Assembly (NCBI GenBank): GCA_963803145.1
Contig: CAWDLW010000020.1
Location: 1-64,000 of the forward strand
Length of the DNA: 64,000 nucleotides
Reading direction: 5' to 3'
DNA from: Methanotrichaceae archaeon
Lineage (GTDB): Archaea; Halobacteriota; Methanosarcinia; Methanotrichales; Methanotrichaceae
Positions 1 through 64,000 of this stretch are shown one piece after another. The notes beneath the pieces were generated by a model. It was given only the letters and a program-made list of their open reading frames with translations, was not told the origin of the DNA and ran no database searches. The position numbers and the translations under genes were made by a program. Position 1 is the first letter of the stretch, and each line of letters starts with the position of its first letter.

Positions 1-282
1 CCAGGACTCTGGCAATGAAGCCGGATGTTATTTTGTTGGACGAACCATGCAGCGCGCTTGACCCTATCTCGACCTCCAAGATAGAGACCCTCATGGAGAA
101 GCTGAAGGATGGTTATACTCAGGTGATCGTCACACATAATATGCAGCAGGCTGCGAGGGTTTCAGATTGCACGGCATTTTTCCTGATGGGAGAGCTAATA
201 GAGGTGGGGGAGACAAAAGCGCATCTTTGAGATGCCCAAGGAGAAGAGCACCGAGGATTATATAACCGGGAGATTTGGGTGA
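1..282 (+). CDS. pstB: Phosphate ABC transporter ATPase, 3' part (frameshift near 214-218)
   Basis: [13 protein letters not shown] Walker B/D-loop and [15 protein letters not shown]. The canonical tail [20 protein letters not shown] is in another frame and ends with TGA at 280-282. Confidence 0.9.
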
Positions 283-301
283 ACTTCGAGGGAGTGGGGA
301 G

Positions 302-960
302 ATGAGTCCGTACAAGAAGAAAGATATCATAGAGACCTAGATAAATTGAAAACTCCTGACAGAGTGCCTTGCAGATCAAGTCAGCATAGCCATAGATAAA
401 GCGGCCACTGCCCTTCGTGATTCAAATGTTGACATGGCAAAGGAGGTCGTCCAGGGCGATCATGACGTAGACGAGATCAGCCAAAAGATTGAGAATTTAT
501 GCATGCAGCTTCTGGCACTTCAGCAACCTATGGCAAGGGATCTTAGGCAGATAATCGGCATCTGAAGATAGGCATAGATCTGGAAAGAATTGGAGATTTA
601 GCTGTAGATATCGCCAGGGTAACTGTGCAATCAAAGAAGATTCAAATGACGAAGCTGGAGCACTTACCCCATATGGCTGAGATTGCAAGAAGAATGCTTC
701 ATCAGGCGATGGAGGCGTTGACCAATGATGACGCTGATTTGGCGCGCCAGACTACTAAATGGGATTATGAAGTCGATGGCCTTTATGTTAAAGCAAGGGA
801 TAAGCTATTCAAAATAATAATAGAGAACCCTGAGGCAATAAACGAAGGCATATCTCTGCTTATGGTGAACAGACACCTCGAGAGAATTGGAGATCACATA
901 TGCAATATATGTGAATCCATTGTGTATATGGTTGAAGGTAAGAGGGAGCATCTCAATTAG
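302..960 (+). CDS. phoU: Phosphate signalling complex protein PhoU (several apparent indels in the 5' half)
   Basis: LLALQQPMARDLR and IDLERIGDLA are readable upstream of ORF 625..960, which carries HLERIGDHICNICE. ATG at 302 follows a GGGAGTGGGAG RBS-like tract. Confidence 0.85.
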
Positions 961-1959
961 ATGAATATGGATACAAGAAAAGTGCAGAGGACTGGAAAGT
1001 CCACCTTTATCGTTTCCCTGCCCAAAGGCTGGGCGACGAAGAACGGAATTCAGGCAGGATCAATAATATATATCACACAGAGCGATAACGGCGCCCTGAC
1101 ACTCTCAATAGACCGCTCTGAGCGTGACCTCAAAGCGAGATTAGATATAAAGGATAAGTCGGGAGAGCCTCTTGCAAGGGATATTATCGGCTGTTACCTC
1201 GGAGGCTACAGGACCATTGAAGTATCATCCAATCATATGTCGGGAGCCCAGAAGAAAGATATCCGCCAGATAGTGAATAAGCTCATAGGCCCTGAGATCC
1301 TGGAGGAGACTATAAACAAAGTAATCATTCAGGATCTGCTTAGCTCAGAAGAACTTCAGGCCGATCGTGCCTTAAAACGCATCAGGACCGTCGTCAAATC
1401 CATGATCCAGGATGCCATATCTGCACTAGCGAGCAATAACAAGGAGCTTGCTTTGGACGTAATCCAAAGAGACAATGATGTAGACAGGTTGTATCTGCTT
1501 ATATCACGCCAGTTCACAGAGACACTCAGGTCTGGAACTGTAAAGCAGGACACACCCAACTCTATTGCAGCCTTCAATTACACTCAGGCAGCATCCAACC
1601 TGGAAAGGATCGCTGACCACGCCCACAGGATAGCCGAAGTTGCATACGGCTGCGATAGCGTTCTGCCGGAGGAGCTCACTGGCGAGCTGGCGAGACTGGA
1701 ATCCGTTTTCAGCATACTCATAGATGATTCAATAGTATACCTGCTCCAGTCAAATGCAGATAAGGCAAATGAACTAATAATTAGGATCAAGGATGTAAAG
1801 GAACGCATTCAGCTCATTGCCAACTCAACAGATTCAAACGATAAATCAGAGATGCTTATCAGGCTAATTGTGGCAGGAAGCATGGAAAGGATGCTCGATT
1901 ACATGATGAATATAGGCGAGCTGACAATTAACCTCTGTCATGCAACAGTTAGGTCTTAA
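961..1959 (+). CDS. Archaeal phosphate uptake regulator (AbrB-like N-terminus + PhoU domains)
   Basis: RKVQRTGKSTFIVSLPKGW AbrB-like motif, LERIADHA PhoU repeats, pst operon context. Confidence 0.9.
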   Translation: MNMDTRKVQRTGKSTFIVSLPKGWATKNGIQAGSIIYITQSDNGALTLSIDRSERDLKARLDIKDKSGEPLARDIIGCYLGGYRTIEVSSNHMSGAQKKDIRQIVNKLIGPEILEETINKVIIQDLLSSEELQADRALKRIRTVVKSMIQDAISALASNNKELALDVIQRDNDVDRLYLLISRQFTETLRSGTVKQDTPNSIAAFNYTQAASNLERIADHAHRIAEVAYGCDSVLPEELTGELARLESVFSILIDDSIVYLLQSNADKANELIIRIKDVKERIQLIANSTDSNDKSEMLIRLIVAGSMERMLDYMMNIGELTINLCHATVRS

Positions 1960-1967
1960 CTGTTGAG

Positions 1968-2636
1968 ATGGCAACTGCTGAGATGGAATCCATACCATCA
2001 GACTTAGAAAGGCATCTGATCGAGATCCAGGAGACAATTGCTTCAAGGGTTTCCCTATGGGATGATTATTCAGAGGATGCTGTTGCGGGTGTAGACCAAG
2101 CTTTTATTGAAGATCTGGTGATCTCAGGAGCGGTAGTGCTTCAGGAGCTTAAGATCACTGATGCTGCCTGTTATATAGAGAAGGCAGCGATCCCGTATGT
2201 TCCTGGATTTCTTTCATTCAGAGAAGGGTCTCCGGCAATTAAGGCATTGAGAAGGCTAAAGATAAAACCAACTCTGATTTTCGTTGATGGCTGCGGCATA
2301 AACCATCCGAGGATGGCTGGACTCGCATCTTATGTGGGCGTTACACTTGATATTCCCACAATCGGCATCAGCAAGAGCGTGCTCTGCGGATGCTTCGAGG
2401 CTCCTGTAGAAGTAGGCGAGGCAGCGCCTTTAGTCTATGGTGAGAATGTCGTAGGGTATGTTCTCAAATCCAAAAAAGGGTGCAGACCGATAGTGGTAGC
2501 TCCGGGACATAGGGTTTCTGTCGGTTCATCACTGGAGCTTGCAAGGAAGTACTTAAAAGGCTACAAGCTGCCGGAGCCCAGCAGACTTGCACATGAGTAT
2601 GCTAATGGAGTGAAGGCATCATACATCGGTAAATGA
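1968..2636 (+). CDS. nfi: Endonuclease V
   Basis: AGVDQAF, PYVPGFLSFRE, FVDGCGINHPRMAGLA and PEPSRLAH motifs. Confidence 0.95.
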   Translation: MATAEMESIPSDLERHLIEIQETIASRVSLWDDYSEDAVAGVDQAFIEDLVISGAVVLQELKITDAACYIEKAAIPYVPGFLSFREGSPAIKALRRLKIKPTLIFVDGCGINHPRMAGLASYVGVTLDIPTIGISKSVLCGCFEAPVEVGEAAPLVYGENVVGYVLKSKKGCRPIVVAPGHRVSVGSSLELARKYLKGYKLPEPSRLAHEYANGVKASYIGK

Positions 2637-2647
2637 ATTAGTAAATG

Positions 2648-3286
2648 ATGAGTGTTTAAGACTCTACGTGTATTAGGGCGCTGTTGTAAAGAGCTTTCAT
2701 CAAGAAATCCTATAACAGGATCAGTAACAGTGGTCAGCACTGATTTTATCCTTTTTTAAAAAACTTTCTGCATCTGCAGGCCTCTTTTCATTTCTGATGT
2801 ATGGTTTCCCATACTTAACTTTTTTCACTACTCTTAAAATTCGCCAGCCATATTTATATGAAAAATCTATACCTCTTGTATCCCTTACATATTTTAATAC
2901 GTCTTTTATCGTCATTCCTTTGTCTTCAATTTCTTTAATAACTCTATCCCATTCATCAAGAGACATCTTTGGCTTTTTGCCATTTCTATTCTTTGGTGTC
3001 AATCCATTATAGCCATGATTATTCCATCTGCTTAACCAATATTTTATTGTCCTCTCGCCCCTTTTTAAGATATCAGCTACCTCATATACGTTTTTCCCTT
3101 CATATAAATGTATTATTGCCAATAACCGTTCCTTAATCCTTAGATCAGTCTCTTTTTTATATAATTTATCAAGGTCTATCTTTGATATATGCCTAATTAT
3201 TATAGGTTTTCTACCCATGCCTATGTATTTTCACGCATTAATTATTAAATGTATCTATAGGGCAATAAGCTCAATGATTAACTATA
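2648..3286 (-). mobile_element. Truncated IS630-family element (one end + orfA 2721..3218; most of the DDE orfB missing)
   Basis: Near-identical to 54892-55530. Terminal TATAGTTAATC (rc) ends at 3286, and homology stops abruptly at ~2648. Confidence 0.9.
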
Positions 3287-3509
3287 TATAGATATCAACT
3301 CTACATTTCTTTTGCGCAAAATTCCCGCTAAATATTTAATCTCCCGGAGCCATCATCACAGATCCAGATGTCAACCCTAGCTTCGATGGCATACCGATAA
3401 GTATCAACGAATCAAAATTGATGAGTACAGTATCGACAAGAATCCGTAACCCAAGCTAATCTCATGCTTTATTATAGCACTTCCTGATTGTCCCGCTTTT
3501 GGAATAGCT

Positions 3510-4340
3510 TCATGCCCTGAATTCAGAATAATTATAATCAGATGTGTTATATGCCCTTTGAAGAAAATCGCATATCTGTAATTGGGTAGGCGAAGAACCC
3601 GAGAATAATGTGACATTCCCGAGATTATATGGCCCGCTTACTCTATGGTTGTTAATGCTTTTCCCATCAAAGCTGAGGTGCAAGGTATGATTTCCATGAG
3701 CGAGTACTTCGTGATCTATCGCCCAGTCGATTTCATTGTTATTAGAATCATAGAGATATCCCATCAAATTATACTCTCCGGGCACTTTTACATATACCCC
3801 GGCATCAATAATAAGATAATCATACAGGCCATCGCCGCTCGCATCTACCATATGCTCAGTGTAGTTGCCAATAAGCTTGGCCTGCATCTGAGGCCCATTT
3901 TCTAGGAGATAATAACTTTTTGTGGCATATGCATCATCTATTTTATCAAGCAGGCCTCCACGCGCGTCGTATAAAGTCAAGTTCTTGAGATAATGCTCTC
4001 CAACTACCTTTGATCCCCGGAAATCCAACCTTACTGATTTGACCCCTAAACCCAAATAGGTCTTAGCGGTTACATTGATGCTCTCATTACGATCGGCACT
4101 ATATAGCGATCCTTTTACGGTATATTCACCGGGAGAAAGTACGATAACACCTATATTGATAGTTATTAAATCGTATAATCCATTTCTATTTGTATCTGTT
4201 CCAAAGTCGGAGTATATTTTGCTAAAATGGGCGTTTCCGCCGGTGCTTATATTTTGCTGTGCAAATACTGTTGTACAGGAAATCGTAAGGATGATAGTTA
4301 TAAATATAATAGAAAAAAGTAATCTACATTTAAGTCTCAT
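3510..4340 (-). CDS. Secreted protein with two tandem beta-rich repeats (DxxxxGLYDxLxI...PGEY...G.LY)
   Basis: Signal peptide; internal repeat DTNRNGLYDLITINIGV..PGEYTVKGSLY / DASGDGLYDYLIIDAGV..PGEYNLMGYLY; many NxS/T sequons. Confidence 0.75.
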   Translation of the reverse strand: MRLKCRLLFSIIFITIILTISCTTVFAQQNISTGGNAHFSKIYSDFGTDTNRNGLYDLITINIGVIVLSPGEYTVKGSLYSADRNESINVTAKTYLGLGVKSVRLDFRGSKVVGEHYLKNLTLYDARGGLLDKIDDAYATKSYYLLENGPQMQAKLIGNYTEHMVDASGDGLYDYLIIDAGVYVKVPGEYNLMGYLYDSNNNEIDWAIDHEVLAHGNHTLHLSFDGKSINNHRVSGPYNLGNVTLFSGSSPTQLQICDFLQRAYNTSDYNYSEFRA

Positions 4341-4856
4341 TTCCTAATCATCCGCCTTCTGTATTCACAACTCATGGAATCATCCAGTCAACCATATCAT
4401 TCATAAGTGCACTTTAGCAGCAAGGAGTCCAATACGCAATCACTGTTAGCCATATATGTGCGATTGATTACTTATAAAAAGGTTATCAAGCTTTCGATAT
4501 AAACCTATGATGTACCTGGCAACATGAGTCCTTATTAGGCCTAACTGACAGAAGAGCTGTTTCAAAATCAGTAATAGTCTCATTAAGCTTTGGATCAATC
4601 CCAGATACTATCTTAAATACTTGATGTTATATTGCCGAATCATTTAAACAGATACTGATAATCCATTGATATTTATCTGAGATTTTAGGGACTTGAACTA
4701 CCTTTGTCATGCTGAAGATAGCCCTGAGGATTCGATATATTTTAGAAAGTTTCCACCAAAAGGTTTAATACAAAGGCATCTATAGTCCCCCTTGTAATGC
4801 TAGCGGTATCTGATCTCCCCAAAAATTAAAATGTTCTTAGGAAGTGTGCCGACTAT

Positions 4857-7424
4857 ATGTTTAAAAAATTTCAATTGCTGCCTAAGAATGGCATAAATGC
4901 TAAAGCAGATGAGTTTACCAAATTAGCAAGGGATTGGATCTGCGTTATTCTTATCCTGTTTGCACTAAACGCCTTCTCCCTTAATTTAGGATATATTTCT
5001 CCCGTTTTTAGCCGTTTATTGGGCATTTTATCCCTTTTAGGAGTGCTAATTTTTTACAGTCCTGCTTATTTAAATATTCCGAGAAATAAAGAGCCTGTTT
5101 TGGGTATAATCCTAATTCTTTTCTCTCTTACGCTCCCATTTTTATCTTCACAAATCGAATATTGGCTAATCTGTCTTCCAATATTTATTTGCGGATTTGA
5201 CTTGCTCTTAAAATCTGTAAAAGTTCACGAAAATACGCTGCCGGCTCTTTCTCTGTGCAGTACAATTTATACAATTTTTTACATTTGCTACATCAACATT
5301 CCGGCCTTATGGTTAGGTATTAAATCATTATCTGAGGGCTTCTCTGGAGTTATAGGTCGGATTGTGGGAACCCAATTGAGTATTGGCCCAACCATTAGTG
5401 GAGCCTTTATTTTATTGACATTTATCCTTTGTATAATTGCATTTTTTATCTTATCTGAGAAGCAGGGACAATGGAAAACATTTATTTTTTCTATTGTAGG
5501 ATTAATATTGGTTTATGCAGTTTTTGTCGCAGCTCATGCCTTGATCTTGACGACCGGCGATGCTGCAATGGATGATCTTTATATTGCCTTTTTGATGTTT
5601 TCAATAGCATTCATATTTGTTGTTCGAGCATTCAAAATTAAGTCCATGCCTATCGGAAATTTGGCCTTCAGGAAAATTGATGGCGCGGCAGTTATCGCTA
5701 TATTTTTCTCGCTCATTTTAATATCCATTTTTCCATATATTGGTGATGGAAGCGCTGGAAAGGTGGTAATCTATGAACGAAATTGTGAAATGGGCTTTGA
5801 TCTTCCCCATTTCCCACAGGGAAATGAATCTTTTAAGACTTATAGCAGCTTTTCAGTGCGCGGCATGGGGTTATATCTGGAAAAGATGGGCTATAAAGTA
5901 GAGGATTTAAACAGTACAAATCCGCACACATTAAAAGATGCCCTAAAGGATGCAAATGTATTAATGTTAATAAATTTAAATAAATCATTCTCTTCTGATG
6001 ATTTGGATAGCATATGGAATTTTATAAAAAATGGCGGTAATCTTATCGCCTTTAGCGATCATACATCAATGTTTGCAAGCGATGAGGACTTCAAGCGGGG
6101 AAAGGATTACCTGAATGAAGTGCTTTCGCCAACAGGAATAAGGGTTAACCCGGATACCGCAGATTATGTGGTCAATCACTGGACATATGCTAATACATTT
6201 TTGCCCCATTATGTAGCTAAGGATTTAGGATTTGAGATCACTACGTCCTCAGTTGGTGCGTCGCTTAGCTTGAGCGGAAATGCAAGGCCGGTAATCATCG
6301 GACGCTATTCCTTCTCTGATAGAGCTAATGCAACTGTGCCAGGCCACCTGGGAAACAGAACTTATGATTTGGGTGAAAAGATAGGAGATCTTGTTGTAGT
6401 TGCCTCTGACACCTATGGCAAGGGCAATGTATTGGTTTTTGGGGATACATCATATATTTTCAGCTCTGAGGTGCCGCTTAGATACAAATTAGTTCTTGAT
6501 TCCATTGTGTGGCTGATGAGCCATGAGTCCGAATCTTTAGCGTTTCTTCCATGGATTGGACTGATAATACTGGGGCTTCTAGCAATGGGCTATCTATTCC
6601 GTAGTCAGCCCAACAAGAATATGGCCCTATTTTGCGCTATCATCGCTGTGGCCATAGCCCTTTCATTAGTGGTTTCCGGAAGCATAAATAACTCGCTAAT
6701 TCAAGTTCCAGAGAAAGGCGGAAAAGACACAGCATGGATAGATTATTCTCATTTAAATCAATTCAATCTGAATAACTATGAGGATGATAGCGTAGATGGA
6801 TTAATAACAAACTTATACAGGAATAATTACATGCCTCTTGTTTTAGAGAATAGAGGCGATTTTTCAGAGATATTAAATGGAGACGTATTGGTCATCATAG
6901 CTCCAAACGAAGCTTATACCCCTGAGGAGGTAACCATACTGGATAAATTCGTCCGGAATGGGGGCCTGCTAATCATAACTGCGGGGTACAGCAGCAAAGA
7001 CCCGCTTGATCCCGTGCTGAAATCGTTCAACATATCCATAGGCAGTATCCCACTTGGATCGGCGCCTTGGATCGTAGAGACACATAATGCTGGTGAAGCC
7101 GGGACTGTAACCCCTGAGAATTTAGCAAAATATTGGCACAAACCGAAATATATGGAAGCTTATCCTGTTCTGGCAACTGGAAAATATGAGCCAATAACCT
7201 GGTTGAATTATAGGGGTGTAACCTATAATCTGACCATAGCAAAGAAATTCGGCAATGGAACTATTGTGCTGATAGGAGACTCCAGGTTCTTATTAAATGA
7301 AAACCTTGAATATGCATCGGATTTGCCCGGCAAAGAGAATTTGGAACAGTATCAGCTTCAATGGCTGGGGAATATTGAGCTTTTGCGACAGATAATTTCC
7401 AAGTACGAGGGGGTAAGATTATAA
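4857..7424 (+). CDS. Polytopic membrane protein A: ~9 TM, then a GldG/IFT52/DUF4350-like domain, 2 TM, and a second such domain
   Basis: 855-aa ORF; FIKNGGNLIAFSDHT, YGKGNVLVFGDTS, FVRNGGLLII and FGNGTIVLIGDS class-I-GATase-fold motifs. Confidence 0.7.
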   Translation: MFKKFQLLPKNGINAKADEFTKLARDWICVILILFALNAFSLNLGYISPVFSRLLGILSLLGVLIFYSPAYLNIPRNKEPVLGIILILFSLTLPFLSSQIEYWLICLPIFICGFDLLLKSVKVHENTLPALSLCSTIYTIFYICYINIPALWLGIKSLSEGFSGVIGRIVGTQLSIGPTISGAFILLTFILCIIAFFILSEKQGQWKTFIFSIVGLILVYAVFVAAHALILTTGDAAMDDLYIAFLMFSIAFIFVVRAFKIKSMPIGNLAFRKIDGAAVIAIFFSLILISIFPYIGDGSAGKVVIYERNCEMGFDLPHFPQGNESFKTYSSFSVRGMGLYLEKMGYKVEDLNSTNPHTLKDALKDANVLMLINLNKSFSSDDLDSIWNFIKNGGNLIAFSDHTSMFASDEDFKRGKDYLNEVLSPTGIRVNPDTADYVVNHWTYANTFLPHYVAKDLGFEITTSSVGASLSLSGNARPVIIGRYSFSDRANATVPGHLGNRTYDLGEKIGDLVVVASDTYGKGNVLVFGDTSYIFSSEVPLRYKLVLDSIVWLMSHESESLAFLPWIGLIILGLLAMGYLFRSQPNKNMALFCAIIAVAIALSLVVSGSINNSLIQVPEKGGKDTAWIDYSHLNQFNLNNYEDDSVDGLITNLYRNNYMPLVLENRGDFSEILNGDVLVIIAPNEAYTPEEVTILDKFVRNGGLLIITAGYSSKDPLDPVLKSFNISIGSIPLGSAPWIVETHNAGEAGTVTPENLAKYWHKPKYMEAYPVLATGKYEPITWLNYRGVTYNLTIAKKFGNGTIVLIGDSRFLLNENLEYASDLPGKENLEQYQLQWLGNIELLRQIISKYEGVRL

Positions 7425-10060
7425 AGCGATTATTATGGTTATCCTTAATACCGTTATCTGCATTTTGGCTATTTGCTGTAGATATATATGGCTATACTCC
7501 TGCCCTCATGCCTGCAATAGGAATGATCCTACTTGGGATTGCAATTTCAGCCCTGGGCTTTTTAGAATTCGATATTGTTTCACACAATAAATATGCGATT
7601 GCTATTCTCCCGCTTGTATTATCCAGCTTCGTTATACCTTACCCATATAATGCGGGTCTAATCGTTGCAGCCGCGGCGTTAGTCATATCATTACTGATAC
7701 CCAAAGCAAGGCCGCTATGGTTGGGAGCACTCTTCAGTGGAGTTATCCTAATTTTACACTCTCTCACCTTATCGATATACTATATTTTCGCTCCAAGCCT
7801 ACACCAGTTGGGTTGGCTTGCATACGCAACGTCATTCTTCGCAAGCCAGGTAGGACTGCAAACAACGTCCAGCAATGGCCTGCTTTTTGTATACGCGCAG
7901 AAGAATCTGTTTCCTTTTACGATAACCCTTGAAAAATTAGGGTTTTACCCATGGATTTTAGTATTCGTTGGTGCGCTTATAATAATATTTTTAACATCCC
8001 AAAATGCTTCTTTAGCATTAAAATGGATTCTCGGCTTTACCTTTGTGAGCATAATCTATCTCTTTGCCAGATATCTATTGCTTATCTATATCTTCTTCGC
8101 AACCGATGTACCATATTATGCCGGAGACAGATTGGAGATATTCATAAATCCTTTAATATTAATTGCGAGCTTCATACCCCTAGTGCTATTGTTCCTCTGG
8201 CTGTATCCAATCCAAAGTTTTAAACTTGATTTCAGATTAGATCTCGACAGAAAGCAAGCTTTTGCACTAACACTTCTAATGGTAAGTATATTCTGTTTGA
8301 CATCTGCAGCTATCTTTCAGGATCCTGGAGTAAAAAAAGACGGCAGGATGCTGGTTGATGAGATCCACTCTCTATGGGAATTTTCCACCCTGAAATTAGA
8401 CAAGGAATGGTACGGAGAAAGCTCTACTTACAACTCATACAGCATGGTTGAGTGGCTAAATAATACATATAAAGTAAACCGAATAGTTAGTCCATCCTAT
8501 AAGAATTGGACGATAGCTGGAGCTACAAAGGTTTCGCCCGATATTGTATCCGATAAAATTACCTATGATATTCTAAAGAATTATGACATATTTATAATAA
8601 AAACTCCTTCTAACTACGATCCTGAAGAGGTTGATGCAATAGTTCGCTTTGTAAAGGAAGGAGGCGGACTTTTCCTAATAGGAGATCATACGAACTTCGG
8701 AGGCACCAGCACCAGTCTGAACCAAATATTGAATAAGTTTGGAATGGAGCTTGGATTTGATAGCGTAAACACGATGGACGGCAGGCTATACTACTATAAG
8801 AGAGGTACAATGCCCCATCCAATCGTAAAGTATATGCCTTATTTGGATTTCATGACTGGGTGCAGCATAAAAACACCCCTAAGTGGAGAGCCCGTTGTAC
8901 TCGGGTTTAATCTGGAAGGCGATCCCGGCGAATACGCTTCATCCGGTTTCTTCAGAGAAACTAGATCCAATGATCCCACGCAGGTCACAAACACCATATG
9001 GGGACTAATTAACCAGGTTGTTGCCCTGAAGTATGGAAAAGGAAGAGTAGTGGTTCTTGCAGATTCGACGATAATATCCAATTTTAGGGCCTTTTTTGGA
9101 GGCACCCCGAATCTTATAGTTGGATGTATTGAGTACCTAAACTATAGTAATTCATTCGAGAATGGAAAGCAGATTCTGCTTCTCTTGGGAATAATATTTG
9201 GTGCTTTTGCAGCATACCTCCTAAGCAAGACTATTCTAGGAGAAAAGAAGATAGTGGCCCTGGTATTAATGCTGGCCCTAGGATCTCTAGCAGTAAGCGG
9301 AGCCGTATTCCTGCTATCAACAAAGACTCAAGATACAATTCCGAGCCAGTTCTATGTGAAGAATTACACGGTATGCTTCGACGGTGAACACTCTGACACG
9401 ATTGTGAGCAAAGGTAATGAAAGCGGGAGTTACGAAACCTTTTTCATATGGACTCAGAGGGTAAACCTAACTCCTGCAATAGAAGACAATTTTGAATCGG
9501 CCATGGAAAAGGGAAGGATTTTAGTTATAATAGACCCAGTCAAGGATTTATTTGGAGCTGAGAGAGATGCGTTATTAAATTACGTTAAAGAAGGCAATTC
9601 TATCCTGCTCATGCTTGATCCTAATGGGCCAGGATCTTACTTAACGCAATCCTTCGGTATGGATACTTACTATATAGAGCCGCCATACAATGCAAGCAAC
9701 CTGACACTAGATCAAAATATAACCCAGGGACTGCCTATAAAGCCGTGGGGCCTGGCTATAACGGGCGGAAAACCCTTGATGTCCATAGGCAACAGGACTG
9801 TCATGGCTGAGGCAAATTACGGCAAAGGTAAATTTGTCCTATTCACCGACTCCCAGGCATTTAGGGATGGATTTTATGGAGAACCAGGCTATATGGGATA
9901 TTCTGGGACAGATCCGAATCTCATGAATGGAATGGGCTACAATCTAAGATCGCTATACAACTTGGAATATTATATCTTTGAGAATGTTCTGAGTGATGGA
10001 AATCGCTCTGCTGCATATTCGGATAAAAGAAATACAACTATGGTAGGGATCTTGGGATAG
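7421..10060 (+). CDS. Polytopic membrane protein B (paralog of A): exosortase-like TM region + two GldG/IFT52/DUF4350-like domains; probable ATA start
   Basis: The frame of ORF 7508..10060 is open back to ATA at 7421 (IKRLLWLSLIP...), which overlaps the upstream TAA and follows GAGGGGGT. Motifs FVKEGGGLFLIGDHTN, YGKGRVVVLADS and YGKGKFVLFTDS. Confidence 0.7.
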   Translation: MKRLLWLSLIPLSAFWLFAVDIYGYTPALMPAIGMILLGIAISALGFLEFDIVSHNKYAIAILPLVLSSFVIPYPYNAGLIVAAAALVISLLIPKARPLWLGALFSGVILILHSLTLSIYYIFAPSLHQLGWLAYATSFFASQVGLQTTSSNGLLFVYAQKNLFPFTITLEKLGFYPWILVFVGALIIIFLTSQNASLALKWILGFTFVSIIYLFARYLLLIYIFFATDVPYYAGDRLEIFINPLILIASFIPLVLLFLWLYPIQSFKLDFRLDLDRKQAFALTLLMVSIFCLTSAAIFQDPGVKKDGRMLVDEIHSLWEFSTLKLDKEWYGESSTYNSYSMVEWLNNTYKVNRIVSPSYKNWTIAGATKVSPDIVSDKITYDILKNYDIFIIKTPSNYDPEEVDAIVRFVKEGGGLFLIGDHTNFGGTSTSLNQILNKFGMELGFDSVNTMDGRLYYYKRGTMPHPIVKYMPYLDFMTGCSIKTPLSGEPVVLGFNLEGDPGEYASSGFFRETRSNDPTQVTNTIWGLINQVVALKYGKGRVVVLADSTIISNFRAFFGGTPNLIVGCIEYLNYSNSFENGKQILLLLGIIFGAFAAYLLSKTILGEKKIVALVLMLALGSLAVSGAVFLLSTKTQDTIPSQFYVKNYTVCFDGEHSDTIVSKGNESGSYETFFIWTQRVNLTPAIEDNFESAMEKGRILVIIDPVKDLFGAERDALLNYVKEGNSILLMLDPNGPGSYLTQSFGMDTYYIEPPYNASNLTLDQNITQGLPIKPWGLAITGGKPLMSIGNRTVMAEANYGKGKFVLFTDSQAFRDGFYGEPGYMGYSGTDPNLMNGMGYNLRSLYNLEYYIFENVLSDGNRSAAYSDKRNTTMVGILG

Positions 10061-10222
10061 GGTGAATATAGCAGGAAGCTTAAAATTGGGCAGTCTACCC
10101 GTATTGAGTTGTTGAGCCCAAAATGATCTAGGATCTAATCGATAAAATAGTTTGAGGAGGAGATTAGATTGCCCATTTGCGGTAAATCCATCCTCCTTCG
10201 CTCAGCGCCTGCATAGGTCCGA

Positions 10223-11209
10223 TTAATGCAGTCCTCCCATATTGTTATGTGGGCAACACTCCTGTAGGTTATTATTGCAAGTATGCCGACAGGTCGATAC
10301 ACAAGTACTTCTACATGTGTTAAAGCAAGTTTGTTGACAAGTTTGCCAGCAGGTGGACTGACTACCACATGTTGAATCACAGGTTTGTCTACAGGTAACG
10401 CAGGTGGCGTGATTACATGTGTTTACTAGACATGTATTCGCGCATGTGGGACCACGACATGTTTTCGAACATGTGCTTGCGCAAGTTGCTGAGCATGATC
10501 CTACGCAGGTTTGCACATTACCGCATGTGTTCGCGCAGGTATTTGCGCAGGTCGAATAGCAGGTATCCGCACAGGTTGACCAGCATGTAGCCTGGGCGCC
10601 GCATGTTCCTCCGCAGGTAGACTTGCAGGTTTCGCATGTTGGCTTCGAGTTACATGTATCCTGGCAGGTGCCCTGGCATTGGGTATAAGAGCCACTGCAT
10701 GTTTTCTGCAATGTATTATGGCAGAATCTTCCACATGTAGCTGCGCAGGTTGGCACAGCGCCGCAAGTGCTCCAACAGGTATCTTGACATGTTACCCAGC
10801 AGGTTGGCTGAGTGCCGCAGGTTCCTTGGCAGGTATTCTTACAGGTCAAGCAGGTAGCCTTTTGATTGCACGTGTCTTGACATGTGCCGACACATATAGT
10901 TCTCTGACCTCCGCACGTTTTTTGAGACGTTTGTACATTTGCGGCCATAACGTGCAAAACCTGGTTACTGCCGCCATCAGAAGCGCAAGGAGTTCCTTCT
11001 GGACAAGAGCTTTGGACATTTAGGCTCTGCGTGCTGATGCTATCATAGCTCCACCCATCCGAGGAACCTCCAGTAGATACCCCCATATCTCCTAAAGCCT
11101 GGTCCATCCTGACTTGGTAGAGCGGCGACCCGTCAGTTGGACCCGATGCACTTGCAACCGTGCATGCAAACAATAGGAGAGCTATAGGAATTATATATCG
11201 CATTTTCAC
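10223..11209 (-). CDS. Secreted Cys/Thr-rich protein with ~44 Thr-Cys (TCxx) repeats
   Basis: GGAGG RBS before GTG; signal peptide MKMRYIIPIALLLFACTVASA; ~53 Cys counted by eye; repeats use varied synonymous codons. Confidence 0.85.
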   Translation of the reverse strand: MKMRYIIPIALLLFACTVASASGPTDGSPLYQVRMDQALGDMGVSTGGSSDGWSYDSISTQSLNVQSSCPEGTPCASDGGSNQVLHVMAANVQTSQKTCGGQRTICVGTCQDTCNQKATCLTCKNTCQGTCGTQPTCWVTCQDTCWSTCGAVPTCAATCGRFCHNTLQKTCSGSYTQCQGTCQDTCNSKPTCETCKSTCGGTCGAQATCWSTCADTCYSTCANTCANTCGNVQTCVGSCSATCASTCSKTCRGPTCANTCLVNTCNHATCVTCRQTCDSTCGSQSTCWQTCQQTCFNTCRSTCVSTCRHTCNNNLQECCPHNNMGGLH

Positions 11210-11316
11210 AAAATCTCCTCCCGTGTTAAAAGTAATAACCTAATCCTCATCTAATAAAATGGAAGTTCTGCTAGCTCTAATATCCCTCCGTCCTCTACTT
11301 CTCATAATAGTTATAT

Positions 11317-11793
11317 TTAACTCTTCCGTTCATTATCAGATGTTGAATGCTCATTTTCAGCATTGGCTTCAAGCTCAAGCAGCTTCCTCTTGACGTCGAG
11401 ACCCCAGAAATATCCGCCCAGCCCCTGCTTAGCAACCACACGATGGCATGGCACAACTATGGCGAATGGATTAGAAGCCATGACCTGGCCAACCGCGCGG
11501 CCTCCCCCGGGGCTTCCAGCTATAGCTGCGACATCGCCGTAAGTCATCACAACACCAGGGGGAATGCTCCTGACAACCGAGATGACCCTTCTCTGAAACT
11601 CAGTTAGGCCTGATAGATCCAATTCAAGAACAGGGCATGGCGCGCCATCTACAACATGGCTGATAATTCGCTCTGCCAATTCAGAATGCTCCAGAGGCGG
11701 CTCTGCCGAAAAGAATATGCGTTTTATTTGGTTCTCAGATCGCTCTACAAGAAGATGGCAACCGATATCCTTGAAGTATGCGCCCTCGATCAT
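11317..11793 (-). CDS. ogt: Methylated-DNA-protein-cysteine methyltransferase
   Basis: TYGDVA...RAVGQ...NP...VPCHRVV active-site motif. Start placed at the ATGA overlap with the upstream gene. Confidence 0.93.
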   Translation of the reverse strand: MIEGAYFKDIGCHLLVERSENQIKRIFFSAEPPLEHSELAERIISHVVDGAPCPVLELDLSGLTEFQRRVISVVRSIPPGVVMTYGDVAAIAGSPGGGRAVGQVMASNPFAIVVPCHRVVAKQGLGGYFWGLDVKRKLLELEANAENEHSTSDNERKS

Positions 11794-12320
11794 TCCCTGA
11801 TCACCTCCCGAAAGGACTTGCATCGTCCCATCTCTACGATCTCAGTATTCAGGTTCGATGTGTCCATTATCGCTATGGATCTCATTCCGGTGAAGTGGCC
11901 CCAGACCTCGCCCGGGTTAACGAGCAGCGTCTTGCCATGCTGTGACACTTCAGCGCGATGGTTATGACCTCTGATGACCACATCATAGAGCTGTGAGGAT
12001 ACTACCGCTTTTACCAGTGGTTCATCTGTGCCATGAAGCATTGCGATCCTGCGACCATCGACCTCGATTTCTCCAAAATCGCCGAGGTATTCGCCTCCCA
12101 CTCTCTCGAAGTCACGCCTTAAGCCAACGCGATCTCCATCATTATTTCCATAGACCAGCCGAAGCTTCATGCCGCAGCCTTCGAAGATATAGCAGTTGCC
12201 GGAGCCTACCATATCGCCAGCATGCATTACCATTTGCACATGTCTTTGGGAGAAGATTTTAAGAGCGTCCTTAATCCCCTGAATATTATCATGGGAATCG
12301 GACATTAGTCCTAGAAGCAT
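11790..12320 (-). CDS. YfcE/MJ0936-family metallophosphoesterase
   Basis: SDSHDN, HAGD, GNND, HG, GHNH and NPG motifs. Confidence 0.92.
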   Translation of the reverse strand: MLLGLMSDSHDNIQGIKDALKIFSQRHVQMVMHAGDMVGSGNCYIFEGCGMKLRLVYGNNDGDRVGLRRDFERVGGEYLGDFGEIEVDGRRIAMLHGTDEPLVKAVVSSQLYDVVIRGHNHRAEVSQHGKTLLVNPGEVWGHFTGMRSIAIMDTSNLNTEIVEMGRCKSFREVIRE

Positions 12321-12454
12321 CTAACCGACCTCAATTGGCATCTTGTTATTGAATGTGTATCATGCTTGTGGTCTTAGAATAAAGGAGTCATGCTCAAGTA
12401 GTCATGTGAATGTGTCGAAAGATCTAAGTATTAGAAAAACGTCGTACCGAGAGG

Positions 12455-12562
12455 CCCGCCTTAACTCAGCCTGGTAGAGTGCGCGGCTGTAGTAAGTTTC
12501 GCACCGCTTGGGTGCTACGCGCAGTCACCGCGATGTCCCCGGTTCGAATCTGGGAGGCGGGA
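12455..12562 (+). tRNA. tRNA-Tyr(GTA) with a 34-nt intron at 37/38 (12493..12526)
   Basis: Acceptor CCCGCCT/AGGCGGG + A; anticodon arm CGCGG-CT-GTA-G[intron]A-CCGCG; T arm GGTTCGAAT. Confidence 0.93.
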
Positions 12563-12570
12563 TCTGTTGA

Positions 12571-12643
12571 GTCCGGATGGTGTAGTGGCCTATCATGGAA
12601 GCCTGTCGAGCTTCCGACCCGGGTCCGAATCCCGGTCCGGGCG
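12571..12643 (+). tRNA. tRNA-Asp(GTC)
   Basis: Acceptor GTCCGGA/TCCGGGC + G; anticodon arm GAAGC-CT-GTC-GA-GCTTC; T loop reads TCCGAAT. Confidence 0.9.
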
Positions 12644-12652
12644 CTTATTTAC

Positions 12653-12685
12653 AGGTAAGCCCTCTCAAGGGTTTACCTTTTCTTC
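12653..12685 (+). terminator. Hairpin + T-tract after the tRNA pair
   Basis: AGGTAAGCCCT-CTCA-AGGGTTTACCT followed by TTTCTT. Confidence 0.6.
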
Positions 12686-12910
12686 TAACATTTTGAAAAG
12701 GAGGATAGATTATAGCCAAATCTTAGTATAGCTAAAATCTTAGAGATCTGTCTAATCTGAGCCAGTAAAACGCGTGTAGAATAAAGGAAAAGAGTTTTTA
12801 TCGGTGATCAAGAAGGCCCATGAATTCTTTTACCCTCTTATAGTAGCCTATACTCATCTCACATAGGGTTGAAGACGGCATAATATGCCACCTAGCCCTT
12901 ATCGTAGACC

Positions 12911-13159
12911 TTAAGGCAATTTTTTAAGTTGTGGGGTTGCATTCCCAAGTACAGTATAGGTCGAGCCTTTTTTAGTTGATAAATTACTGGTTGTGTTTAG
13001 AGGCATGGTTACATTTGTGGTATTGGTAACATTCTTCGTTATATTTATCGAGCTGGTAGCATTTACCTTATCTTTGGATACTTCCGCAAAGACCACTCCA
13101 AAAGAGAGAGCAAAGAGGATGGATATAAGGATCAATCCAATGGCTATGGAATTCTTCAT
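12911..13159 (-). CDS. Small secreted Asn/Thr-rich protein
   Basis: Signal peptide and dense NxT/S sequons (NATS, NITKNVTNTTNVT). Confidence 0.7.
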   Translation of the reverse strand: MKNSIAIGLILISILFALSFGVVFAEVSKDKVNATSSINITKNVTNTTNVTMPLNTTSNLSTKKGSTYTVLGNATPQLKKLP

Positions 13160-13409
13160 TTTTTCCCTACCTTATTTTTTATGGCAGCATTAGCTGTTTG
13201 AATTTAAAGGTTTCTTAGGGCCAGTTTCTCAAGGGCTCTTTCAATTGCCTCTCGATCTATCATGTCCTTGAAGCCCCAAATAGTCATAATATTAACATTT
13301 TTAATTATTTAGCTTATGAACTTATCCCAAACAGAAAAAGAACTTAAATAAAGGACCTGCTTTTCAGATCCGAGTGCTTGAAACGTAGAAGTACATCAGG
13401 GCAGAATGT

Positions 13410-13781
13410 ATGAACGTTATTCACGGAAAAGTAGCAACTGGGCTTGGCGAAGGCCAGTACTATTTATCGAGGGACGGCTACCGCAGCCAGTTCCACAAGA
13501 AGCTGGGTTTTGTCCCATTTCCGGGCACGCTAAATATACAATTGGATAAGCCGTTTGTCCCCTCTGGAGAAGCAATCAAGATCATGGAATTTAGCGAGGG
13601 AGACAAGACCTTTGGCGGTTGCCTTTGCTACAAGATCAGAATTAATAGCATCAAAGCAGCGATAGTGGGGCCTGAGCGAAGCAGCTATCCCTCAAACCTA
13701 ATTGAGATCATCGCCCCAATGAACCTAAGAGAATCGCTGAATCTCTCCGACGGGGATGAGGTGGAGATGACGCTGGATTAA
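13410..13781 (+). CDS. ribK: CTP-dependent riboflavin kinase
   Basis: GKVATGLGEGQYY, LGFVPFPGTLN and IEIIAP.NLRE.L.L.DGD.V motifs. Confidence 0.92.
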   Translation: MNVIHGKVATGLGEGQYYLSRDGYRSQFHKKLGFVPFPGTLNIQLDKPFVPSGEAIKIMEFSEGDKTFGGCLCYKIRINSIKAAIVGPERSSYPSNLIEIIAPMNLRESLNLSDGDEVEMTLD

Positions 13782-13906
13782 CTGAGGATAATATAAGATA
13801 CCAAATCATAACTCGGCGTATAGTTCTCTGAGATTAATAATAATGGAGGATATCTGTTTATAGTACAGCATACCCCTCTAAGTCCAGAGCAGACAAGGAT
13901 GGTAGT

Positions 13907-15997
13907 ATGAGCTATTTCAAGCTTGCATTTCTATGCGCTTTACTTATGATCGTTCTATTTACAGCAAACGCCCAGGATAGTCGGAGCTCGCTCGAAAAGG
14001 GCAATGCATCTTATATTAACGGCTCCTACCAGGAGGCGTTGGATTATTATGATCACGCACTTAAGACTGAGCCTGAGAATCCCTATGCATGGATAGGCAA
14101 GGGCCTAGCATATGCTAAGCTTGGCAGATACAAGATGTCCAACCTCTGCTTCGATACAGCCCTTCGTAATGACCCGCTCAACGGAGAATTCTGGCATGAC
14201 AAAGCCCTAGTGCTTGAGGATCTAGGAAAATATAATGATTCCTTGAAATGCTATGACAGCGCCGCCAGGCTTATGCCTGATAACATAAGCGTGCTCTTTG
14301 AAACAGGCGACCTTTTTGTAAGCTTGGAAAGATACCAGAATGCGATTGATTGTTTCAATAAAATCTTGAGCCAGGATAAGAATAACACAGTGGCCCTGAG
14401 AAAAAGGGGAGACGCATTTTTCGCATTAAAAATGCTCGACCAAGCACTAGTATCTTATGATGATGCGCTGAACATTTCCCACGATGCATCATTGTTTACA
14501 GGAAAAGGTAATGTTCTCTTGGCTCAGGGGAGATACGCTATCGCCCGCGATTCTTATGACCTTGCTCTAAAGCTGAATGACAGCAACGCTCAGGCACTTA
14601 CAGGAAGAGGTACTGCCCTTTATGCTCTCGGAAATTACACACCTGCCCTTGAATCATATGATCGGGCACTAGAGCTCAGCCCGAATAATACCAGATCTCT
14701 AATTGGAAAGGCCGATATCCTAAGGCTCCAGGGCAAGCTTCAACCTGCGCTTGTATCTTATGATCATGTCCTTGGACTTGAGCCGGATAATATACGAGCT
14801 CTGGAAGGCAAGGGCGATTTGCTCTTTGCGCTCGGAAACTTGAACGAGGCTCTCACAACGTATGAAAATAAGCTGAGGCTAAATGGAAGCGATCTAAAAA
14901 CCCTTTTGAATGTAGCTGAAATACACAGCCGTCTAAATCAGCCAGATCAGGCAATTGCCTCCTACGACAAGGTTCTGCTCCTCGATCCAAGAAATATTAG
15001 CGCTCTGATTGGAGAGGGAGATGCATTCTTTACGCTAAAGAATTACACATCAGCTCTGAGATCATATGATAATGTTCTCCGCCTCGATACCAAAAATATT
15101 CGAGCATTGACTGGCAGAGGAGATATCCTGCTTCTACAGAAAGATTTCACAGGATCTATAGGGTCTTACAACAGCATCCTCGAAAATAATTCGACGAACG
15201 TTCATGCTATGACAGGCAAAGGAGAAGCACTCTACAGTCTTGGCAATTTCTCCGGGGCACTGATTCTCTATAATAAGATAATCGGACTCGATGAGAACAA
15301 CTCAAAAGCTCTTCTTGGCAAAGCAAATATCCTCTGTGCCCGAGGAAACTACACCGATTCGCTGGAATTCTTCAATAGAACTTTGAATCTAAGCGAAAAT
15401 AATAGTGACGCGCTTATGGGAAAGGGCTTGGCTCTTGCTGCCCTCAGAAGGCAGAATGACTCTATGAGTTGCTTCGACCAGCTGCTTCAACTGTATCCAG
15501 GAAATTCGGCTGCCTGGACGAATAAAGGAAGTCTCCTTGTTAGCCTAGGAAAGTATAAAGATGCCGCTCTATGTTTCAAAAAGGCAAGCGAGATAGATCC
15601 TTCGAGCAGGGCTGTCTGGCTTAATATGGGATATTCACTTTACGAGAGCGGCAGGTATAACGAGTCAGCGGATGCCTATGGAAAGGCTTTGGATCTGAGC
15701 CCCGATGCATTAGTTTGGTACCAACGCGGACTCGCTCTAGGCAAGGCCAATAGATTCAGCGATGCTCTGAGCAGCTATGATAATGCAACCAGACTTGATC
15801 GAAACAACCCTGACGTATGGTATAGCGAGGGTTTAGCCTTAGTTGCATTAGGTAAATACCAAGAGGCTTTAAGGTGTTTCGGTAAGACAATAGAGCTAAA
15901 ACCCAATAGTTCCGAGGCTAAATATAGTAAGAATATAACCATTGGTTATCTGGATAACAGTACAATAAATACAACTCAAACTAGATCTATAGGCTGA
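13907..15997 (+). CDS. Secreted tetratricopeptide-repeat protein
   Basis: Signal peptide followed by continuous 34-aa TPR units (A..GKG..L..LG.Y..AL..YD.AL). Confidence 0.92.
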   Translation: MSYFKLAFLCALLMIVLFTANAQDSRSSLEKGNASYINGSYQEALDYYDHALKTEPENPYAWIGKGLAYAKLGRYKMSNLCFDTALRNDPLNGEFWHDKALVLEDLGKYNDSLKCYDSAARLMPDNISVLFETGDLFVSLERYQNAIDCFNKILSQDKNNTVALRKRGDAFFALKMLDQALVSYDDALNISHDASLFTGKGNVLLAQGRYAIARDSYDLALKLNDSNAQALTGRGTALYALGNYTPALESYDRALELSPNNTRSLIGKADILRLQGKLQPALVSYDHVLGLEPDNIRALEGKGDLLFALGNLNEALTTYENKLRLNGSDLKTLLNVAEIHSRLNQPDQAIASYDKVLLLDPRNISALIGEGDAFFTLKNYTSALRSYDNVLRLDTKNIRALTGRGDILLLQKDFTGSIGSYNSILENNSTNVHAMTGKGEALYSLGNFSGALILYNKIIGLDENNSKALLGKANILCARGNYTDSLEFFNRTLNLSENNSDALMGKGLALAALRRQNDSMSCFDQLLQLYPGNSAAWTNKGSLLVSLGKYKDAALCFKKASEIDPSSRAVWLNMGYSLYESGRYNESADAYGKALDLSPDALVWYQRGLALGKANRFSDALSSYDNATRLDRNNPDVWYSEGLALVALGKYQEALRCFGKTIELKPNSSEAKYSKNITIGYLDNSTINTTQTRSIG

Positions 15998-16076
15998 AGG
16001 ACCCGACTGGATACCAGAGTACGGATGATGAGGTGGTGGGAAAATTTTTCTGTGGAGGCCGTCCAGTCAGGCCTGT

Positions 16077-16529
16077 TTACCATCCATTTTCAGCCTTTTT
16101 CTTTGATTGATAGTCATTTTCCTGAGGTATGATGTTATGTCCGCTTTCAGGTAACAATCTGTATTGTCGATTGTTTCTATTGCCTTTCCTTTCAATTAAA
16201 CCGTCTCGGTTCATTCTTGAAAGGTAGGTCGAGACTGTGCTGAGCTTAATATCATCAGCAACCGTTTCATACCTCTCTTTAAGCTCCTGAGATGTGAACC
16301 AACTATCTGGAAACTCATATTTTATAAACCGTCCAATCCGATCCATAAGTGTTCCGTTGCCATCATGGTCCCGGGATGCATAAGTTGACTCATCGGGCTC
16401 GGAGAAGATATTCGCAGCTGCAAGGTAGCCTACGATCTTCTCTCTCAGAGCATCCCTCTCCATACTCTGCGTTTCGAACTCGTAGACAGATTTCAGCCCT
16501 TTATCCTCAATCTCAATCCGAATCTTCAT
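16077..16529 (-). CDS. Winged-helix DNA-binding protein
   Basis: WFTSQELKERYE...IKLSTVSTYLSRM..DGLIERKG...RQYR wHTH signature. Confidence 0.8.
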   Translation of the reverse strand: MKIRIEIEDKGLKSVYEFETQSMERDALREKIVGYLAAANIFSEPDESTYASRDHDGNGTLMDRIGRFIKYEFPDSWFTSQELKERYETVADDIKLSTVSTYLSRMNRDGLIERKGNRNNRQYRLLPESGHNIIPQENDYQSKKKAENGW

Positions 16530-17281
16530 CCGAGGTCTCGTCTCCTCTCAGAAATTTAGACCTTATAGGCGCGCTGTAACTCTTGTCCCATCAACGATGT
16601 CAGGATTTGGTTTCTGCCAAAACCGCGCATGTCTGCAACATTCGCTACATCAAGCCTGTTTGCCTTCTTAGTATTTAGTGGCAAAGTGAACAGTTTTATG
16701 TGCATTCTCACAGCCCTATCCCCTTTATGATCTTAACAACACAGTCTCAGAAGGATCGGACCAGATAGTGGTTCCCTATCCACCATCGGTCTGATCCTAT
16801 GCTAATTCGTGCCATTCCCTTCTCGAACTCCCCTCGTTTTGTGTCACAAGCCATTGCATACATATCGATGTCCGATCTCCCTTTCCCCTACCGTTCTGCT
16901 TGTGTCACCAACCCGGTCAAACAATGTTTTCACATTTAATCCAAGACTGTCGCCCTTCCCGACAGTCTGGATGAGAGAGATATAAACAGAACATTTACAC
17001 CCCAGAACTCAATTGCTGTCCCTTTCCAGCTATGAGCAACTGTATTTAGATCAATCAGTTCTGTTATATCCGACCGGTGTCCCCTTCTTCTACTCCTTTC
17101 TGGCCATCCCTTCCTAAGAACATACTTCACAAGTTACAGATTGAGCAGGCTGAGGCAACTTTTTCCCGTATGTTCCTATCCCCTTCATTGCTCTACTCCC
17201 TTCAAGCCATCTACGCTTGGTGACGACGTAATTGTGTACATAATGGCAGATATCATAGCAACACTGCAGCCATAGTTCACA

Positions 17282-17494
17282 ACAACATTGCTTTTGTAGT
17301 TGCAGGATACTATAGAGCAGACAGTTTGATATGCCCTCCATGTATGTTTATGCTACCGCTACGGTTCCTAAGGCACAAGTGAAGGTTCATCCATCCCCTC
17401 AGTGTGTGTTCAGACAGGTTGTCGATCCCTTTTCTGACAACATTAACCTTGTAGTGGAAGTATATAAACATTTCTAAGAGTTGAACGTTGTAGT
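17282..17494 (-). promoter_or_regulatory. TATA box (TTTATATA on the minus strand, ~17461-17468) with repeated operator-like sites
   Basis: ACAACATT-N4-TTGTAGT at 17282-17300 and 17437-17455; half site TTGTAGT at 17488-17494. Confidence 0.55.
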
Positions 17495-17854
17495 TAATCG
17501 CTAAAAACTCGATTTAAAAGTCCTTTCTTGAAATAATCCCGTTATAGTAGTCTGAATAGTATTCACAATAAAGCGAATAGATTGTGAAATTGTCTTGTAT
17601 ACAAGTGTAAAGTGACATTTTGTTCTATTAATACGATGATAATAAACACCAATAGGGCTCATTCTAATGTACGCCACAATGTGAACCATTTCACAACCAT
17701 TCTACACATACTGAATTATTGGTGTGCGTTGGACTAATATCTGAGCGATATAGGCATTAGAACTCAGGTGATTATGCGCGCAGAAAAAGTCGGATCAAAT
17801 GTTAAAAGTAAAGGATTTGCCTGCCCTGCCGCGGCAGAAACAGGTACTTTGTTC

Positions 17855-17992
17855 TCAGGATGCCTGGTTGAGCTCGAATTGCTCCTCTATCAACCAATCG
17901 CCTATCTCTTTGAGGTATCGGCGCCTACGCTCATCCTCTACGATTAGCTGAAAGACCTCGGATAGATCTCCATCAACTAGATATTCATCCAT
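17855..17992 (-). CDS. Small acidic helical protein (45 aa, not in the ORF track)
   Basis: MDEYLVDGDLSEVFQLIVEDERRRRYLKEIGDWLIEEQFELNQAS*; same strand as, and just downstream of, the phosphatase gene. Confidence 0.5.
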   Translation of the reverse strand: MDEYLVDGDLSEVFQLIVEDERRRRYLKEIGDWLIEEQFELNQAS

Positions 17993-18053
17993 TAAAGATT
18001 CATGAACCCCAGATTGGCATTTAAATCTATCGAAGCAAAAATACGAATATTGC

Positions 18054-18830
18054 TTAGGAAATCGTTCCTACAATCAGCGCAACGCAGTAGGGCCCATATG
18101 TCCTCTTGAGAGCCCCGGCATGCACAGTATGATCTCCACAGATAATTACCAGCGTTTCCTGTGGAGCAGCGCGAACCAACTCCCCAATGCAGTCGTCTAT
18201 AAACACGGCTGCATCTTTAATCTGCTTTGGCCCCAGGCCAAGGTGGGCAGTTCTATCAATTCCCAGGTAGTAACTCACAAGGAGCCTCGGCTTCTGGCTG
18301 ACTGCATCAAGAGATAAGCAACATATCTCGCTATCAAACTCCCTTGAGCTTAGGCTATCCGAGACTCCTCCGATGATCTCTATCAGGCCATCGTAGACCT
18401 CTGCACCGCTTTTTTCCATGATTACGGCCGATTTTAGGCCGGAACTGCTTGCTATCTCAGGTAGGCTCAGGATACTCGACTCTTTTGCACCTGCCTTATC
18501 ATAAATGCCATGGTGCTCGGGTATAAGACCGCTCAGTATAGATGCGATCGCGGGCGTAGTGCGATTGCTCGCTGTCTCGGCACTAAGGAGAATGCCATTA
18601 GATACAACTCCTCGCATATTCTTCATTTCCGGCTCAAGCCACCTGTAAAGATTATAGCCGAGACTATCTACAATAATTAAAATCACATTTCTACACCCCC
18701 AATCCATTACCTCCTCGATAGGGTGGCCATCAGTATTGGGTAGGCTTATTCCAAGGACTTTGGCTATCGTTGGAGCGATATCTACTAGGCAATACCTTCT
18801 CATCTTATCAGCCTTGTATCGGAAACTCAT
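18054..18830 (-). CDS. Alkaline phosphatase superfamily / phosphodiesterase-like protein
   Basis: ILIIVDSLG, TTPAIASILSG..PEHHGI, IDRTAH and GDH metal ligands. Confidence 0.8.
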   Translation of the reverse strand: MSFRYKADKMRRYCLVDIAPTIAKVLGISLPNTDGHPIEEVMDWGCRNVILIIVDSLGYNLYRWLEPEMKNMRGVVSNGILLSAETASNRTTPAIASILSGLIPEHHGIYDKAGAKESSILSLPEIASSSGLKSAVIMEKSGAEVYDGLIEIIGGVSDSLSSREFDSEICCLSLDAVSQKPRLLVSYYLGIDRTAHLGLGPKQIKDAAVFIDDCIGELVRAAPQETLVIICGDHTVHAGALKRTYGPYCVALIVGTIS

Positions 18831-18895
18831 AACTACTTATATGGGACCCAAGAGGAGGAAATAAATATTGCAGGTAACAATTAGATAGTGGAAAC

Positions 18896-19345
18896 ATGAG
18901 ATATCCCTCCATCCTGCTGGCTCTGGCATTGCTCGTTTCAATTGCAATTATCGCATTCTCAGAGGTGAGTATAGATTATAGCCATAATATTAAGGGGTCG
19001 GGCACGATAGTAACCGACTACCGCATAGGTGACCAACAGAACACCGAGGTATCCGGCAAGGTGCGCGGCACGGGAGATATGATGAATAAATACCTGTTCG
19101 AATCGAACAACAATACTGGGAATGTCACATTTGAAGATGAGTTTGTGATGTCAAGAAGAAGCCCAACAAATACAAGCAGGCCGACGCTTGCAAGCTATCC
19201 CCAGATCCCAAACCCTAACGCCCCAAATATTGTATTCACAGGGACAGCATGGGCAGAAAAGATCACGCTCCCAATATCATTTAATGGCCTTAACCTTTCT
19301 AGTAAGTCAAATGGCACCACATCAGATAATAAGGGTCCAATTTAA
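18896..19345 (+). CDS. Secreted hypothetical protein
   Basis: Signal peptide, beta-rich sequence, N-sequons. Confidence 0.7.
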   Translation: MRYPSILLALALLVSIAIIAFSEVSIDYSHNIKGSGTIVTDYRIGDQQNTEVSGKVRGTGDMMNKYLFESNNNTGNVTFEDEFVMSRRSPTNTSRPTLASYPQIPNPNAPNIVFTGTAWAEKITLPISFNGLNLSSKSNGTTSDNKGPI

Positions 19346-19553
19346 GGATTAGATTTCTTGGCAAGCAGGCAATAAAACCAATATCATCCTCTTTACCTCT
19401 CGAGAAGATGCCTCCCATATTATCCTGCCATAGTTTACCTTCTGATTAAAAATTGGCTGAATCAACAGCAATAATACAAGGGTTATAAACATTATAGCCA
19501 AGGGATTAGTTGCACCATCTATAGCCAAAATTTATAGCCTTCTTCAGCAGGAC

Positions 19554-20984
19554 GTGATAAGCATGGTGGGGAGCAATGAGGCACTGGAGAAGTTCACAGA
19601 TTTGATTAAGATCTGCAGAAGTGCTTCGGTGGAGATCCTTAAGAGGAATGATATAGCGGTAGTGTCCCATGTGGACGCAGACGGCCTTACATCTGCGAGC
19701 ATAATCTGCAAAGCCCTTGAAAGATGCGAAATAAACTACAGACCTCTTTTCTTCAGGCAGCTTGATGATGCCGCGTTACAACAGATCGCGAACTTGGGCG
19801 CGGATCTGGTTATTTTTACAGATCTTGGCAGCGGCATGGTAAAGGAGATTTGCGGTATCGGCCTCCCGGCTATTATCGCGGATCACCATAAACCCGAGTG
19901 CACAGATTGCCGTCCCATAGCTCATATGAACCCCCATCTTGTTGGTGTTGATGGTGCTACACAGCTGAGCGGAAGCGGCGTATCTTTTTTGCTGGCATCT
20001 TCACTATCGAAGGAAAATGGCGGAAATGATGATCTTTCCGCCCTTGCTACGGTGGGGGCAGTTGGAGATCTTCAAGATATGGCTAGCGGCCAACTTCTTG
20101 GGATAAATCGTGAGATACTGGGAATTGGAGAGCGATCTCACGTTCTCTCTGCCAAACGCGACATCAAGCTCTTCGGGAGACAGACCAGACCCGTTTACAA
20201 GATGCTGGAGTATTCTCAGGACCCCTACATTCCCGGCCTTTCGGGAGATGAAGATGCCTGCATTGCCTTCCTTCAGGAGATGGGCATCCGGCTTGGCGGC
20301 GAGAAATGGAGACGATGGATAGATCTGAACCAGGAGGAGAAGGCTCGAGTAGTCTCATCCCTGCTCAGACGAGGGCTTAGGAGTGGCATTCCAAACATAA
20401 AGCTGGAGAGATTGATTGGGGAAACTTATACACTGCTGCGAGAAGCAGAGGGCACAGAGCTAAGAGATGCGAGCGAGTACTCCACGCTGTTAAATGCTAC
20501 TGCGCGCTATGGTCACGCAGATGTCGGCCTAGCAGTCTGTATGGGTGATAGAGACGAAGCCTTCAGCGCCGCGCGCACTCTGCTTAGCCAGCACAGACAG
20601 AACCTTGTAAACGGCCTCAAGCTTGTGAGCAAAATTGGCATTACAGCCTTAAAAAATGTGCAGTATTTCGATGCCGGAGATGAAATCCTAGATACAATCA
20701 TAGGAATAGTAGCAGGTATGTGCTTCCAAGTTGCCGACAGATCAAAACCTATCCTGGCATTTGCCAGAACTCCCGAGGGCGATCTCAAGGTATCGGCCCG
20801 CGGGACCCAGGACCTAGTGAGATCAGGCCTTGATCTTGCGGATGCGATGTCAAGTGTGGCCAGAATTGTGGGCGGCGTTGGCGGAGGCCATAATGTAGCT
20901 GCTGGCGCGACAATTCCCATTGAGGCCCGAGAAGAGTTCCTTGAATTGATAGACGCTGCTGTATGCAAGCAAATATCGCGATGA
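19554..20984 (+). CDS. RecJ/Cdc45-like DHH-DHHA1 phosphoesterase
   Basis: SHVDADG, TDLGSG, ADHH, GAVGD, KVSARG and GGGHNVAAGA motifs. Confidence 0.92.
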   Translation: MISMVGSNEALEKFTDLIKICRSASVEILKRNDIAVVSHVDADGLTSASIICKALERCEINYRPLFFRQLDDAALQQIANLGADLVIFTDLGSGMVKEICGIGLPAIIADHHKPECTDCRPIAHMNPHLVGVDGATQLSGSGVSFLLASSLSKENGGNDDLSALATVGAVGDLQDMASGQLLGINREILGIGERSHVLSAKRDIKLFGRQTRPVYKMLEYSQDPYIPGLSGDEDACIAFLQEMGIRLGGEKWRRWIDLNQEEKARVVSSLLRRGLRSGIPNIKLERLIGETYTLLREAEGTELRDASEYSTLLNATARYGHADVGLAVCMGDRDEAFSAARTLLSQHRQNLVNGLKLVSKIGITALKNVQYFDAGDEILDTIIGIVAGMCFQVADRSKPILAFARTPEGDLKVSARGTQDLVRSGLDLADAMSSVARIVGGVGGGHNVAAGATIPIEAREEFLELIDAAVCKQISR

Positions 20985-20985
20985 T

Positions 20986-21525
20986 TCAAACAGGCTCAAG
21001 AAAACTTCCAACCGACGTGCATCCACATCCATAGGCTCCATCCATAATATCCCTGGCCACTTTGATCTGCTCACTAAGTGTGAAGTTGCCGATGAGCATG
21101 TGGTTTATGTCGGACATCACCTCATTTTGATTGCCTCGTTCTGCATCGCCATTCTCTGTATCAAGGACAAGATACCCTATTCTGCCGGTGCCTATGAAAT
21201 CTGCATCGATCGCCAGTTCAGTCACATTCGGCTCTGTCAGCAAACTCATACTGGTGGAAAGTCGCGTGGCATCGGTGAACTGTTTTGAGGCTGACATCCC
21301 GAGCTCATAGTTATGCAAGTTCGTTTCCTCTTCGAACTTTTGGTCATAAGAAAAGAGATGGGCGTTTGGATTGCTCTTGCTGCCTATCTGCATTACGTAG
21401 TGATCTCCCAGTACTGGATACAGACAAGAGAGAAAAATAAAAGTTATAATGATAATAAGATATGCAATTGCCTTTCCAGTTGATCCATTACAGCTCCTGA
21501 GATAGGCTCCACCTGTACTCATCAC
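20986..21525 (-). CDS. Membrane-anchored/secreted hypothetical protein
   Basis: N-terminal hydrophobic helix; overlaps the 3' end of dapF, so the true start is uncertain. Confidence 0.6.
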   Translation of the reverse strand: MMSTGGAYLRSCNGSTGKAIAYLIIIITFIFLSCLYPVLGDHYVMQIGSKSNPNAHLFSYDQKFEEETNLHNYELGMSASKQFTDATRLSTSMSLLTEPNVTELAIDADFIGTGRIGYLVLDTENGDAERGNQNEVMSDINHMLIGNFTLSEQIKVARDIMDGAYGCGCTSVGSFLEPV

Positions 21526-22387
21526 TAAGTTCGCCGGTGTAGACAGTTACCGCCGGTCCCTCCATGTAGGCATGATCTCTCTGGAAATAAATAATAACCG
21601 GTCCACCTCTGGTTTCGACAAGAACCTCGTCTGCAATTAGCCCCAGTTTATAAGCAACTGAAGCGCTTGCAACTGCACCAGTGCCGCACGAGAGTGTTTC
21701 GCCTTCTACGCCGCGCTCAAATGTTCTGATCTCAAAGGGATCTCCAGCCTTGACGAAGTTCACATTGGCGCCCTCCGGAAAGACTGAGCTATGCCTTATT
21801 AGCGGCGCAATCTCCTCGATAGGTATATCCAGATCTTCTACAAAGATAACGGAATGAGGGACACCAGTATTCACTGCGGAAACTTCGCAGCCTTCAAGCT
21901 GCTCCATTATGAATTCTCCTGATCCAGTTGCAGGTATAGATGGCCGATCAAACTTAGGAATGCCCATATCTACCCTAGCCCAAAAGCAGTTATCCAACTC
22001 CCTTACCTGAACAGGTATTATGCCTGCGATGGTCTCCACATTGAAGCTTTGGCCTACGTAGCCCGCCTCAAATGCATATTTTGCAAGGCACCGTATGCCG
22101 TTTCCACACATCTCTGCCTCGGATCCGTCAGGCTGTAAGAGACGCATACCTATATCTGCGCGGCTGCTCGGGTTGAGGAACAGTACTCCATCGCCGCCTA
22201 TCCCAAAATTGCGGCGGCAGCAGCGTACGGCAAAACTGACCTTCATCGGCTCTGGAACAATCTCCTTGTGCATCTCATTAATCAGTATGAAATCATTCCC
22301 ATTTCCATGAAGCTTTGTGAAAGTAAATGCTCCTGAGTCGAATGGGCCCTCATCAAGCTCTATGTCGGAAATCTCTGCCAGCTTCAT
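21488..22387 (-). CDS. dapF: Diaminopimelate epimerase
   Basis: [24 protein letters not shown] and [14 protein letters not shown] motifs. Confidence 0.96.
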
Positions 22388-22444
22388 TTATATACCATGC
22401 TCTTTTTATTGCTCTCTCGCTGCTGTGATGTGTGGTGGTGTAAT

Positions 22445-23725
22445 ATTAAACCCATTCTACAAGTGGCCCTGGATTTACTGGAGCTAGATAGATCTATTCA
22501 GATAGCCAAAGAGGCGCTCGCAGGCGGAGCGGACTGGATCGAAGCAGGAACTCCTCTAATCAAAAGTGAAGGTATGGATTCCGTGCGCGAGCTTAAGAAG
22601 GCACTGCCTGGAACTAGAATAGTCGCGGATATGAAAACAGTGGATACTGGCGCCATGGAGGTTGAGATGGCTGCGAAGGCCGGAGCCGATATAGTTGCCA
22701 TGCTCGCGAGCTCTGATAATTCAACAATTGAAGATGCTTTGAGGGCTGCGCACAAGTATGGCGTGCAGATAATGATGGATCTTCTAACTGTCCCCGACCC
22801 AATAGAGCGCTCTAAGGAACTCGAGGCGCTCGGAGTGGACTATATCTGCGTCCATGTGGGAATCGATCAGCAAATGACAGGCAGAAGCACCATTGATTTC
22901 CTAAAACAGATAGTGAAGGAGACCATTACTCCTGTTGCCGCCGCAGGGGGCATAAACGCAGAGAATGGAGCCGAAGCAATTGCCAATGGTGCTGCGATAG
23001 TAATAGTAGGAGGCAGCATTGTGAGAAGCGCAGATGTTACAGGCTCTGCGCGAAAGATCAGAGATGCCATAGACCATGCTGGTGCCGGAGCCTATGTCCG
23101 AAGGAGCCTCGACGAGGAGATGATAGGCATCTTCAAAGAGGTATCGACATCGAATATATCGGATGCTATGCATAGAAAGGGAGCGATGCGCGATATTCTT
23201 CCCATAAATAGAGGCAAGAAGATTGTGGGCACTGCGATAACAGTACAGACATTTCCAGGAGATTGGGCCAAAAGCGTTGAGGCAATAGATCTCGCAGGCC
23301 CCGGCAACGTGATAGTAATCTACAATGGCTCAAAGCATATCGCTCCTTGGGGCGGTCTCGCGACACTGAGCTGCAAGGTCAAGGGCATTGAGGGCGTTGT
23401 AATAGATGGGGCCGTAAGAGATGTGAGTGAGATCAGAGACCTTGATTATCCCATTTTCGCATCCGGGATTGTGCCTAATGCAGGCGATCCCAAGGGCATG
23501 GGAGAGATCAATGCAGAGATAACCTGTGGAGGCCAAGTTGTCAGGCCCGGAGATTACATTGTCGGAGATGATAGCGGAGTTGTTGTCATACCCAAAGAGA
23601 GGGCCTACGAAGTTGCTAGACGCGCAAAAGAGGTCGAGAAAGGCGAGACGAGGCTTTTTGAAGAGATACGCCGCGGCAAGACTCTCTCTGAAGTGGCCAA
23701 CTTGAAAAGATGGGAGAAGGTCTAG
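22445..23725 (+). CDS. Bifunctional 3-hexulose-6-phosphate synthase / RraA-like protein (probable ATT start)
   Basis: [25 protein letters not shown] and HVGIDQQ (HPS), then STSNISDAM and VIDGAVRD (RraA). GTGGTGGTG RBS precedes ATT at 22445. Confidence 0.9.
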
Positions 23726-23869
23726 CCTTAAATAGATTGAAATTATTCTTATAAGGAGTACGTATTAGACTAGCATATACCGTACACAATTAATCGGGTG
23801 ATACTAACATAACTGTAATGCCAACACTAATCGGTGGGTTAACCAAGTGGTGATTCCGAGGAGAATTGT

Positions 23870-24769
23870 ATGGAGTTAGAAGATCTTGTTTCAAAATACC
23901 CACCCAGGCGGATGATGCTGATTCCATTAGCCATCATTATTTTAGCATTTATCTCACTGGGCGCAACTTATCTAAGCACAGGTTCACCTTTGCATCTGGG
24001 AGTCGAGTTTACTGGAGGAACTCTTGTCACAATTCCTGCGATAGATTCGGAACAGGCTGTGAAGGAAAAGTTCGCAGGATATCCATTAGTAGATCTGAGT
24101 AACATCGGCAGCCAATATCAGATCCAGTTTGGGCCGATGAGCACAACAGATTATAATAACCTGGCAAAGCTGATCAACTCGCAGTATCAGAACGCAGGGA
24201 TCAGTTTTATGGGGCCGATATATAGCCAGGAGCTTCAGGCACAGGCACTAAGATATATACCGATATCCTTTATTTTAATGGCTATAGTTGTCTTCCTTGT
24301 GTTCAGGGAGCCCATTGTATCTCTAATGGTTGTAGGATGCGCTCTGGCGGATATTCTGACTGCAGCGGCATCAATGAACATAACCGGGGTCAGCCTTTCC
24401 CTGGGAACAGTGGCAGCGCTTCTTATGCTTATTGGTTATTCAGTTGATACCAATATTCTCTTATCCATGAGAGTTTTGAAGCGAAAGGGAACAACAGATG
24501 AGAAGATTGTCGGCGCTATGACCACAGGCTTTATGATGACTGGCACGACCATCGTCGCAGTGCTGGCACTCCTCATAGTCTCAAATGTCCTTTATATCAT
24601 ACCATCATCATCGTTTTCCAGAATAAACATCATAGCAGACATCTCAACTGTATTGATCTTCGGTCTGATGGCGGATGTATTCAACACCTGGATCACAAAT
24701 GCTCAGGGTTTAAGGTGGTACATGGACCGTTCCGGTATGAAGGCTGCCGCTGGGAGGCGTAAGAAATGA
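23870..24769 (+). CDS. secF: Protein translocase subunit SecF
   Basis: LGVEFTGGT and ALLMLIGYSVDTNILL motifs. Confidence 0.95.
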   Translation: MELEDLVSKYPPRRMMLIPLAIIILAFISLGATYLSTGSPLHLGVEFTGGTLVTIPAIDSEQAVKEKFAGYPLVDLSNIGSQYQIQFGPMSTTDYNNLAKLINSQYQNAGISFMGPIYSQELQAQALRYIPISFILMAIVVFLVFREPIVSLMVVGCALADILTAAASMNITGVSLSLGTVAALLMLIGYSVDTNILLSMRVLKRKGTTDEKIVGAMTTGFMMTGTTIVAVLALLIVSNVLYIIPSSSFSRINIIADISTVLIFGLMADVFNTWITNAQGLRWYMDRSGMKAAAGRRKK

Positions 24770-26481
24770 GCCTTTATGACGACCTCACAAACGATAAACG
24801 AATAATGGCCTGGGGTGGCGCTGTAATTCTGGCTCTAATTCTCATACTGACACCGTTGCCTGGTTATATCGGACTCAACCATGGCGTGAATTACGGCCTG
24901 GATCTTCAAGGCGGATCATACCTACAGCTCCAGCTTCAGGGCGCTGTGGTCCAGCTTAATGCCGATCCACAGAAGATACTTGAGAAGCAATTTGGCACTA
25001 GTTCAGTCGCGCAGAACAGCAACGGCTATGTGATAACCGTTAACGGAAACGTTCTGACGACTCTTCCAGACAACTTGGGCTACAGTGGCGCAAAGATCGT
25101 AGAGAGAAATAATGTCAGCAAGATCACGATTACTGAATCTCCTGAGTCAGTGGTAGCCACCTTCCTTCAGAAAAGCTTGGGCACGGATGTTAAGGTGGTA
25201 GGCTCGAGCCCTGTTCAGTACGAGATCAGAACAAATACTACCAGAGATGCTCTCAACGCTTTGCTTGCCCCTGTGGGCGGATCTGTCGCTCCAGGCGATG
25301 GCTCCTTCGTAGATGGATTAACGCCTGATACTGTGAGTCTGACCAAGAGCGTGCTGGACGCGAAGTTAAACCGCTTGGGACTCAAGGATATCAAGGTCAG
25401 AATAGTAGATAACAAGTACGTACTCATCGATCTTGCGGGCATAGATGTTTCAACCGCTCAGGATGTCGTAGGCAGACCTGGAAAATTCGAGATACGCGTC
25501 CAGACTAATAATAACGACTCTGAACATATCCTCTATGGAGATGCCGTAGAATCCGTGGATATACCCAGAGGCGATCAAAGCGGCGGCTGGGGCGTGCCAT
25601 TTACGCTCTCAGAAGCAGGAGCCCAGATCTTCCAGAAAGCGGCCATAGACAGTGGAGCTACCAAGAACCCCAATGGACATGAAATATCGATGTATCTGGA
25701 TAAGGATCAGATCTTCAGCGCGCCTCTATCGGCTGATCTGGCATCCAGCCTCAACAAGGTTCCTAGCAGAAGCATGGTGGCTGAAACAGGCTCAGGCGAT
25801 TCTGGTTCCTTGAAGGCCAAGGAGCTATATATCCACCTAAGCGAAGGCGCACTGCCTGTTAACGTCAAGATCGTTGGGTCCGGTCAGGTGGCTGCTGCTC
25901 TTGGATCGCAGTTCAAGTTCCAGATGGCCCTAGCGGGAATATTAGCCCTGCTGGCAGTTGGCGGAATGATCTACTGGCGCTACCGCAATCCGAAAATAGC
26001 ATTGCCTATGGTCGCCACATCATTCTCAGAAGTGGTCATGCTGCTGGGAATATGGTCTCTAGCAGGCTGGCAGTTGGACCTCGCAAGCCTAGCAGGCGTA
26101 ATCGTGGTGATTGGAACAGGCGTTGATCAGCTGATCATCATCACTGATGAGCTTACGCGTGGTGGTGAGGCTGCTTCTGTCACTGCATCAGAAAGAAGCA
26201 TAAAGGAAAGAGCTGCTGCAGCTGCAGAGAAAGCCAATGGTGCCGATGTCAAGGTTGTAGCCCCAAGCAGTAAGGTATATCTGTCCAGGCTATCCAGGGC
26301 GTTCACAATAATCCTGGGTGCAGCAGCTACCACTGCAGTCGCAATGCTCCCGCTGCTCTATATGGGCTTCGGAGCGCTCACAGGCTTCGCCCTTACTATC
26401 ATAGCAGGCGTAGTCATTGGAGTGGGAGTAGCTAGACCCGCATATGGCAGGCTAATAGGCTATATCCTGTCAAACAGCTAA
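24766..26481 (+). CDS. secD: Protein translocase subunit SecD
   Basis: YGLDLQGG, IGTGVDQLIIITDE and GFALT..RPAY motifs; ATGA overlap with secF. Confidence 0.95.
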   Translation: MSLYDDLTNDKRIMAWGGAVILALILILTPLPGYIGLNHGVNYGLDLQGGSYLQLQLQGAVVQLNADPQKILEKQFGTSSVAQNSNGYVITVNGNVLTTLPDNLGYSGAKIVERNNVSKITITESPESVVATFLQKSLGTDVKVVGSSPVQYEIRTNTTRDALNALLAPVGGSVAPGDGSFVDGLTPDTVSLTKSVLDAKLNRLGLKDIKVRIVDNKYVLIDLAGIDVSTAQDVVGRPGKFEIRVQTNNNDSEHILYGDAVESVDIPRGDQSGGWGVPFTLSEAGAQIFQKAAIDSGATKNPNGHEISMYLDKDQIFSAPLSADLASSLNKVPSRSMVAETGSGDSGSLKAKELYIHLSEGALPVNVKIVGSGQVAAALGSQFKFQMALAGILALLAVGGMIYWRYRNPKIALPMVATSFSEVVMLLGIWSLAGWQLDLASLAGVIVVIGTGVDQLIIITDELTRGGEAASVTASERSIKERAAAAAEKANGADVKVVAPSSKVYLSRLSRAFTIILGAAATTAVAMLPLLYMGFGALTGFALTIIAGVVIGVGVARPAYGRLIGYILSNS

Positions 26482-26487
26482 AGCGAA

Positions 26488-26525
26488 TCCTGCAGGCCAA
26501 ACCTGCAGGAATTATTTTATTTATA
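26488..26525 (+). terminator. Hairpin after secD
   Basis: TCCTGCAGG-CCAAA-CCTGCAGGA followed by a T-rich tract. Confidence 0.55.
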
Positions 26526-26705
26526 TTGATGCTATCTTGTCGATCACTATTTTAATAACCGTTTGACTAACCGACCTACTAAAGTACAATCAAAAAGAAA
26601 TTAAGACTATGCGTCCAGAACAACTGGACAGACCCTAGTCCCTGATTGAGATGCGCGATTATGTAAAGAACCTGCAATAGAGGCAACGGGACAAGGCTAG
26701 AAAAT

Positions 26706-27704
26706 TTAAGACTTATTATTAGACCTACGGTTTAGCGATACTCCTACGAACACAGCTCCCACAACAAGATTCACAAAGTAAGTTATGAGCCGCCATAGGG
26801 CGACGAGAACCCCTATAAGATAGCTTGGGACGAACATGGAGTAAATGTAGCTCATGCTGAACTCCACTACACCGCTGCTCCCGGGCGTTAATGGTGCCAA
26901 AGTTATTATCACCAATATTATCTGGGCTGTGATAGAATAGAGAAAATCAGGACTCTGCCCTAGACTCACGAGAAGCACAGAGGGAACGAGAAACTCACAT
27001 AGCCATAGTATTATTGTAACCATTACCATTATAGGTATCTGTCTCCGCGACTCATTAGCAAGCTTGATGCTAGCCTCTCTGAACAGCCAGAGTTCTCTCT
27101 CCACTGTATCTACGATTTTTCTCTCTCCGACTTTTTTCCTGATCCAACTCATCAGCCGCTTTATCCTATCAGGTCGCTTGATAAGCTCCCAGAGAAATAC
27201 CATCTCAAGCACTAGCAATACCAGAAATACCCCTCCAATCTTCAGCCCGAAACCGGTTATGAAGTCGGAGAGAGAGAGACAGATTGCGAGTGCGGCTACA
27301 AAGAAGAAGCTATCCAGAAGCCGCTCAACAATGACTACCGCCGTTGCGCTTCCATAGCTCATGCCGTCATCCGCGAGCATCTTGATCCTTAAAGGCTCGC
27401 CGCCCGCTGATGACGGCGTCATTGCCGCCAGAAAGTTGGATGCAAGGGTCGTCCTAAAGGCAAGGCTGAAGGTTATATTATGTCCTGCAAGAGCGGCAAG
27501 AATCTGAATCCTTAAAGACCAGAAGACCCAAGAGAAAACATGTAAGGAGAGGGCAAGGAGCACAAATCTAATATCCGCCCTTGAGAGCGCATTATAAGTT
27601 ATGCTTGTATTAGTGAACTTTAGTATTACTATGATAGCAGCTACGCTTATTATTACAGCAAGAAGCACCTGTCTGAGCCTGCCATCTTTGAGATTTAAGA
27701 TCAA
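26706..27704 (-). CDS. Lysylphosphatidylglycerol-synthase-TM / flippase-like (UPF0104) membrane protein
   Basis: TPSSAGGEP, ERLLD, PLTPGSSGVVE and LWRLITY motifs. Confidence 0.88.
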   Translation of the reverse strand: MILNLKDGRLRQVLLAVIISVAAIIVILKFTNTSITYNALSRADIRFVLLALSLHVFSWVFWSLRIQILAALAGHNITFSLAFRTTLASNFLAAMTPSSAGGEPLRIKMLADDGMSYGSATAVVIVERLLDSFFFVAALAICLSLSDFITGFGLKIGGVFLVLLVLEMVFLWELIKRPDRIKRLMSWIRKKVGERKIVDTVERELWLFREASIKLANESRRQIPIMVMVTIILWLCEFLVPSVLLVSLGQSPDFLYSITAQIILVIITLAPLTPGSSGVVEFSMSYIYSMFVPSYLIGVLVALWRLITYFVNLVVGAVFVGVSLNRRSNNKS

Positions 27705-27858
27705 CTGGCCTCCCCCGACCTATTGCTGAGGTTGCAAGTACCCAGCAAGTTTGGGATCTAACGGAGGCATAGTCAATCAATCTTTCGGAGGGCCAAAAAT
27801 GATAGCTAAAAAAATAGATAAAATAAGCCATCAAACCATTCGGAGATACAATACCGTT

Positions 27859-28911
27859 TCACGTAACCTCTCTATAGATTGATTCAATCTTATCCAATAC
27901 ACTGCCCCACGAGTATTTTTCCTCAACAGCCTTCCTGCCGCTTTGCCCAATCGATCTCCTCAATGGTTCGTTTGAATGAAGCTCCATTATCTTCTCAGCT
28001 AGCTCATCAGTGCTAGAATAGACCATTCCGCCATCCATCGCAACCTCATTAACGCCCGGAGTATCGAAGGCGAATACAGGCGTTTCACATGCCATCGCTT
28101 CGAGGAGCACTATGCCGAATGCCTCCAGACGGTTAGTTGTGGGAAGCACCAGTATCTCGGCCCTGGATATAAGATCTATGAATCTGCTGTGAAGCACCCT
28201 TCCTGTGAACTCAGCTTTTACGCCCATTTTTTCTGCCATTTTCTCCAGGCGCTTTCTATCGTAGCCATCTCCTATTAACACAAGCCTTAGATCCTCCTTT
28301 GCCTGCACAATCTTCATGGCATTAAGCAGTGATTCAACTCCCTTATAGTTGACAAGCCTGCCTGCGTAAACGACATAGTTCTCCTTCTCGGCAGTTGGAG
28401 GATAGAGTGATACATCTATGGCATTAGGAACGATCCTCGTCTTGTGAAGGTAATTTTTCAGCACCAATGATGTTTCTGCATAGCTTTTTGTTGTTGCAAT
28501 AATGATTTCAGCCTCATCCAGCACAGGCTTGATGATCCTTCCATTTAGCCATTCCATTGATTTGCCAAAATATGTTGGATAATTAAAGCCATTTAACTTC
28601 ATTGGAAAGACAACATCGTTATGATATGTTACAACATGCGGAGCAACCTTTCTGAGCATAAAGGAAAAAATTGGACTTGGGACATGGCTATGATAGATAT
28701 CAGCTTCGCATTTTGGGAACTTCTTAAGAGGAAAAGGAACATAGAATAGATCTATACTTGGAATACGCACGAATTCGCTATATCTTCCGCATGATGAGGC
28801 GACTCCCACATTATAGCCTCTTTTGATCAAGCCATCTGCCAAGCCTTTAACGTGGTACTCTACGCCCCCCACATGCGGAGGAAAATAAGGAGTAACTTGT
28901 AAGATCTTCAT
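27859..28911 (-). CDS. Glycosyltransferase family 4
   Basis: PYFPPHVGGVE, GRLVNYKG and EAFGIVLLEAMAC motifs. Confidence 0.93.
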   Translation of the reverse strand: MKILQVTPYFPPHVGGVEYHVKGLADGLIKRGYNVGVASSCGRYSEFVRIPSIDLFYVPFPLKKFPKCEADIYHSHVPSPIFSFMLRKVAPHVVTYHNDVVFPMKLNGFNYPTYFGKSMEWLNGRIIKPVLDEAEIIIATTKSYAETSLVLKNYLHKTRIVPNAIDVSLYPPTAEKENYVVYAGRLVNYKGVESLLNAMKIVQAKEDLRLVLIGDGYDRKRLEKMAEKMGVKAEFTGRVLHSRFIDLISRAEILVLPTTNRLEAFGIVLLEAMACETPVFAFDTPGVNEVAMDGGMVYSSTDELAEKIMELHSNEPLRRSIGQSGRKAVEEKYSWGSVLDKIESIYREVT

Positions 28912-29207
28912 GAGCCTTATTATGGCTTTATGCCTTTAACACATTTAAATTTATTGCCTTTATATCCTCAATTAAGGATCTTATTAACGCGATAAATAGC
29001 CTTCACGGTAAATGAAATACGTCTTAGAAATAATAATTGTTAAGATCACAAAGTAGTATATTATTGCATAGGGATTACAGCCATACTTTGTTGAAGCTAA
29101 CTATTGTCAATTATTCACTCAAAAGACAAAGATTGAAATCCCAACCTAATCTAGCTGAAAAGCAATCGATTTATAAATGGTAGTTACATCCTCAGAATGC
29201 GATACGT

Positions 29208-29567
29208 ATGAGCAGAAGATTAAAGGATTTTAGCCTGAAGGATTTTGAGAAGCTGCCGATGATTAACGATAATCATTTCTGCATAGGCGAGGAGTGGATT
29301 TACCTACATCTTTGGAACCCTAAGAAGATGCACTGGTTCCTCGCGGAGTACGGACCTATAAACAAGAGATTCTTCGGGTTCTTTGAGAATAAGAGCGATG
29401 GAATTGCCTCAGGCTTATGCACTCTCGATGAGCTCTTAAGCCTTGGGAAGCGTGGCGAAGCCTGGGAGATTTTGGTTGATGAGGACTGGAAGCCAACAGT
29501 GGCAAAGGAGATTGCCCAGTTGAAGGGATACATCAATATGATGAGATGTCCGCCTGATCATTTGTAA
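29208..29567 (+). CDS. DUF2958-like hypothetical protein
   Basis: HLWNP...WFLAEY....FFGF......G...LDEL......DEDWKP pattern. Confidence 0.55.
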   Translation: MSRRLKDFSLKDFEKLPMINDNHFCIGEEWIYLHLWNPKKMHWFLAEYGPINKRFFGFFENKSDGIASGLCTLDELLSLGKRGEAWEILVDEDWKPTVAKEIAQLKGYINMMRCPPDHL

Positions 29568-29801
29568 ACTATTAAAATCTCTATCATAATAAGCGTCAAA
29601 TAGTTTCGATCATGAGGTTATTCTGAATACTATCATAGTAGTATGGCAAGCTAATACACTAAGGGCCAACTGTGCGAGTATTCCAAAATTTTTAAATATG
29701 TTGTAGATATAGACCAATTCCTATAGACTCCGAACCCAAAAGACGTATTATAATTGGTGGGTGGGTTAGGGAGCATACAATTGAGTTTGGAGGTCGGAAA
29801 G

Positions 29802-30068
29802 ATGAGGTCAAATTCAAAGAAGGCAGTAAATGATAGCCTGCCGATTGATTCAGTTATTAAGACTGAAAACATTAAGCAGGTCGGGAGCGGCATAGATTAT
29901 GGCGGGGGACGTCCATATAATCCAAAGGATGAATGGCTGCTGAAATATGAGGTGAACGATAAAGGTGTTGGAAGAATTCTTTTGCCCCCAAGCCTATCGA
30001 TTCTGCTGCAATCCGACAGGGTGTCTATCACGCCCTCTGCCGGAGGGCTGTTCATCCGATCGGTGTAA
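29802..30068 (+). CDS. Hypothetical protein with an AbrB-like C-terminus
   Basis: GGAGG RBS before ATG at 29802; GRILLPPSL...DRVSI....GLFIRSV. Confidence 0.5.
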   Translation: MRSNSKKAVNDSLPIDSVIKTENIKQVGSGIDYGGGRPYNPKDEWLLKYEVNDKGVGRILLPPSLSILLQSDRVSITPSAGGLFIRSV

Positions 30069-30202
30069 ACCTTAGATTGGGATGATCCATTCATCCCATC
30101 TATTTTACTTAATCATTATCTATACCTTGAGAGCATATAAATACTTTCAGATCAACTCTAGTTAGACTAAAATTAATCTTACTTGAAGGAGATGAATATA
30201 TT

Positions 30203-30898
30203 ATGGGATTGCTCAATCGTATGAGCACAGTAGTAGGCGCTAAGATGAATAAGATTATGAATAGATTTGAGGACCCCAGAGAGACCCTCGACTATTCTTA
30301 TGAGAAGCAGCTTGATCAATTGCAGAACGTTAAGCGCGGCGTTGCAGAGGTCGCAACCTCCAAAAAGCGGTTGGAACTACAAAAGGCAAGGCTTCAAGAG
30401 AATATAAACAATCTCGATGCACAGGCCAAGGAGTCTGTCAACTCCAACAGAGATGATCTCGCCAGGATGGCCTTAGAGCGGAAGGTGGCGCTACAAGCAC
30501 AGTCCACAAGCCTTGATCAGCAGATTGCAGACCTGAATAATGAGCAACAAAAGCTCATGGCTGCAGAAAGCCGCCTTGCCACAAAAGTTGAGTCATTTAG
30601 GGCCAAGAAGGAGACAATAAAGGCCCAATATTCAGCGGCTGAAGCCCAGGTCAAAATTACTGAATCAGTCACAGGAATAAGCGAGGAGATGGCAGATGTC
30701 GGCCTTGCAGTGCAGCGGGCAGAGGATAAGACAGATCAGATGAAAGCCAGATCTGCAGCTTTGGATGAGCTTCTTGAATCTGGAACTCTTGAAGACTACT
30801 CTGGAGGAGACCAGATCGAGAAGGAGCTTGCCAAGACGAAAGCTAAAGGAACTGTGGACGAAGAGCTAGCTAAGCTCAAGCAGGAGGCTGGAAAATGA
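30203..30898 (+). CDS. pspA: PspA/IM30 (ESCRT-III superfamily) protein
   Basis: EDPRETLDYSYE, coiled coil, DDLARMALERK and ARSAALDEL motifs. Confidence 0.93.
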   Translation: MGLLNRMSTVVGAKMNKIMNRFEDPRETLDYSYEKQLDQLQNVKRGVAEVATSKKRLELQKARLQENINNLDAQAKESVNSNRDDLARMALERKVALQAQSTSLDQQIADLNNEQQKLMAAESRLATKVESFRAKKETIKAQYSAAEAQVKITESVTGISEEMADVGLAVQRAEDKTDQMKARSAALDELLESGTLEDYSGGDQIEKELAKTKAKGTVDEELAKLKQEAGK

Positions 30899-31173
30899 TC
30901 GTCAGGATAATGGGCGATGGACAATACGAGGTAGACAGCTGCTTACTTGACCAGCTCAATGTCATTGATAACCGTATAGTGGATCATGTGAGCCAAGGCA
31001 GACATAAGGAGTTCAAGGAGGATCTCACAAAACTGATATCAGCCGTAAAGGAGAACGGAAAACCGCTGGATCCTAAAGAGATCGTCAAGTCCGATGTCAT
31101 AGTTCCGCCAAAGGACCTTACCTTTGAAGAAGCGAAAGGCGTCTTCAAGGGATATGGACTGATTGAAGAGTAG
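30895..31173 (+). CDS. PspA-associated protein PspAA
   Basis: MIVRIMGDGQY...SDVIVPP.DLT.EE...GLI; ATGA overlap with pspA. Confidence 0.85.
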   Translation: MIVRIMGDGQYEVDSCLLDQLNVIDNRIVDHVSQGRHKEFKEDLTKLISAVKENGKPLDPKEIVKSDVIVPPKDLTFEEAKGVFKGYGLIEE

Positions 31174-31327
31174 ATAGAGAAACGAAAACTAAGAATCAAA
31201 CGTCGGCGGCGCATCCGCACAGCAAGGCGCCGCCGCATGAAAATAGAACCAAGTCATCTGATCCGACTTAAGTTGAATACGGGAGCACTTTATCCCCGCT
31301 GAAGATATCGGCATCTATCCTGAATAG

Positions 31328-32608
31328 TTAAATTCCCCTGTAGATCTTCCCCTCCTTCATGACAAAGTCTACCTTCCCTGTGACGTTGATATCCTGGAAG
31401 GGATCTCCCGGCATAGCGATGATATCAGCAGTCTTGCCCACCGCAATGGTGCCCAGGTCGGGCCTACTCAGGAGCTCGGCGGCCATGCTTGTGGCAGCCT
31501 TGAGGGTGCGGAGCGGCGTGATGCCGTTCTTGACCATGGTCGGGAACTCCTTCCATACCTGATCGAAGGGTAAGCTCCCTACATCGGTTCCAAAGGCGAT
31601 CTTCACATTGCTATTACCAAGGTTCTTTGCGGATGCCAGAATAGTCGGTGCGTACTTCACAGTCTTTACGTAATAAGAATAGGACTGGTGTGCCCAATAG
31701 GCGCTGTTGTTGATGTTGTCGATATCGTTCTCCAAGGCAAGTTGGGTAGGAACCATGAAGGTGCCATTCTTCTCCATCATCTTCAGCGTCTCAAGAGAGG
31801 CCATGTTTCCATGTTCTATGGCGTCCGCTCCTGCGATAACTGCTCTCCTGATTCCTTCATCGCCATATGCATGGACCGCGACGGGTTTTCCCATGTCGTG
31901 AGCAGTCTTCACGAGGATGTTCATCTCCTCCTGGGTATAGGTGGGCCACGTCGGATCATCGTTAGGCGACATGAAACCTCCAGTGCCCGTGACCTTGATC
32001 CAGTCTGCTCCGCCCTTGACCTCTGTCCTGACCGCCGTCTGGATCGCATCAGGTCCATCTGCAATTACGTAGGACTTCATGGCATTCCAGGCATCAGGGA
32101 TGTATATGCCGGTAAAATCGCCGTGGCCACCTGTGCAAGATATTGCGTGTGGTGCGACTATCATCCTGGGACCTACGATCAGCCCTTTATTTATGGCGTT
32201 CTTCATATCAATGGTCAAGAAGCCCCACTGGGGCGCAGTGGCTAAATCACACACCGTGGTAAATCCATTTAGAAGCACGAGCTTCGTATTCGCTAAGGAA
32301 CGCACGAAAGCCTGAGATGCTGTTTGCGAGGCCATTTCCATAAAGTGTATTGGGTCGAATGTAGGATGCGCATGGCAATCGATGAACCCTGGAGTCACCA
32401 TCCGATTTGGCAGAGGGATGATCTGGGCGCCCGCCGGCCTGCTTACCTTCTCGCCCATCTCAGCTATCTTTCCATCCTGAACCAGGATCTCCATGGGGCC
32501 GAGGGGCGCTTCAGCCTGGCCGTCCCAAACGCTACCGCACTGGAGCACTATAGGCGCCTGAAGAGAATCCTGGATTGGTCCACTGGCTACGACTTGGATT
32601 TGAGACAT
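31328..32608 (-). CDS. Metal-dependent amidohydrolase (Xaa-Pro dipeptidase/ochratoxinase-like)
   Basis: PGFIDCHAH, GGHGD, GADWIK, AVHAYG, IEHG and AFGTD motifs. Confidence 0.9.
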   Translation of the reverse strand: MSQIQVVASGPIQDSLQAPIVLQCGSVWDGQAEAPLGPMEILVQDGKIAEMGEKVSRPAGAQIIPLPNRMVTPGFIDCHAHPTFDPIHFMEMASQTASQAFVRSLANTKLVLLNGFTTVCDLATAPQWGFLTIDMKNAINKGLIVGPRMIVAPHAISCTGGHGDFTGIYIPDAWNAMKSYVIADGPDAIQTAVRTEVKGGADWIKVTGTGGFMSPNDDPTWPTYTQEEMNILVKTAHDMGKPVAVHAYGDEGIRRAVIAGADAIEHGNMASLETLKMMEKNGTFMVPTQLALENDIDNINNSAYWAHQSYSYYVKTVKYAPTILASAKNLGNSNVKIAFGTDVGSLPFDQVWKEFPTMVKNGITPLRTLKAATSMAAELLSRPDLGTIAVGKTADIIAMPGDPFQDINVTGKVDFVMKEGKIYRGI

Positions 32609-32883
32609 GATTCACCTCATTTTTACGGTACTATATTTTACAATTTATTCAAAGATCTAGACTAATATCATTTTATATATTTTTATTCTGACCATTAAAC
32701 GGCCTGTAAAGCGAAAATAGACTCCTATGTTATAAACTTTATTATGACGTTTTAGACCTCAAAAGTATTCGAATTTATAATAATATTGAATTTATATAGA
32801 TATACAAGCCTAAACATTACCAGAAAAAAATGTTTGTCGATCACCGTTGTTTGTATATACATCGCTATTCTCCTTATCTCAGA

Positions 32884-33531
32884 TCAACCATGCGCGACAG
32901 TCAGTGTACCCAAAACTGGGAATAGCGCTGTCAGCGCCGTAGCGGCACCGCCTATGGCTATGGCCAGGAGCAGGAGTCCGAAGATGCGGGTCAGGATGTT
33001 CATGCCGGTGATGCCGAGAAGCTTCTGTATCCGAGGAGAAGCAAGAAGCAATAGAGCTGTGGCGATTCCGACCAGAGATATGACAGCCGCCCCTTTGATG
33101 ATGTCTTCCGAGCTTGAGACCTGGGCTGCGTAGTTGATCACCAGGCTTATGGCACCTGCTCCGGCTAGTATGGGAAAGGCCAGGGGAACTATGGCCACGG
33201 AGTCCTTCTGCTCAGCCTCCTGATCCTCTGCTTTAGTGTGCTGTATCTGGCTCATCTTGGCATTCAGCATCGACCAGGCCATGGTGGCAATCACGATCAT
33301 GCCTGCCAGGCTGAAAGCGTGTATGTTGATCCCAAATAGTTTTAGGATATCATCTCCGACGAAGAGCGCCACCAGAAGGGTGACCACCATTGCAGCCGAG
33401 GCTACCAGGGCAGTTCGCTTCTGTTCATGAGGCGTCTGGCCGTGGGTTAAAGCCAGAAATAAGGGTACAGCACCTATGGGATCGATGATAGTAAACAGTC
33501 CAATGAACATTACGCTAAGGCTTAAGTCCAT
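32884..33531 (-). CDS. MarC family membrane protein
   Basis: IIDPIGAVPLF, VPLAFPILAGAGAI and TRIFGLLLLAIA motifs. Confidence 0.9.
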   Translation of the reverse strand: MDLSLSVMFIGLFTIIDPIGAVPLFLALTHGQTPHEQKRTALVASAAMVVTLLVALFVGDDILKLFGINIHAFSLAGMIVIATMAWSMLNAKMSQIQHTKAEDQEAEQKDSVAIVPLAFPILAGAGAISLVINYAAQVSSSEDIIKGAAVISLVGIATALLLLASPRIQKLLGITGMNILTRIFGLLLLAIAIGGAATALTALFPVLGTLTVAHG

Positions 33532-33702
33532 GATATTCCTCCTTCATCGGGAAGCATATTAACGTCATATCATATGAGCTCCGTGATTTAACCCGGTTTA
33601 GATCGAGGGGCATAACTTAAGAAGAGAGCTAAACACGTACACTTAAGGAAAATGCCATGAAGTTCGAATAAAGTATAATAGTACTAGCGATAACTCCGGT
33701 TT

Positions 33703-34332
33703 ATGCTGGAGATTATCATCAAACTGCTTCTTGCATTGGCCATTGGCAGCCTGATAGGAGCTGAAAGGGAGTTCCGTGAAAAATCTGCCGGCCTTAGAAC
33801 CATTACTTTGGTATGTCTGGGCTCTACCCTTTTCACCATTTTCTCCAGTATGTTCGATCCTGTCAGAGGAGATCCATCGAGAGTTGCTGCTTCAATTGTA
33901 ACAGGAATAGGATTCCTTGGAGCGGGCGTAATTTTACGCGAGAAGAAACATGTGTGGGGGCTGACTACGGCAGCCATCATATGGCTTGTGGCGGCCCTTG
34001 GAATGGGCATAGGCATAGGACAATACCTCACAGTCATTCTGGCTACTGCCACTACCCTGACAATCCTGTGGGGTTTTCCCAAGCTGGACTATTTGAGCAA
34101 GGCACGCGATACTTATACTTATGAAATAGTGGCACCCTCTGAGAAAGCCAAATTCGATATTCTGGTTGGCAAGTTCAAGGAAGTCGGCCTCAGAATTACC
34201 TCGCAGATCGTTGAGAGGAAAGGGAATAAGATAATCGTCACATGGCAGGCATATGGCAACCCGGAGAGCCATGCCAGATTGATGCAGGAATTCCTGGCTG
34301 ATACTGAGATAGATGAATTTAGAATTCTTTGA
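33703..34332 (+). CDS. MgtC/SapB family protein
   Basis: IGAERE...AGLRT, DPSRVAASIVTGIGFLGAG and GLTTAAIIW motifs. Confidence 0.93.
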   Translation: MLEIIIKLLLALAIGSLIGAEREFREKSAGLRTITLVCLGSTLFTIFSSMFDPVRGDPSRVAASIVTGIGFLGAGVILREKKHVWGLTTAAIIWLVAALGMGIGIGQYLTVILATATTLTILWGFPKLDYLSKARDTYTYEIVAPSEKAKFDILVGKFKEVGLRITSQIVERKGNKIIVTWQAYGNPESHARLMQEFLADTEIDEFRIL

Positions 34333-35458
34333 GGATTCCTATTAACCTACCCAAGGCAACAATATGAGAAAGTTTATATACTAATAATACTATTCCATAT
34401 CATGGATTCTTTTACCACATGGATACTTAGAGGGCTTGGCACTAAACAAGGGAAGTCTCGACTTTCACAGATATCAGATTTAATAGACTGGGAACCAATT
34501 CGTCTCATTCTTGAAGAGATGTATGACAATAAGAGCGAAAGGGGCGGAAGGCCCAACTATGACGTTATTCTGATGTTCAAAATCCTAGTTCTTCAACAGT
34601 GGTATGGTTTGAGTGATCTGGAAGTTGAAAGACAAATGGCAGATCGCATCTCGTTTATGTCTTTTCTCGGCTTTCCTGATCCATTCCCCGATTCCAGGAC
34701 TATATGGCTTTTCAAAGAACGCATGGCTGAGACCGGGAAAAAAGAGATAGTCTGGGCAGAACTTCAAAGGCAGCTGGACAAAATGGGCTTACAAGTTAAA
34801 CGTGGAACGGTTCAAGATGCCACATTCATCGAAGCAGATCCAGGATCGTCTAAGAAACTGCGCGGCGAGAATGCTAAAACTCGCCGCAGCAGAGATGGTA
34901 CCTGGGCCAAAAAAGGAAAAGAATCCTATTTCGGCTATAAGTTGCACCAAAAAACCGATATCGATTACTGCCTTATACGTGAAATAGAGACAACTACGGC
35001 ATCAACGCACGATAGTCAGGTCGACCTATCTGAAGCGGGAGAGATTGTGCTTAGAGATAGAGGTTATTTCGGCGTGAAGGCAAAAGGTATTGATTTTACC
35101 ATGAAGCGCAGAACCACGGAATACCAACTTGGAGAACTCGATAAAGAACGAAATCGATTGATTAGCGTTTTAAGATCGCCTGGCGAAAGACCTCATGCGG
35201 TCATAAAAAGAGTCTTTGGAGCTGGGAGAGTGTTGGTTACAACTGTCAAAAGAGTTGGTGTTAAAATGATGGTTACAGCTTTTGCTTTTAACCTCTATCA
35301 GCTCTGCACTCTTAAAAACGCCAAAATTATTTAGACTAGCGGATGCTGTCGATGAATGATCGAATAAGTGGGTAATTCAAGGATATTGGAACCCTCAAGA
35401 CGAAACTTGGGTCAACTTCTAAGAACTGATTTTTAAACACAGGTAAATAGGAATCCTC
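34331..35458 (+). mobile_element. IS5-family insertion sequence (transposase 34402..35334)
   Basis: 18-bp TIRs GAGGATTCCTATTAACCT / AGGTAAATAGGAATCCTC; 4-bp TSD CTTT (34327-30, 35459-62); GGRP.Y, QDAT, FGYKLH and DRGY motifs. Confidence 0.95.
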
Positions 35459-35547
35459 CTTTAGTTGATGATATATAGATATCAATATTTGTTCCCAGAT
35501 ATCGATATCTATATCCGTCTCCCATGCCCAAAACTGGACGTTTTTTT

Positions 35548-37455
35548 TCAGAACCTTGATACGTAAGCCAGTCCAATAGCTACCAGGTAAGCCAGAGGAT
35601 ACAGCCAGATCGCGACTTTGTCCAGGCGTTCTGCCAGGGCAGTCTTGTCTTTAGACTGCAGCCATCTCAGGTATATATTGTAGGTGAAGAGCAGCGCTGT
35701 TATCGCAAAAGAGATGGTTATGACCATATCCATGAAGGTAAGATAGCCGAGTCTTGGCAAGTCGCCAGCTATTGTGAAGTTATATGCTATGAGCAGCAGT
35801 AGATTGGCAGCCGCCATATCTGAGCGTTTCCCGTAGTCTTTCAAGGAGAAGGTCAGCAAGGACAGGAATAGAATGATCAGGATTGGTAAGAAAATGCGCA
35901 GTAAGTAATAGTTGAGATGGCGGTGTGCCAGGAAATAGAATGAGATACGCGATGTATTATCCATTGTGCCTTGGCTTGTATTGCCAATCTCAGTCCCGAA
36001 GCTGGTGGGAGACCACTCCTCCTCGCCCAATTGAGGGCCGATGCCAGTCATCTCCGGCCAATCAACAAAGACATAGGAATCCTGAGGATATATGGAATCG
36101 ATTTTTACGTAGAACTTTTGCTGATCAAAAGGATACTTGTTGAAATCGAAGTCAGGTGCCTGAAGAGTGGCAGAGAATCGTTCGAAGTATAACGCTTCTC
36201 CATCAGGATATATGACTACCATCTGATTTTGAGAGAAGCGTTTCCCCTGCTGGTTGTAGATAGTGAACTCGGGCAATGGTTTCTTCTCTTTTTCAATGAA
36301 CTGGTCGATGCTATGGTAGACCTTGTAGCCACACTGGCAACTCTCTGGACTGAAAGCAAGATCTGGATCCTTCCAGCTCAGCCAGAGGCTCGCGACTATG
36401 GCGAAGTTCTCATTCTTCTGGTCTACTTCAGTGATCTGATCAAGCTTCATGCACGAACGAACCTTGATGGGTTCAAGAAGAACCTGTTCGCCCCTGCTCT
36501 TTGATGAGTTAATGAGTGCACCAGGGTCATTAAGGCCCACAAGCAGTCGGTAGCTGCCTGTGGTGAGGCCTCCATCTAACAGGTCACCGTAGATCATAAG
36601 GTGATTATTTTGGCTGTAATTCTGAAATGCGTATTGCATTATGGCGCTTCTGGCAGTGCCAGTCCAGTTGCTGATGCAAATGGATTTGTTACCATAATCT
36701 TTGAGAATAATGATCGGTGACAGGTTGCCGGATACAGCTTCGATGGATGCATAAAGCGTATCGTTGGGCCTCATCCTCCTCAGCCAGAAAGAATCCGAGG
36801 CATCCCTGGCGGTGATATTCCCCCTGAGCTCCTGAACTCCCATGCTATTCGAAGATTCGGAGGTGTTAAGCAAAGCCAAGATCTCCCCAGTCGGCTCGGC
36901 CCGGCCATTCAGAACCTGTGGGGCATCTATTCCCGGAACCAGCATGTAATCGCCGAAGGTCTCCTTTACAGGGCTGCTGGAGACTATAAGCTGGTAGCTA
37001 CCGCTGGATGGAATCCTGTACTTAAATGCAGATGAGTATCCCGTCCCTATGTCGTCATTCCATATTAAGAACAGACTGTTTGCGATATTCCGGACGGCTA
37101 CCAGCGGGTCCATTCCCTCAGCGATTTGCCGATTTAGTCTTTCCTGGAATTCGGCATTTAGGCCACGGGAATTAAGTTTAGCGTCTGCCAGTGCAGTAAA
37201 TGGATCTAGGTCACCTGAAGTTCCTGCGGCATATACATAGAGCGTTTGGCCCTGCATGATGCTCGGGAGCGTATAGACGGCAATCTCGCCGGGATCGAGA
37301 TGTCCTGTTAATACTTGAACAGCTCCTTCCGTCTGTGATGTTCCAGGAACAGTCGTCAAATTCAGTGAAACAAAAAGAGATAGGATCAATAATACGATAA
37401 TTTTGTCTTTGCGGCCTATACCTGTATCGATGGATCTGTTGAGCATTGAACCCAT
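35548..37455 (-). CDS. Pentameric ligand-gated ion channel with two extra N-terminal jelly-roll/PPC-like domains (DeCLIC-like)
   Basis: Signal peptide; WKDPDL, PEFTIYNQ, Pro-loop FDFNKYPFDQQ, EW, YYLLRIFLP, LPRLGYLTFMD; four C-terminal TM helices. Confidence 0.88.
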   Translation of the reverse strand: MGSMLNRSIDTGIGRKDKIIVLLILSLFVSLNLTTVPGTSQTEGAVQVLTGHLDPGEIAVYTLPSIMQGQTLYVYAAGTSGDLDPFTALADAKLNSRGLNAEFQERLNRQIAEGMDPLVAVRNIANSLFLIWNDDIGTGYSSAFKYRIPSSGSYQLIVSSSPVKETFGDYMLVPGIDAPQVLNGRAEPTGEILALLNTSESSNSMGVQELRGNITARDASDSFWLRRMRPNDTLYASIEAVSGNLSPIIILKDYGNKSICISNWTGTARSAIMQYAFQNYSQNNHLMIYGDLLDGGLTTGSYRLLVGLNDPGALINSSKSRGEQVLLEPIKVRSCMKLDQITEVDQKNENFAIVASLWLSWKDPDLAFSPESCQCGYKVYHSIDQFIEKEKKPLPEFTIYNQQGKRFSQNQMVVIYPDGEALYFERFSATLQAPDFDFNKYPFDQQKFYVKIDSIYPQDSYVFVDWPEMTGIGPQLGEEEWSPTSFGTEIGNTSQGTMDNTSRISFYFLAHRHLNYYLLRIFLPILIILFLSLLTFSLKDYGKRSDMAAANLLLLIAYNFTIAGDLPRLGYLTFMDMVITISFAITALLFTYNIYLRWLQSKDKTALAERLDKVAIWLYPLAYLVAIGLAYVSRF

Positions 37456-37836
37456 ATCGCTTCTCCTTTAAGGGCAATGCACCGGAAAAGCCTTTCTATC
37501 GAAGGATGCCTTTAGAAAACGAAAAGCCTTTTATGCTTATAGCAATCGATAAGGGGATGTCCCAAAAATTTTTAGAACCGGGAAGTAAATTATGAAAGCG
37601 CTATTCATCTATGTCTTGAGGGCTTTGTCCGTTACATCGCTTCGGCAAAGCATGAGAAGATCGGCAAGTTTGCATAACGTTTCTTTCGACCGGAACACTA
37701 CCAGGAATTATGGCCAACAACTACGATTTTCCATCCTTTAAGTTAGCCATTTCTGTATCGCTCTTCTATCTATAATCGGCATAGTTAAGGCATATAGTAT
37801 TTATATCTCTTTAATAATGTACATAGAGAGCAAAAT

Positions 37837-39831
37837 ATGAGAATGGACAGAGGAGTGGTGATTAAGGTTTTGAGAACCTTAGTCATTTGGGCTACTTCAG
37901 CCCTAGGCCTGCTGCTCATGGCAAGATTGATCCCAGGAGTTTATGTTCATGGCTGGGGAACTGCCATCGCTGCAGTTCTTGTTATTGGACTGCTGAATGC
38001 AGTGCTTTGGCCCATTCTCTCCCGTTTCACACTTCGATTTCTTGTGTTCACCTTCGGCATAGGAGCTTTGATACTGAACGGCCTGATAATATGGTTGGCT
38101 CAGTCTTTCGTTCCTGGATTTCATATTGAAGGCTGGAGGGCAATGATCCTGGCCCTAATAGGTGTGTCAGCTGTAAGCACGCTTGCATCTACCCTGATGA
38201 CTATAGATGATGATGCATCCTATTACCGTTCAGTTATAGGCAAAAGAGCTCGCCGTCGGAATATCCAAGGAACTCAGAGCGATAAGCCGGGCTTCATCCT
38301 CCTGGAAATAGACGGGCTGTCCGAGACTATCTTAAAGCATGCGATTCATAAGGGAAATATGCCTACTCTTGCCGGATGGCTAAAGGATGGTACACATAAG
38401 CTGAAAGTATGGGAGACTGATCTATCCTGCCAGACAGGCGCAAGCCAAGCGGGAATTCTCCACGGCAAGAATCAGGATATCCCTGCCTTCCGCTGGGTTG
38501 AGAAGGATAACGGCAACAGATTGATGGTCTCCACAGGGCCATTCGATGCGCCTGAGATAGAGAGCCGTATCTCCGACCACAAAGGCCTTCTGTATCAAAA
38601 CGGCGCCAGCCGCGCGAACCTGTTCTCCGGAGATGCGGAGGATGTGATATTTACTTACAGCCAGCTCACCAACATGTCCAGATTTTACAACTCTGCATGG
38701 TATTTCTTTTATTCGAGCCCCTATAATCTTCCACATACGATTGTGCTTACAGTCTGGGATATATTCCTGGAGATTTACGCTCACTGGAGGCAGTGGCGTC
38801 AGGATGTGCAGCCGCGCCTTAGCCATATCGGAACCTACCCAATATTGAGGGCCTTTACAAATGTATTCCTGAGAGAGATGACGACTTATACTTTGATCGG
38901 CGATATTTTTGAAGGAAAGCACGATGTTATCTATGCAACTTATGTCGGATATGATGAGATAGCACATCATTCCGGCGTCGAGGATGATGATGCTTTCTTC
39001 GCCTTAAGGAAGCTCGACCGGCATTTTGCATTCCTTTCGAAGGCTGCTGAGAACGCTCCGAGACCTTATCGCTTTATCATCCTTTCAGATCACGGCCAGA
39101 GCAAGGGTGCAACATTTAAACAGCGCTATGGACTGACATTTGAGGATCTTGTACGCAGTCTTATTCCAAGCAGGCTCAAGATTCACAGCGAACTTGACAC
39201 AAACCAGGACCATTTCGGCCTCGCTCTGACCTATCCGGTTGAAAAAGGGAAAGAGATGGCAAAAGATGGACTTCAACGTGTGCGAATAGGCGAAAGCCGG
39301 CACAAAGAGATAAAAAGCCCGACGGATGAAGCCCAGGTAGTAGTGCTCGCATCCGGTAATCTGGGCTTGATCTACTTCACAGATTGGGCTGATAATTTGA
39401 GCCTGGAGAAGATCGAAGATCTGTTTCCCGCCCTTATCCCCGGACTCACAGGGCATGAAGGCATAGGGTTCATAATGGCCAGATCTGAGGAGCATGGCCC
39501 GGTTGCAATTGGGGCAAAGGGAAGATATTACCTCGAAGATGATAGAATTGTTGGACAGAATCCGCTCGCAGATTTCGGACCCCGGATTGCAATGCATCTG
39601 CGGAGAACTGCTGGATTCAAGTATGTCCCTGATATACTTGTCAATAGCATTTACAGCGCCGTTAAGGATGAAGTTGCTGCCTTTGAGGAACTGATAGGCA
39701 GCCACGGCGGGGCTGGAGGGGGACAGTCATATCCTTTTTTGATATATCCTGCCGAATGGGATCTGGGAGATGATGAAATAGTGGGCGCAGAGGATATCCA
39801 TAGAATCCTGAAATCAAAGATGGCCGCATGA
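37837..39831 (+). CDS. YvlD/phage-holin-4-like membrane domain fused to an alkaline-phosphatase-superfamily phosphodiesterase
   Basis: GLLNAVLWP...TFG...LNG (holin_4-like); EIDGL, QTGASQAGILHG, YDEIAHHSG, LSDHGQS and GSHGG motifs. Confidence 0.85.
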   Translation: MRMDRGVVIKVLRTLVIWATSALGLLLMARLIPGVYVHGWGTAIAAVLVIGLLNAVLWPILSRFTLRFLVFTFGIGALILNGLIIWLAQSFVPGFHIEGWRAMILALIGVSAVSTLASTLMTIDDDASYYRSVIGKRARRRNIQGTQSDKPGFILLEIDGLSETILKHAIHKGNMPTLAGWLKDGTHKLKVWETDLSCQTGASQAGILHGKNQDIPAFRWVEKDNGNRLMVSTGPFDAPEIESRISDHKGLLYQNGASRANLFSGDAEDVIFTYSQLTNMSRFYNSAWYFFYSSPYNLPHTIVLTVWDIFLEIYAHWRQWRQDVQPRLSHIGTYPILRAFTNVFLREMTTYTLIGDIFEGKHDVIYATYVGYDEIAHHSGVEDDDAFFALRKLDRHFAFLSKAAENAPRPYRFIILSDHGQSKGATFKQRYGLTFEDLVRSLIPSRLKIHSELDTNQDHFGLALTYPVEKGKEMAKDGLQRVRIGESRHKEIKSPTDEAQVVVLASGNLGLIYFTDWADNLSLEKIEDLFPALIPGLTGHEGIGFIMARSEEHGPVAIGAKGRYYLEDDRIVGQNPLADFGPRIAMHLRRTAGFKYVPDILVNSIYSAVKDEVAAFEELIGSHGGAGGGQSYPFLIYPAEWDLGDDEIVGAEDIHRILKSKMAA

Positions 39832-39893
39832 CCACTATATTTAAATATTCAACAAGAAGATAACCGATCTCAATTCAATCCAAATTTCAGGAC

Positions 39894-40943
39894 TTGAGAA
39901 GTGATCAGATGGATGACTTACTAGAGATCGAAAAGAAGCCAGATATATGGGTGGGCAATGAATGGGGAGAACTAAGGGAGGTTGTCATTGGCAGGCCTGA
40001 TCAGCATAAGTTCCCGCAAATCAACGATATGGCATTGAACCATTTCATGAAGGTCATGCCCGCCTCTGATAAAGAATCTGAAAAGGAGAATTTCTTAAAT
40101 CTCGAAGGAAAGCTATTCAAGAATGCCATTCCCGACAGGTTCAAAACTATGGTTGATGAGGTTGAAGCCTTCGTCAAGCTTCTGGAAGGGCGAGGCATAA
40201 AAGTTCACAGGTCAAGATTGCTCAACGCCGATGAGCTCAAGTACAACGCCTTCTGGTGGGATGGCTGTTTTAGCCTCTTCCTTAAAGACCCCATTATCGT
40301 TGTGGGCAACCTGGTTATAGAGGGAGGAAACCGCAGTGCAATACGGCACAAGGATATGTACTCCTATAGAGAGCTATTCTTCGAGCGCGTCCTCGGGAGC
40401 AATGCCAAGTGGATCTGTATGCCAAGGCCCGCTCCCAACACCACAGATCCCACAGGCGGATATGGACCATATCTCACAGGAGGGGATGTCTTCCCCATGG
40501 GCAAAAGGAACGTGCTCCTGGGGTTCAACGATTCTGATTCCAATATATGGGGTCTGAGGTGGATTGCAGATCTTCTGAGAAAGGAGGGCTGGAAGGTCCA
40601 TTCAGTCAGGTACAGGGATGACTGCATGCACCTGGATACAGCCATGTCATGCCCTCTAGAAGGCATTGCGTTGGCCTGCAAGGAGTTCTTCTTCGATGGC
40701 TTGCCAGATCTTTTGAAAGGTTGGGAGATCGTGGACGTGGCTCCTGAAGATGCCAGGGCTGATGCCTGCAATGGCCTTCCGCTCGGACGTGGGTTTTATG
40801 TGATGTCCACCGAGTGGAAGAAGTACGGAGAGAAGCTCATGGATCACGGCGTAAAGCCTCTTTATACGCCCTTTGAGGAGAACAATCACGTTACAGGCGG
40901 AGGCCCACGCTGCTCTCATGGCCCTCTAGTTAGGATGGATTAG
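39894..40943 (+). CDS. Amidinotransferase/pentein superfamily enzyme
   Basis: NEWGELREVVIG, GGDV, MHLDT and GGGPRC (Asp-His-Cys triad). Confidence 0.88.
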   Translation: MRSDQMDDLLEIEKKPDIWVGNEWGELREVVIGRPDQHKFPQINDMALNHFMKVMPASDKESEKENFLNLEGKLFKNAIPDRFKTMVDEVEAFVKLLEGRGIKVHRSRLLNADELKYNAFWWDGCFSLFLKDPIIVVGNLVIEGGNRSAIRHKDMYSYRELFFERVLGSNAKWICMPRPAPNTTDPTGGYGPYLTGGDVFPMGKRNVLLGFNDSDSNIWGLRWIADLLRKEGWKVHSVRYRDDCMHLDTAMSCPLEGIALACKEFFFDGLPDLLKGWEIVDVAPEDARADACNGLPLGRGFYVMSTEWKKYGEKLMDHGVKPLYTPFEENNHVTGGGPRCSHGPLVRMD

Positions 40944-41247
40944 CGTAAGCAGAAGGCAATACTAACCTGACGAACCTCGGCTCGGCTGGGACGGCGAGAT
41001 GAAGTGCTGTAATTGAAGTTCTATTTCCAAGCCCGAGTAGTATTGCTTTTATCTATTCCTCATATATTTTTGACTACATATAGAGACATATATGAATATC
41101 GTGAGACAAATTCTAGTGGCGGCAGATCTATAATTCATCATAAGATTTTTTGCCATTAATGTTGAATTTTGAAACAAAATTCAAAAGATATTTATGCGAG
41201 AACGAAAAATCCTCGAATAACGTGAAACATTTAGGGAGGGAGATTCA

Positions 41248-42321
41248 ATGGAACAAATTTCATGCACGATTTCGGAATATGCAGCATCGGACGGCGGCAT
41301 CGATCTAATTCCAGGTTACAGGCACAAGCTTACTCATACTTCAATTGGCGAATGGAACCTCTGGGGACGCTTAAGAGAGGTTGTGGTGGGCACTCCGGAG
41401 GGAACCATCATACCCAACTTCGAGGCGGTTAACGAAAAGGTTGTTGCGCCTGAGCTCGTGGAGATGATGAAGAAATATGGGGGCAGGCTCGCCAAGGAAG
41501 TCCTTCCAGATATGTACGCTGCCCTGGAAAGGGAGAGCAACGAGCTGGTGGAGATCTACAAGTCCCACGGCGTCAAGGTTCATAGACCGCGTTCCATCAA
41601 GCCTGAGGAGACTGCATATTCTTTCGGTTTCGGCTGCACAAACATATTTTCTTGCGATCCCTTCTGGTGCGTTGGAAGGAACATCATAGAGAGCAGCTGG
41701 CGGAAGATGGGTGGCCGGCCTCAAAAGTGGGCGGTTAGGGAGACCTACCAGCCCAAGGTGGATGCCGACCCTTCGGTCCACCTCCACGCCTGTCCCATGC
41801 CCTCTCCCGGGAACGGCCCGGGCTCGGGGGACTATTATTTTGAGGTCGGCGATATGCTGGTCGTCGGCGATGGAAACGTAATTTTAGCCTACGATGAAGC
41901 AGGCACCTCCAGCAACCCCCGTGGATGCGAGTGGGTCAAACGCATCCTCGAAGCAGACGGCTTCAAGGTAACAATCATAAAGCTGCCGGACACAGGCATC
42001 CTTCACCTCTTTGCGGTCATCTGCATCATAGGTCCCGGCACGGCCATAGCCTATGAGGGAGCCTTCCCGGATAGGAAGCTGCCCGAGCCCCTCGAGGGAT
42101 GGAACGTGGTATGGTGCGACCTGGAGGAGGCCAAGGCCACGGCCCCCTGTGCCGTGAACATCGACAGGGAGACGGTGTTGCTGCCGCGTGAGGCGCCCAA
42201 AACCTGTAAGGCGGTATCCGACCTCGGTTTCGATGTCATAGACTTAGAGTTCTCAGCCCATGCCATGGCCGCGGGAGGCATTCGATGTGCCACCGGCGTG
42301 ATCTACAGGGAGATTGACTGA
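41248..42321 (+). CDS. Amidinotransferase/pentein superfamily enzyme (divergent)
   Basis: WGRLREVVVG, EVGD, LHL and GGIRCAT motifs. Confidence 0.85.
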   Translation: MEQISCTISEYAASDGGIDLIPGYRHKLTHTSIGEWNLWGRLREVVVGTPEGTIIPNFEAVNEKVVAPELVEMMKKYGGRLAKEVLPDMYAALERESNELVEIYKSHGVKVHRPRSIKPEETAYSFGFGCTNIFSCDPFWCVGRNIIESSWRKMGGRPQKWAVRETYQPKVDADPSVHLHACPMPSPGNGPGSGDYYFEVGDMLVVGDGNVILAYDEAGTSSNPRGCEWVKRILEADGFKVTIIKLPDTGILHLFAVICIIGPGTAIAYEGAFPDRKLPEPLEGWNVVWCDLEEAKATAPCAVNIDRETVLLPREAPKTCKAVSDLGFDVIDLEFSAHAMAAGGIRCATGVIYREID

Positions 42322-42542
42322 GCCATATCTCACCTTTTTTTGGCTTATGTTCGGTGGGCTAATCTTTGGGGAGCTTTGCTCGGCCTTGAAGCCCTTTGGC
42401 ACGATCTTCATAAAGCTAATGCAGTGACGGTGCTGCCATCGGTGAAGATCACCCTGATCGCCATCATGGGTGATAAAAGCCAGGATGAGATCAAGGCCCT
42501 GGCTGTAAAAGCCTAATCGGTCATTCTCCTCTTCAGCACAAA

Positions 42543-42588
42543 GGTAGACCTAAGGCCCCTCTTCAGCTGAGGGGCAAATTTTCCATCA
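42543..42588 (+). pseudogene. 3'-end remnant of the C45 peptidase gene
   Basis: GTAGACCTAAGGCCCCTCTTCAGCTGAGGGGCAAATTTTCCATC closely matches 45112-45156. Confidence 0.7.
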
Positions 42589-42794
42589 TGACGGTGGATC
42601 TATTCGAAATGGCTATTGAGAAAGATGTTTTTGAAAAGAGAGAGTGTAATGGATAAGGGCCAACAAGCTTTATTGTGATCGATGTACAAAACGAATCGCA
42701 AAAGAAGAGGATACAATGTTTTCAAGCGAACTGCGAAAAATAATTTTAGATAGATAGATATATGCTCCATCTACGAATGACATGCTCTCATATA

Positions 42795-43322
42795 TTATCG
42801 CATTTTGAAGCTTATATATACGGCGGTGAGCCCTCCTATAATGAATAATCCGCCGAACAAGTAGGTCAGCATTGCAGCGGCAATGAGCGGCGAGCCAAGA
42901 AGTAATATGCCTAAGATAAGGCTGAGCAGTCCAATAACAGCTGCTCCACGATCGCCTTTAAGGGCGTGAAAGAGGCTAATTGCACCCATGATTATTCCTA
43001 GCGTTCCAACTATCATTATCATAGTTGTTGGCACCAAGATGCCGCCTAATACCGGGTTCAGTATTATCGTTAGTCCTGCAAGTATGCCGATTATTCCGAA
43101 TATGGCTTTCCAAAGTCTATTGTCGTTATCTTCTAAGGCCGCAACGATGCCGAAAGTGCCTGACATGAGCCAATACCATCCTAGCAAAAATACGAGGGCG
43201 ATCACAGTTGTTAATGGCCTGGTTACAAGAAGTATCCCCAATATAGTCGCTAAAATGCCATCTATCATAATAGCCCACCAAGGGGCGAAGTCCATATTTT
43301 CCCTAGAAATAGTCTCATTCAT
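42795..43322 (-). CDS. HdeD/DUF308 membrane protein (copy 1)
   Basis: WW...DGI...LG.LL..P repeat pattern; 175 aa from the ATG after GGAGGGAG; paralog of 50125..50652. Confidence 0.88.
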   Translation of the reverse strand: MNETISRENMDFAPWWAIMIDGILATILGILLVTRPLTTVIALVFLLGWYWLMSGTFGIVAALEDNDNRLWKAIFGIIGILAGLTIILNPVLGGILVPTTMIMIVGTLGIIMGAISLFHALKGDRGAAVIGLLSLILGILLLGSPLIAAAMLTYLFGGLFIIGGLTAVYISFKMR

Positions 43323-43456
43323 AATTGCTTCTCCCTCCTTTATTCCGAGGATATATCTGGCTAATTGCCAATGAACTATAAATTTTTGATGCCCAAATTC
43401 CTCGGACATAATTATAATAATGCTAAACTTACACTCGTTATCATTCTTATCTCAGA

Positions 43457-43546
43457 TCAGCTATGGACGACTGCTGATATGCCCAGAGCTGGAAAGAGCG
43501 CTGTCAGAGCTGTAGTGGTGATGCTAACCCGTGCTATGACCATGGC
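43457..43546 (-). pseudogene. MarC 3' remnant
   Basis: Encodes TTALTALFPALGISAVVHS*, versus ATALTALFPVLGTLTVAHG* in the intact MarC; the downstream flank also matches. Confidence 0.75.
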
Positions 43547-43626
43547 TCCAAAGGTCCGAACTCCTTTAACCCATTTAGGCTAAATTACTATACTATTCAA
43601 AATTTTTTGATTGTAATCGTTTGTGA

Positions 43627-43689
43627 ATCTTTCCCTAATTCATGATGAAGTCCACCTCGCCGGTAACGTTAATATCCCGAGGGGATCTC
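43627..43689 (-). pseudogene. Amidohydrolase 3' remnant
   Basis: Encodes DINVTGEVDFIM, versus DINVTGKVDFVM at 31344-31407. Confidence 0.7.
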
Positions 43690-43926
43690 TAGGATTTTGT
43701 GTTGGCATCCGGTCGCCATTTAGTAAACTTTTTGATTAGAATAGAACTCAGCATATTGATGATATGGATGCTATTGGATTACGAGTTACAGCTCTTAGAA
43801 AAATTCCGATATTCAATCGAACGAGTCTGCTTATGAAAAATAACAACCAATTGTGGAACATAATGCTAATCTTTATATAATTTCCCACTCATTTGCGATT
43901 GATATCCGGTAGAAGGAGGGGAAAGC

Positions 43927-45138
43927 TTGAGTAGCGTAAATATATCAGCCGCAGAGATCGATGGATCGAAGACTGCCTCGACAGATAGCGATACTACGAA
44001 GACCGCTGCAAATATCAGCCATATCCTTGATGCCAGGAACCCTGCTGCCACCTTTGAGGGAGGAAAGCTGTACATGGCTGGAAACCTGAAGGTCGTTGAG
44101 CTTCATGGGAGCTACAGGGCGATGGGCAGGCGGTATGGCGCCCTCATGAAGAAGGATTTAAACGAGATATACGAATACATAAGTGTCGATTTCGGGAAGA
44201 AGCCCGGCGTCAACTATGACGGATTCCTGAAGCTCGGCAGGACGTACTACAACTCCTACCCTCAGAGGTATAGGGAAATACTCAACGGGATAGGCGAGAC
44301 CTCAGGCCTCGGGCTGGATAAAGAGCTTATAATCAACTCTATGGAGGGTGCTTACTTACGATCGAGATTTGGGTGCTCAGGGATCGCTGCCTGGGGCGAC
44401 TATACATCGGGAGGGCCTCTCGTCTTTGGCCGAAACTTCGACTGGGTTACCATGGGCAATTACTTCTCAGTAGTTATCTATAATCCCGATGACGGCAACA
44501 TACCAGTTGCAAGCGTGGGCTATACTGGCTGTGTATACGTATGCACCGGCATGAATAAGAAAGGGGTCTTTCTTGAGCTGAACAACGGTGCGTTTGTTGA
44601 AGCCATAGATTTCTCGAACAGGGTCCTTGCCATGGCTTCATTGTTCTCCTTCCTGGAGGATTCCCAGGACCTGGACCAGCTCGACATTCAGTTCCATACG
44701 GCCCGTCCATCTCATACCTTCATAATAAATGTGGCCAACCAGACAGGAGCCTACTCCTATGAGTGGGCAACCTTCGATGTCAAACGCAGAGGGCCTGATA
44801 GGGACGGGCTGCTCGTCGGCACCAACCAGTTCGTCGACCCATCATGGGGAATTACCATGGCAGGTGATACCTATCTAATAGGACAGACCTTTGACATGGC
44901 CATGACAAAAGAGCGCCGCGAGAACCTCCTTGCCCTCGGGAAGAAGTACAAAGGCAAGATTACTCCTGAGACAATGATGAAGATCATTAGCATACCCATA
45001 GAGGAAGGGGGAGCATTCATGGCTCCTCACGGCACGAGCTATCAGACAGTTGCTGTGCCAAAAGACCTGAAGATCTGGGTCAGGGTGCCCGAGTATCAGG
45101 ATTGGGTAGAAGTAGACCTAAAGCCCCTCTTCAGCTGA
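43927..45138 (+). CDS. C45-family autoproteolytic Ntn-hydrolase/acyltransferase
   Basis: G|CSGIA nucleophile site, GRNFDW, TGMNKKG and GTNQF motifs. Confidence 0.88.
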   Translation: MSSVNISAAEIDGSKTASTDSDTTKTAANISHILDARNPAATFEGGKLYMAGNLKVVELHGSYRAMGRRYGALMKKDLNEIYEYISVDFGKKPGVNYDGFLKLGRTYYNSYPQRYREILNGIGETSGLGLDKELIINSMEGAYLRSRFGCSGIAAWGDYTSGGPLVFGRNFDWVTMGNYFSVVIYNPDDGNIPVASVGYTGCVYVCTGMNKKGVFLELNNGAFVEAIDFSNRVLAMASLFSFLEDSQDLDQLDIQFHTARPSHTFIINVANQTGAYSYEWATFDVKRRGPDRDGLLVGTNQFVDPSWGITMAGDTYLIGQTFDMAMTKERRENLLALGKKYKGKITPETMMKIISIPIEEGGAFMAPHGTSYQTVAVPKDLKIWVRVPEYQDWVEVDLKPLFS

Positions 45139-45289
45139 GAGGCAAAATTTTCCATCTCTATCTTTTTTGTTGGCGAAGAACTGGCTTCCATGATCAGTAA
45201 TGGCTTGCTCGATCTTTCTTCTATCACTGTATTCTTTAGAGCTCGTCTTAATGAAAAAGCTTATATTGTTATCTGACTTACCGGCGTTC

Positions 45290-46879
45290 ATGGAGCCCCT
45301 GAATGAGAAAGCCTACAGGCAACGCTGGATCGCCCTGGCCTTCATATGCCTGTCGCTGCTGGCTATAAGCTTCAACGACTCAACCATAAACGTAGCTCTT
45401 CCATCGATAGCCAAAGATATGCATGCGAGTGCAAGCAATCTGATGTGGGTGGTCAATGCTTATATTATCGTATTTGCTGCCCTGCTGCTGCCAATGGGAT
45501 CTGCTGGAGACCGCTATGGACGCAGACTATTTCTATTAATTGGGCTTGCTCTGCTATGTATAACATCGGCCTTGGCCTGCTACAGCGGATCGATTGAAGC
45601 TCTCATCGCTACGAGGGGCATAATGGGAATAGCAGGCGCAATGATAATGCCTTCTACGCTCTCAATACTTTCTGCCACATTTACAGATAAAAAAGAGCGC
45701 TCTCAGGCGATAGCCATCTGGGCTGCAACATTTGGTCTGGGAGCTGCAGGAACTGTGCTTGGAGGCTGGCTTCTGGAGAATTTTTCATCGACCTCTGTAT
45801 TCTTTGTAAATGTGCCTCTGGCCATCATCGCTATCATAGGCGGCTATTTCTTCATATCCAATTCAAAGGATGAGCATGCTCCATCAATAGATCTGCCGGG
45901 GGTCGTGCTATCCATAATAGGCATGGTCGCCCTTGCATTTGGAATCATCAACGCTGGGGAGATAGGATGGAGCGATCCAGGCGTTATAAATAGCCTGGGG
46001 ATGGCAATTGTCTTCATGGCAGCCTTCTGCTACTGGGAGAGCAAGACTAAAAACCCTATGCTGCCTTTGTCTCTCTTCAAGAACAGGTCGTTTTCTCTAT
46101 CCACTATGGCAATTGTAATGGACGTGTTCACTCTAGCAGGCGTTAGCTTCTTCTTCCCCCAGTTTATCCAGACGGTTCTCGGCTACAGTGCTCTGCAGTC
46201 TGGCCTGGCTATGCTGCCGCTATCAGCCGTGGTTGTGATATTCTCAACCTCGTCAGCTAAGCTGGTGGGACGGTGGGGGGTCAAGAAGGTTATAGCATGT
46301 GCCCTCATGTCCTCTACAATTGGCCTCTTGTTCATGATTGCGACATTTGGAGTGGATACATCATATCTGGTGCTTTTGATATCTATGATCTTCATGGGCA
46401 TAGGGAGCGGAACTATCACAGCACCTGCCACTGACTCAGCGATGAGCACAGTTCCAATCTCTAAAGCGGGAGTCGGATCTGCTACTAACAATGCGGTCAT
46501 AAGTCTTGGAGGCGCCCTGGGTGTGGCGGTCCTGGGCTCGATCATGAATAGCATGTACATCTCCGAACTCGGTAAATTTACAGATCTAAATCTTCTGCCT
46601 GTGGATGTCTACAACACCATAAAGAGCGGAGTCGTTGGGGCACATCAGTTTGCGGCCTACATAACCCATCCCCAGGTCCAGTCGCAGTTCATTGTCTTTG
46701 TGGATCAGGCCTTCGTATCTGGCATGAAGAGCGCACTGCTTGTGGACGCAGCTTTGGTGTTCTTGACAGCCATAGCTATTTACCGACTCCTGCCGGATAT
46801 GAGCCAGAGGACAAAAGAAGATGGCGAGGATTCCATTCGGCGTGAGGTGGTGACCCCTCAGCAGTCAGGGACTGAGTAG
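45290..46879 (+). CDS. MFS drug:H+ antiporter DHA2 (14 TM)
   Basis: INVALPSI, GDRYGRR, RGIMGIAGAMIMP and ERSQAIAIWAA motifs. Confidence 0.92.
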   Translation: MEPLNEKAYRQRWIALAFICLSLLAISFNDSTINVALPSIAKDMHASASNLMWVVNAYIIVFAALLLPMGSAGDRYGRRLFLLIGLALLCITSALACYSGSIEALIATRGIMGIAGAMIMPSTLSILSATFTDKKERSQAIAIWAATFGLGAAGTVLGGWLLENFSSTSVFFVNVPLAIIAIIGGYFFISNSKDEHAPSIDLPGVVLSIIGMVALAFGIINAGEIGWSDPGVINSLGMAIVFMAAFCYWESKTKNPMLPLSLFKNRSFSLSTMAIVMDVFTLAGVSFFFPQFIQTVLGYSALQSGLAMLPLSAVVVIFSTSSAKLVGRWGVKKVIACALMSSTIGLLFMIATFGVDTSYLVLLISMIFMGIGSGTITAPATDSAMSTVPISKAGVGSATNNAVISLGGALGVAVLGSIMNSMYISELGKFTDLNLLPVDVYNTIKSGVVGAHQFAAYITHPQVQSQFIVFVDQAFVSGMKSALLVDAALVFLTAIAIYRLLPDMSQRTKEDGEDSIRREVVTPQQSGTE

Positions 46880-47009
46880 ACTGCAGATGTTCAGGTATCA
46901 AGCTAAGCAGCTAAACACGTACTAAGCTGCTTAACTTTTAAATATAAATTCTAACATTTTTTCATTTTTGGGAGGATGAGACATCCACTTTCTCGAAAGG
47001 AAGATCCGG

Positions 47010-47464
47010 GTGGAAAACTTCCTGAATCCCATAGCGCGATCGAGCGAGCGCGGATTTATCTGGCTCAAATCCATCCTTGGGCCACAGGGCTATGACGTGG
47101 AGAGAGTTCCCATCAGGGGCGAGTTCCTTCATCTGGATGTGGCCTTATCGGTCGTGAGGCCTGGCCTGGCTGTGATTTGCCCTGACGCCTTCGCTGAGGG
47201 AATTCCATCGTACTTCGACGGCTGGAAGCTCATTGAGGTCTCCAAGGATGAGGCCCAGCGACTGGCTACAAATGGCCTTCCTATTGATCCAGATCATTAT
47301 ATACTGAGCTACAATGAGCACTACGACGGGTGGCGAGTCCAGAAGGCCCTGGAGCCGAGGGCATAACTGTCCATCGCATTGCATTTGACAACCACAATGG
47401 GGATGGCGGCTCTGTGAGATGTGCCACTCACCCACTTGTGAGGAGATTGAACTCGAAGGCATGA
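47010..47464 (+). pseudogene. Third amidinotransferase: 5'-truncated and frameshifted
   Basis: FLHLDVALS...PG and NGL motifs; after a frameshift near 47355 it continues GITVHRIAFDNHNGDGGSVRCATHPL. Confidence 0.85.
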
Positions 47465-47719
47465 GCAAAGAGAATCTGTTCCTCGATATTTCTTGCGGGC
47501 TGCCTCAGGATATCGATCAGGAGCCTTAATGATTCGCATGCCTGTCAGAAGTTTGACCTCTAGGCGGTTGATAGCGGCATGTGACTCATTAGATATGAGC
47601 TCTCAAAACAAAACATCGAATAATCATTTTTTCGGTATCAATTATAACCAGAAATGTATTCTCTTTACAGGGACAATGCAAATATCATAAATCCGAGAAA
47701 GTTTATATGTCAGGAAGTC

Positions 47720-49279
47720 ATGACAGCCTTTATGCCTCGTGAAGCAAAAAGCGCGAATAGTCAGCCCTGGATTTCTATGATATTCATATGCTTATCGGTA
47801 TTGGTTACAAGCCTAAATAATAATATGCTCAATGTAGCCCTGCCGTCTATCGCCAAAGATTTGCATGCAAGTTACAGCGAGCTTCAATGGGCAATTGATG
47901 CATATGTGCTGATCTTCGCAGCGCTGCTGCTGACGATGGGATCCATCGGCGATCGATTTGGCAGAAAGCGTTCATTAAAAATTGGACTCGCATTATTTGG
48001 AGTAAGCTCAATACTTGCGGGCGGAGCTACATCGATTTTATCGCTGATCCTCATCCGCGCCTTTATGGGCATATGCGTGGCAATGATCATGCCCTCTACC
48101 TTGTCGATTTTAACGGCAGCCTTTGAATATCCAAAGGAGCGCTCGCAGGCAATTGCGCTTTGGGCCGCTACCTTCGGTTTAGGTATAGGCATCGGCCCCT
48201 TATTAGGCGGCTGGATTCTCAAACATTTCTCCTGGAATTCAATTTTCTTCGCAAACATACCGCTAATTGCAGTTGCACTAGCCGGCAGTTATATTTATAT
48301 CAGCGAGTCAAAAGACGAAAAAGCCCCTCCGGCAGATATGATCGGTGTATTTCTATCGATCACAGGTATGGTCACCCTGCTATTTGGCATCATCCAGGCG
48401 GGCGTTGTAGGCTGGGAAAATCCCAAAATATTGATCTCCTTAGCGCTGGCTGCCATATTCCTGACAGCATTTGCAATTTGGGAAAAACGCACAAAAAATC
48501 CCATGCTGCCTCTTTATCTTTTCAAGAATAAATCCTTCACCGGAGCAAATATAGCAATGACCTTTCTCACCTTTAGCTTGTTCGGCTCAAGTTTCTTCCT
48601 AAGCCAGTATTTCCAGACAATTCTCGGATATACTGCACTGCAGACAGGTCTGGGTATCCTGCCCATCGCGATAGCAGTGGTTGTATCCTCTGCATTGTCT
48701 GCCAAGGTTTCTGAAAGGCTGGGCATAAAATTTACAGTCGTTGGAGCGATTCTGATAACGGCAATCGGTCTGATCTATATGGCTGCTATTGCGGGTATAG
48801 CAACGAGCTATGGGACTCTGCTGATAGGCATGATATTATTAGGCGTTGGCCTCGGGATTGCCCAAGGCCCGGCTACCGACTCTGTCATGGGTGCCGTCCC
48901 TAAGGCCAAGGCTGGCGTAGGTTCAGCGATGAATGATACAACACGAGAGCTCGGCGGCGCACTGGGAGTGGCTGTGCTCGGGACCATATCGAACAGGGAT
49001 TTCCTGGCCCAGATCAATCGGCTGAGCATACAAAATATTTTGCCTCCAGATGCATATCAGCTAATTCAAAGCGGTATAGTAGGAGCACATCAATTTGCGA
49101 CTTATATTCCCTTTCCGCAGGTTCAGGAAAAGTTTGTAATTTATGTGGATGAGGCATTCGTAGGAGGGATGAGAGACGCTATGTTCATTGGAGCTGCAAT
49201 AATGGTTCTTGCAGCTATACTGACATATAGAATTCTGCCTGCGCAGATTCAACGCGCAGAAGATACTAAAAAGGATTAA
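47720..49279 (+). CDS. MFS drug:H+ antiporter DHA2 (paralog of 45290..46879)
   Basis: LNVALPSIAKD, GDRFGRK, ERSQAIALWAATFG; shares the SG(V/I)VGAHQFA loop with the paralog. Confidence 0.92.
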   Translation: MTAFMPREAKSANSQPWISMIFICLSVLVTSLNNNMLNVALPSIAKDLHASYSELQWAIDAYVLIFAALLLTMGSIGDRFGRKRSLKIGLALFGVSSILAGGATSILSLILIRAFMGICVAMIMPSTLSILTAAFEYPKERSQAIALWAATFGLGIGIGPLLGGWILKHFSWNSIFFANIPLIAVALAGSYIYISESKDEKAPPADMIGVFLSITGMVTLLFGIIQAGVVGWENPKILISLALAAIFLTAFAIWEKRTKNPMLPLYLFKNKSFTGANIAMTFLTFSLFGSSFFLSQYFQTILGYTALQTGLGILPIAIAVVVSSALSAKVSERLGIKFTVVGAILITAIGLIYMAAIAGIATSYGTLLIGMILLGVGLGIAQGPATDSVMGAVPKAKAGVGSAMNDTTRELGGALGVAVLGTISNRDFLAQINRLSIQNILPPDAYQLIQSGIVGAHQFATYIPFPQVQEKFVIYVDEAFVGGMRDAMFIGAAIMVLAAILTYRILPAQIQRAEDTKKD

Positions 49280-49289
49280 TTTTCAGATT

Positions 49290-49748
49290 CTAAGATAGAA
49301 TCCCGAAGAAGAACCTGATGGCATCACCGCTGGATAGAACAGCCGCCAGCTTTAGCGTGGCGCCTATGGTGTTGCCTTTTATGCTCACTTCTCCCGACTT
49401 TTCGGCATCTTTGTAAGCTGTTGTGGGATCTGCTGCGTTTTCTACTCTATGAATTGCACCCTCGGTCGCATAGACATCAATGGTTGGATTCTCGATGCCT
49501 CCTTTCTCTGATCTTATGATTTTGGCATTCTTAGTTTCAAATCCCCAAGCAATAGTGCTGCTATCATTCATCGGAACAGTGATGTTTACCTTTTCATCTC
49601 CTAATAGCGCCCTTAGCACTGATGGTGCGTTATCTATTCTGCTATTGTAGCTATCAACGCTCTTTTGCAGGTTGTTTACATCTACAACTGCATCGGCCGT
49701 TAAGACGCAAAGGAAAATTACCAGGGCTAGAGAAATTATAGTCCTCAT
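49290..49748 (-). CDS. Secreted hypothetical protein (SCP2-like pattern)
   Basis: Signal peptide; GG.ENPTIDVYATE...AY..A..SGEVSIKG pattern. Confidence 0.65.
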   Translation of the reverse strand: MRTIISLALVIFLCVLTADAVVDVNNLQKSVDSYNSRIDNAPSVLRALLGDEKVNITVPMNDSSTIAWGFETKNAKIIRSEKGGIENPTIDVYATEGAIHRVENAADPTTAYKDAEKSGEVSIKGNTIGATLKLAAVLSSGDAIRFFFGILS

Positions 49749-49847
49749 AAGATCAATTATGATTAATTAGAATTTATCTTTTTCCCTTTGTATATCATCT
49801 TGAAACCACAAATCATAATAATATTCGTATACAATATTGGATATTAC

Positions 49848-49985
49848 GGTGCTGTCCCCTTATTTCAGGCAGAGGATGGTGAGGCTGAGCAGAGGGATTC
49901 CGCGGCCATAGCCATAGGCGGCGCCGCTACAGCGCTGATAGCGCTCTTCCCGGCCCTGGGCTTATCGACAGTCGTGCACAGCTAA
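49848..49985 (+). pseudogene. Internally deleted MarC remnant
   Basis: Joins GAVPLF, AEDGEAEQRDS and AIAIGGAATALIALFPALG, three distant segments of the MarC at 32884..33531. Confidence 0.8.
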
Positions 49986-50124
49986 TCCGAAATGAGAGGA
50001 ATAGCAAGGCATAAGTTTAAGATTATTATAAATATGTTCATGGGATCAGGACATCAAAAATATTTTATAGTACGTTGGCGTTTAACCGGTTATATCCTCA
50101 GCATAAGAGGAGGGAGAAGCAATT

Positions 50125-50652
50125 ATGGATGGGAACATTTCTAGAGAAAATATGGTCTTCGCCCCTTGGTGGGCTATTATGATAGATGGCATTGTAGCGA
50201 TTATCTTGGGGGTACTTCTTGTAACCAGGCCGTTATCAACTGTGATTGCCCTAGTATTCTTGCTCGGATGGTACTGGCTTATCTCAGGCGTTTTGGGAAT
50301 CGTCACGGCTTTCAAAGATGAGGACAATAGACTTTGGAAAGCCATATTCGGCATAATCGGCATACTCGCAGGGCTAGCAGTAATATTCAACCCGGTATTA
50401 AGCGGCATCCTGGTGCCCACAACCATGATACTCATGGTTGGAACGCTAGGAGTAATCATGGGTGCAATTAGCCTATTTCACGCCCTTAAAGGCGATCGTG
50501 GAGCAGCTGTTATTGGACTGCTCAGCATCATCTTGGGCCTACTCCTTGTCGGCTCACCACTCATTGCCGCAGCAATGCTGACCTACTTGTTCGGCGGATT
50601 GTCCATCATAGGAGGATTGGCGTCAGTATACATAGGCTACAAGATGCGATAA
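50125..50652 (+). CDS. HdeD/DUF308 membrane protein (copy 2)
   Basis: Highly similar to 42795..43322, in inverted orientation. Confidence 0.88.
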   Translation: MDGNISRENMVFAPWWAIMIDGIVAIILGVLLVTRPLSTVIALVFLLGWYWLISGVLGIVTAFKDEDNRLWKAIFGIIGILAGLAVIFNPVLSGILVPTTMILMVGTLGVIMGAISLFHALKGDRGAAVIGLLSIILGLLLVGSPLIAAAMLTYLFGGLSIIGGLASVYIGYKMR

Positions 50653-50742
50653 GATACGAGTACATATTTTATTTTTTGCTCCAAAACAGCTAAATAATCA
50701 TCAACTGGTTGTGGATCAGTCTATAATAAGTGAGGTGGTAAT

Positions 50743-51258
50743 ATAACTGATTTAGTAGCAATAGTATACCCAGATGAGGGGCGTGCTGCCGAGGTCATGA
50801 ACAAGCTCAAGGAGCTTTCCAGCCTGTACCTCATCGATCTTGAAGACGCAGTCTATGTGACCAAGGATGTAGAAGGCAAGGTCAAGCTGCACCAGTCAGC
50901 AGACCTGACTGGCGCCGGAGCAATCGGTGGTGCCTTTTGGGGGCTTCTTATTGGGCTTCTCTTCTTCATTCCAATTGGCGGCATGATTATAGGGGCTATC
51001 GCAGGGGCTATCGGCGGCAGTCTAGCTGATTACGGCATAGATGATGAGTTTGCCAAATCCCTGACTAAATCGATGACACCTGGAAGCTCAGCCGTCTTCA
51101 TGCTCGTGCGCAAAGTTACCATAGACAAGGTAGAGCCGGAGCTGGCCAAGTTCGGCGGAAAGATTCTTCATACCTCTCTCTCCAAGGAAGTAGAGGCAAA
51201 GCTGCAGGCAACACTCGATGAGGCGGGCAAGGCAGAAGTGAAGCAGGCTCCTGTTTAG
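50743..51258 (+). CDS. DUF1269 family membrane protein (probable ATA start)
   Basis: GAGGTGG RBS then ATA-ACT-GAT-TTA-GTA (xTDLVAIVYPDE); GA.GGAFWGLLIGLLF, DYGIDD and PGSSAVF motifs. Confidence 0.88.
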   Translation: MTDLVAIVYPDEGRAAEVMNKLKELSSLYLIDLEDAVYVTKDVEGKVKLHQSADLTGAGAIGGAFWGLLIGLLFFIPIGGMIIGAIAGAIGGSLADYGIDDEFAKSLTKSMTPGSSAVFMLVRKVTIDKVEPELAKFGGKILHTSLSKEVEAKLQATLDEAGKAEVKQAPV

Positions 51259-51387
51259 CCTGCATGAGCGGAGAGGACTGAGCAGGAGTCCCGGTCTAAA
51301 GGCACGGTCTAGCCAAATCAGAGAGCTAATGAGAGTCACGACGTAGTCATATCAGGATGAAAGCAGAGCAAGGTAGTTCTTGGAGGG

Positions 51388-52620
51388 ATGATGCCGATGA
51401 AGACAATTTTGAAGAACGAGATACTGCTGAATAGAGATAGCGTCAATTACTCTGAGGTAAGACATATAGTTCTCAAGGGAACGAATGAGCTGATCGGCAA
51501 AGCCCTTGGAGAGATTTCTAAGGAGGATTACCATGTCACCCCGAGCCGTTACATTGATCCCATTTACGCCAAGGCTCGCCTGGCATACATGCAGAAGAAC
51601 TATCCTGCCTTCTACGAGAGGTTGAAGGGTGCCGCAGAGGCCTATGGGGTCTCCATCGACTCCACTGATTTAGACCTCAGCGTCCTCCCCTACGATGCAG
51701 GATCTCTTGGCTGCTCAGTGGTCTATTTTCCACCATCCGCAACATATAATGGCCATGCCATGGCCTGCAGGAACCTGGACTTCCGCACGGCGCCTATAGA
51801 TAGACTCCTCGGCAAGACCGACATCTCCAATCAGACGGGCATGTTTGCCAGAACCTATGTGATGGAGCTTTACCCCGACGAGGGATACTCCAGTCTGGTG
51901 ATTGGAGCCCATGACCTCATGGGGTTCGTCTTCCAGGGGCTCAACTCCCGGGGACTGGGCATAGAACTGCAGGCCGATGATAGTCCCCTCGTTGTGGTAG
52001 CCCCACTGGGGGGCGTCAGATCAAATGGACTTTCGGATTTGATGGCGGCCAGGATGATCCTGGATACCTGCAAGAGCGTAGAAGAGGCCAAACTTGTCTT
52101 ACTCAACAACAGGATATATTTCCCCTTTATAGGCCCCCACTTCCTGATCTACGATAAGTACGGCAACTCCACCATAGCTGAGTTCCTGGCTAAGGACGAC
52201 CGCGTCCACTTTACAGATGCTATGAACTCCGTTCGAGTGATGACCAACCATCCTGTCTGTCTGTATCCCACCGCGGACACCTACCCCAAGCCCGATGTCA
52301 ATGTCGGATATTACGATAGTTTCATTCGATTTAAGACACTCACTGAGATCACATCGGGCCATCAGGGAAAGTTCTCCCAGGAGGATATGATCGATGTCCT
52401 CAGGACCGTTTATGCCGAGGTATATTATGGATCGCTTCTGTCGGAGAATGCAAAGATACCCGAAAGAACTGTGATGAACTCACTGCTTGACCTGACCGAC
52501 GGGACTATCCTGGCCCGATATTATCTCAGGGACGGCCCCACAGATCCCATGCTCGGGGGACCTAGCAATATCTTCTCCCAGTTCTTCAGCTTCACACTTG
52601 GGATGATTTCATCGTCATGA
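51388..52620 (+). CDS. C45/linear amide C-N hydrolase (Ntn-hydrolase)
   Basis: G|CSVVY, CRNLDF, GLNSRGL and MTNH motifs. Confidence 0.85.
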   Translation: MMPMKTILKNEILLNRDSVNYSEVRHIVLKGTNELIGKALGEISKEDYHVTPSRYIDPIYAKARLAYMQKNYPAFYERLKGAAEAYGVSIDSTDLDLSVLPYDAGSLGCSVVYFPPSATYNGHAMACRNLDFRTAPIDRLLGKTDISNQTGMFARTYVMELYPDEGYSSLVIGAHDLMGFVFQGLNSRGLGIELQADDSPLVVVAPLGGVRSNGLSDLMAARMILDTCKSVEEAKLVLLNNRIYFPFIGPHFLIYDKYGNSTIAEFLAKDDRVHFTDAMNSVRVMTNHPVCLYPTADTYPKPDVNVGYYDSFIRFKTLTEITSGHQGKFSQEDMIDVLRTVYAEVYYGSLLSENAKIPERTVMNSLLDLTDGTILARYYLRDGPTDPMLGGPSNIFSQFFSFTLGMISSS

Positions 52621-53060
52621 CTGACATCAAAAAAGAGCAAAAGGGCGAGTACCTCGACAGGTTCCAGAACATCATCATCACAGTTCTATCCTGGACGATG
52701 GCGGTGGTTGTGTTATTTGCAACCATCGACCTGATCTACAACCTTGCCCTCTACCTGATCACCCCTCCGTTCGGGCGCTTGGGTATTACAGAGCTTCTGG
52801 AAGTCTTCGGAAGCATTCTCGCGGTGCTCATCGGAGTAGAGCTTCTTGAGACCTTCAAGGCGTTCAGGCTCGAGAAGTCGGTCAATGTACTGATGGTATT
52901 AATGGTGGCGATGATCGCCATGGCTCGGAAGATCATAGTCCTGGAGATGAACGAATCATCCAGCAATGTGAGCCTGGTGGGCGTAGCAGCAGTCATAATC
53001 GCCCTGTCCGCAGGCTACTATCTTGTCAATAGAGCAAGATCCGAGGAGAAGAGGACATGA
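52617..53060 (+). CDS. PsiE-family membrane protein
   Basis: VLIGVELLET and VAMIAMARKIIV motifs; 4 TM. Confidence 0.85.
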   Translation: MTDIKKEQKGEYLDRFQNIIITVLSWTMAVVVLFATIDLIYNLALYLITPPFGRLGITELLEVFGSILAVLIGVELLETFKAFRLEKSVNVLMVLMVAMIAMARKIIVLEMNESSSNVSLVGVAAVIIALSAGYYLVNRARSEEKRT

Positions 53061-53089
53061 GCTTGTAGTCATGAGAGAGCCTCTTGTAG

Positions 53090-53608
53090 CTACTCCAAAG
53101 TAGAATAGCTGACCTTTCTGACGGTTCCAGATGATGCTGCTGTATCGGCACTGAATATGTTATACGTCTTCGATGGAGTCTGGCCGCTCAAGTCCAATGA
53201 GAGAGCATAAAGCTTTGAGCCATCCGCCGGCACTACATTTAGCCTCAGAATATCGCCGGATAGAGATCCACTGGCTGTTGCCAGCTGAGCAAAGGCAGAG
53301 GATGTCACATTACCGCTGCCGAATACCATGCTTCCTGATTGAGAAAGAGCCAGATTGATGTATGCTCCATTCTCGAGCTCCAAATGCCATTCGCCTGTTA
53401 TGCACCGTGAAGCCGTATTTGCCGAAGGTAAGTCTGCATTTAGCGCAGAGCTATCAGATCCTGCAGCCTCTGGCTGTGCAGGCGCATCCATTGATGCCAT
53501 TAACTGTCTTGCGACGGGGTCCATGGAATCTTCTTGAGAGTGCACTTGAGACACGAGGAAGAGGAGCAGTGCACTAGCTAGCAATAATATGCAGTACTTC
53601 ATTTTCAC
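53090..53608 (-). CDS. Secreted hypothetical protein
   Basis: Signal peptide; G.W.L.L...L.L.QSG..VFG.G beta-barrel-like domain. Confidence 0.75.
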   Translation of the reverse strand: MKMKYCILLLASALLLFLVSQVHSQEDSMDPVARQLMASMDAPAQPEAAGSDSSALNADLPSANTASRCITGEWHLELENGAYINLALSQSGSMVFGSGNVTSSAFAQLATASGSLSGDILRLNVVPADGSKLYALSLDLSGQTPSKTYNIFSADTAASSGTVRKVSYSTLE

Positions 53609-53712
53609 CCACTCCGGCGAGATTTATAGAGCTGCCAGTATATTAAACTTAATCCTCGTCCCACTAACTATTGCCATCGATACCTCTCTGCTGTTGCCAT
53701 CTTCAGCCGATC

Positions 53713-53871
53713 TTATCTTAAATCCTCAAGCCTCTCGATCAGTTCCAGCTTCGCCATCTCAGCAGCCCTAATCTCATTCAAGGCCGTAACTGCTGCATCT
53801 ATGCTCTCGATGTGGGTAACGATGGCTCTTTTGACCTCAGATGGAGATGCTACAAATGTATCTAAATCCAT
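53713..53871 (-). CDS. Small helical protein (52 aa, not in the ORF track)
   Basis: GGGGGAGG RBS; MDLDTFVASPSEVKRAIVTHIESIDAAVTALNEIRAAEMAKLELIERLEDLR*. Confidence 0.6.
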   Translation of the reverse strand: MDLDTFVASPSEVKRAIVTHIESIDAAVTALNEIRAAEMAKLELIERLEDLR

Positions 53872-54221
53872 AATCTCGCCGCCTCCCCGATCAAGATAGT
53901 AGTAGCCATAATAGTAACCGAGTCCAGAAGGAATCCAGCTCTATTCAGATAGCTTGTATTCAGTCGAGGCATGGTCTGGATCCTCTGTAACTGGCATAGA
54001 TATGAGTGCCAGAATGGCTTTAATACGGCTTGCATATACATTTTCGTTTACCTCCTTTGCAGAGTTTCCGCCAGGTTTAGAATAACTAATTACGACCCGG
54101 CAATCTTTAATCCTTCTAAAGTGCTTATCCCTATATAAGGATATTCCCTTTTGAAGGATAATACCTTTAGAAGGATAATAATAAAGAGTTTTATACCAAA
54201 ACAAATTATCCTATCTGATAA

Positions 54222-54413
54222 GTGGTTATAATGCTTCTAAGTAATTTGATGGAAAAACTGGGATCACGTAATCTGATAACTGATCCTTCTTACAGGAAAG
54301 TGGATAAGATAGGCAGAGTCACTATTGGAAAAGAGTTCGCAGGGAAGGAGGTAATAGTGATCGCCCTAGAGCCCAAGCTGCCGAATGATAAAGCCGATTA
54401 TATAAAGCTCTGA
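54222..54413 (+). CDS. Small AbrB-like (DUF2080-like) DNA-binding protein
   Basis: RKVDKIGRVTIGKEFAGKEVIVI. Confidence 0.65.
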   Translation: MVIMLLSNLMEKLGSRNLITDPSYRKVDKIGRVTIGKEFAGKEVIVIALEPKLPNDKADYIKL

Positions 54414-54891
54414 TGTCGCAGAGATGGAGTGTTTCCGCACTGAGGTGAGCAGACTGGCCGCACAAAAAGGTCAATCTTCCTTTGTTGCTGTGGCCCTGAA
54501 GAATTTTGCCAGAGAAAACGATAAGATAGCACTTGGGGTTGATCTCAAAACATAACAAAGAAATGTTATGCCATGACAAATACCTTTAGATATACTGTCG
54601 CGAAGCCGCCGCGCCTGTTAGATGTCGATATGATCGAAAACATTAAATTCAGCCATAAGTGTATGGGTTATATGTAGGTACGAAATGCATAGCCTTAAAA
54701 TTCTAAACGTCGGAAAACCAAAGGATACGGGAAGATTGAACGGCTCTGCCTCCAGACCTCCGTCAGATGTACTTGGAAAGCGTAGAGTACCATCATAAGC
54801 TATTAGAGAGGCTTGCTCAGAGGTAGTTAGATAAACTGCTCTGGGCCACCTTCCACCAGTTGTGGCTCTTTCTCCTCAACCAGCGCTCTAC

Positions 54892-55978
54892 TATAGTTAA
54901 TCATTGAGCTTATTGCCCTATAGATACATTTAATAATTAATGCGTGAAAATACATAGGCATGGGTAGAAAACCTATAATAATTAGGCATATATCAAAGAT
55001 AGACCTTGATAAATTATATAAAAAAGAGACTGATCTAAGGATTAAGGAACGGTTATTGGCAATAATACATTTATATGAAGGGAAAAACGTATATGAGGTA
55101 GCTGATATTTTAAAAAGGGGCGAGAGGACAATAAAATATTGGTTAAGCAGATGGAATAATCAAGGCTATAATGGATTGACACCAAAGAATAGAAATGGCA
55201 AAAAGCCAAAGATGTCTCTTGATGAATGGGATAGAGTTATTAAAGAAATTGAAGACAAAGGAATGACGATAAAAGACGTATTAAAATATGTAAGGGATAC
55301 AAGAGGTATAGATTTTTCATATAAATATGGCTGGCGAATTTTAAGAGTAGTGAAAAAAGTTAAGTATGGGAAACCATACATCAGAAATGAAAAGAGGCCT
55401 GCAGATGCAGAAAGTTTTTTAAAAAAGGATAAAATCAGTGCTGACCACTGTTACTGATCCTGTTATAGGATTTCTTGATGAAAGCTCTTTACAACAGCGC
55501 CCTAATACACGTAGAGTCTTAAACACTCATTTAATAAATTATAAACCTGGAAAGGTTAGATCAAGAACTATTTTTGGATTTATAGCATTAAATGGCAATG
55601 ATGAGGTTATGGTTTCCAACTCCTCTAAGAAGGAAGCGTTGATGGCATTTGCTCAAAATATAAGAAATAATAATATTATGAGGCCAATTTGTATACTTTT
55701 AGATAATGCTAGAATTCATTTGGCCAAGAAATTTAGAAAACTAGCTGAGGAAATCGATATTCACTTAATTTATAATATCCCCTATTCACCAGATTTGAAT
55801 CCTATAGAATTCGGTTGGAAGGATTTCAAAAGAGAGATCGCCAAATACACTGATTTCGATGAAGCTATTATAGCTAGCCAAGATTGCGCTTTAGAAATAT
55901 TTTATTCCAAAAAGGATGGATATTCAAAGTCCTGGGTGGAGCGATTTCTTAGTGCAAAAAGCTAGGAGATTAACTATA
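54892..55978 (+). mobile_element. IS630-family element; orfA 54960..55457 and orfB 55438..55965 joined by a -1 frameshift
   Basis: Ends TATAGTTAATC / GATTAACTATA (TA target); slippery TTTTTTAAAAAAG at 55415-55427; FLDES, LDNARIH and YSPDLNPIE DDE motifs. Confidence 0.95.
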
Positions 55979-56046
55979 GTACGCTTGATCGTTTTTGTGT
56001 GAAGATACAAAAGTATAATTGATTCCAGATTTGGCCTGCCATTAGA

Positions 56047-56177
56047 ATTCAAGAGCTACTTACTTCTGGGGCTAATACTGGCGGCCTTCTAGCGCCCTCA
56101 ATCGCCGGGCGGGCTACCCCTAACCCCTCGCTGGGGGAAGGCTTTGGAAAACGCATACTATACGGTTGAAGAGGATA
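56047..56177 (+). repeat. ~130-bp structured element, copy 1 (inverted repeat with 62066..62199)
   Basis: Core CTTCTGGGGCTAATACT.GCGG...TAGCGC.CTCAATCGCCG.GCGGGCT.CCCCTAACCCCTC...GGGGGAAGGCTTTGGAAAACG is shared. Confidence 0.85.
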
Positions 56178-56262
56178 TGATAGAGGAACCCCTCTATCTA
56201 TTTCGCTGAAGTGCTGAAGGGAAATTTGTGACGACACTTATTGGTCGCAATGACGGTTTATT

Positions 56263-56796
56263 TTAAGGCAAGCGAACAGTTAATCCAGAATTTGGTCCAG
56301 GAGGAAGACCAAGAGCGGGCTCTACCCCTGGGGACATCCTAAGGTCTTCCAGCAATCTCTTTGCGGAGATCCTTTTTCCAATCATTGCTTCAGACTCTGG
56401 GCGTGGTTGATTCACTTGTTTACCTCTATATACTTCAACTTCTGGAATGCTGTCTTCCATGGCTCTGGCACATAGACCGCGCACATAGAAGCGATTAAAC
56501 TCACCTTCTGCAAGAGTATCCGGTGCGTTAACAGGAACTTGGGCGATTGAAAAACTGCCGTTCTTTTTATTGCGCTTTTCAGTGGTATTCATATAACCAA
56601 GGCGACGCAATTCGCCTGCAAGCCATGCATCGTCACGACTTTGAATTGCTTCCTTCAGGAGCGAAGGATACGACTCTAAACCCTGCTGATTCAAACGAGG
56701 GCTGATATAAAGTGATCCTCTCGATATATCTAATTCCACTTCTTTCAGCATAAACTGACGTGTTCTAGCATCCAAGTTCTCATAAATTAGTGCCAT
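56263..56796 (-). CDS. Conserved-looking hypothetical protein
   Basis: 177-aa ORF with AEGEFNRFYVRGLC, EVYR and GPNSGL motifs. Confidence 0.75.
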   Translation of the reverse strand: MALIYENLDARTRQFMLKEVELDISRGSLYISPRLNQQGLESYPSLLKEAIQSRDDAWLAGELRRLGYMNTTEKRNKKNGSFSIAQVPVNAPDTLAEGEFNRFYVRGLCARAMEDSIPEVEVYRGKQVNQPRPESEAMIGKRISAKRLLEDLRMSPGVEPALGLPPGPNSGLTVRLP

Positions 56797-56868
56797 TATC
56801 CCACCTGCGCTCGATACTTTAGGATATACATCCTCATGGGATGATATTTACGCACCTGAAAAGTTTAT

Positions 56869-57102
56869 TCACTTCTTATCTTTTGGCGGGCAAGGATCCT
56901 TGCCATAGCTATTTGACTCTCGGATCTTTCCATCCTTGCCGTGAATTATACATTCTGCTCTCTGATTTAGACATATCTCCCGTGCACGGTCGATTGCTTC
57001 AGCTTGTGTAGTGCTATGACTCGACGACTTTTCTGCATGGGGCTTCTTGACATCCCAGCCACCATCAGGGTTTTGTACAACATGCCTTTCCTTTCTTGCC
57101 AT
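56869..57102 (-). CDS. DUF2188 family protein
   Basis: HVV....GWDVK.....S....TQAEAI..A......IHGKDGKIRE..SYG.DP.PP pattern. Confidence 0.9.
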   Translation of the reverse strand: MARKERHVVQNPDGGWDVKKPHAEKSSSHSTTQAEAIDRAREICLNQRAECIIHGKDGKIRESNSYGKDPCPPKDKK

Positions 57103-57206
57103 TGGTTAGTTCATAGTAATATGATAATATTTAAGTTCGAGCAGTGCAGAGCGAAAGTAATTAACTATGTATAACCTATGGTTGATCCAAGAAAGAGGAG
57201 GTGTAA

Positions 57207-57479
57207 ATGAGTTCTGGTGCCAATGATTGCTGTTGTTGTGCAGGCAAGATGCGTGAGGGCAAGCATGAATTTATGGCCAGAGTTGGGGATGAGATAGTAG
57301 TCATCAAGGATGTTCCGGCTCTTGTCTGCGATATCTGCGGCGAGGTCGAATACACGCCTGAGGTATCAGAAGAGATCGATGTGATCATGGAAGACTTCTT
57401 TGCGGGGCGTCTAATGGCAAAGCCCATTGTGGCGGGAGAGGTCATGTTTAGGCCTCAGGGTGCAGACTCAACGGTATAA
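57207..57479 (+). CDS. YgiT/MqsA-type zinc-finger protein
   Basis: CxxCxG...IVVIKDVPALVCDICGE. Confidence 0.88.
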   Translation: MSSGANDCCCCAGKMREGKHEFMARVGDEIVVIKDVPALVCDICGEVEYTPEVSEEIDVIMEDFFAGRLMAKPIVAGEVMFRPQGADSTV

Positions 57480-57735
57480 GCATTTCTTGGGTCAGCGGAT
57501 CTCTAAAAAACTACTATCTGCAGAGCGCGCTTTGAGTGCCGTTGGAAGTGCATTCAGTGGTCAAGCCGAAAAGGCTGACGATTTACATTGAATAAGCTAA
57601 TCCAAAATATTAATCTAGCTTTGCCCCCAATTTATAATATTAGATAGCATAATTGTTTGAAATTCTCTATCAAAACCAACATCTTTAAGAAATAGATGCT
57701 TATTTAGCACTCATAGTCTGAACTAGGATGGCATT

Positions 57736-58647
57736 ATGGATAGAGTAAGCCGATCATGGTACGAACTTGCATTTGAGCGAGATTTTCTAAAGAAAACCGG
57801 CAATTCGTTCCAAGATTTCTTCTGCGAAATTATGGAAAAATGCCATCCTGGAGATTTTCAACGAATTCGTCCTTGGGGAAAATTCGGAGATAGAAAAAAT
57901 GATGGCTACTTGTCATCGGCAAGAATGCTGTTCCAAATCTATGCACCTAATGAAATTCGCCAAGCAGATACATTAGCGAAAATAAATGAGGATTTCTATG
58001 GTGCACTACCTTATTGGGAAAAATATTTTGACTCTTGGGTTTTTACACATAATTCTCGCCAAGGGCTCAGTCCAGACGTATTCAAGAGATTATTGGAACT
58101 TAAGACTGAATATACTTATTTAGAGTTCCCTTGCTGGGGTTTTGAAGAATTAAGGATAAAAGTCTTCACACTATCTGAGAGGGATATTGCATCGATTCTG
58201 GGCCTTGCACCAACAAACCAGGATCTGCTTAATGTAGGATTCTCAGAACTAAAACTCGTGCTCGGTGCCATATCTCAACAAGAACCTCTATTCGATCAAG
58301 ATATAAGTTCAATATCCAAAGAGAAGCTTACTTACAATGCTTTATCACATAGCGTGGAAGAATTGATTAAATTGGGTGCTGTTCGATCCAACCTTGTTAA
58401 GCGATTTTTTAGAGAATATAACGATCCTGAATATGGCGATAAAATTGCGCGAACATTTAGAGAAAAGTATATTGAATTGAAAAAGGAAAATAACTCCCCT
58501 GATATTATTTTTTTGAAGCTTCAGGAATTCGCTGGCGGCACAAAGCGTGGCCCACCTAAGTATGAGGCTGCTGTTTTAGCGATATTGTCATATCTCTTTC
58601 AGAGTTGCGATATCTTTGAGCATCCTGCACCTAGAGGACCACTATGA
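57736..58647 (+). CDS. ABC-three-component (Lamassu-family) effector: restriction-endonuclease-like domain + CTD
   Basis: FQDFF..IM, GDRKNDG and FQIYAP nuclease core; C-terminal YLFQSCDIFE. Confidence 0.8.
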   Translation: MDRVSRSWYELAFERDFLKKTGNSFQDFFCEIMEKCHPGDFQRIRPWGKFGDRKNDGYLSSARMLFQIYAPNEIRQADTLAKINEDFYGALPYWEKYFDSWVFTHNSRQGLSPDVFKRLLELKTEYTYLEFPCWGFEELRIKVFTLSERDIASILGLAPTNQDLLNVGFSELKLVLGAISQQEPLFDQDISSISKEKLTYNALSHSVEELIKLGAVRSNLVKRFFREYNDPEYGDKIARTFREKYIELKKENNSPDIIFLKLQEFAGGTKRGPPKYEAAVLAILSYLFQSCDIFEHPAPRGPL

Positions 58648-58880
58648 TTCTGCCTACTAAGCATTCCGGGTATGATCGCTCACTTTTGGTTCTTGGCGCG
58701 GAAATCTTGAATATCTTAAGTGTACCCAAAACGTTATCTCGTACATGGGAAGAACTCAAACGAAATAATATTAATAAAAACTACTTAACCTATGAGTGGT
58801 TTATCTTATCTTTAGACTTATTATATCTCCTAAATGCCATAGAATTTGAAAATGGATTGATTAGGAAGGTATATTTATGA
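58644..58880 (+). CDS. ABC-3C middle component (LmuC-like)
   Basis: MILPTKH...SLL.LGA.IL...LW...SLDLLYLL; overlaps both neighbours. Confidence 0.8.
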   Translation: MILPTKHSGYDRSLLVLGAEILNILSVPKTLSRTWEELKRNNINKNYLTYEWFILSLDLLYLLNAIEFENGLIRKVYL

Positions 58881-61864
58881 TTTATAAAATTTTTAGCGAT
58901 TTACCTAGTTTTAAGGAAATTGATTTTCATCCAGGGTTAAATCTACTTATAGCTGATAAAAGCCCTGGAGCAACTGATCAGCAGACTAGAAACCGCGCTG
59001 GAAAAACTAGCATTATTGAGATAATTCATTTTTTATTAGGGTCCGATTGTGGGCCGGATTCCATCTTTAGATCTGAGAAACTTATAGGTTTCTCTTTTAG
59101 TATGGAATTTGATCTTGGGCACGCTATAACAATTGTAGAAAGGTCAGGGACGCGACCTAATCGGATTTTAGTAAAAACAGATAACTTTGATGCATGGCCA
59201 ATTAAGCCTGCAAAACAAAAGATAACAACTATTTCCAATTCAGAATGGAGGAACATATTAGGGTCTATTATTTTTGGGCTAAACGAAGCTGAAGATCAGA
59301 ATTTAGGAAAAAAATTTGCGCCGAGATTTAGAGCTCTTTTCTCATATTTTGCTCGTCGAGAAAGAAAAGGCGCATTTAACTCCCCGATGAAGCAATCTGA
59401 TATGCAGCAATTATGGGATCAGCAGGTAGCGCTCTCATATCTACTTGATCTAGATTGGGTTATAGCCCAGAGTTGGCAGACTGTAAGAGAACGTGAAAAG
59501 ACATTAAGGGAGTTAAGAAAGGCAGTTGGTGAAGGCGTCTTCGGAGAAGCTATCGGTACTGTCGCCAGTCTTAGAACCGAATTGACAGTAGCTGAAGAGA
59601 AAATACGACGCATAAGGCAAGAACTAAATGAGTTTAAGGTACTTCCACAATATCATGAGCTCGAAACTGAGGCTTCTAATTTAAGCCAACAATTAGGTAA
59701 ACTCTCAGATGAAAATATTATTGATCGAGAATTAATTGATAACATCGAATCATCCCTAGAACAAGAGCAACCACCTGCATTGGATGATTTATACCGTCTT
59801 TATGAAGAGGCAGGCGTATTATTGACTGATAGGATTAAGCTTCATTTCGATGACCTAAGCAAATTTCATGAATCAATAATCGAAAATAGAAAATTCTATC
59901 TATCATCTGAAATTGAGGAAGCTAACCGACGTATAAGTTCCAGAGATCATAATATGATATCTCTGTCTCGTCGGTGGTCCGAAATAATGGCACTACTCAA
60001 TTCTCGGTTGTGTATGTGACCTATTGAAATGGGATCCTCCAAGTCATTAACTCCTTCATAGTCCAAATATGGTCGGTAATCAATTCAACCATCGCAGGCG
60101 TTCGAGGGATCCATTTTTTAGGATTCAGAGCGAATCCCACTTCTTCCATGTCAAGGTTTATCTCAATTTTTAAAGAATCATGCGGCTTAACGAAGTTGTA
60201 CCAAGCTTGGAAAAAGTCTATTGCGCCGGTATGAATTTGCCTATCTTTACTAAAGTTCATAGACTCACGTATAAACCTGGCCAGATAATTCCTGAAAGTG
60301 AGATTCATTCGTTCGACGTAGGATGTCTGGATATGTTCTTTCGATGTTGGGCAAAGCAGTTCAAGCACATCTTTCGGGTCACCATATACAATCCGTTCAA
60401 ATGTGTTAACCACTTCATCATTCTTTTTATTTTTCACAATTTGAGCATATTTAAGGTCAGGAGGAGGAACAAGTATAGGATTTGGTTTTCTGCCTAGTCC
60501 TTTGTATTCAGGCGTCTCCTTGACACCGTAGACTTCAAGGAGGGCATTGGAAAATGGATCCCAATCATCGGAAACGAATACCGGAAGAGGTGTGCCTGTC
60601 GCCCGTCTATGTTCTAAGTCACTAAATAAGGCAGTTGCATCTTCTATAGTTCGGCCACCTTCATGATGGCAGATTAGTAACCTTGATTCAGCATTTATTG
60701 CTGTCAGACTATATACGTCACCAACGTCTTTTGAGTCATAGCTACTTACATTTTTTTGTTTTTTTACAAAATGACCATATTTCATCTATCTGCACTTGTG
60801 TAAGATGAAGATGGTTCAGGAAGTAATCATTGACCTCTTTGCAATGATCCGCTGCCCTTTTGAGCCATCGGCAGATTGTATTTTTATCATGACCTGTAGA
60901 TCTTGCAACACCACGAATACTGCCTTTTTCTACCAATTGGGCCAGGACATCTAAGACTTCCTCATCTGATGTGCTTAAACCGAAAAATATTGTTCCGCGA
61001 GTCTCGCTGAAACAATGACCACATGTTCTACACTTCAAGAGCGCACGGTTGTTCTTTCCATAGTGATCTTTTATCACTATGTTGCCTTTATCGTTTATGC
61101 CATAATCCTGGCAGCCTTCATGATGGCACCAGTAATCGGACAATGTAATATCAGACATTTTTGATACATCCCTTTTAAAGAATGTATCATTATAAACATA
61201 TAACTATTTCATCGGAACGCATACACGACCCAATTCTCATGGAGCATTAGATCAATATAGCAAAATGCAATCCAGATTATCAAAACTCGAAGCGGAAACA
61301 GAAGTCTTGCGCCAAAGATTCTCAGCTGCAGAACAGTTAGAGGGCAAGAAAACGGAATTGGATATAGAGAGAAAGCGATTGCTCGTAAGGCTTATGCAGG
61401 ATTACCAAGAAAGAAAATCTCAACTAAGCCATTCTATTATAATTTTTCAAGAAATATCTAGTTCACTCTATGAGAGTGCTGGCAATTTGACCGTTTCTGC
61501 ATCAAATAACGGCCCTATGTTCGAAGTAAAAATACAAGGGAAAGAGAGTAAGGGCATTAATAATATGCAAATATTCTGCTTTGACATTATGTTGATGGAA
61601 TTATGTTCAGAAAAAGATATAGGTCCTGGCTTCCTAGTACACGATAGCCATTTGTTTGATGGTGTTGATGAGCGTCAGATAGCCAAAGCCCTTCAACTTG
61701 GCGCTTCCACTGCAAGAGAATTTGGATTTCAGTACATAGTTACGATGAATTCTGATGACCTACCCAGAGAGCTCCCTGCTGAATTTGATCTAAAGGATTA
61801 CATTTTGCCAATACGTTTAACAGATGCTACAGAAACTGGCGGTTTATTTGGATTGATATTTTAG
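58877..61864 (+). pseudogene. ABC-3C/Lamassu SMC-like ABC ATPase (DUF2326-type), split by an IS1
   Basis: Walker A RNRAGKTS and coiled coil; the C-half has GKESKG, FCFD and FLVHDSHLFDGVDERQ. Removing 60006-61238 restores LLNS|HGALDQY in frame (584 aa). Confidence 0.9.
60006..61230 (-). mobile_element. IS1-family insertion sequence (orfs 60742..61158 and 60021..60785)
   Basis: TIRs GGTTGTGTATGTG / CGCATACACGACC; 8-bp TSD CAATTCTC (59998-60005, 61231-61238); Zn-ribbon + HTH, QIDEIWSF, SDDW and TSYVERMN motifs. Confidence 0.93.
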
Positions 61865-61891
61865 TTTTCTTATGCCAAAGGGAAACAAAAA

Positions 61892-62032
61892 ATGAGGAAT
61901 ACATCTTTAGAACGATATGAGCAACAGACTGAAGATTTGCATGATCTAGTGGTTGTAGTTGAGCGCAGAGAGGAAGAGCCAATTAGCCTTAAAGAGATGA
62001 AGCGCCGCCTTAAGCAAGATTGTCTCCTGTGA
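61892..62032 (+). pseudogene. Antitoxin-like small protein/remnant (46 aa)
   Basis: YE...EDLHDL.VV.ERREEEPISL.EMKRRLK resembles RelB/Phd-type antitoxin C-termini; no toxin follows. Confidence 0.5.
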
Positions 62033-62065
62033 TATTAATAAAAGGATAGAGCGAATAGTTGATTT

Positions 62066-62199
62066 TATCCCTTTCATCTTTACGGCATACGTTTTCCAAA
62101 GCCTTCCCCCGTAGAGGGGTTAGGGGCAGCCCGCGCGGCGATTGAGCGCGCTATCGTCACCGCTAGTATTAGCCCCAGAAGAATGTGTAGGCTTTGAAT
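62066..62199 (-). repeat. ~130-bp structured element, copy 2
   Basis: Its reverse complement aligns with 56047..56177. Confidence 0.85.
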
Positions 62200-62352
62200 C
62201 ACACAAGTCTGCCCCAAACATAAAGTAATAGCGGCTCTCCAATGCATGTTATGAAATTATGCTCGGCAATAGCTATATCTTAGAAAAGCTGAATTATTCT
62301 CTGGCATTGCATTTTCACCGATCAATGCCGGGATGGGCATTTCCCATCCCAC

Positions 62353-62499
62353 CTAATCCTTAGATGGCGTTCTCTTTTGGATTTTGATTTCTACTATATC
62401 GCCTGGCTTGATCCCTAAGAGATCCCTTACAGATTCCGGTATAGTCACTCTTCCGAGTTGCATTACTTTAACTGTGAATATGGCACTGTCTTCAGGCAT
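62353..62499 (-). CDS. AbrB/MazE/SpoVT-family DNA-binding protein (48 aa, not in the ORF track)
   Basis: MPEDSAIFTVKVMQLGRVTIPESVRDLLGIKPGDIVEIKI; followed by a GGGATGGG/CCCATCCC hairpin. Confidence 0.85.
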   Translation of the reverse strand: MPEDSAIFTVKVMQLGRVTIPESVRDLLGIKPGDIVEIKIQKRTPSKD

Positions 62500-62739
62500 A
62501 TTCGGTATTTTAATCCCTGTAGTATATAATATTATCCTATTAAATACTCTTAAATACGTTAAAATACTTTCAGAGTATTTGGTGAAAATGCAATGGCTAG
62601 AAGAACAATCTTTGAGGATAAACTAGAATTTCAATCATCAGAGCTAATTTGGCGCTATCATGAAGACAGTTGTCCGAATATCCTAACGGCGAATATTCGA
62701 GGCATCTCTCAGGAAATCACAAAGGCAGAGGCGATCTAA

Positions 62740-63357
62740 TTGCCCCCCACAAACCACCCCGAAAACGCCGATCTGGTAGCGACCGATCCCGCAATCGCAG
62801 ATGATTCAGCAACCACGGGCACGCTATCAGATCTCACCACAACACTAGCCGAACTCCAGCCCCTCGCCTCCAAAATCACCGATCTGCAAAAGCAAACCCT
62901 TGAAAAAGAATCCTCAATCCTAAAAGCGATCCTGGAGAAGCTCAAGCCTCTGGTGCCTCTGCTGAGTGAAGACTGCGAGCAATGTTACCGCCGTGAGATT
63001 GTCATCCTGACCAGAGAAGAGAAAGTGCAGCTTGAGGAAGGTTCCGGCTTTTTCAGCGAGCACAGGCTGATTCTCTACGAGAACGGCCTGCTGGCGAGGA
63101 CGCATCGCTATGGCCAATCTGTAGACCACGGCCAATCTATGGACCATGGCCAATTATCGGAAGCTTTGCACCTGGGATGGGAAAACACCGACGAGGATGT
63201 GCTCACACCCGAGGCGGCCATAATCGCATTCGGTTTCATGGCCATTTCAACGGGCTTGATAGAGGCTATTGGTGAGACTTCATCGATGGCTATCCGCAAA
63301 GAGGAGCTTGAGGGCAGGCTGGCGGCTTTAACCAAGGTGCTGGAAGCTATAAGGTAA
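62740..63357 (+). CDS. Hypothetical coiled-coil protein with a short HGQ tandem repeat
   Basis: 205-aa ORF; YGQSVD-HGQSMD-HGQLSE. Confidence 0.65.
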   Translation: MPPTNHPENADLVATDPAIADDSATTGTLSDLTTTLAELQPLASKITDLQKQTLEKESSILKAILEKLKPLVPLLSEDCEQCYRREIVILTREEKVQLEEGSGFFSEHRLILYENGLLARTHRYGQSVDHGQSMDHGQLSEALHLGWENTDEDVLTPEAAIIAFGFMAISTGLIEAIGETSSMAIRKEELEGRLAALTKVLEAIR

Positions 63358-63515
63358 GACAAATGCCAGCGAATAGAAATGCCAGCAGGCAGAATAGAGC
63401 AAATGACATAGGCGATCTGCCTATATTGGGTTGCTGAGCATCAGATGAGGTAGCGCTTTGATCGACCATCAACCTTTTTATCCTTTTAATACTGCTATTT
63501 TCCAAGGGCTGTGGA

Positions 63516-64000
63516 ATGAAGAATGATAAGTCCTCTCTGGCGGGAAATATCAGATCGCAGGATTTGCCGCCCAAATATGCCGAGCTTCTGGCAGAGCTGA
63601 AGGCACAGATCCGCTCTGCTCAGTTGAAAGCGGCGCTGTCTGTTAACCGTGAGCTGGTCTTGCTTTATTGGCGAATTGGCAGGCAGATCCTTGAGAACCA
63701 ACGGCAAGAAGGCTGGGGATCGAAGGTTATCGACCGGCTGTCAAGGGATCTGCGCATAGCCTTTCCAGAGATGAAGGGTTTCTCGCCGCGCAATCTGAAG
63801 TACATGAGGGCATTTGCTGATGCTTATCCAACTGAATCATTTGTGCAAGAGGTGCTTGCACAAATTACCTGGTATCACAATATTACTCTTTTAGACAAGA
63901 TCAGAAAACCCGAGGAACGCGAATTCTATGTTCGCAAGACCATTGAGCACGGCTGGAGCAGAAACGTTCTCGTCCATCAGATCGAGAGCGACCTGTACCA
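63516..64000 (+). CDS. YhcG/DUF1016 PD-(D/E)XK nuclease-domain protein, 5' part (runs off the window)
   Basis: VNRELVLLYWRIG, GWGSKVIDRLS.DL, GFSPRNLKYMR and WYHN motifs. Confidence 0.92.
   Translation, partial: MKNDKSSLAGNIRSQDLPPKYAELLAELKAQIRSAQLKAALSVNRELVLLYWRIGRQILENQRQEGWGSKVIDRLSRDLRIAFPEMKGFSPRNLKYMRAFADAYPTESFVQEVLAQITWYHNITLLDKIRKPEEREFYVRKTIEHGWSRNVLVHQIESDLY

Follow-up and report, generated by a model that had tools for sequence, protein, structure and literature searches.

The models TIGR04114 and TIGR04115, which we take to describe the precursors of Cxxx-repeat RiPPs, and the beetle antifreeze protein TmAFP, a Thr-Cys beta-helix, are among the known counterparts of the Cys-rich protein treated here. 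The GIFT domains characterized so far, for example in IFT52 and OST48, are not known to be catalytic. Exosortases and archaeosortases are characterized by a Cys-Arg-His triad and by C-terminal sorting signals (10.1101/2023.06.07.544157; PMC6098224). The radical-SAM protein CrpC of M. voltae is reported to act on the Cys-rich protein CrpA (PMC13692751), and the arCOG01314/DUF4350 genes are reported together with vWA and MoxR AAA+ ATPase genes (PMC5898192). The lipidation enzymes AliA and AliB are described as Lgt-like and not exosortase-like, and they offer a precedent for a paralog pair only (PMC13631571; PMC12462473).

This study was concerned with a stretch of 64,000 nucleotides from a Methanotrichaceae archaeon, called the window below, in which the genes for two membrane proteins, A and B, adjoin the gene for a Cys-rich secreted client, TC328, which carries a short conserved N-terminal tag. 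A, B and the tagged client are a real, conserved three-part system. The possibility raised at the outset, that homologs of A and B would fall into a characterized family with an unrelated function, was not borne out, and the system has no match to any described family. In the libraries and literature searched, the A/B family has neither a name nor an assigned function; it spans Methanotrichaceae, Thermoplasmatota and bacteria. A search of the full-text literature, whose coverage leaves out most subscription journals, found no description of the A/B/client trio.

The locus and its membrane subunits

The four ORFs named in the preliminary description (C276, A, B and TC328) were confirmed at their positions (Table 1), and the IS630 copy is truncated as described there, 639 bp of the element being left. 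The same description spoke of an AT-rich block. This is correct for A, B and C276, whose genes have a GC content of 0.39-0.41 against 0.454 in the genome; the TC328 gene, at 0.495, is not AT-rich. The block is syntenic in two congeners (L001 and L003), and a recent horizontal island is therefore ruled out. The start of B is most likely the ATA codon at 7421, which overlaps the stop codon of A (ATAA); the same ATA is found in both congeners, and ATGA is found at other loci. The length of about 879 residues given for B follows from this start. The named relatives in the genome collection are Methanotrichaceae, with identities of up to 86%, and two Thermoplasmatota.

Table 1. Coordinates of the A/B/client system and of adjoining features in the window
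Feature	Coordinates	Strand	Remarks
Subunit A gene	4857..7424	+	ORF, 855 aa; Pfam ABC_transp_aux, DUF4350, IFT52_GIFT; AlphaFold2; fold matches; conserved columns
Subunit B gene	7421..10060	+	about 879 aa from the most likely ATA start; 850 aa from ATG 7508
Client TC328 gene	10223..11209	-	signal peptide, tag, spacer, Cys/Thr core
Conserved tag (leader) of client TC328	11078..11128	-	residues 28-44; [ST]PL[FY]xxR, then probable helix
C276 gene, secreted 276-aa protein	3510..4340	-	Pfam DUF4785_3rd above cut-off
IS630 fragment	2648..3286	-	5' piece of multicopy element; boundary only, unrelated to the system

C276 had been presented as a divergent secreted repeat protein belonging to the system. 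It is secreted, and both of its halves match one paralogue, but a BLAST comparison of the protein with itself found no repeat, so that two divergent repeats are the most it can hold. It adjoins the pair only in the window, in L001 and L003 and at one type II locus (L059), and its paralogues elsewhere in the genome lie away from A/B pairs. C276 is a locally linked passenger and not a core component.

A and B are coupled paralogues, as had been supposed, with 22% identity over 512 residues in BLASTP and a Probab of 99.9 between the profiles of their first GIFT domains. Each consists of nine TM segments, GIFT domain 1 (about 298-556 in A), two further TM segments and GIFT domain 2 (about 615-850 in A). 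The two GIFT domains in each subunit were found by Pfam, by AlphaFold2 models and by fold searches, which agrees with the earlier reading of both as GIFT-domain proteins; ABC_transp_aux, DUF4350 and IFT52_GIFT are the Pfam matches for B as well as for A. In the AlphaFold2 models (pLDDT 87), a membrane domain made of helices is followed by the first GIFT domain, a TM hairpin and the second GIFT domain. IFT52 was matched by A with a Z of 20.4 (rmsd 2.5, 202 aligned residues) and by B with the same Z (rmsd 2.4, 203 aligned), and the other top fold matches were OST48/Wbp1 (Z 17.4 between A and OST48) and the GATase-like domain of site-1 protease. Fold searches gave no match for the TM domains, whether to the GT-C membrane fold of glycosyltransferases (AglB/STT3, PMT) or to another fold, but these domains were barely probed in whole-chain searches filled by the GIFT domains. 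The precomputed domain PF27016 is found on many homologues and may name part of these A/B-type proteins.

The alternation of Lys/Arg-rich loops in 100 A and 37 B sequences gives a topology with the N-terminus inside, nine TM segments and, by the positive-inside pattern, both GIFT domains outside the membrane. B is the more conserved subunit by its conserved columns. H316, W319, E320, H423, C481 and D548 in its first GIFT domain and R217 in its TM domain are invariant in all 37 sequences, which suggests that B is likely the active subunit. A has no conserved Cys, since no column reaches 25% Cys among its 100 sequences. Neither subunit has a CxxC motif or a conserved Cys in its TM domain, and C481 of B is the sole invariant Cys; the pair therefore has no obvious electron relay. 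In addition, the DExH, GDH and DS(T) motifs are found in part in every one of the four GIFT domains, and they may be structural rather than catalytic.

The tagged clients and their link to the pair

TC328 has 53 Cys and 54 Thr in 328 residues, a hydrophobic N-terminus, and 44 TC dipeptides, all in the core, which is the number first estimated. Its core (residues 98-319) is made of about three degenerate 72-residue units with a Cys at mostly every fourth residue; 31 of the 52 Cys spacings in the protein are four. Across 2000 shuffles of the core, the number of TC dipeptides averaged 10.8 and never exceeded 19, compared with the 44 observed. In the L001 orthologue, every one of the 51 aligned Cys is conserved, as are 42 of the 43 Thr residues that precede a Cys, with 24 and 17 synonymous codon changes, respectively, whereas only 63 of the 130 other core residues are identical. 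In the tag, 14 of the 17 residues are identical. Judged from this pattern of substitution, TC328 is a real gene under selection. No Pfam or NCBIfam model matched it, a result in which the biased composition may hide weak matches, and ESM Atlas returned no usable match. The genome holds 23 TC/SC-rich ORFs in total.

The neighbours of the pair have in common the motif [ST]PL[FY]xxR after the signal peptide, and very different cores then follow. The comparison covered 20 genome loci and, of 253 metagenome loci, the best 80. The cores include 4-periodic TC, 6-periodic TCxGxx (for example, the L134 and L137 clients, with Thr-Cys every six residues), CP-rich repeats, short tails with two to seven Cys, and a 222-residue form in which Cys flank a hydrophobic helix. 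A Cys follows the tag in 58 of 60 distinct clients, Thr precedes 47% of the Cys, and the Cys count is odd in 32 of 58 clients, some of which are cut by contig ends. All clients have export signals in their sequences. Their cores reach more than 700 residues and can be fused to surface domains, among them cohesin, dockerin, FlgD and SdrD. No NCBIfam precursor model matched the 11 tagged clients from the loci, with the same reservation about weak matches hidden by biased composition. The tag, and the many clients with only two to seven Cys, are features absent from the preliminary description.

Clustering of A at 80% identity gave 63 clusters, with B adjacent in 57. Thirty-two clusters had too little flank, and 31 were assessable, having 1.5 kb or more on either side. 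In 22 of these 31, a tagged ORF lay no more than 3 kb from the pair, compared with a background of about 0.05 per locus (7.7 tagged ORFs per Mb in the window's own genome); the pattern used for this count was defined after the loci were seen, and the leave-lineage-out tests address the profile only. The remaining nine had no tagged neighbour by the pattern test. In those tests, a profile of 31 tags from outside Methanotrichaceae placed the two TC proteins of this genome at the top of 11,412 ORFs (E values of 5.5e-5 and 6.9e-5; the next was 0.047), and a profile of six Methanotrichaceae tags returned matches from 1,569 ORFs of distant loci, 24 of the top 25 of which contained the motif. At 45% clustering, 10 of 14 lineages had a tagged or TC/SC-rich neighbour.

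The pair and the tag also occur together in genomes. Among 105 Methanotrichaceae genomes, type I A was found in 17, the tag in 18 and both in 15. The two genomes with the pair only are 78-80% complete, and the three with the tag only comprise one that is 84% complete, one that is 77% complete and one with a weak match. Six other genomes of the family have only a type II pair, and the tag was found in none of them. Among 101 Thermoplasmatota genomes of the class of G222, the pair (scored by B) was found in 15, the tag in 18 and both in 14, and a single genome can have as many as nine tagged genes; of the four tag-only genomes, three have weak matches over the signal part only. In both sets of counts, related genomes are not independent and some of the training tags came from counted genomes. 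In one genome (G224), the TC gene is gone from between B and ogt (L003) and is present on another contig. Thus the early proposal that Cys-rich secreted ORFs accompany A/B homologs across unrelated taxa has held, the two being co-inherited and enriched over background. That the neighbourhood reflects only chance or hitch-hiking is exceedingly improbable. It could draw on the assessable lineages without a tagged or TC/SC-rich neighbour at 45% clustering (L105 and L111) and on the number of TC/SC-rich ORFs in the genome, but it is largely refuted by the enrichment, the genome co-occurrence in two phyla and the leave-lineage-out tests.

This is a large family. At E<=1e-30, 1,271 clusters (50% identity) match the A profile, a number that includes B-like and partial proteins. 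In a 301-genome phylum sample, three genomes had matches, and one of 66 genomes in the family of G173 matched in a single-protein query. That bacteria have the system is shown by neighbours and names, namely TonB (L120), a T9SS sorting domain on the client of L142, FlgD/cohesin (L098) and a Tectomicrobia homologue. No A/B relatives were found in the plasmids or viral contigs searched.

Across 388 neighbour ORFs of 56 loci, the clients alone recur in distant lineages, and the other recurrences are local synteny. The absence of a radical-SAM or lanthipeptide enzyme, noted earlier for the window, thus extends to these loci, where no such family or other enzyme family recurs beside the pair. This bears on whether an enzyme of that kind, encoded elsewhere, modifies the client as a RiPP precursor in the cytoplasm, with A/B handling the finished product only. 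The Thr:Cys ratio of about 1:1 would suit such a precursor, in G002 a TC gene that has been relocated is found 1.4 kb away from a TIGR04083 radical-SAM gene, and a large Cys-rich protein of Methanococcus voltae is reported to receive thioether cross-links from a radical-SAM enzyme (PMC13692751). The explanation is nonetheless very unlikely, given that the enzyme does not recur, that clients match no NCBIfam precursor model and that all have export signals. The TIGR04083 adjacency itself was set aside as incidental: the same radical-SAM gene is present twice in the window's own genome with no TC gene beside either copy, and the relocated gene in G002, whose position is explained by the relocation, is flanked by a duplicated segment.

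This genome contains three pairs, all with Cys-rich secreted neighbours. The second, on contig C43, lies beside a 471-residue tagged TC protein. The third, of type II, is shorter and 23% identical, and on contig C20 it is flanked by two CPT-repeat secreted proteins. Type II loci have a third, C-terminally anchored gene in nine of nine cases, and a CPT-rich neighbour in six of the nine (one contig ends early and two loci lack it); the tag was not found in their clients. Type II B keeps DExHSxWE, (D/E)HT, DST and the TM Lys, and Asn replaces C481.

Several of these observations could also be read in another way, namely that A/B is a non-enzymatic assembly platform, receptor or GldG-like transporter accessory holding a Cys-rich metal-scavenging or adhesive surface element. 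The closest folds, IFT52 and OST48, are scaffolds, clients can bear cohesin, dockerin, FlgD or SdrD domains, their Cys density suits metal binding, and 33 of the 37 B sequences match GldG weakly, with scores well below the cut-off. We consider this unlikely. The GldG model TIGR03521 gave 26 bits against a cut-off of 390, no ABC ATPase or permease gene recurs next to the pair, and B has many invariant polar residues. Metal scavenging fits poorly with the many clients that have only two to seven Cys, some of them flanking a hydrophobic helix.

A possible exosortase relationship and a proposed mechanism

The term exosortase-like, as first applied to the two membrane proteins, can be kept weakly and for B alone. 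No exosortase or archaeosortase model (PF09721, TIGR04178 and subfamilies) matched A, B, 29 A homologues or 37 B homologues. In hhalign, the B TM domain aligned in register with archaeosortase B/XrtH-type profiles over 93-98 columns with scores of 27.6-29.1 (E about 0.001-0.002, Probab 13-32), and the maximum in 30 block shuffles was 17.9; against rows of ArtA-type archaeosortases only, its score was not above the shuffles. The A TM domain scored 17, with a shuffle maximum of 14.9. The top ESM Atlas matches were exosortase clusters (score 0.81), a lead only. The triad Arg aligns to Arg217 of B, which is kept in 37 of 37 sequences; such an Arg was found in neither A nor the B-like protein of type II. 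The catalytic Cys aligns to position 172, which is K in 31, A in 3, T in 2 and S in 1 of the 37, and the triad His is absent. With Lys172 in place of the catalytic Cys, B as an exosortase is ruled out; it probably derives from an exosortase that has lost its nucleophile. A C-terminal motif-TM-basic signal is also missing, since TC328, like most clients, has no TM helix at its C-terminal end. In genome G000, TIGR04178 matches only a separate gene on contig C23, and an intact archaeosortase lies elsewhere in the window's own genome.

These results also bear on the possibility that A/B is a leader-cleaving or anchoring protease or transpeptidase, an N-terminal counterpart of the exosortase systems that takes off the N-terminal anchor together with the tag and sets the core free or anchors it to lipid. 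The in-register alignment of the B TM domain above shuffles, the ESM Atlas lead, the GIFT fold in common with glutamine amidotransferases and amidohydrolases, and the many tagged clients per enzyme are all consistent with it. We regard it as quite unlikely, because the catalytic Cys position is K, A, T or S in all 37 B sequences, the His is absent, A has no Cys column, and the genome has its own intact archaeosortase. In addition, a bacterial client (L142) already carries a T9SS sorting domain (46 bits, cut-off 27). As a client can carry its own T9SS signal, at this one locus, maturation is likelier than a role as exporter or final anchor, and the export or final-anchoring functions suggested earlier are doubtful. 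A major role in the sheath, also suggested earlier, is unlikely since the pair is found in only 17 of the 105 Methanotrichaceae genomes.

We return to A/B as a dedicated leader-guided maturase that acts on client thiols outside the membrane, a reading that we consider somewhat probable. The thiols are taken as the target because both types of pair remain associated with exported Cys-rich proteins. Against the reading stand the possibly structural role of the motifs that recur in the GIFT domains, the lack of known catalysis in other GIFT domains, the nine clusters with no tagged neighbour, the untagged type II clients and the non-independence of related genomes. In this scheme, A and B would associate with each other, and the client would be exported by its N-terminal hydrophobic signal, which is seen in the sequence. 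The [ST]PL[FY]xxR helix, whose conservation and co-inheritance with the pair were shown above, would then serve as the recognition tag bound by A/B, and the variable Cys/Thr core would be processed by the pair. B would be catalytic through the invariant polar cluster and Cys481 in GIFT domain 1 and through Lys172/Arg217 in the sortase-derived membrane domain, and A may be a mostly non-catalytic partner, as the conserved columns suggest.

The chemistry is a separate question. The single likeliest one, proposed tentatively, is thiol handling, in which disulfide formation or shuffling would make the core fold as a Cys-braced rod or a surface polymer. Several points count against it: the pair has no CxxC or membrane Cys, client Cys counts are often odd, type II B lacks C481, and redox genes are seldom found beside the pair. 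Thioredoxin/ResA or CcdA genes do adjoin the pair in three separate loci, which, like the invariance of Cys481 in B, counts in favour of the maturase reading, with a ResA-like gene directly after B (L091/L092), a thioredoxin-CcdA fusion nearby (L061), and a run that continues with thioredoxin, CcdA and an intact archaeosortase (L248). Covalent transfer of a lipid or a lipid-linked group to Cys/Thr is a rather unlikely but conceivable chemistry. A bolder proposal, which we would also call rather unlikely, is that A/B represents a new class of extracytoplasmic leader-directed modification enzyme with a sortase-derived domain lacking the catalytic Cys; Lys172/Arg217 would hold a lipid-phosphate donor, and the His/Asp/Cys cluster of B would lipidate, glycosylate or cross-link the Thr-Cys units of the client. 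If this were true, RiPP-style chemistry would take place outside the membrane, common to archaea and many bacterial phyla, and would yield libraries of surface peptides and Cys-braced polymers.

If the maturase reading is true, exported Cys-rich proteins would be directed by an N-terminal tag to a membrane machine of their own. That would be a novel principle of sorting or maturation, and it could explain proteins with dozens of cysteines outside the cell in strict anaerobes. The tag is also an experimental handle and a means to annotate many orphan secreted proteins.

Comparison with known systems

The system resembles several described ones in part. First, the Thr-Cys repeat every six residues in some clients (L134 and L137), known here from sequence alone, resembles that of TmAFP, whereas TC328 is mostly 4-periodic. 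Secondly, GIFT proteins such as GldG (TIGR03521), IFT52, OST48/Wbp1 and arCOG01314/DUF4350 have the same fold (Z 17-20) and are extracytoplasmic and membrane-tethered. However, they have one GIFT domain and one or two TM segments, compared with two GIFT domains and nine plus two TM segments in each A/B subunit, and the vWA and MoxR ATPase genes of arCOG01314 do not recur beside A/B. Third, the DsbA/DsbB, DsbC/DsbD and ResA/CcdA pathways also handle multi-Cys proteins outside the cytoplasm, and ResA- or CcdA-like genes are adjacent in the three loci noted above. The pair differs from them in having no thioredoxin fold or CxxC and in being client-specific through the tag.

The closest likenesses are in the logic of signal and enzyme. 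Exosortase systems (XrtA/PEP-CTERM, ArtA/PGF-CTERM, ArtB and XrtH) also combine a dedicated multi-TM protein with a short conserved signal that many exported proteins carry, and the B TM domain aligns with theirs weakly in register, with the Arg kept. However, A and B lack the catalytic Cys and His and match no family HMM, the signal is N-terminal here and a C-terminal motif-TM-basic tail there, and A and B are a paralog pair with four GIFT domains. RiPP leader/core systems (TIGR04114/TIGR04115 and CrpA/CrpC) likewise have a constant N-terminal leader, a hypervariable Cys/Thr-rich core and several precursors per maturase. The clients here differ in having export signals and outward-facing cognate proteins, in cores of up to more than 700 residues that can be fused to surface domains, and in loci without a recurring radical-SAM, LanM or YcaO partner. 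By analogy, the system appears RiPP-like in logic and would act after export, with a conserved leader and a variable core co-inherited with a putative maturase. It works like a RiPP leader/core or a sortase/sorting-signal pair, and it belongs to neither.

Tagged clients and homologues of A and B

Clients, the exported and mostly Cys-containing proteins co-inherited with the paired membrane proteins A and B, take several forms among those that carry the tag, the [ST]PL[FY]xxR motif after the signal peptide. A bacterial client contains the tag twice, has 95 Cys in 6-periodic Thr-Cys (TC) repeats and bears globular domains at its C-terminus. The Thermoplasmatota type has a helical spacer and, flanking a C-terminal hydrophobic helix, 2-4 Cys in all, and at most 9 tagged genes per genome were noted with it. 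Many TC clients of Methanothrix have a C-terminal globular domain of roughly 150 aa with no Pfam match. This domain shows weak similarity to a secreted protein that stands alone beside the type II pair, a shorter A-like/B-like pair (L021:13068-14483 and L022:5219-6034 for this comparison). The A- and B-type homologues P0125 and P0294 are extended C-terminally by CarboxypepD_reg/SdrD_B domains.

In another genome (G002), a duplicated segment, one copy on each side, encloses the TC gene and part of its upstream region (L257:6460-9144); the gene was moved here, away from the A/B pair.

The start of B is apparently ATA, overlapping the stop of A (ATAA, window 7421-7424). Identical ATA triplets occur at this position in L001 and L003, and ATGA is found in other loci; from these sequences, ATA appears to be a conserved non-canonical start codon in an archaeon.

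Locations of features in the window and in other loci
Feature	Location	Description
IS630 element	window 2648-3286	fragment
IS630 element	window 54892-55965	two-ORF copy
Three-gene run	window 57736-61864	
Type II pair	L022 (G000:C20:144144-152276)	A-like and B-like each about 698 aa
Gene run with type II pair	L248:1849-10787	all one strand
Bacterial client	L137:3460-7362	1,300 aa
Thermoplasmatota client type	L108:14992-15660	222 aa; similar in L115, L122, L130, L144, L150

Type II loci and other Cys-rich genes

The type II pair of L022 is accompanied by a third gene, whose product is C-terminally anchored, and by two CPT-repeat secreted proteins, both without the tag. The L248 run encodes, in order, a CPT-rich protein, the third gene, A-like, B-like, a thioredoxin whose tail resembles a sorting signal, CcdA, an intact archaeosortase and an XrtH-associated-like protein.

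Many further secreted Cys-rich repeat proteins, lacking the tag, are encoded on contigs C8, C12, C26, C18, C49 and C51 of the window's genome (G000), in which TC/SC-rich ORFs total 23. The TIGR04083 peptide-modifying radical-SAM gene is present twice (C2:2976-4130 and C8:561447-562601), which may reflect duplication or assembly redundancy.

Mobile elements and a three-gene run

The IS630 element of the window is highly active: more than 20 nearly identical matches occur genome-wide. The three-gene run, whose long ORF is interrupted by an inserted transposase pair (60021-61158), may resemble ABC-three-component conflict systems.

Follow-up and report, generated by a model that had tools for sequence, protein, structure and literature searches.

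Structure of the Thr/Cys-repeat gene

This locus raises the question of what a predicted secreted archaeal protein built from closely spaced Thr-Cys repeats is made for, and which neighboring genes act on it. The sequence analyzed (the window) is a stretch of 64,000 nucleotides from a Methanotrichaceae archaeon. ORF reading placed the gene, designated P0001, at 10223..11209 on the minus strand; it starts with GTG at window position 11209, with a GGAGG-type ribosome-binding site ahead, and ends at 10223, and stops occur throughout the opposite (plus) strand. The 328-aa product comprises a predicted Sec signal peptide, read by eye (residues 1–21; 11147..11209), a leader/spacer (residues 22–93; 10931..11146) and a Thr/Cys core (residues 94–319; 10253..10930), the latter two delimited from the sequence. 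The protein contains 53 Cys in total, 44 of which are preceded by Thr, and the spacing between successive Cys is four in 31 of the 52 intervals. The core accounts for 50 Cys, an even number, in 221 residues, together with 49 Thr and one Ser-Cys.

Repeat comparison confirmed the three super-repeats of TCxx units reported in the initial annotation, and assigned them to the minus strand. They start at residues 96, 168 and 248, with lengths of 72, 80 and 71 aa, and occupy residues 96–167 (10709..10924), 168–247 (10469..10708) and 248–319 (10253..10468), the last with a terminal Cys-Cys. The pairwise comparisons revealed 46/72, 38/67 and 35/67 identical residues, about half of which (22/46, 19/38 and 17/35, respectively) are encoded by different codons, in agreement with the earlier proposal of an old repeat that diverged at synonymous positions. 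The repeat is also, as had been proposed, no DNA microsatellite, since Tandem Repeats Finder detected just two short arrays in the gene, a 12-mer (×2.6) and a 24-mer (×2.3). In the 4.13-Mb genome, only two ORFs contained at least three [TS]CxxTC units, namely P0001 and a paralogue on contig C43. Homologues retaining the TC periodicity, whose absence the initial annotation had named among the grounds for giving up its reading, were looked for and found. The named homologues belong to Methanotrichaceae. PF27846 is annotated on several homologues, and perhaps represents a newly created family that takes in part of these proteins. P0001 itself matched nothing in Pfam and NCBIfam at E ≤ 0.1, and no PDB sequence resembled it, the top match having E 2.6 and vanadium-binding protein 2 reaching E 9.6. 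A search of the ESM Atlas with the precursor gave no usable match, and a promoter/terminator scan remained at chance level.

A leader motif defines a large protein family

Alignment of 14 homologues revealed an invariant Pro-Leu within an SPL[FY]xxR motif that follows the hydrophobic N-terminus, and S28, P29 and L30 were nearly invariant among 32 aligned leaders. In P0001, the motif and a predicted helix after it occupy residues 28–41 (11087..11128, minus strand; from alignment and profile) and are likely the recognition tag. The description of the spacer as leader-like was thereby upheld, except that it is not a generic Ser/Gly-rich stretch: it holds a motif conserved across archaea and bacteria.

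A leader profile of 54 positions, which contained the signal and the motif with the core sequence left out, recovered 403 clusters (50% identity) at E ≤ 0.001. Among the best 150 of these clusters, 134 contained at least two Cys after the leader and 13 contained none, some of the latter looking truncated. Most of these 150 proteins are 100–150 aa in length and carry unrelated, hypervariable and non-repetitive Thr/Cys tails with 2–8 irregularly placed Cys. Judged from its sequence, P0001 is an extreme, repetitive member of this large leader-defined family. NCBIfam named none of 20 leader-family proteins above its cut-off. In 86 precursors, neither a conserved cleavage site ahead of the first core Thr nor a double-Gly motif was found. 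Some leader homologues carry a C-terminal Ig-like or T9SS domain. Bacterial precursors (P0010, P0011, P0013 and P0015; L169–L171) consist of the leader and a TCxx core fused to both an Ig-like and a T9SS sorting domain; T9SS-fused precursors of the P0010 type are located on contigs of about 1 kb.

Thr and Cys occur in register

The relationship between Thr and Cys was analyzed in 116 non-repetitive cores from the best 150 of the 403 leader clusters, leaving out those that exceeded 190 aa, lacked the motif, had fewer than two Cys or contained TCxxTC repeats. The 116 cores contained 567 Cys and 547 Thr, a ratio of about 1:1, and the two counts agreed within one in 90 cores. Against shuffles in which Cys positions were fixed and the remaining residues permuted, Thr was enriched at positions -6 (z 8.4), -5 (z 5.7), -1 (z 4.6) and -7 (z 2.7) relative to Cys, and Ser at -5 (z 3.5), z-scores that overstate independence because the cores share kinship and stem for the most part from a single lineage type. 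Downstream of Cys, from +1 to +10, the same cores showed no enrichment of Thr. A distinct Thr located 3–9 residues upstream was assignable to 463 of the 567 Cys, compared with 325 ± 8 in shuffles, whereas downstream assignment reached 255 Cys against 245 ± 9. Allowing Ser as well as Thr upstream raised the matched number to 541 (421 ± 7 in shuffles) and reduced the unmatched Cys from 104 to 26. With length held constant, the number of Thr followed that of Cys (r 0.60), and none of nine other residues showed a positive relation beyond 0.13. In a control of 250 of the 484 Cys clusters in other proteins of the same genome, 234/918 Cys were matched against 209 ± 10, a small upstream bias (z ~2.6). 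Several cores, such as P0197 and P0268, are formed by back-to-back T-x(4-5)-C units.

The repeat-type precursors exhibited an end effect. Thr or Ser precedes the final Cys in 3 of 26 Cys-rich repeat-type precursors, where 20.9 were expected; this rarity is what an offset Thr→Cys ladder predicts. Odd Cys counts occurred in 15 of these 26 precursors and in 53 of the 116 non-repetitive cores. In the P0001 core, 49 of the 50 Cys pair with a distinct Thr/Ser 4–8 residues upstream, 31 of them at i+5, and T133 and C319 are left free; the Thr of each Thr-Cys dipeptide would bond the next Cys, giving overlapping rings. Such a register is what thioether rings from Thr/Ser to Cys, like those of lanthipeptides, should leave in the sequence, and it shows pairing whatever the type of bond. 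In lanthipeptides, dehydration of Ser/Thr precedes cyclisation (PMC10373908).

Precursors of Desulfobacterota (L076:5986-6888, L079:12470-12907 and L090:12769-14310) are built from a different repeat, in which every Cys has a Thr some 8 residues upstream and Thr-Cys dipeptides are absent. L097:256-831 encodes a Ser-rich version of this repeat.

Two paralogous membrane proteins accompany the precursor

The window also encodes, on the plus strand, subunit A (850 aa; 7508..10060), a predicted modifying enzyme recognized by family searches, a structural model and alignment, and subunit B (855 aa; 4857..7424), a paralogue of the same layout found by family searches and alignment. Profile alignment assigned the first part of A (about 7508-8317) to an exosortase-like membrane domain without the catalytic Cys; the model and fold search placed a GIFT/GATase1-like domain (domain 1) at about 8333-9151, after which a membrane hairpin and a second GIFT domain follow.

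Comparison by hhalign with 22 exosortase/archaeosortase sequences gave weak matches, with probabilities of 53% (E 1.4e-4) for A and 17% (E 1.5e-3) for B, with column-shuffled controls reaching at most 2.5%; A aligned with a single archaeosortase sequence gave no match. In the exosortase alignment the motifs were in register, and the invariant R188 of A fell on the exosortase Arg. The likeness of A to exosortases also appeared as an Atlas lead (0.80) and as a TIGR04178 match in one of 62 A proteins (E 0.016). The catalytic Cys of exosortases (CSG motif) was replaced in all of the A (66/66) and B (57/57) sequences.

A single-sequence AlphaFold model of A was unusable (pLDDT 37) and was rejected; the model of residues 1–550 from a 62-sequence alignment reached pLDDT 85 and pTM 0.85. 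Residues 277–549 adopted a GIFT/GATase1-like fold (Foldseek E 7e-9) resembling IFT52 (Z 20.5, rmsd 2.7 over 205 residues), OST48/Wbp1 (Z 18.2) and site-1 protease (Z 17.9). The GIFT domain filled these fold searches, so they barely covered the membrane part. Pfam matches of the GIFT type were PF14258, PF09822 and PF23355. GIFT domain 1 of A contains invariant H287, S288, W290, E291, D393, H394, H437, D519, S520 and T521 and near-invariant D284 and C452, and the invariant residues of B are H402, T403, D433, D488, D530, D629, N652, R655, D808 and E818. By eye, D393-H394 of A sit at what we take to be the position of the Cys-His pair of DJ-1/PfpI enzymes. The nearest solved GIFT domains (IFT52, OST48/Wbp1 and site-1 protease) are not known to be catalytic, so it is residue conservation that makes the case for catalysis by A/B. 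Basic loops precede the GIFT domains, and 12/13 and 9/9 N-glycosylation sequons are located after residue 300; the GIFT domains are predicted to face outward.

Genomic linkage and co-occurrence

A search of 185,579 species genomes identified relatives of A in 322 stretches. Of these 322 loci, the best 80 derive from Methanotrichaceae, Thermoplasmatota, Theionarchaea, Desulfobacterota, Bacteroidota, Blastocatellia, Latescibacterota and others, and almost all of the 80 have B immediately upstream of A. A simple leader rule scored 48 of the 80 loci as positive, with 62 matching ORFs (56 per Mb), compared with 16 matches, two of them real, in the entire genome that contains the window (3.9 per Mb). 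The leader profile detected a leader gene in 54 of the 80 loci and in 44 of the 53 that are at least 10 kb long, with no match in the other 9 long loci; these linkage counts are partly circular because 31 of the tested loci and some of the tested genomes supplied rows of the profile. Both TCxx genes of the genome adjoin an A/B pair. Other shared neighbors were lineage-specific housekeeping genes, and only the trio of A, B and precursor was common across lineages.

Analysis of 61 related genomes revealed the leader at E ≤ 0.001 in eight, all of which were among the ten with a strong A; a ninth contained true precursors at E 0.003, and three without a strong A gave partial leader matches (E 0.006–0.01). 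In a second class of 121 genomes, A was present in 17, the leader in 15 and both in 14. Co-occurrence of leader and A thus repeats in two lineages, though kin genomes are not independent. Genome-wide searches of two A carriers (G063 and G065) found no leader genes. One chromosome contained a single A/B pair and 16–18 dispersed leader genes. In G002, a genome of the same genus, the precursor is on contig C3 (L130:4362-5003), away from the A/B pair on C1 (L035), indicating that the system likely works in trans.

Thermoplasmatota loci (L042–L094; e.g. L047:12451-14743) contain a subfamily of ~220-aa leader proteins directly behind A. Their middle part is helical, and their C-terminal segment is hydrophobic, with Ser/Thr and 2–3 Cys on its flanks. 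The subfamily is present in 30 of the best 80 of the 322 loci, often as tandem copies.

Leader-directed ring formation as the favored explanation

Taken together, A/B very probably acts in some way on the leader substrates. As to what it does, we lean toward a leader-directed system that makes Thr→Cys thioether (methyllanthionine-like) rings outside the membrane. In this scheme, Sec would export the precursor, and A and B would form one complex that recognizes the leader near the membrane, perhaps via the Cys-less exosortase-like domain. The Asp/His/Glu/Cys cluster of GIFT domain 1 would be the catalytic, perhaps metal, site, removing the Thr hydroxyl and adding the Cys thiol, so that each core Thr (sometimes Ser) would be joined to a Cys 4–8 residues downstream as a thioether ring. 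Known lanthionine enzymes are cytoplasmic and use ATP or Glu-tRNA; here the hydroxyl would be activated without ATP, for which direct dehydration pulled by thiol addition and a lipid-linked donor are candidates. From P0001 this would yield a rod in which about 49 rings overlap. In habitats that are reducing, as judged from the taxa, a ringed product might take the place of disulfides at the surface of anaerobes, being proof against reduction and proteases. Fusion to C-terminal Ig-like/T9SS domains suggests surface display rather than release as a small antibiotic, and the absence of a cleavage motif together with these fusions points in the same direction.

The broader proposition is finely balanced, in our judgment as apt to fail as to hold: that the pair is a new modification class, a pseudo-exosortase/GIFT heterodimer installing extracellular methyllanthionine without ATP or Lan enzymes on hundreds of tagged substrates of archaea and bacteria in anoxic habitats, with products ranging from 2-ring peptides to surface-fused ladders of more than 100 rings as a redox-proof replacement of disulfides. 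No description of the leader plus A/B system was found in full-text searches of the non-subscription literature. The three-gene system is widespread, and new as a system within the literature searched; its lanthionine-like chemistry is a prediction from sequence.

Alternative explanations

The alternative that survives best, although we consider it unlikely, is that A/B is dedicated to these substrates and installs another change: O-glycosylation of Thr, transfer of an O-phosphoryl or acyl group carried by a lipid-linked donor, or a Thr-Cys bridge other than a thioether, the Cys otherwise being free or in disulfides. The linkage and co-occurrence data fit this possibility equally, and the GIFT fold is shared with the oligosaccharyltransferase subunit OST48/Wbp1, as the above Z-score shows. 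Lipid-donor transferases are likewise laid out as a multi-pass membrane domain with an outer domain. However, modification of Thr alone leaves unexplained the 1:1 count, the upstream-only position of Thr (5–7 residues) and the end effect, and no glycosyltransferase family matched the 62 A proteins.

We also regard as improbable an unmodified, disulfide-laddered solenoid, for which A/B would read the leader and serve, without catalysis, in folding, export or anchoring. The regular TCxx period, the old super-repeats and the even number of core Cys in P0001 are what such a fold would have, and known GIFT domains are scaffolds. One study predicts a role in secretion or membrane remodeling for another archaeal DUF4350 family, which has one C-terminal anchor (PMC5898192), and another describes exosortase-like domains (archaeosortases) as handling secreted substrates (PMC6098224), both of which would accord with a non-catalytic machine. 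Most family members, however, are short and non-repetitive with few, irregular Cys, and thus unable to form a solenoid; odd Cys counts are common, the Thr register is directional with varying spacing, and A and B have many invariant Asp, His and Glu residues. The antifreeze-like beta-helix of the initial annotation is for these reasons unsupported, and no PDB sequence match to antifreeze proteins was found either; P0001 itself may nevertheless have a solenoid-like shape.

Still less probable is that the core is a metallothionein-like thiolate binder of metal or Fe-S on the cell surface, loaded by A/B, as its density of 50 Cys might suggest and as a predicted His/Asp/Cys-rich site in A handing over metal might allow. 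The Thr register and the hypervariable cores with 2–4 Cys would then be left unexplained, and the metallothionein-like binder named earlier found no backing in a metallothionein family or PDB match.

Modification by an unlinked, known cytoplasmic enzyme (a radical-SAM ranthipeptide/CXXX-repeat maturase or a lanthipeptide synthetase), with A/B acting in export only, is hardly credible. P0002, a homologue, weakly matched TIGR04117 (E 1.2e-5; 25 bits, where the cut-off is 50), and the unlinked G002 precursor lies 1.4 kb from a radical-SAM gene, but P0001 matched no CXXX-repeat model, radical-SAM-like ORFs were present in just 2 of the best 80 A loci, LanC (PF05147), LanB (PF04738) and LanM (PF13575) were not found in the five carrier genomes searched (G000, G002, G035, G061 and G062), and all that the loci of different lineages have in common is A, B and precursors. 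The Lan-domain search covered these three families, with a positive control for PF05147 only (E 6e-45 elsewhere). Altogether, two homologues matched TIGR04114/TIGR04117 weakly, below cut-off.

Among the proposals of the initial annotation, a multi-core RiPP-like precursor came closest to the ring-forming system favored here. The RiPP-like character with a leader is in keeping with the family-wide tag, the membrane pair and the Thr→Cys register; the multi-core part did not stand, since the units have no repeated leader or spacer between them and no cleavage motif was found ahead of the core, which is therefore single and continuous.

Comparison with known systems

Lanthipeptides of the prochlorosin/ProcM type, a one-enzyme/many-substrate system, share with the present family a conserved leader followed by a hypervariable Thr/Ser and Cys core, Thr/Ser located N-terminal to Cys at ring-sized spacing, and many dispersed precursors for one locus. 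Unlike lanthipeptides, the precursors here have a Sec-type signal peptide, the enzymes are predicted to be outward-facing membrane proteins, and the five carrier genomes contained no detectable LanB, LanC or LanM domain; moreover, cores reach more than 100 Cys, C-terminal fusion domains are frequent and no cleavage motif was found.

As in the exosortase/archaeosortase system (PF09721, TIGR04178), with which the membrane domains of A/B weakly align and whose Arg is kept as an invariant residue of A, one enzyme would serve many substrates tagged beside a hydrophobic segment. A/B differs in lacking the catalytic Cys, in the fusion to two GIFT domains and in the pairing of paralogues, and its tag is N-terminal, in contrast to the C-terminal PEP/PGF signal. 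The outer-domain fold of A is that of GIFT-domain proteins (GldG TIGR03521, IFT52, OST48/Wbp1 and DUF4350 arCOG01314); however, TIGR03521 scored 26 bits against a cut-off of 390, and the invariant Asp/His/Glu/Cys set, the exosortase-like N-terminal domain and the dedicated Thr/Cys substrates set A apart from known members.

P0001 has a Cys at each fourth residue, like the CXXX-repeat targets of radical-SAM enzymes (TIGR04114, TIGR04117), but it is unmatched by those models, has a signal peptide and has no linked radical-SAM gene. Thr- and Cys-rich repeats and, for the antifreeze proteins, secretion are shared with insect Thr-Cys antifreeze proteins and metallothioneins. The unit of the insect antifreeze proteins is 12 residues with a Cys every 6, whereas the period of P0001 is 4; there was no Pfam or PDB match to either group, and the conserved leader, partner genes and non-repetitive relatives are further differences.

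If the ring-forming explanation is true, A/B would represent a lanthionine route unrelated to all known lanthipeptide synthetases and acting where ATP is absent, and neither a GIFT domain nor a Cys-less exosortase fold would have had a catalytic role before. The explanation would also account for how anaerobes stabilize secreted proteins where disulfides get reduced, and would provide an enzyme able to staple highly varied sequences that follow a 15-residue tag, including 50–100 rings within a chain. Even with another bond, this would be a membrane system, directed by a leader and undescribed in the literature searched, whose substrates form at least 403 clusters, distributed in Methanotrichaceae, Thermoplasmatota, Theionarchaea, Desulfobacterota, Bacteroidota, Acidobacteriota and candidate phyla.

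Related loci and neighboring genes

The same genome contains a second trio at G000:C43:27677-34482, in which paralogues of A and B (59% and 54% identical, respectively) are divergent from a 471-aa TCxx precursor; the C-terminal domain of this precursor is also present in other secreted proteins of the genome. On the window's contig, beyond the window, G000:C20:144144-152195 encodes two membrane GIFT proteins of 693 and 697 aa, a distant sister pair with 23–27% identity to A. Flanking this pair are two secreted repeat proteins of the CPTGxGC type with 68 and 61 Cys, mostly 6 apart, and no SPLY motif. The same arrangement was observed in G001 and G017, and no such repeat gene was present in the 16 kb covered in G016 and G026. 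The sister pair and the CPTGxGC proteins are probably a second system of the same clan. A third type of repeat protein, of 177 aa, secreted and rich in Cys (33), Gly and Ala, is encoded at G000:C51:33915-34448, with no GIFT pair among the ORFs listed nearby.

Within the window, positions 3510-4340 (minus strand) encode a 276-aa predicted secreted protein with a C-terminal DUF4785 domain, divergent from subunit B. It occupies the same position in G002 and has paralogues elsewhere in its own genome, but is not a common feature of distant loci. A 165-aa ORF at 2721-3218 (minus strand) resembles, as read by eye, a fragment of a helix-turn-helix IS630-type transposase.
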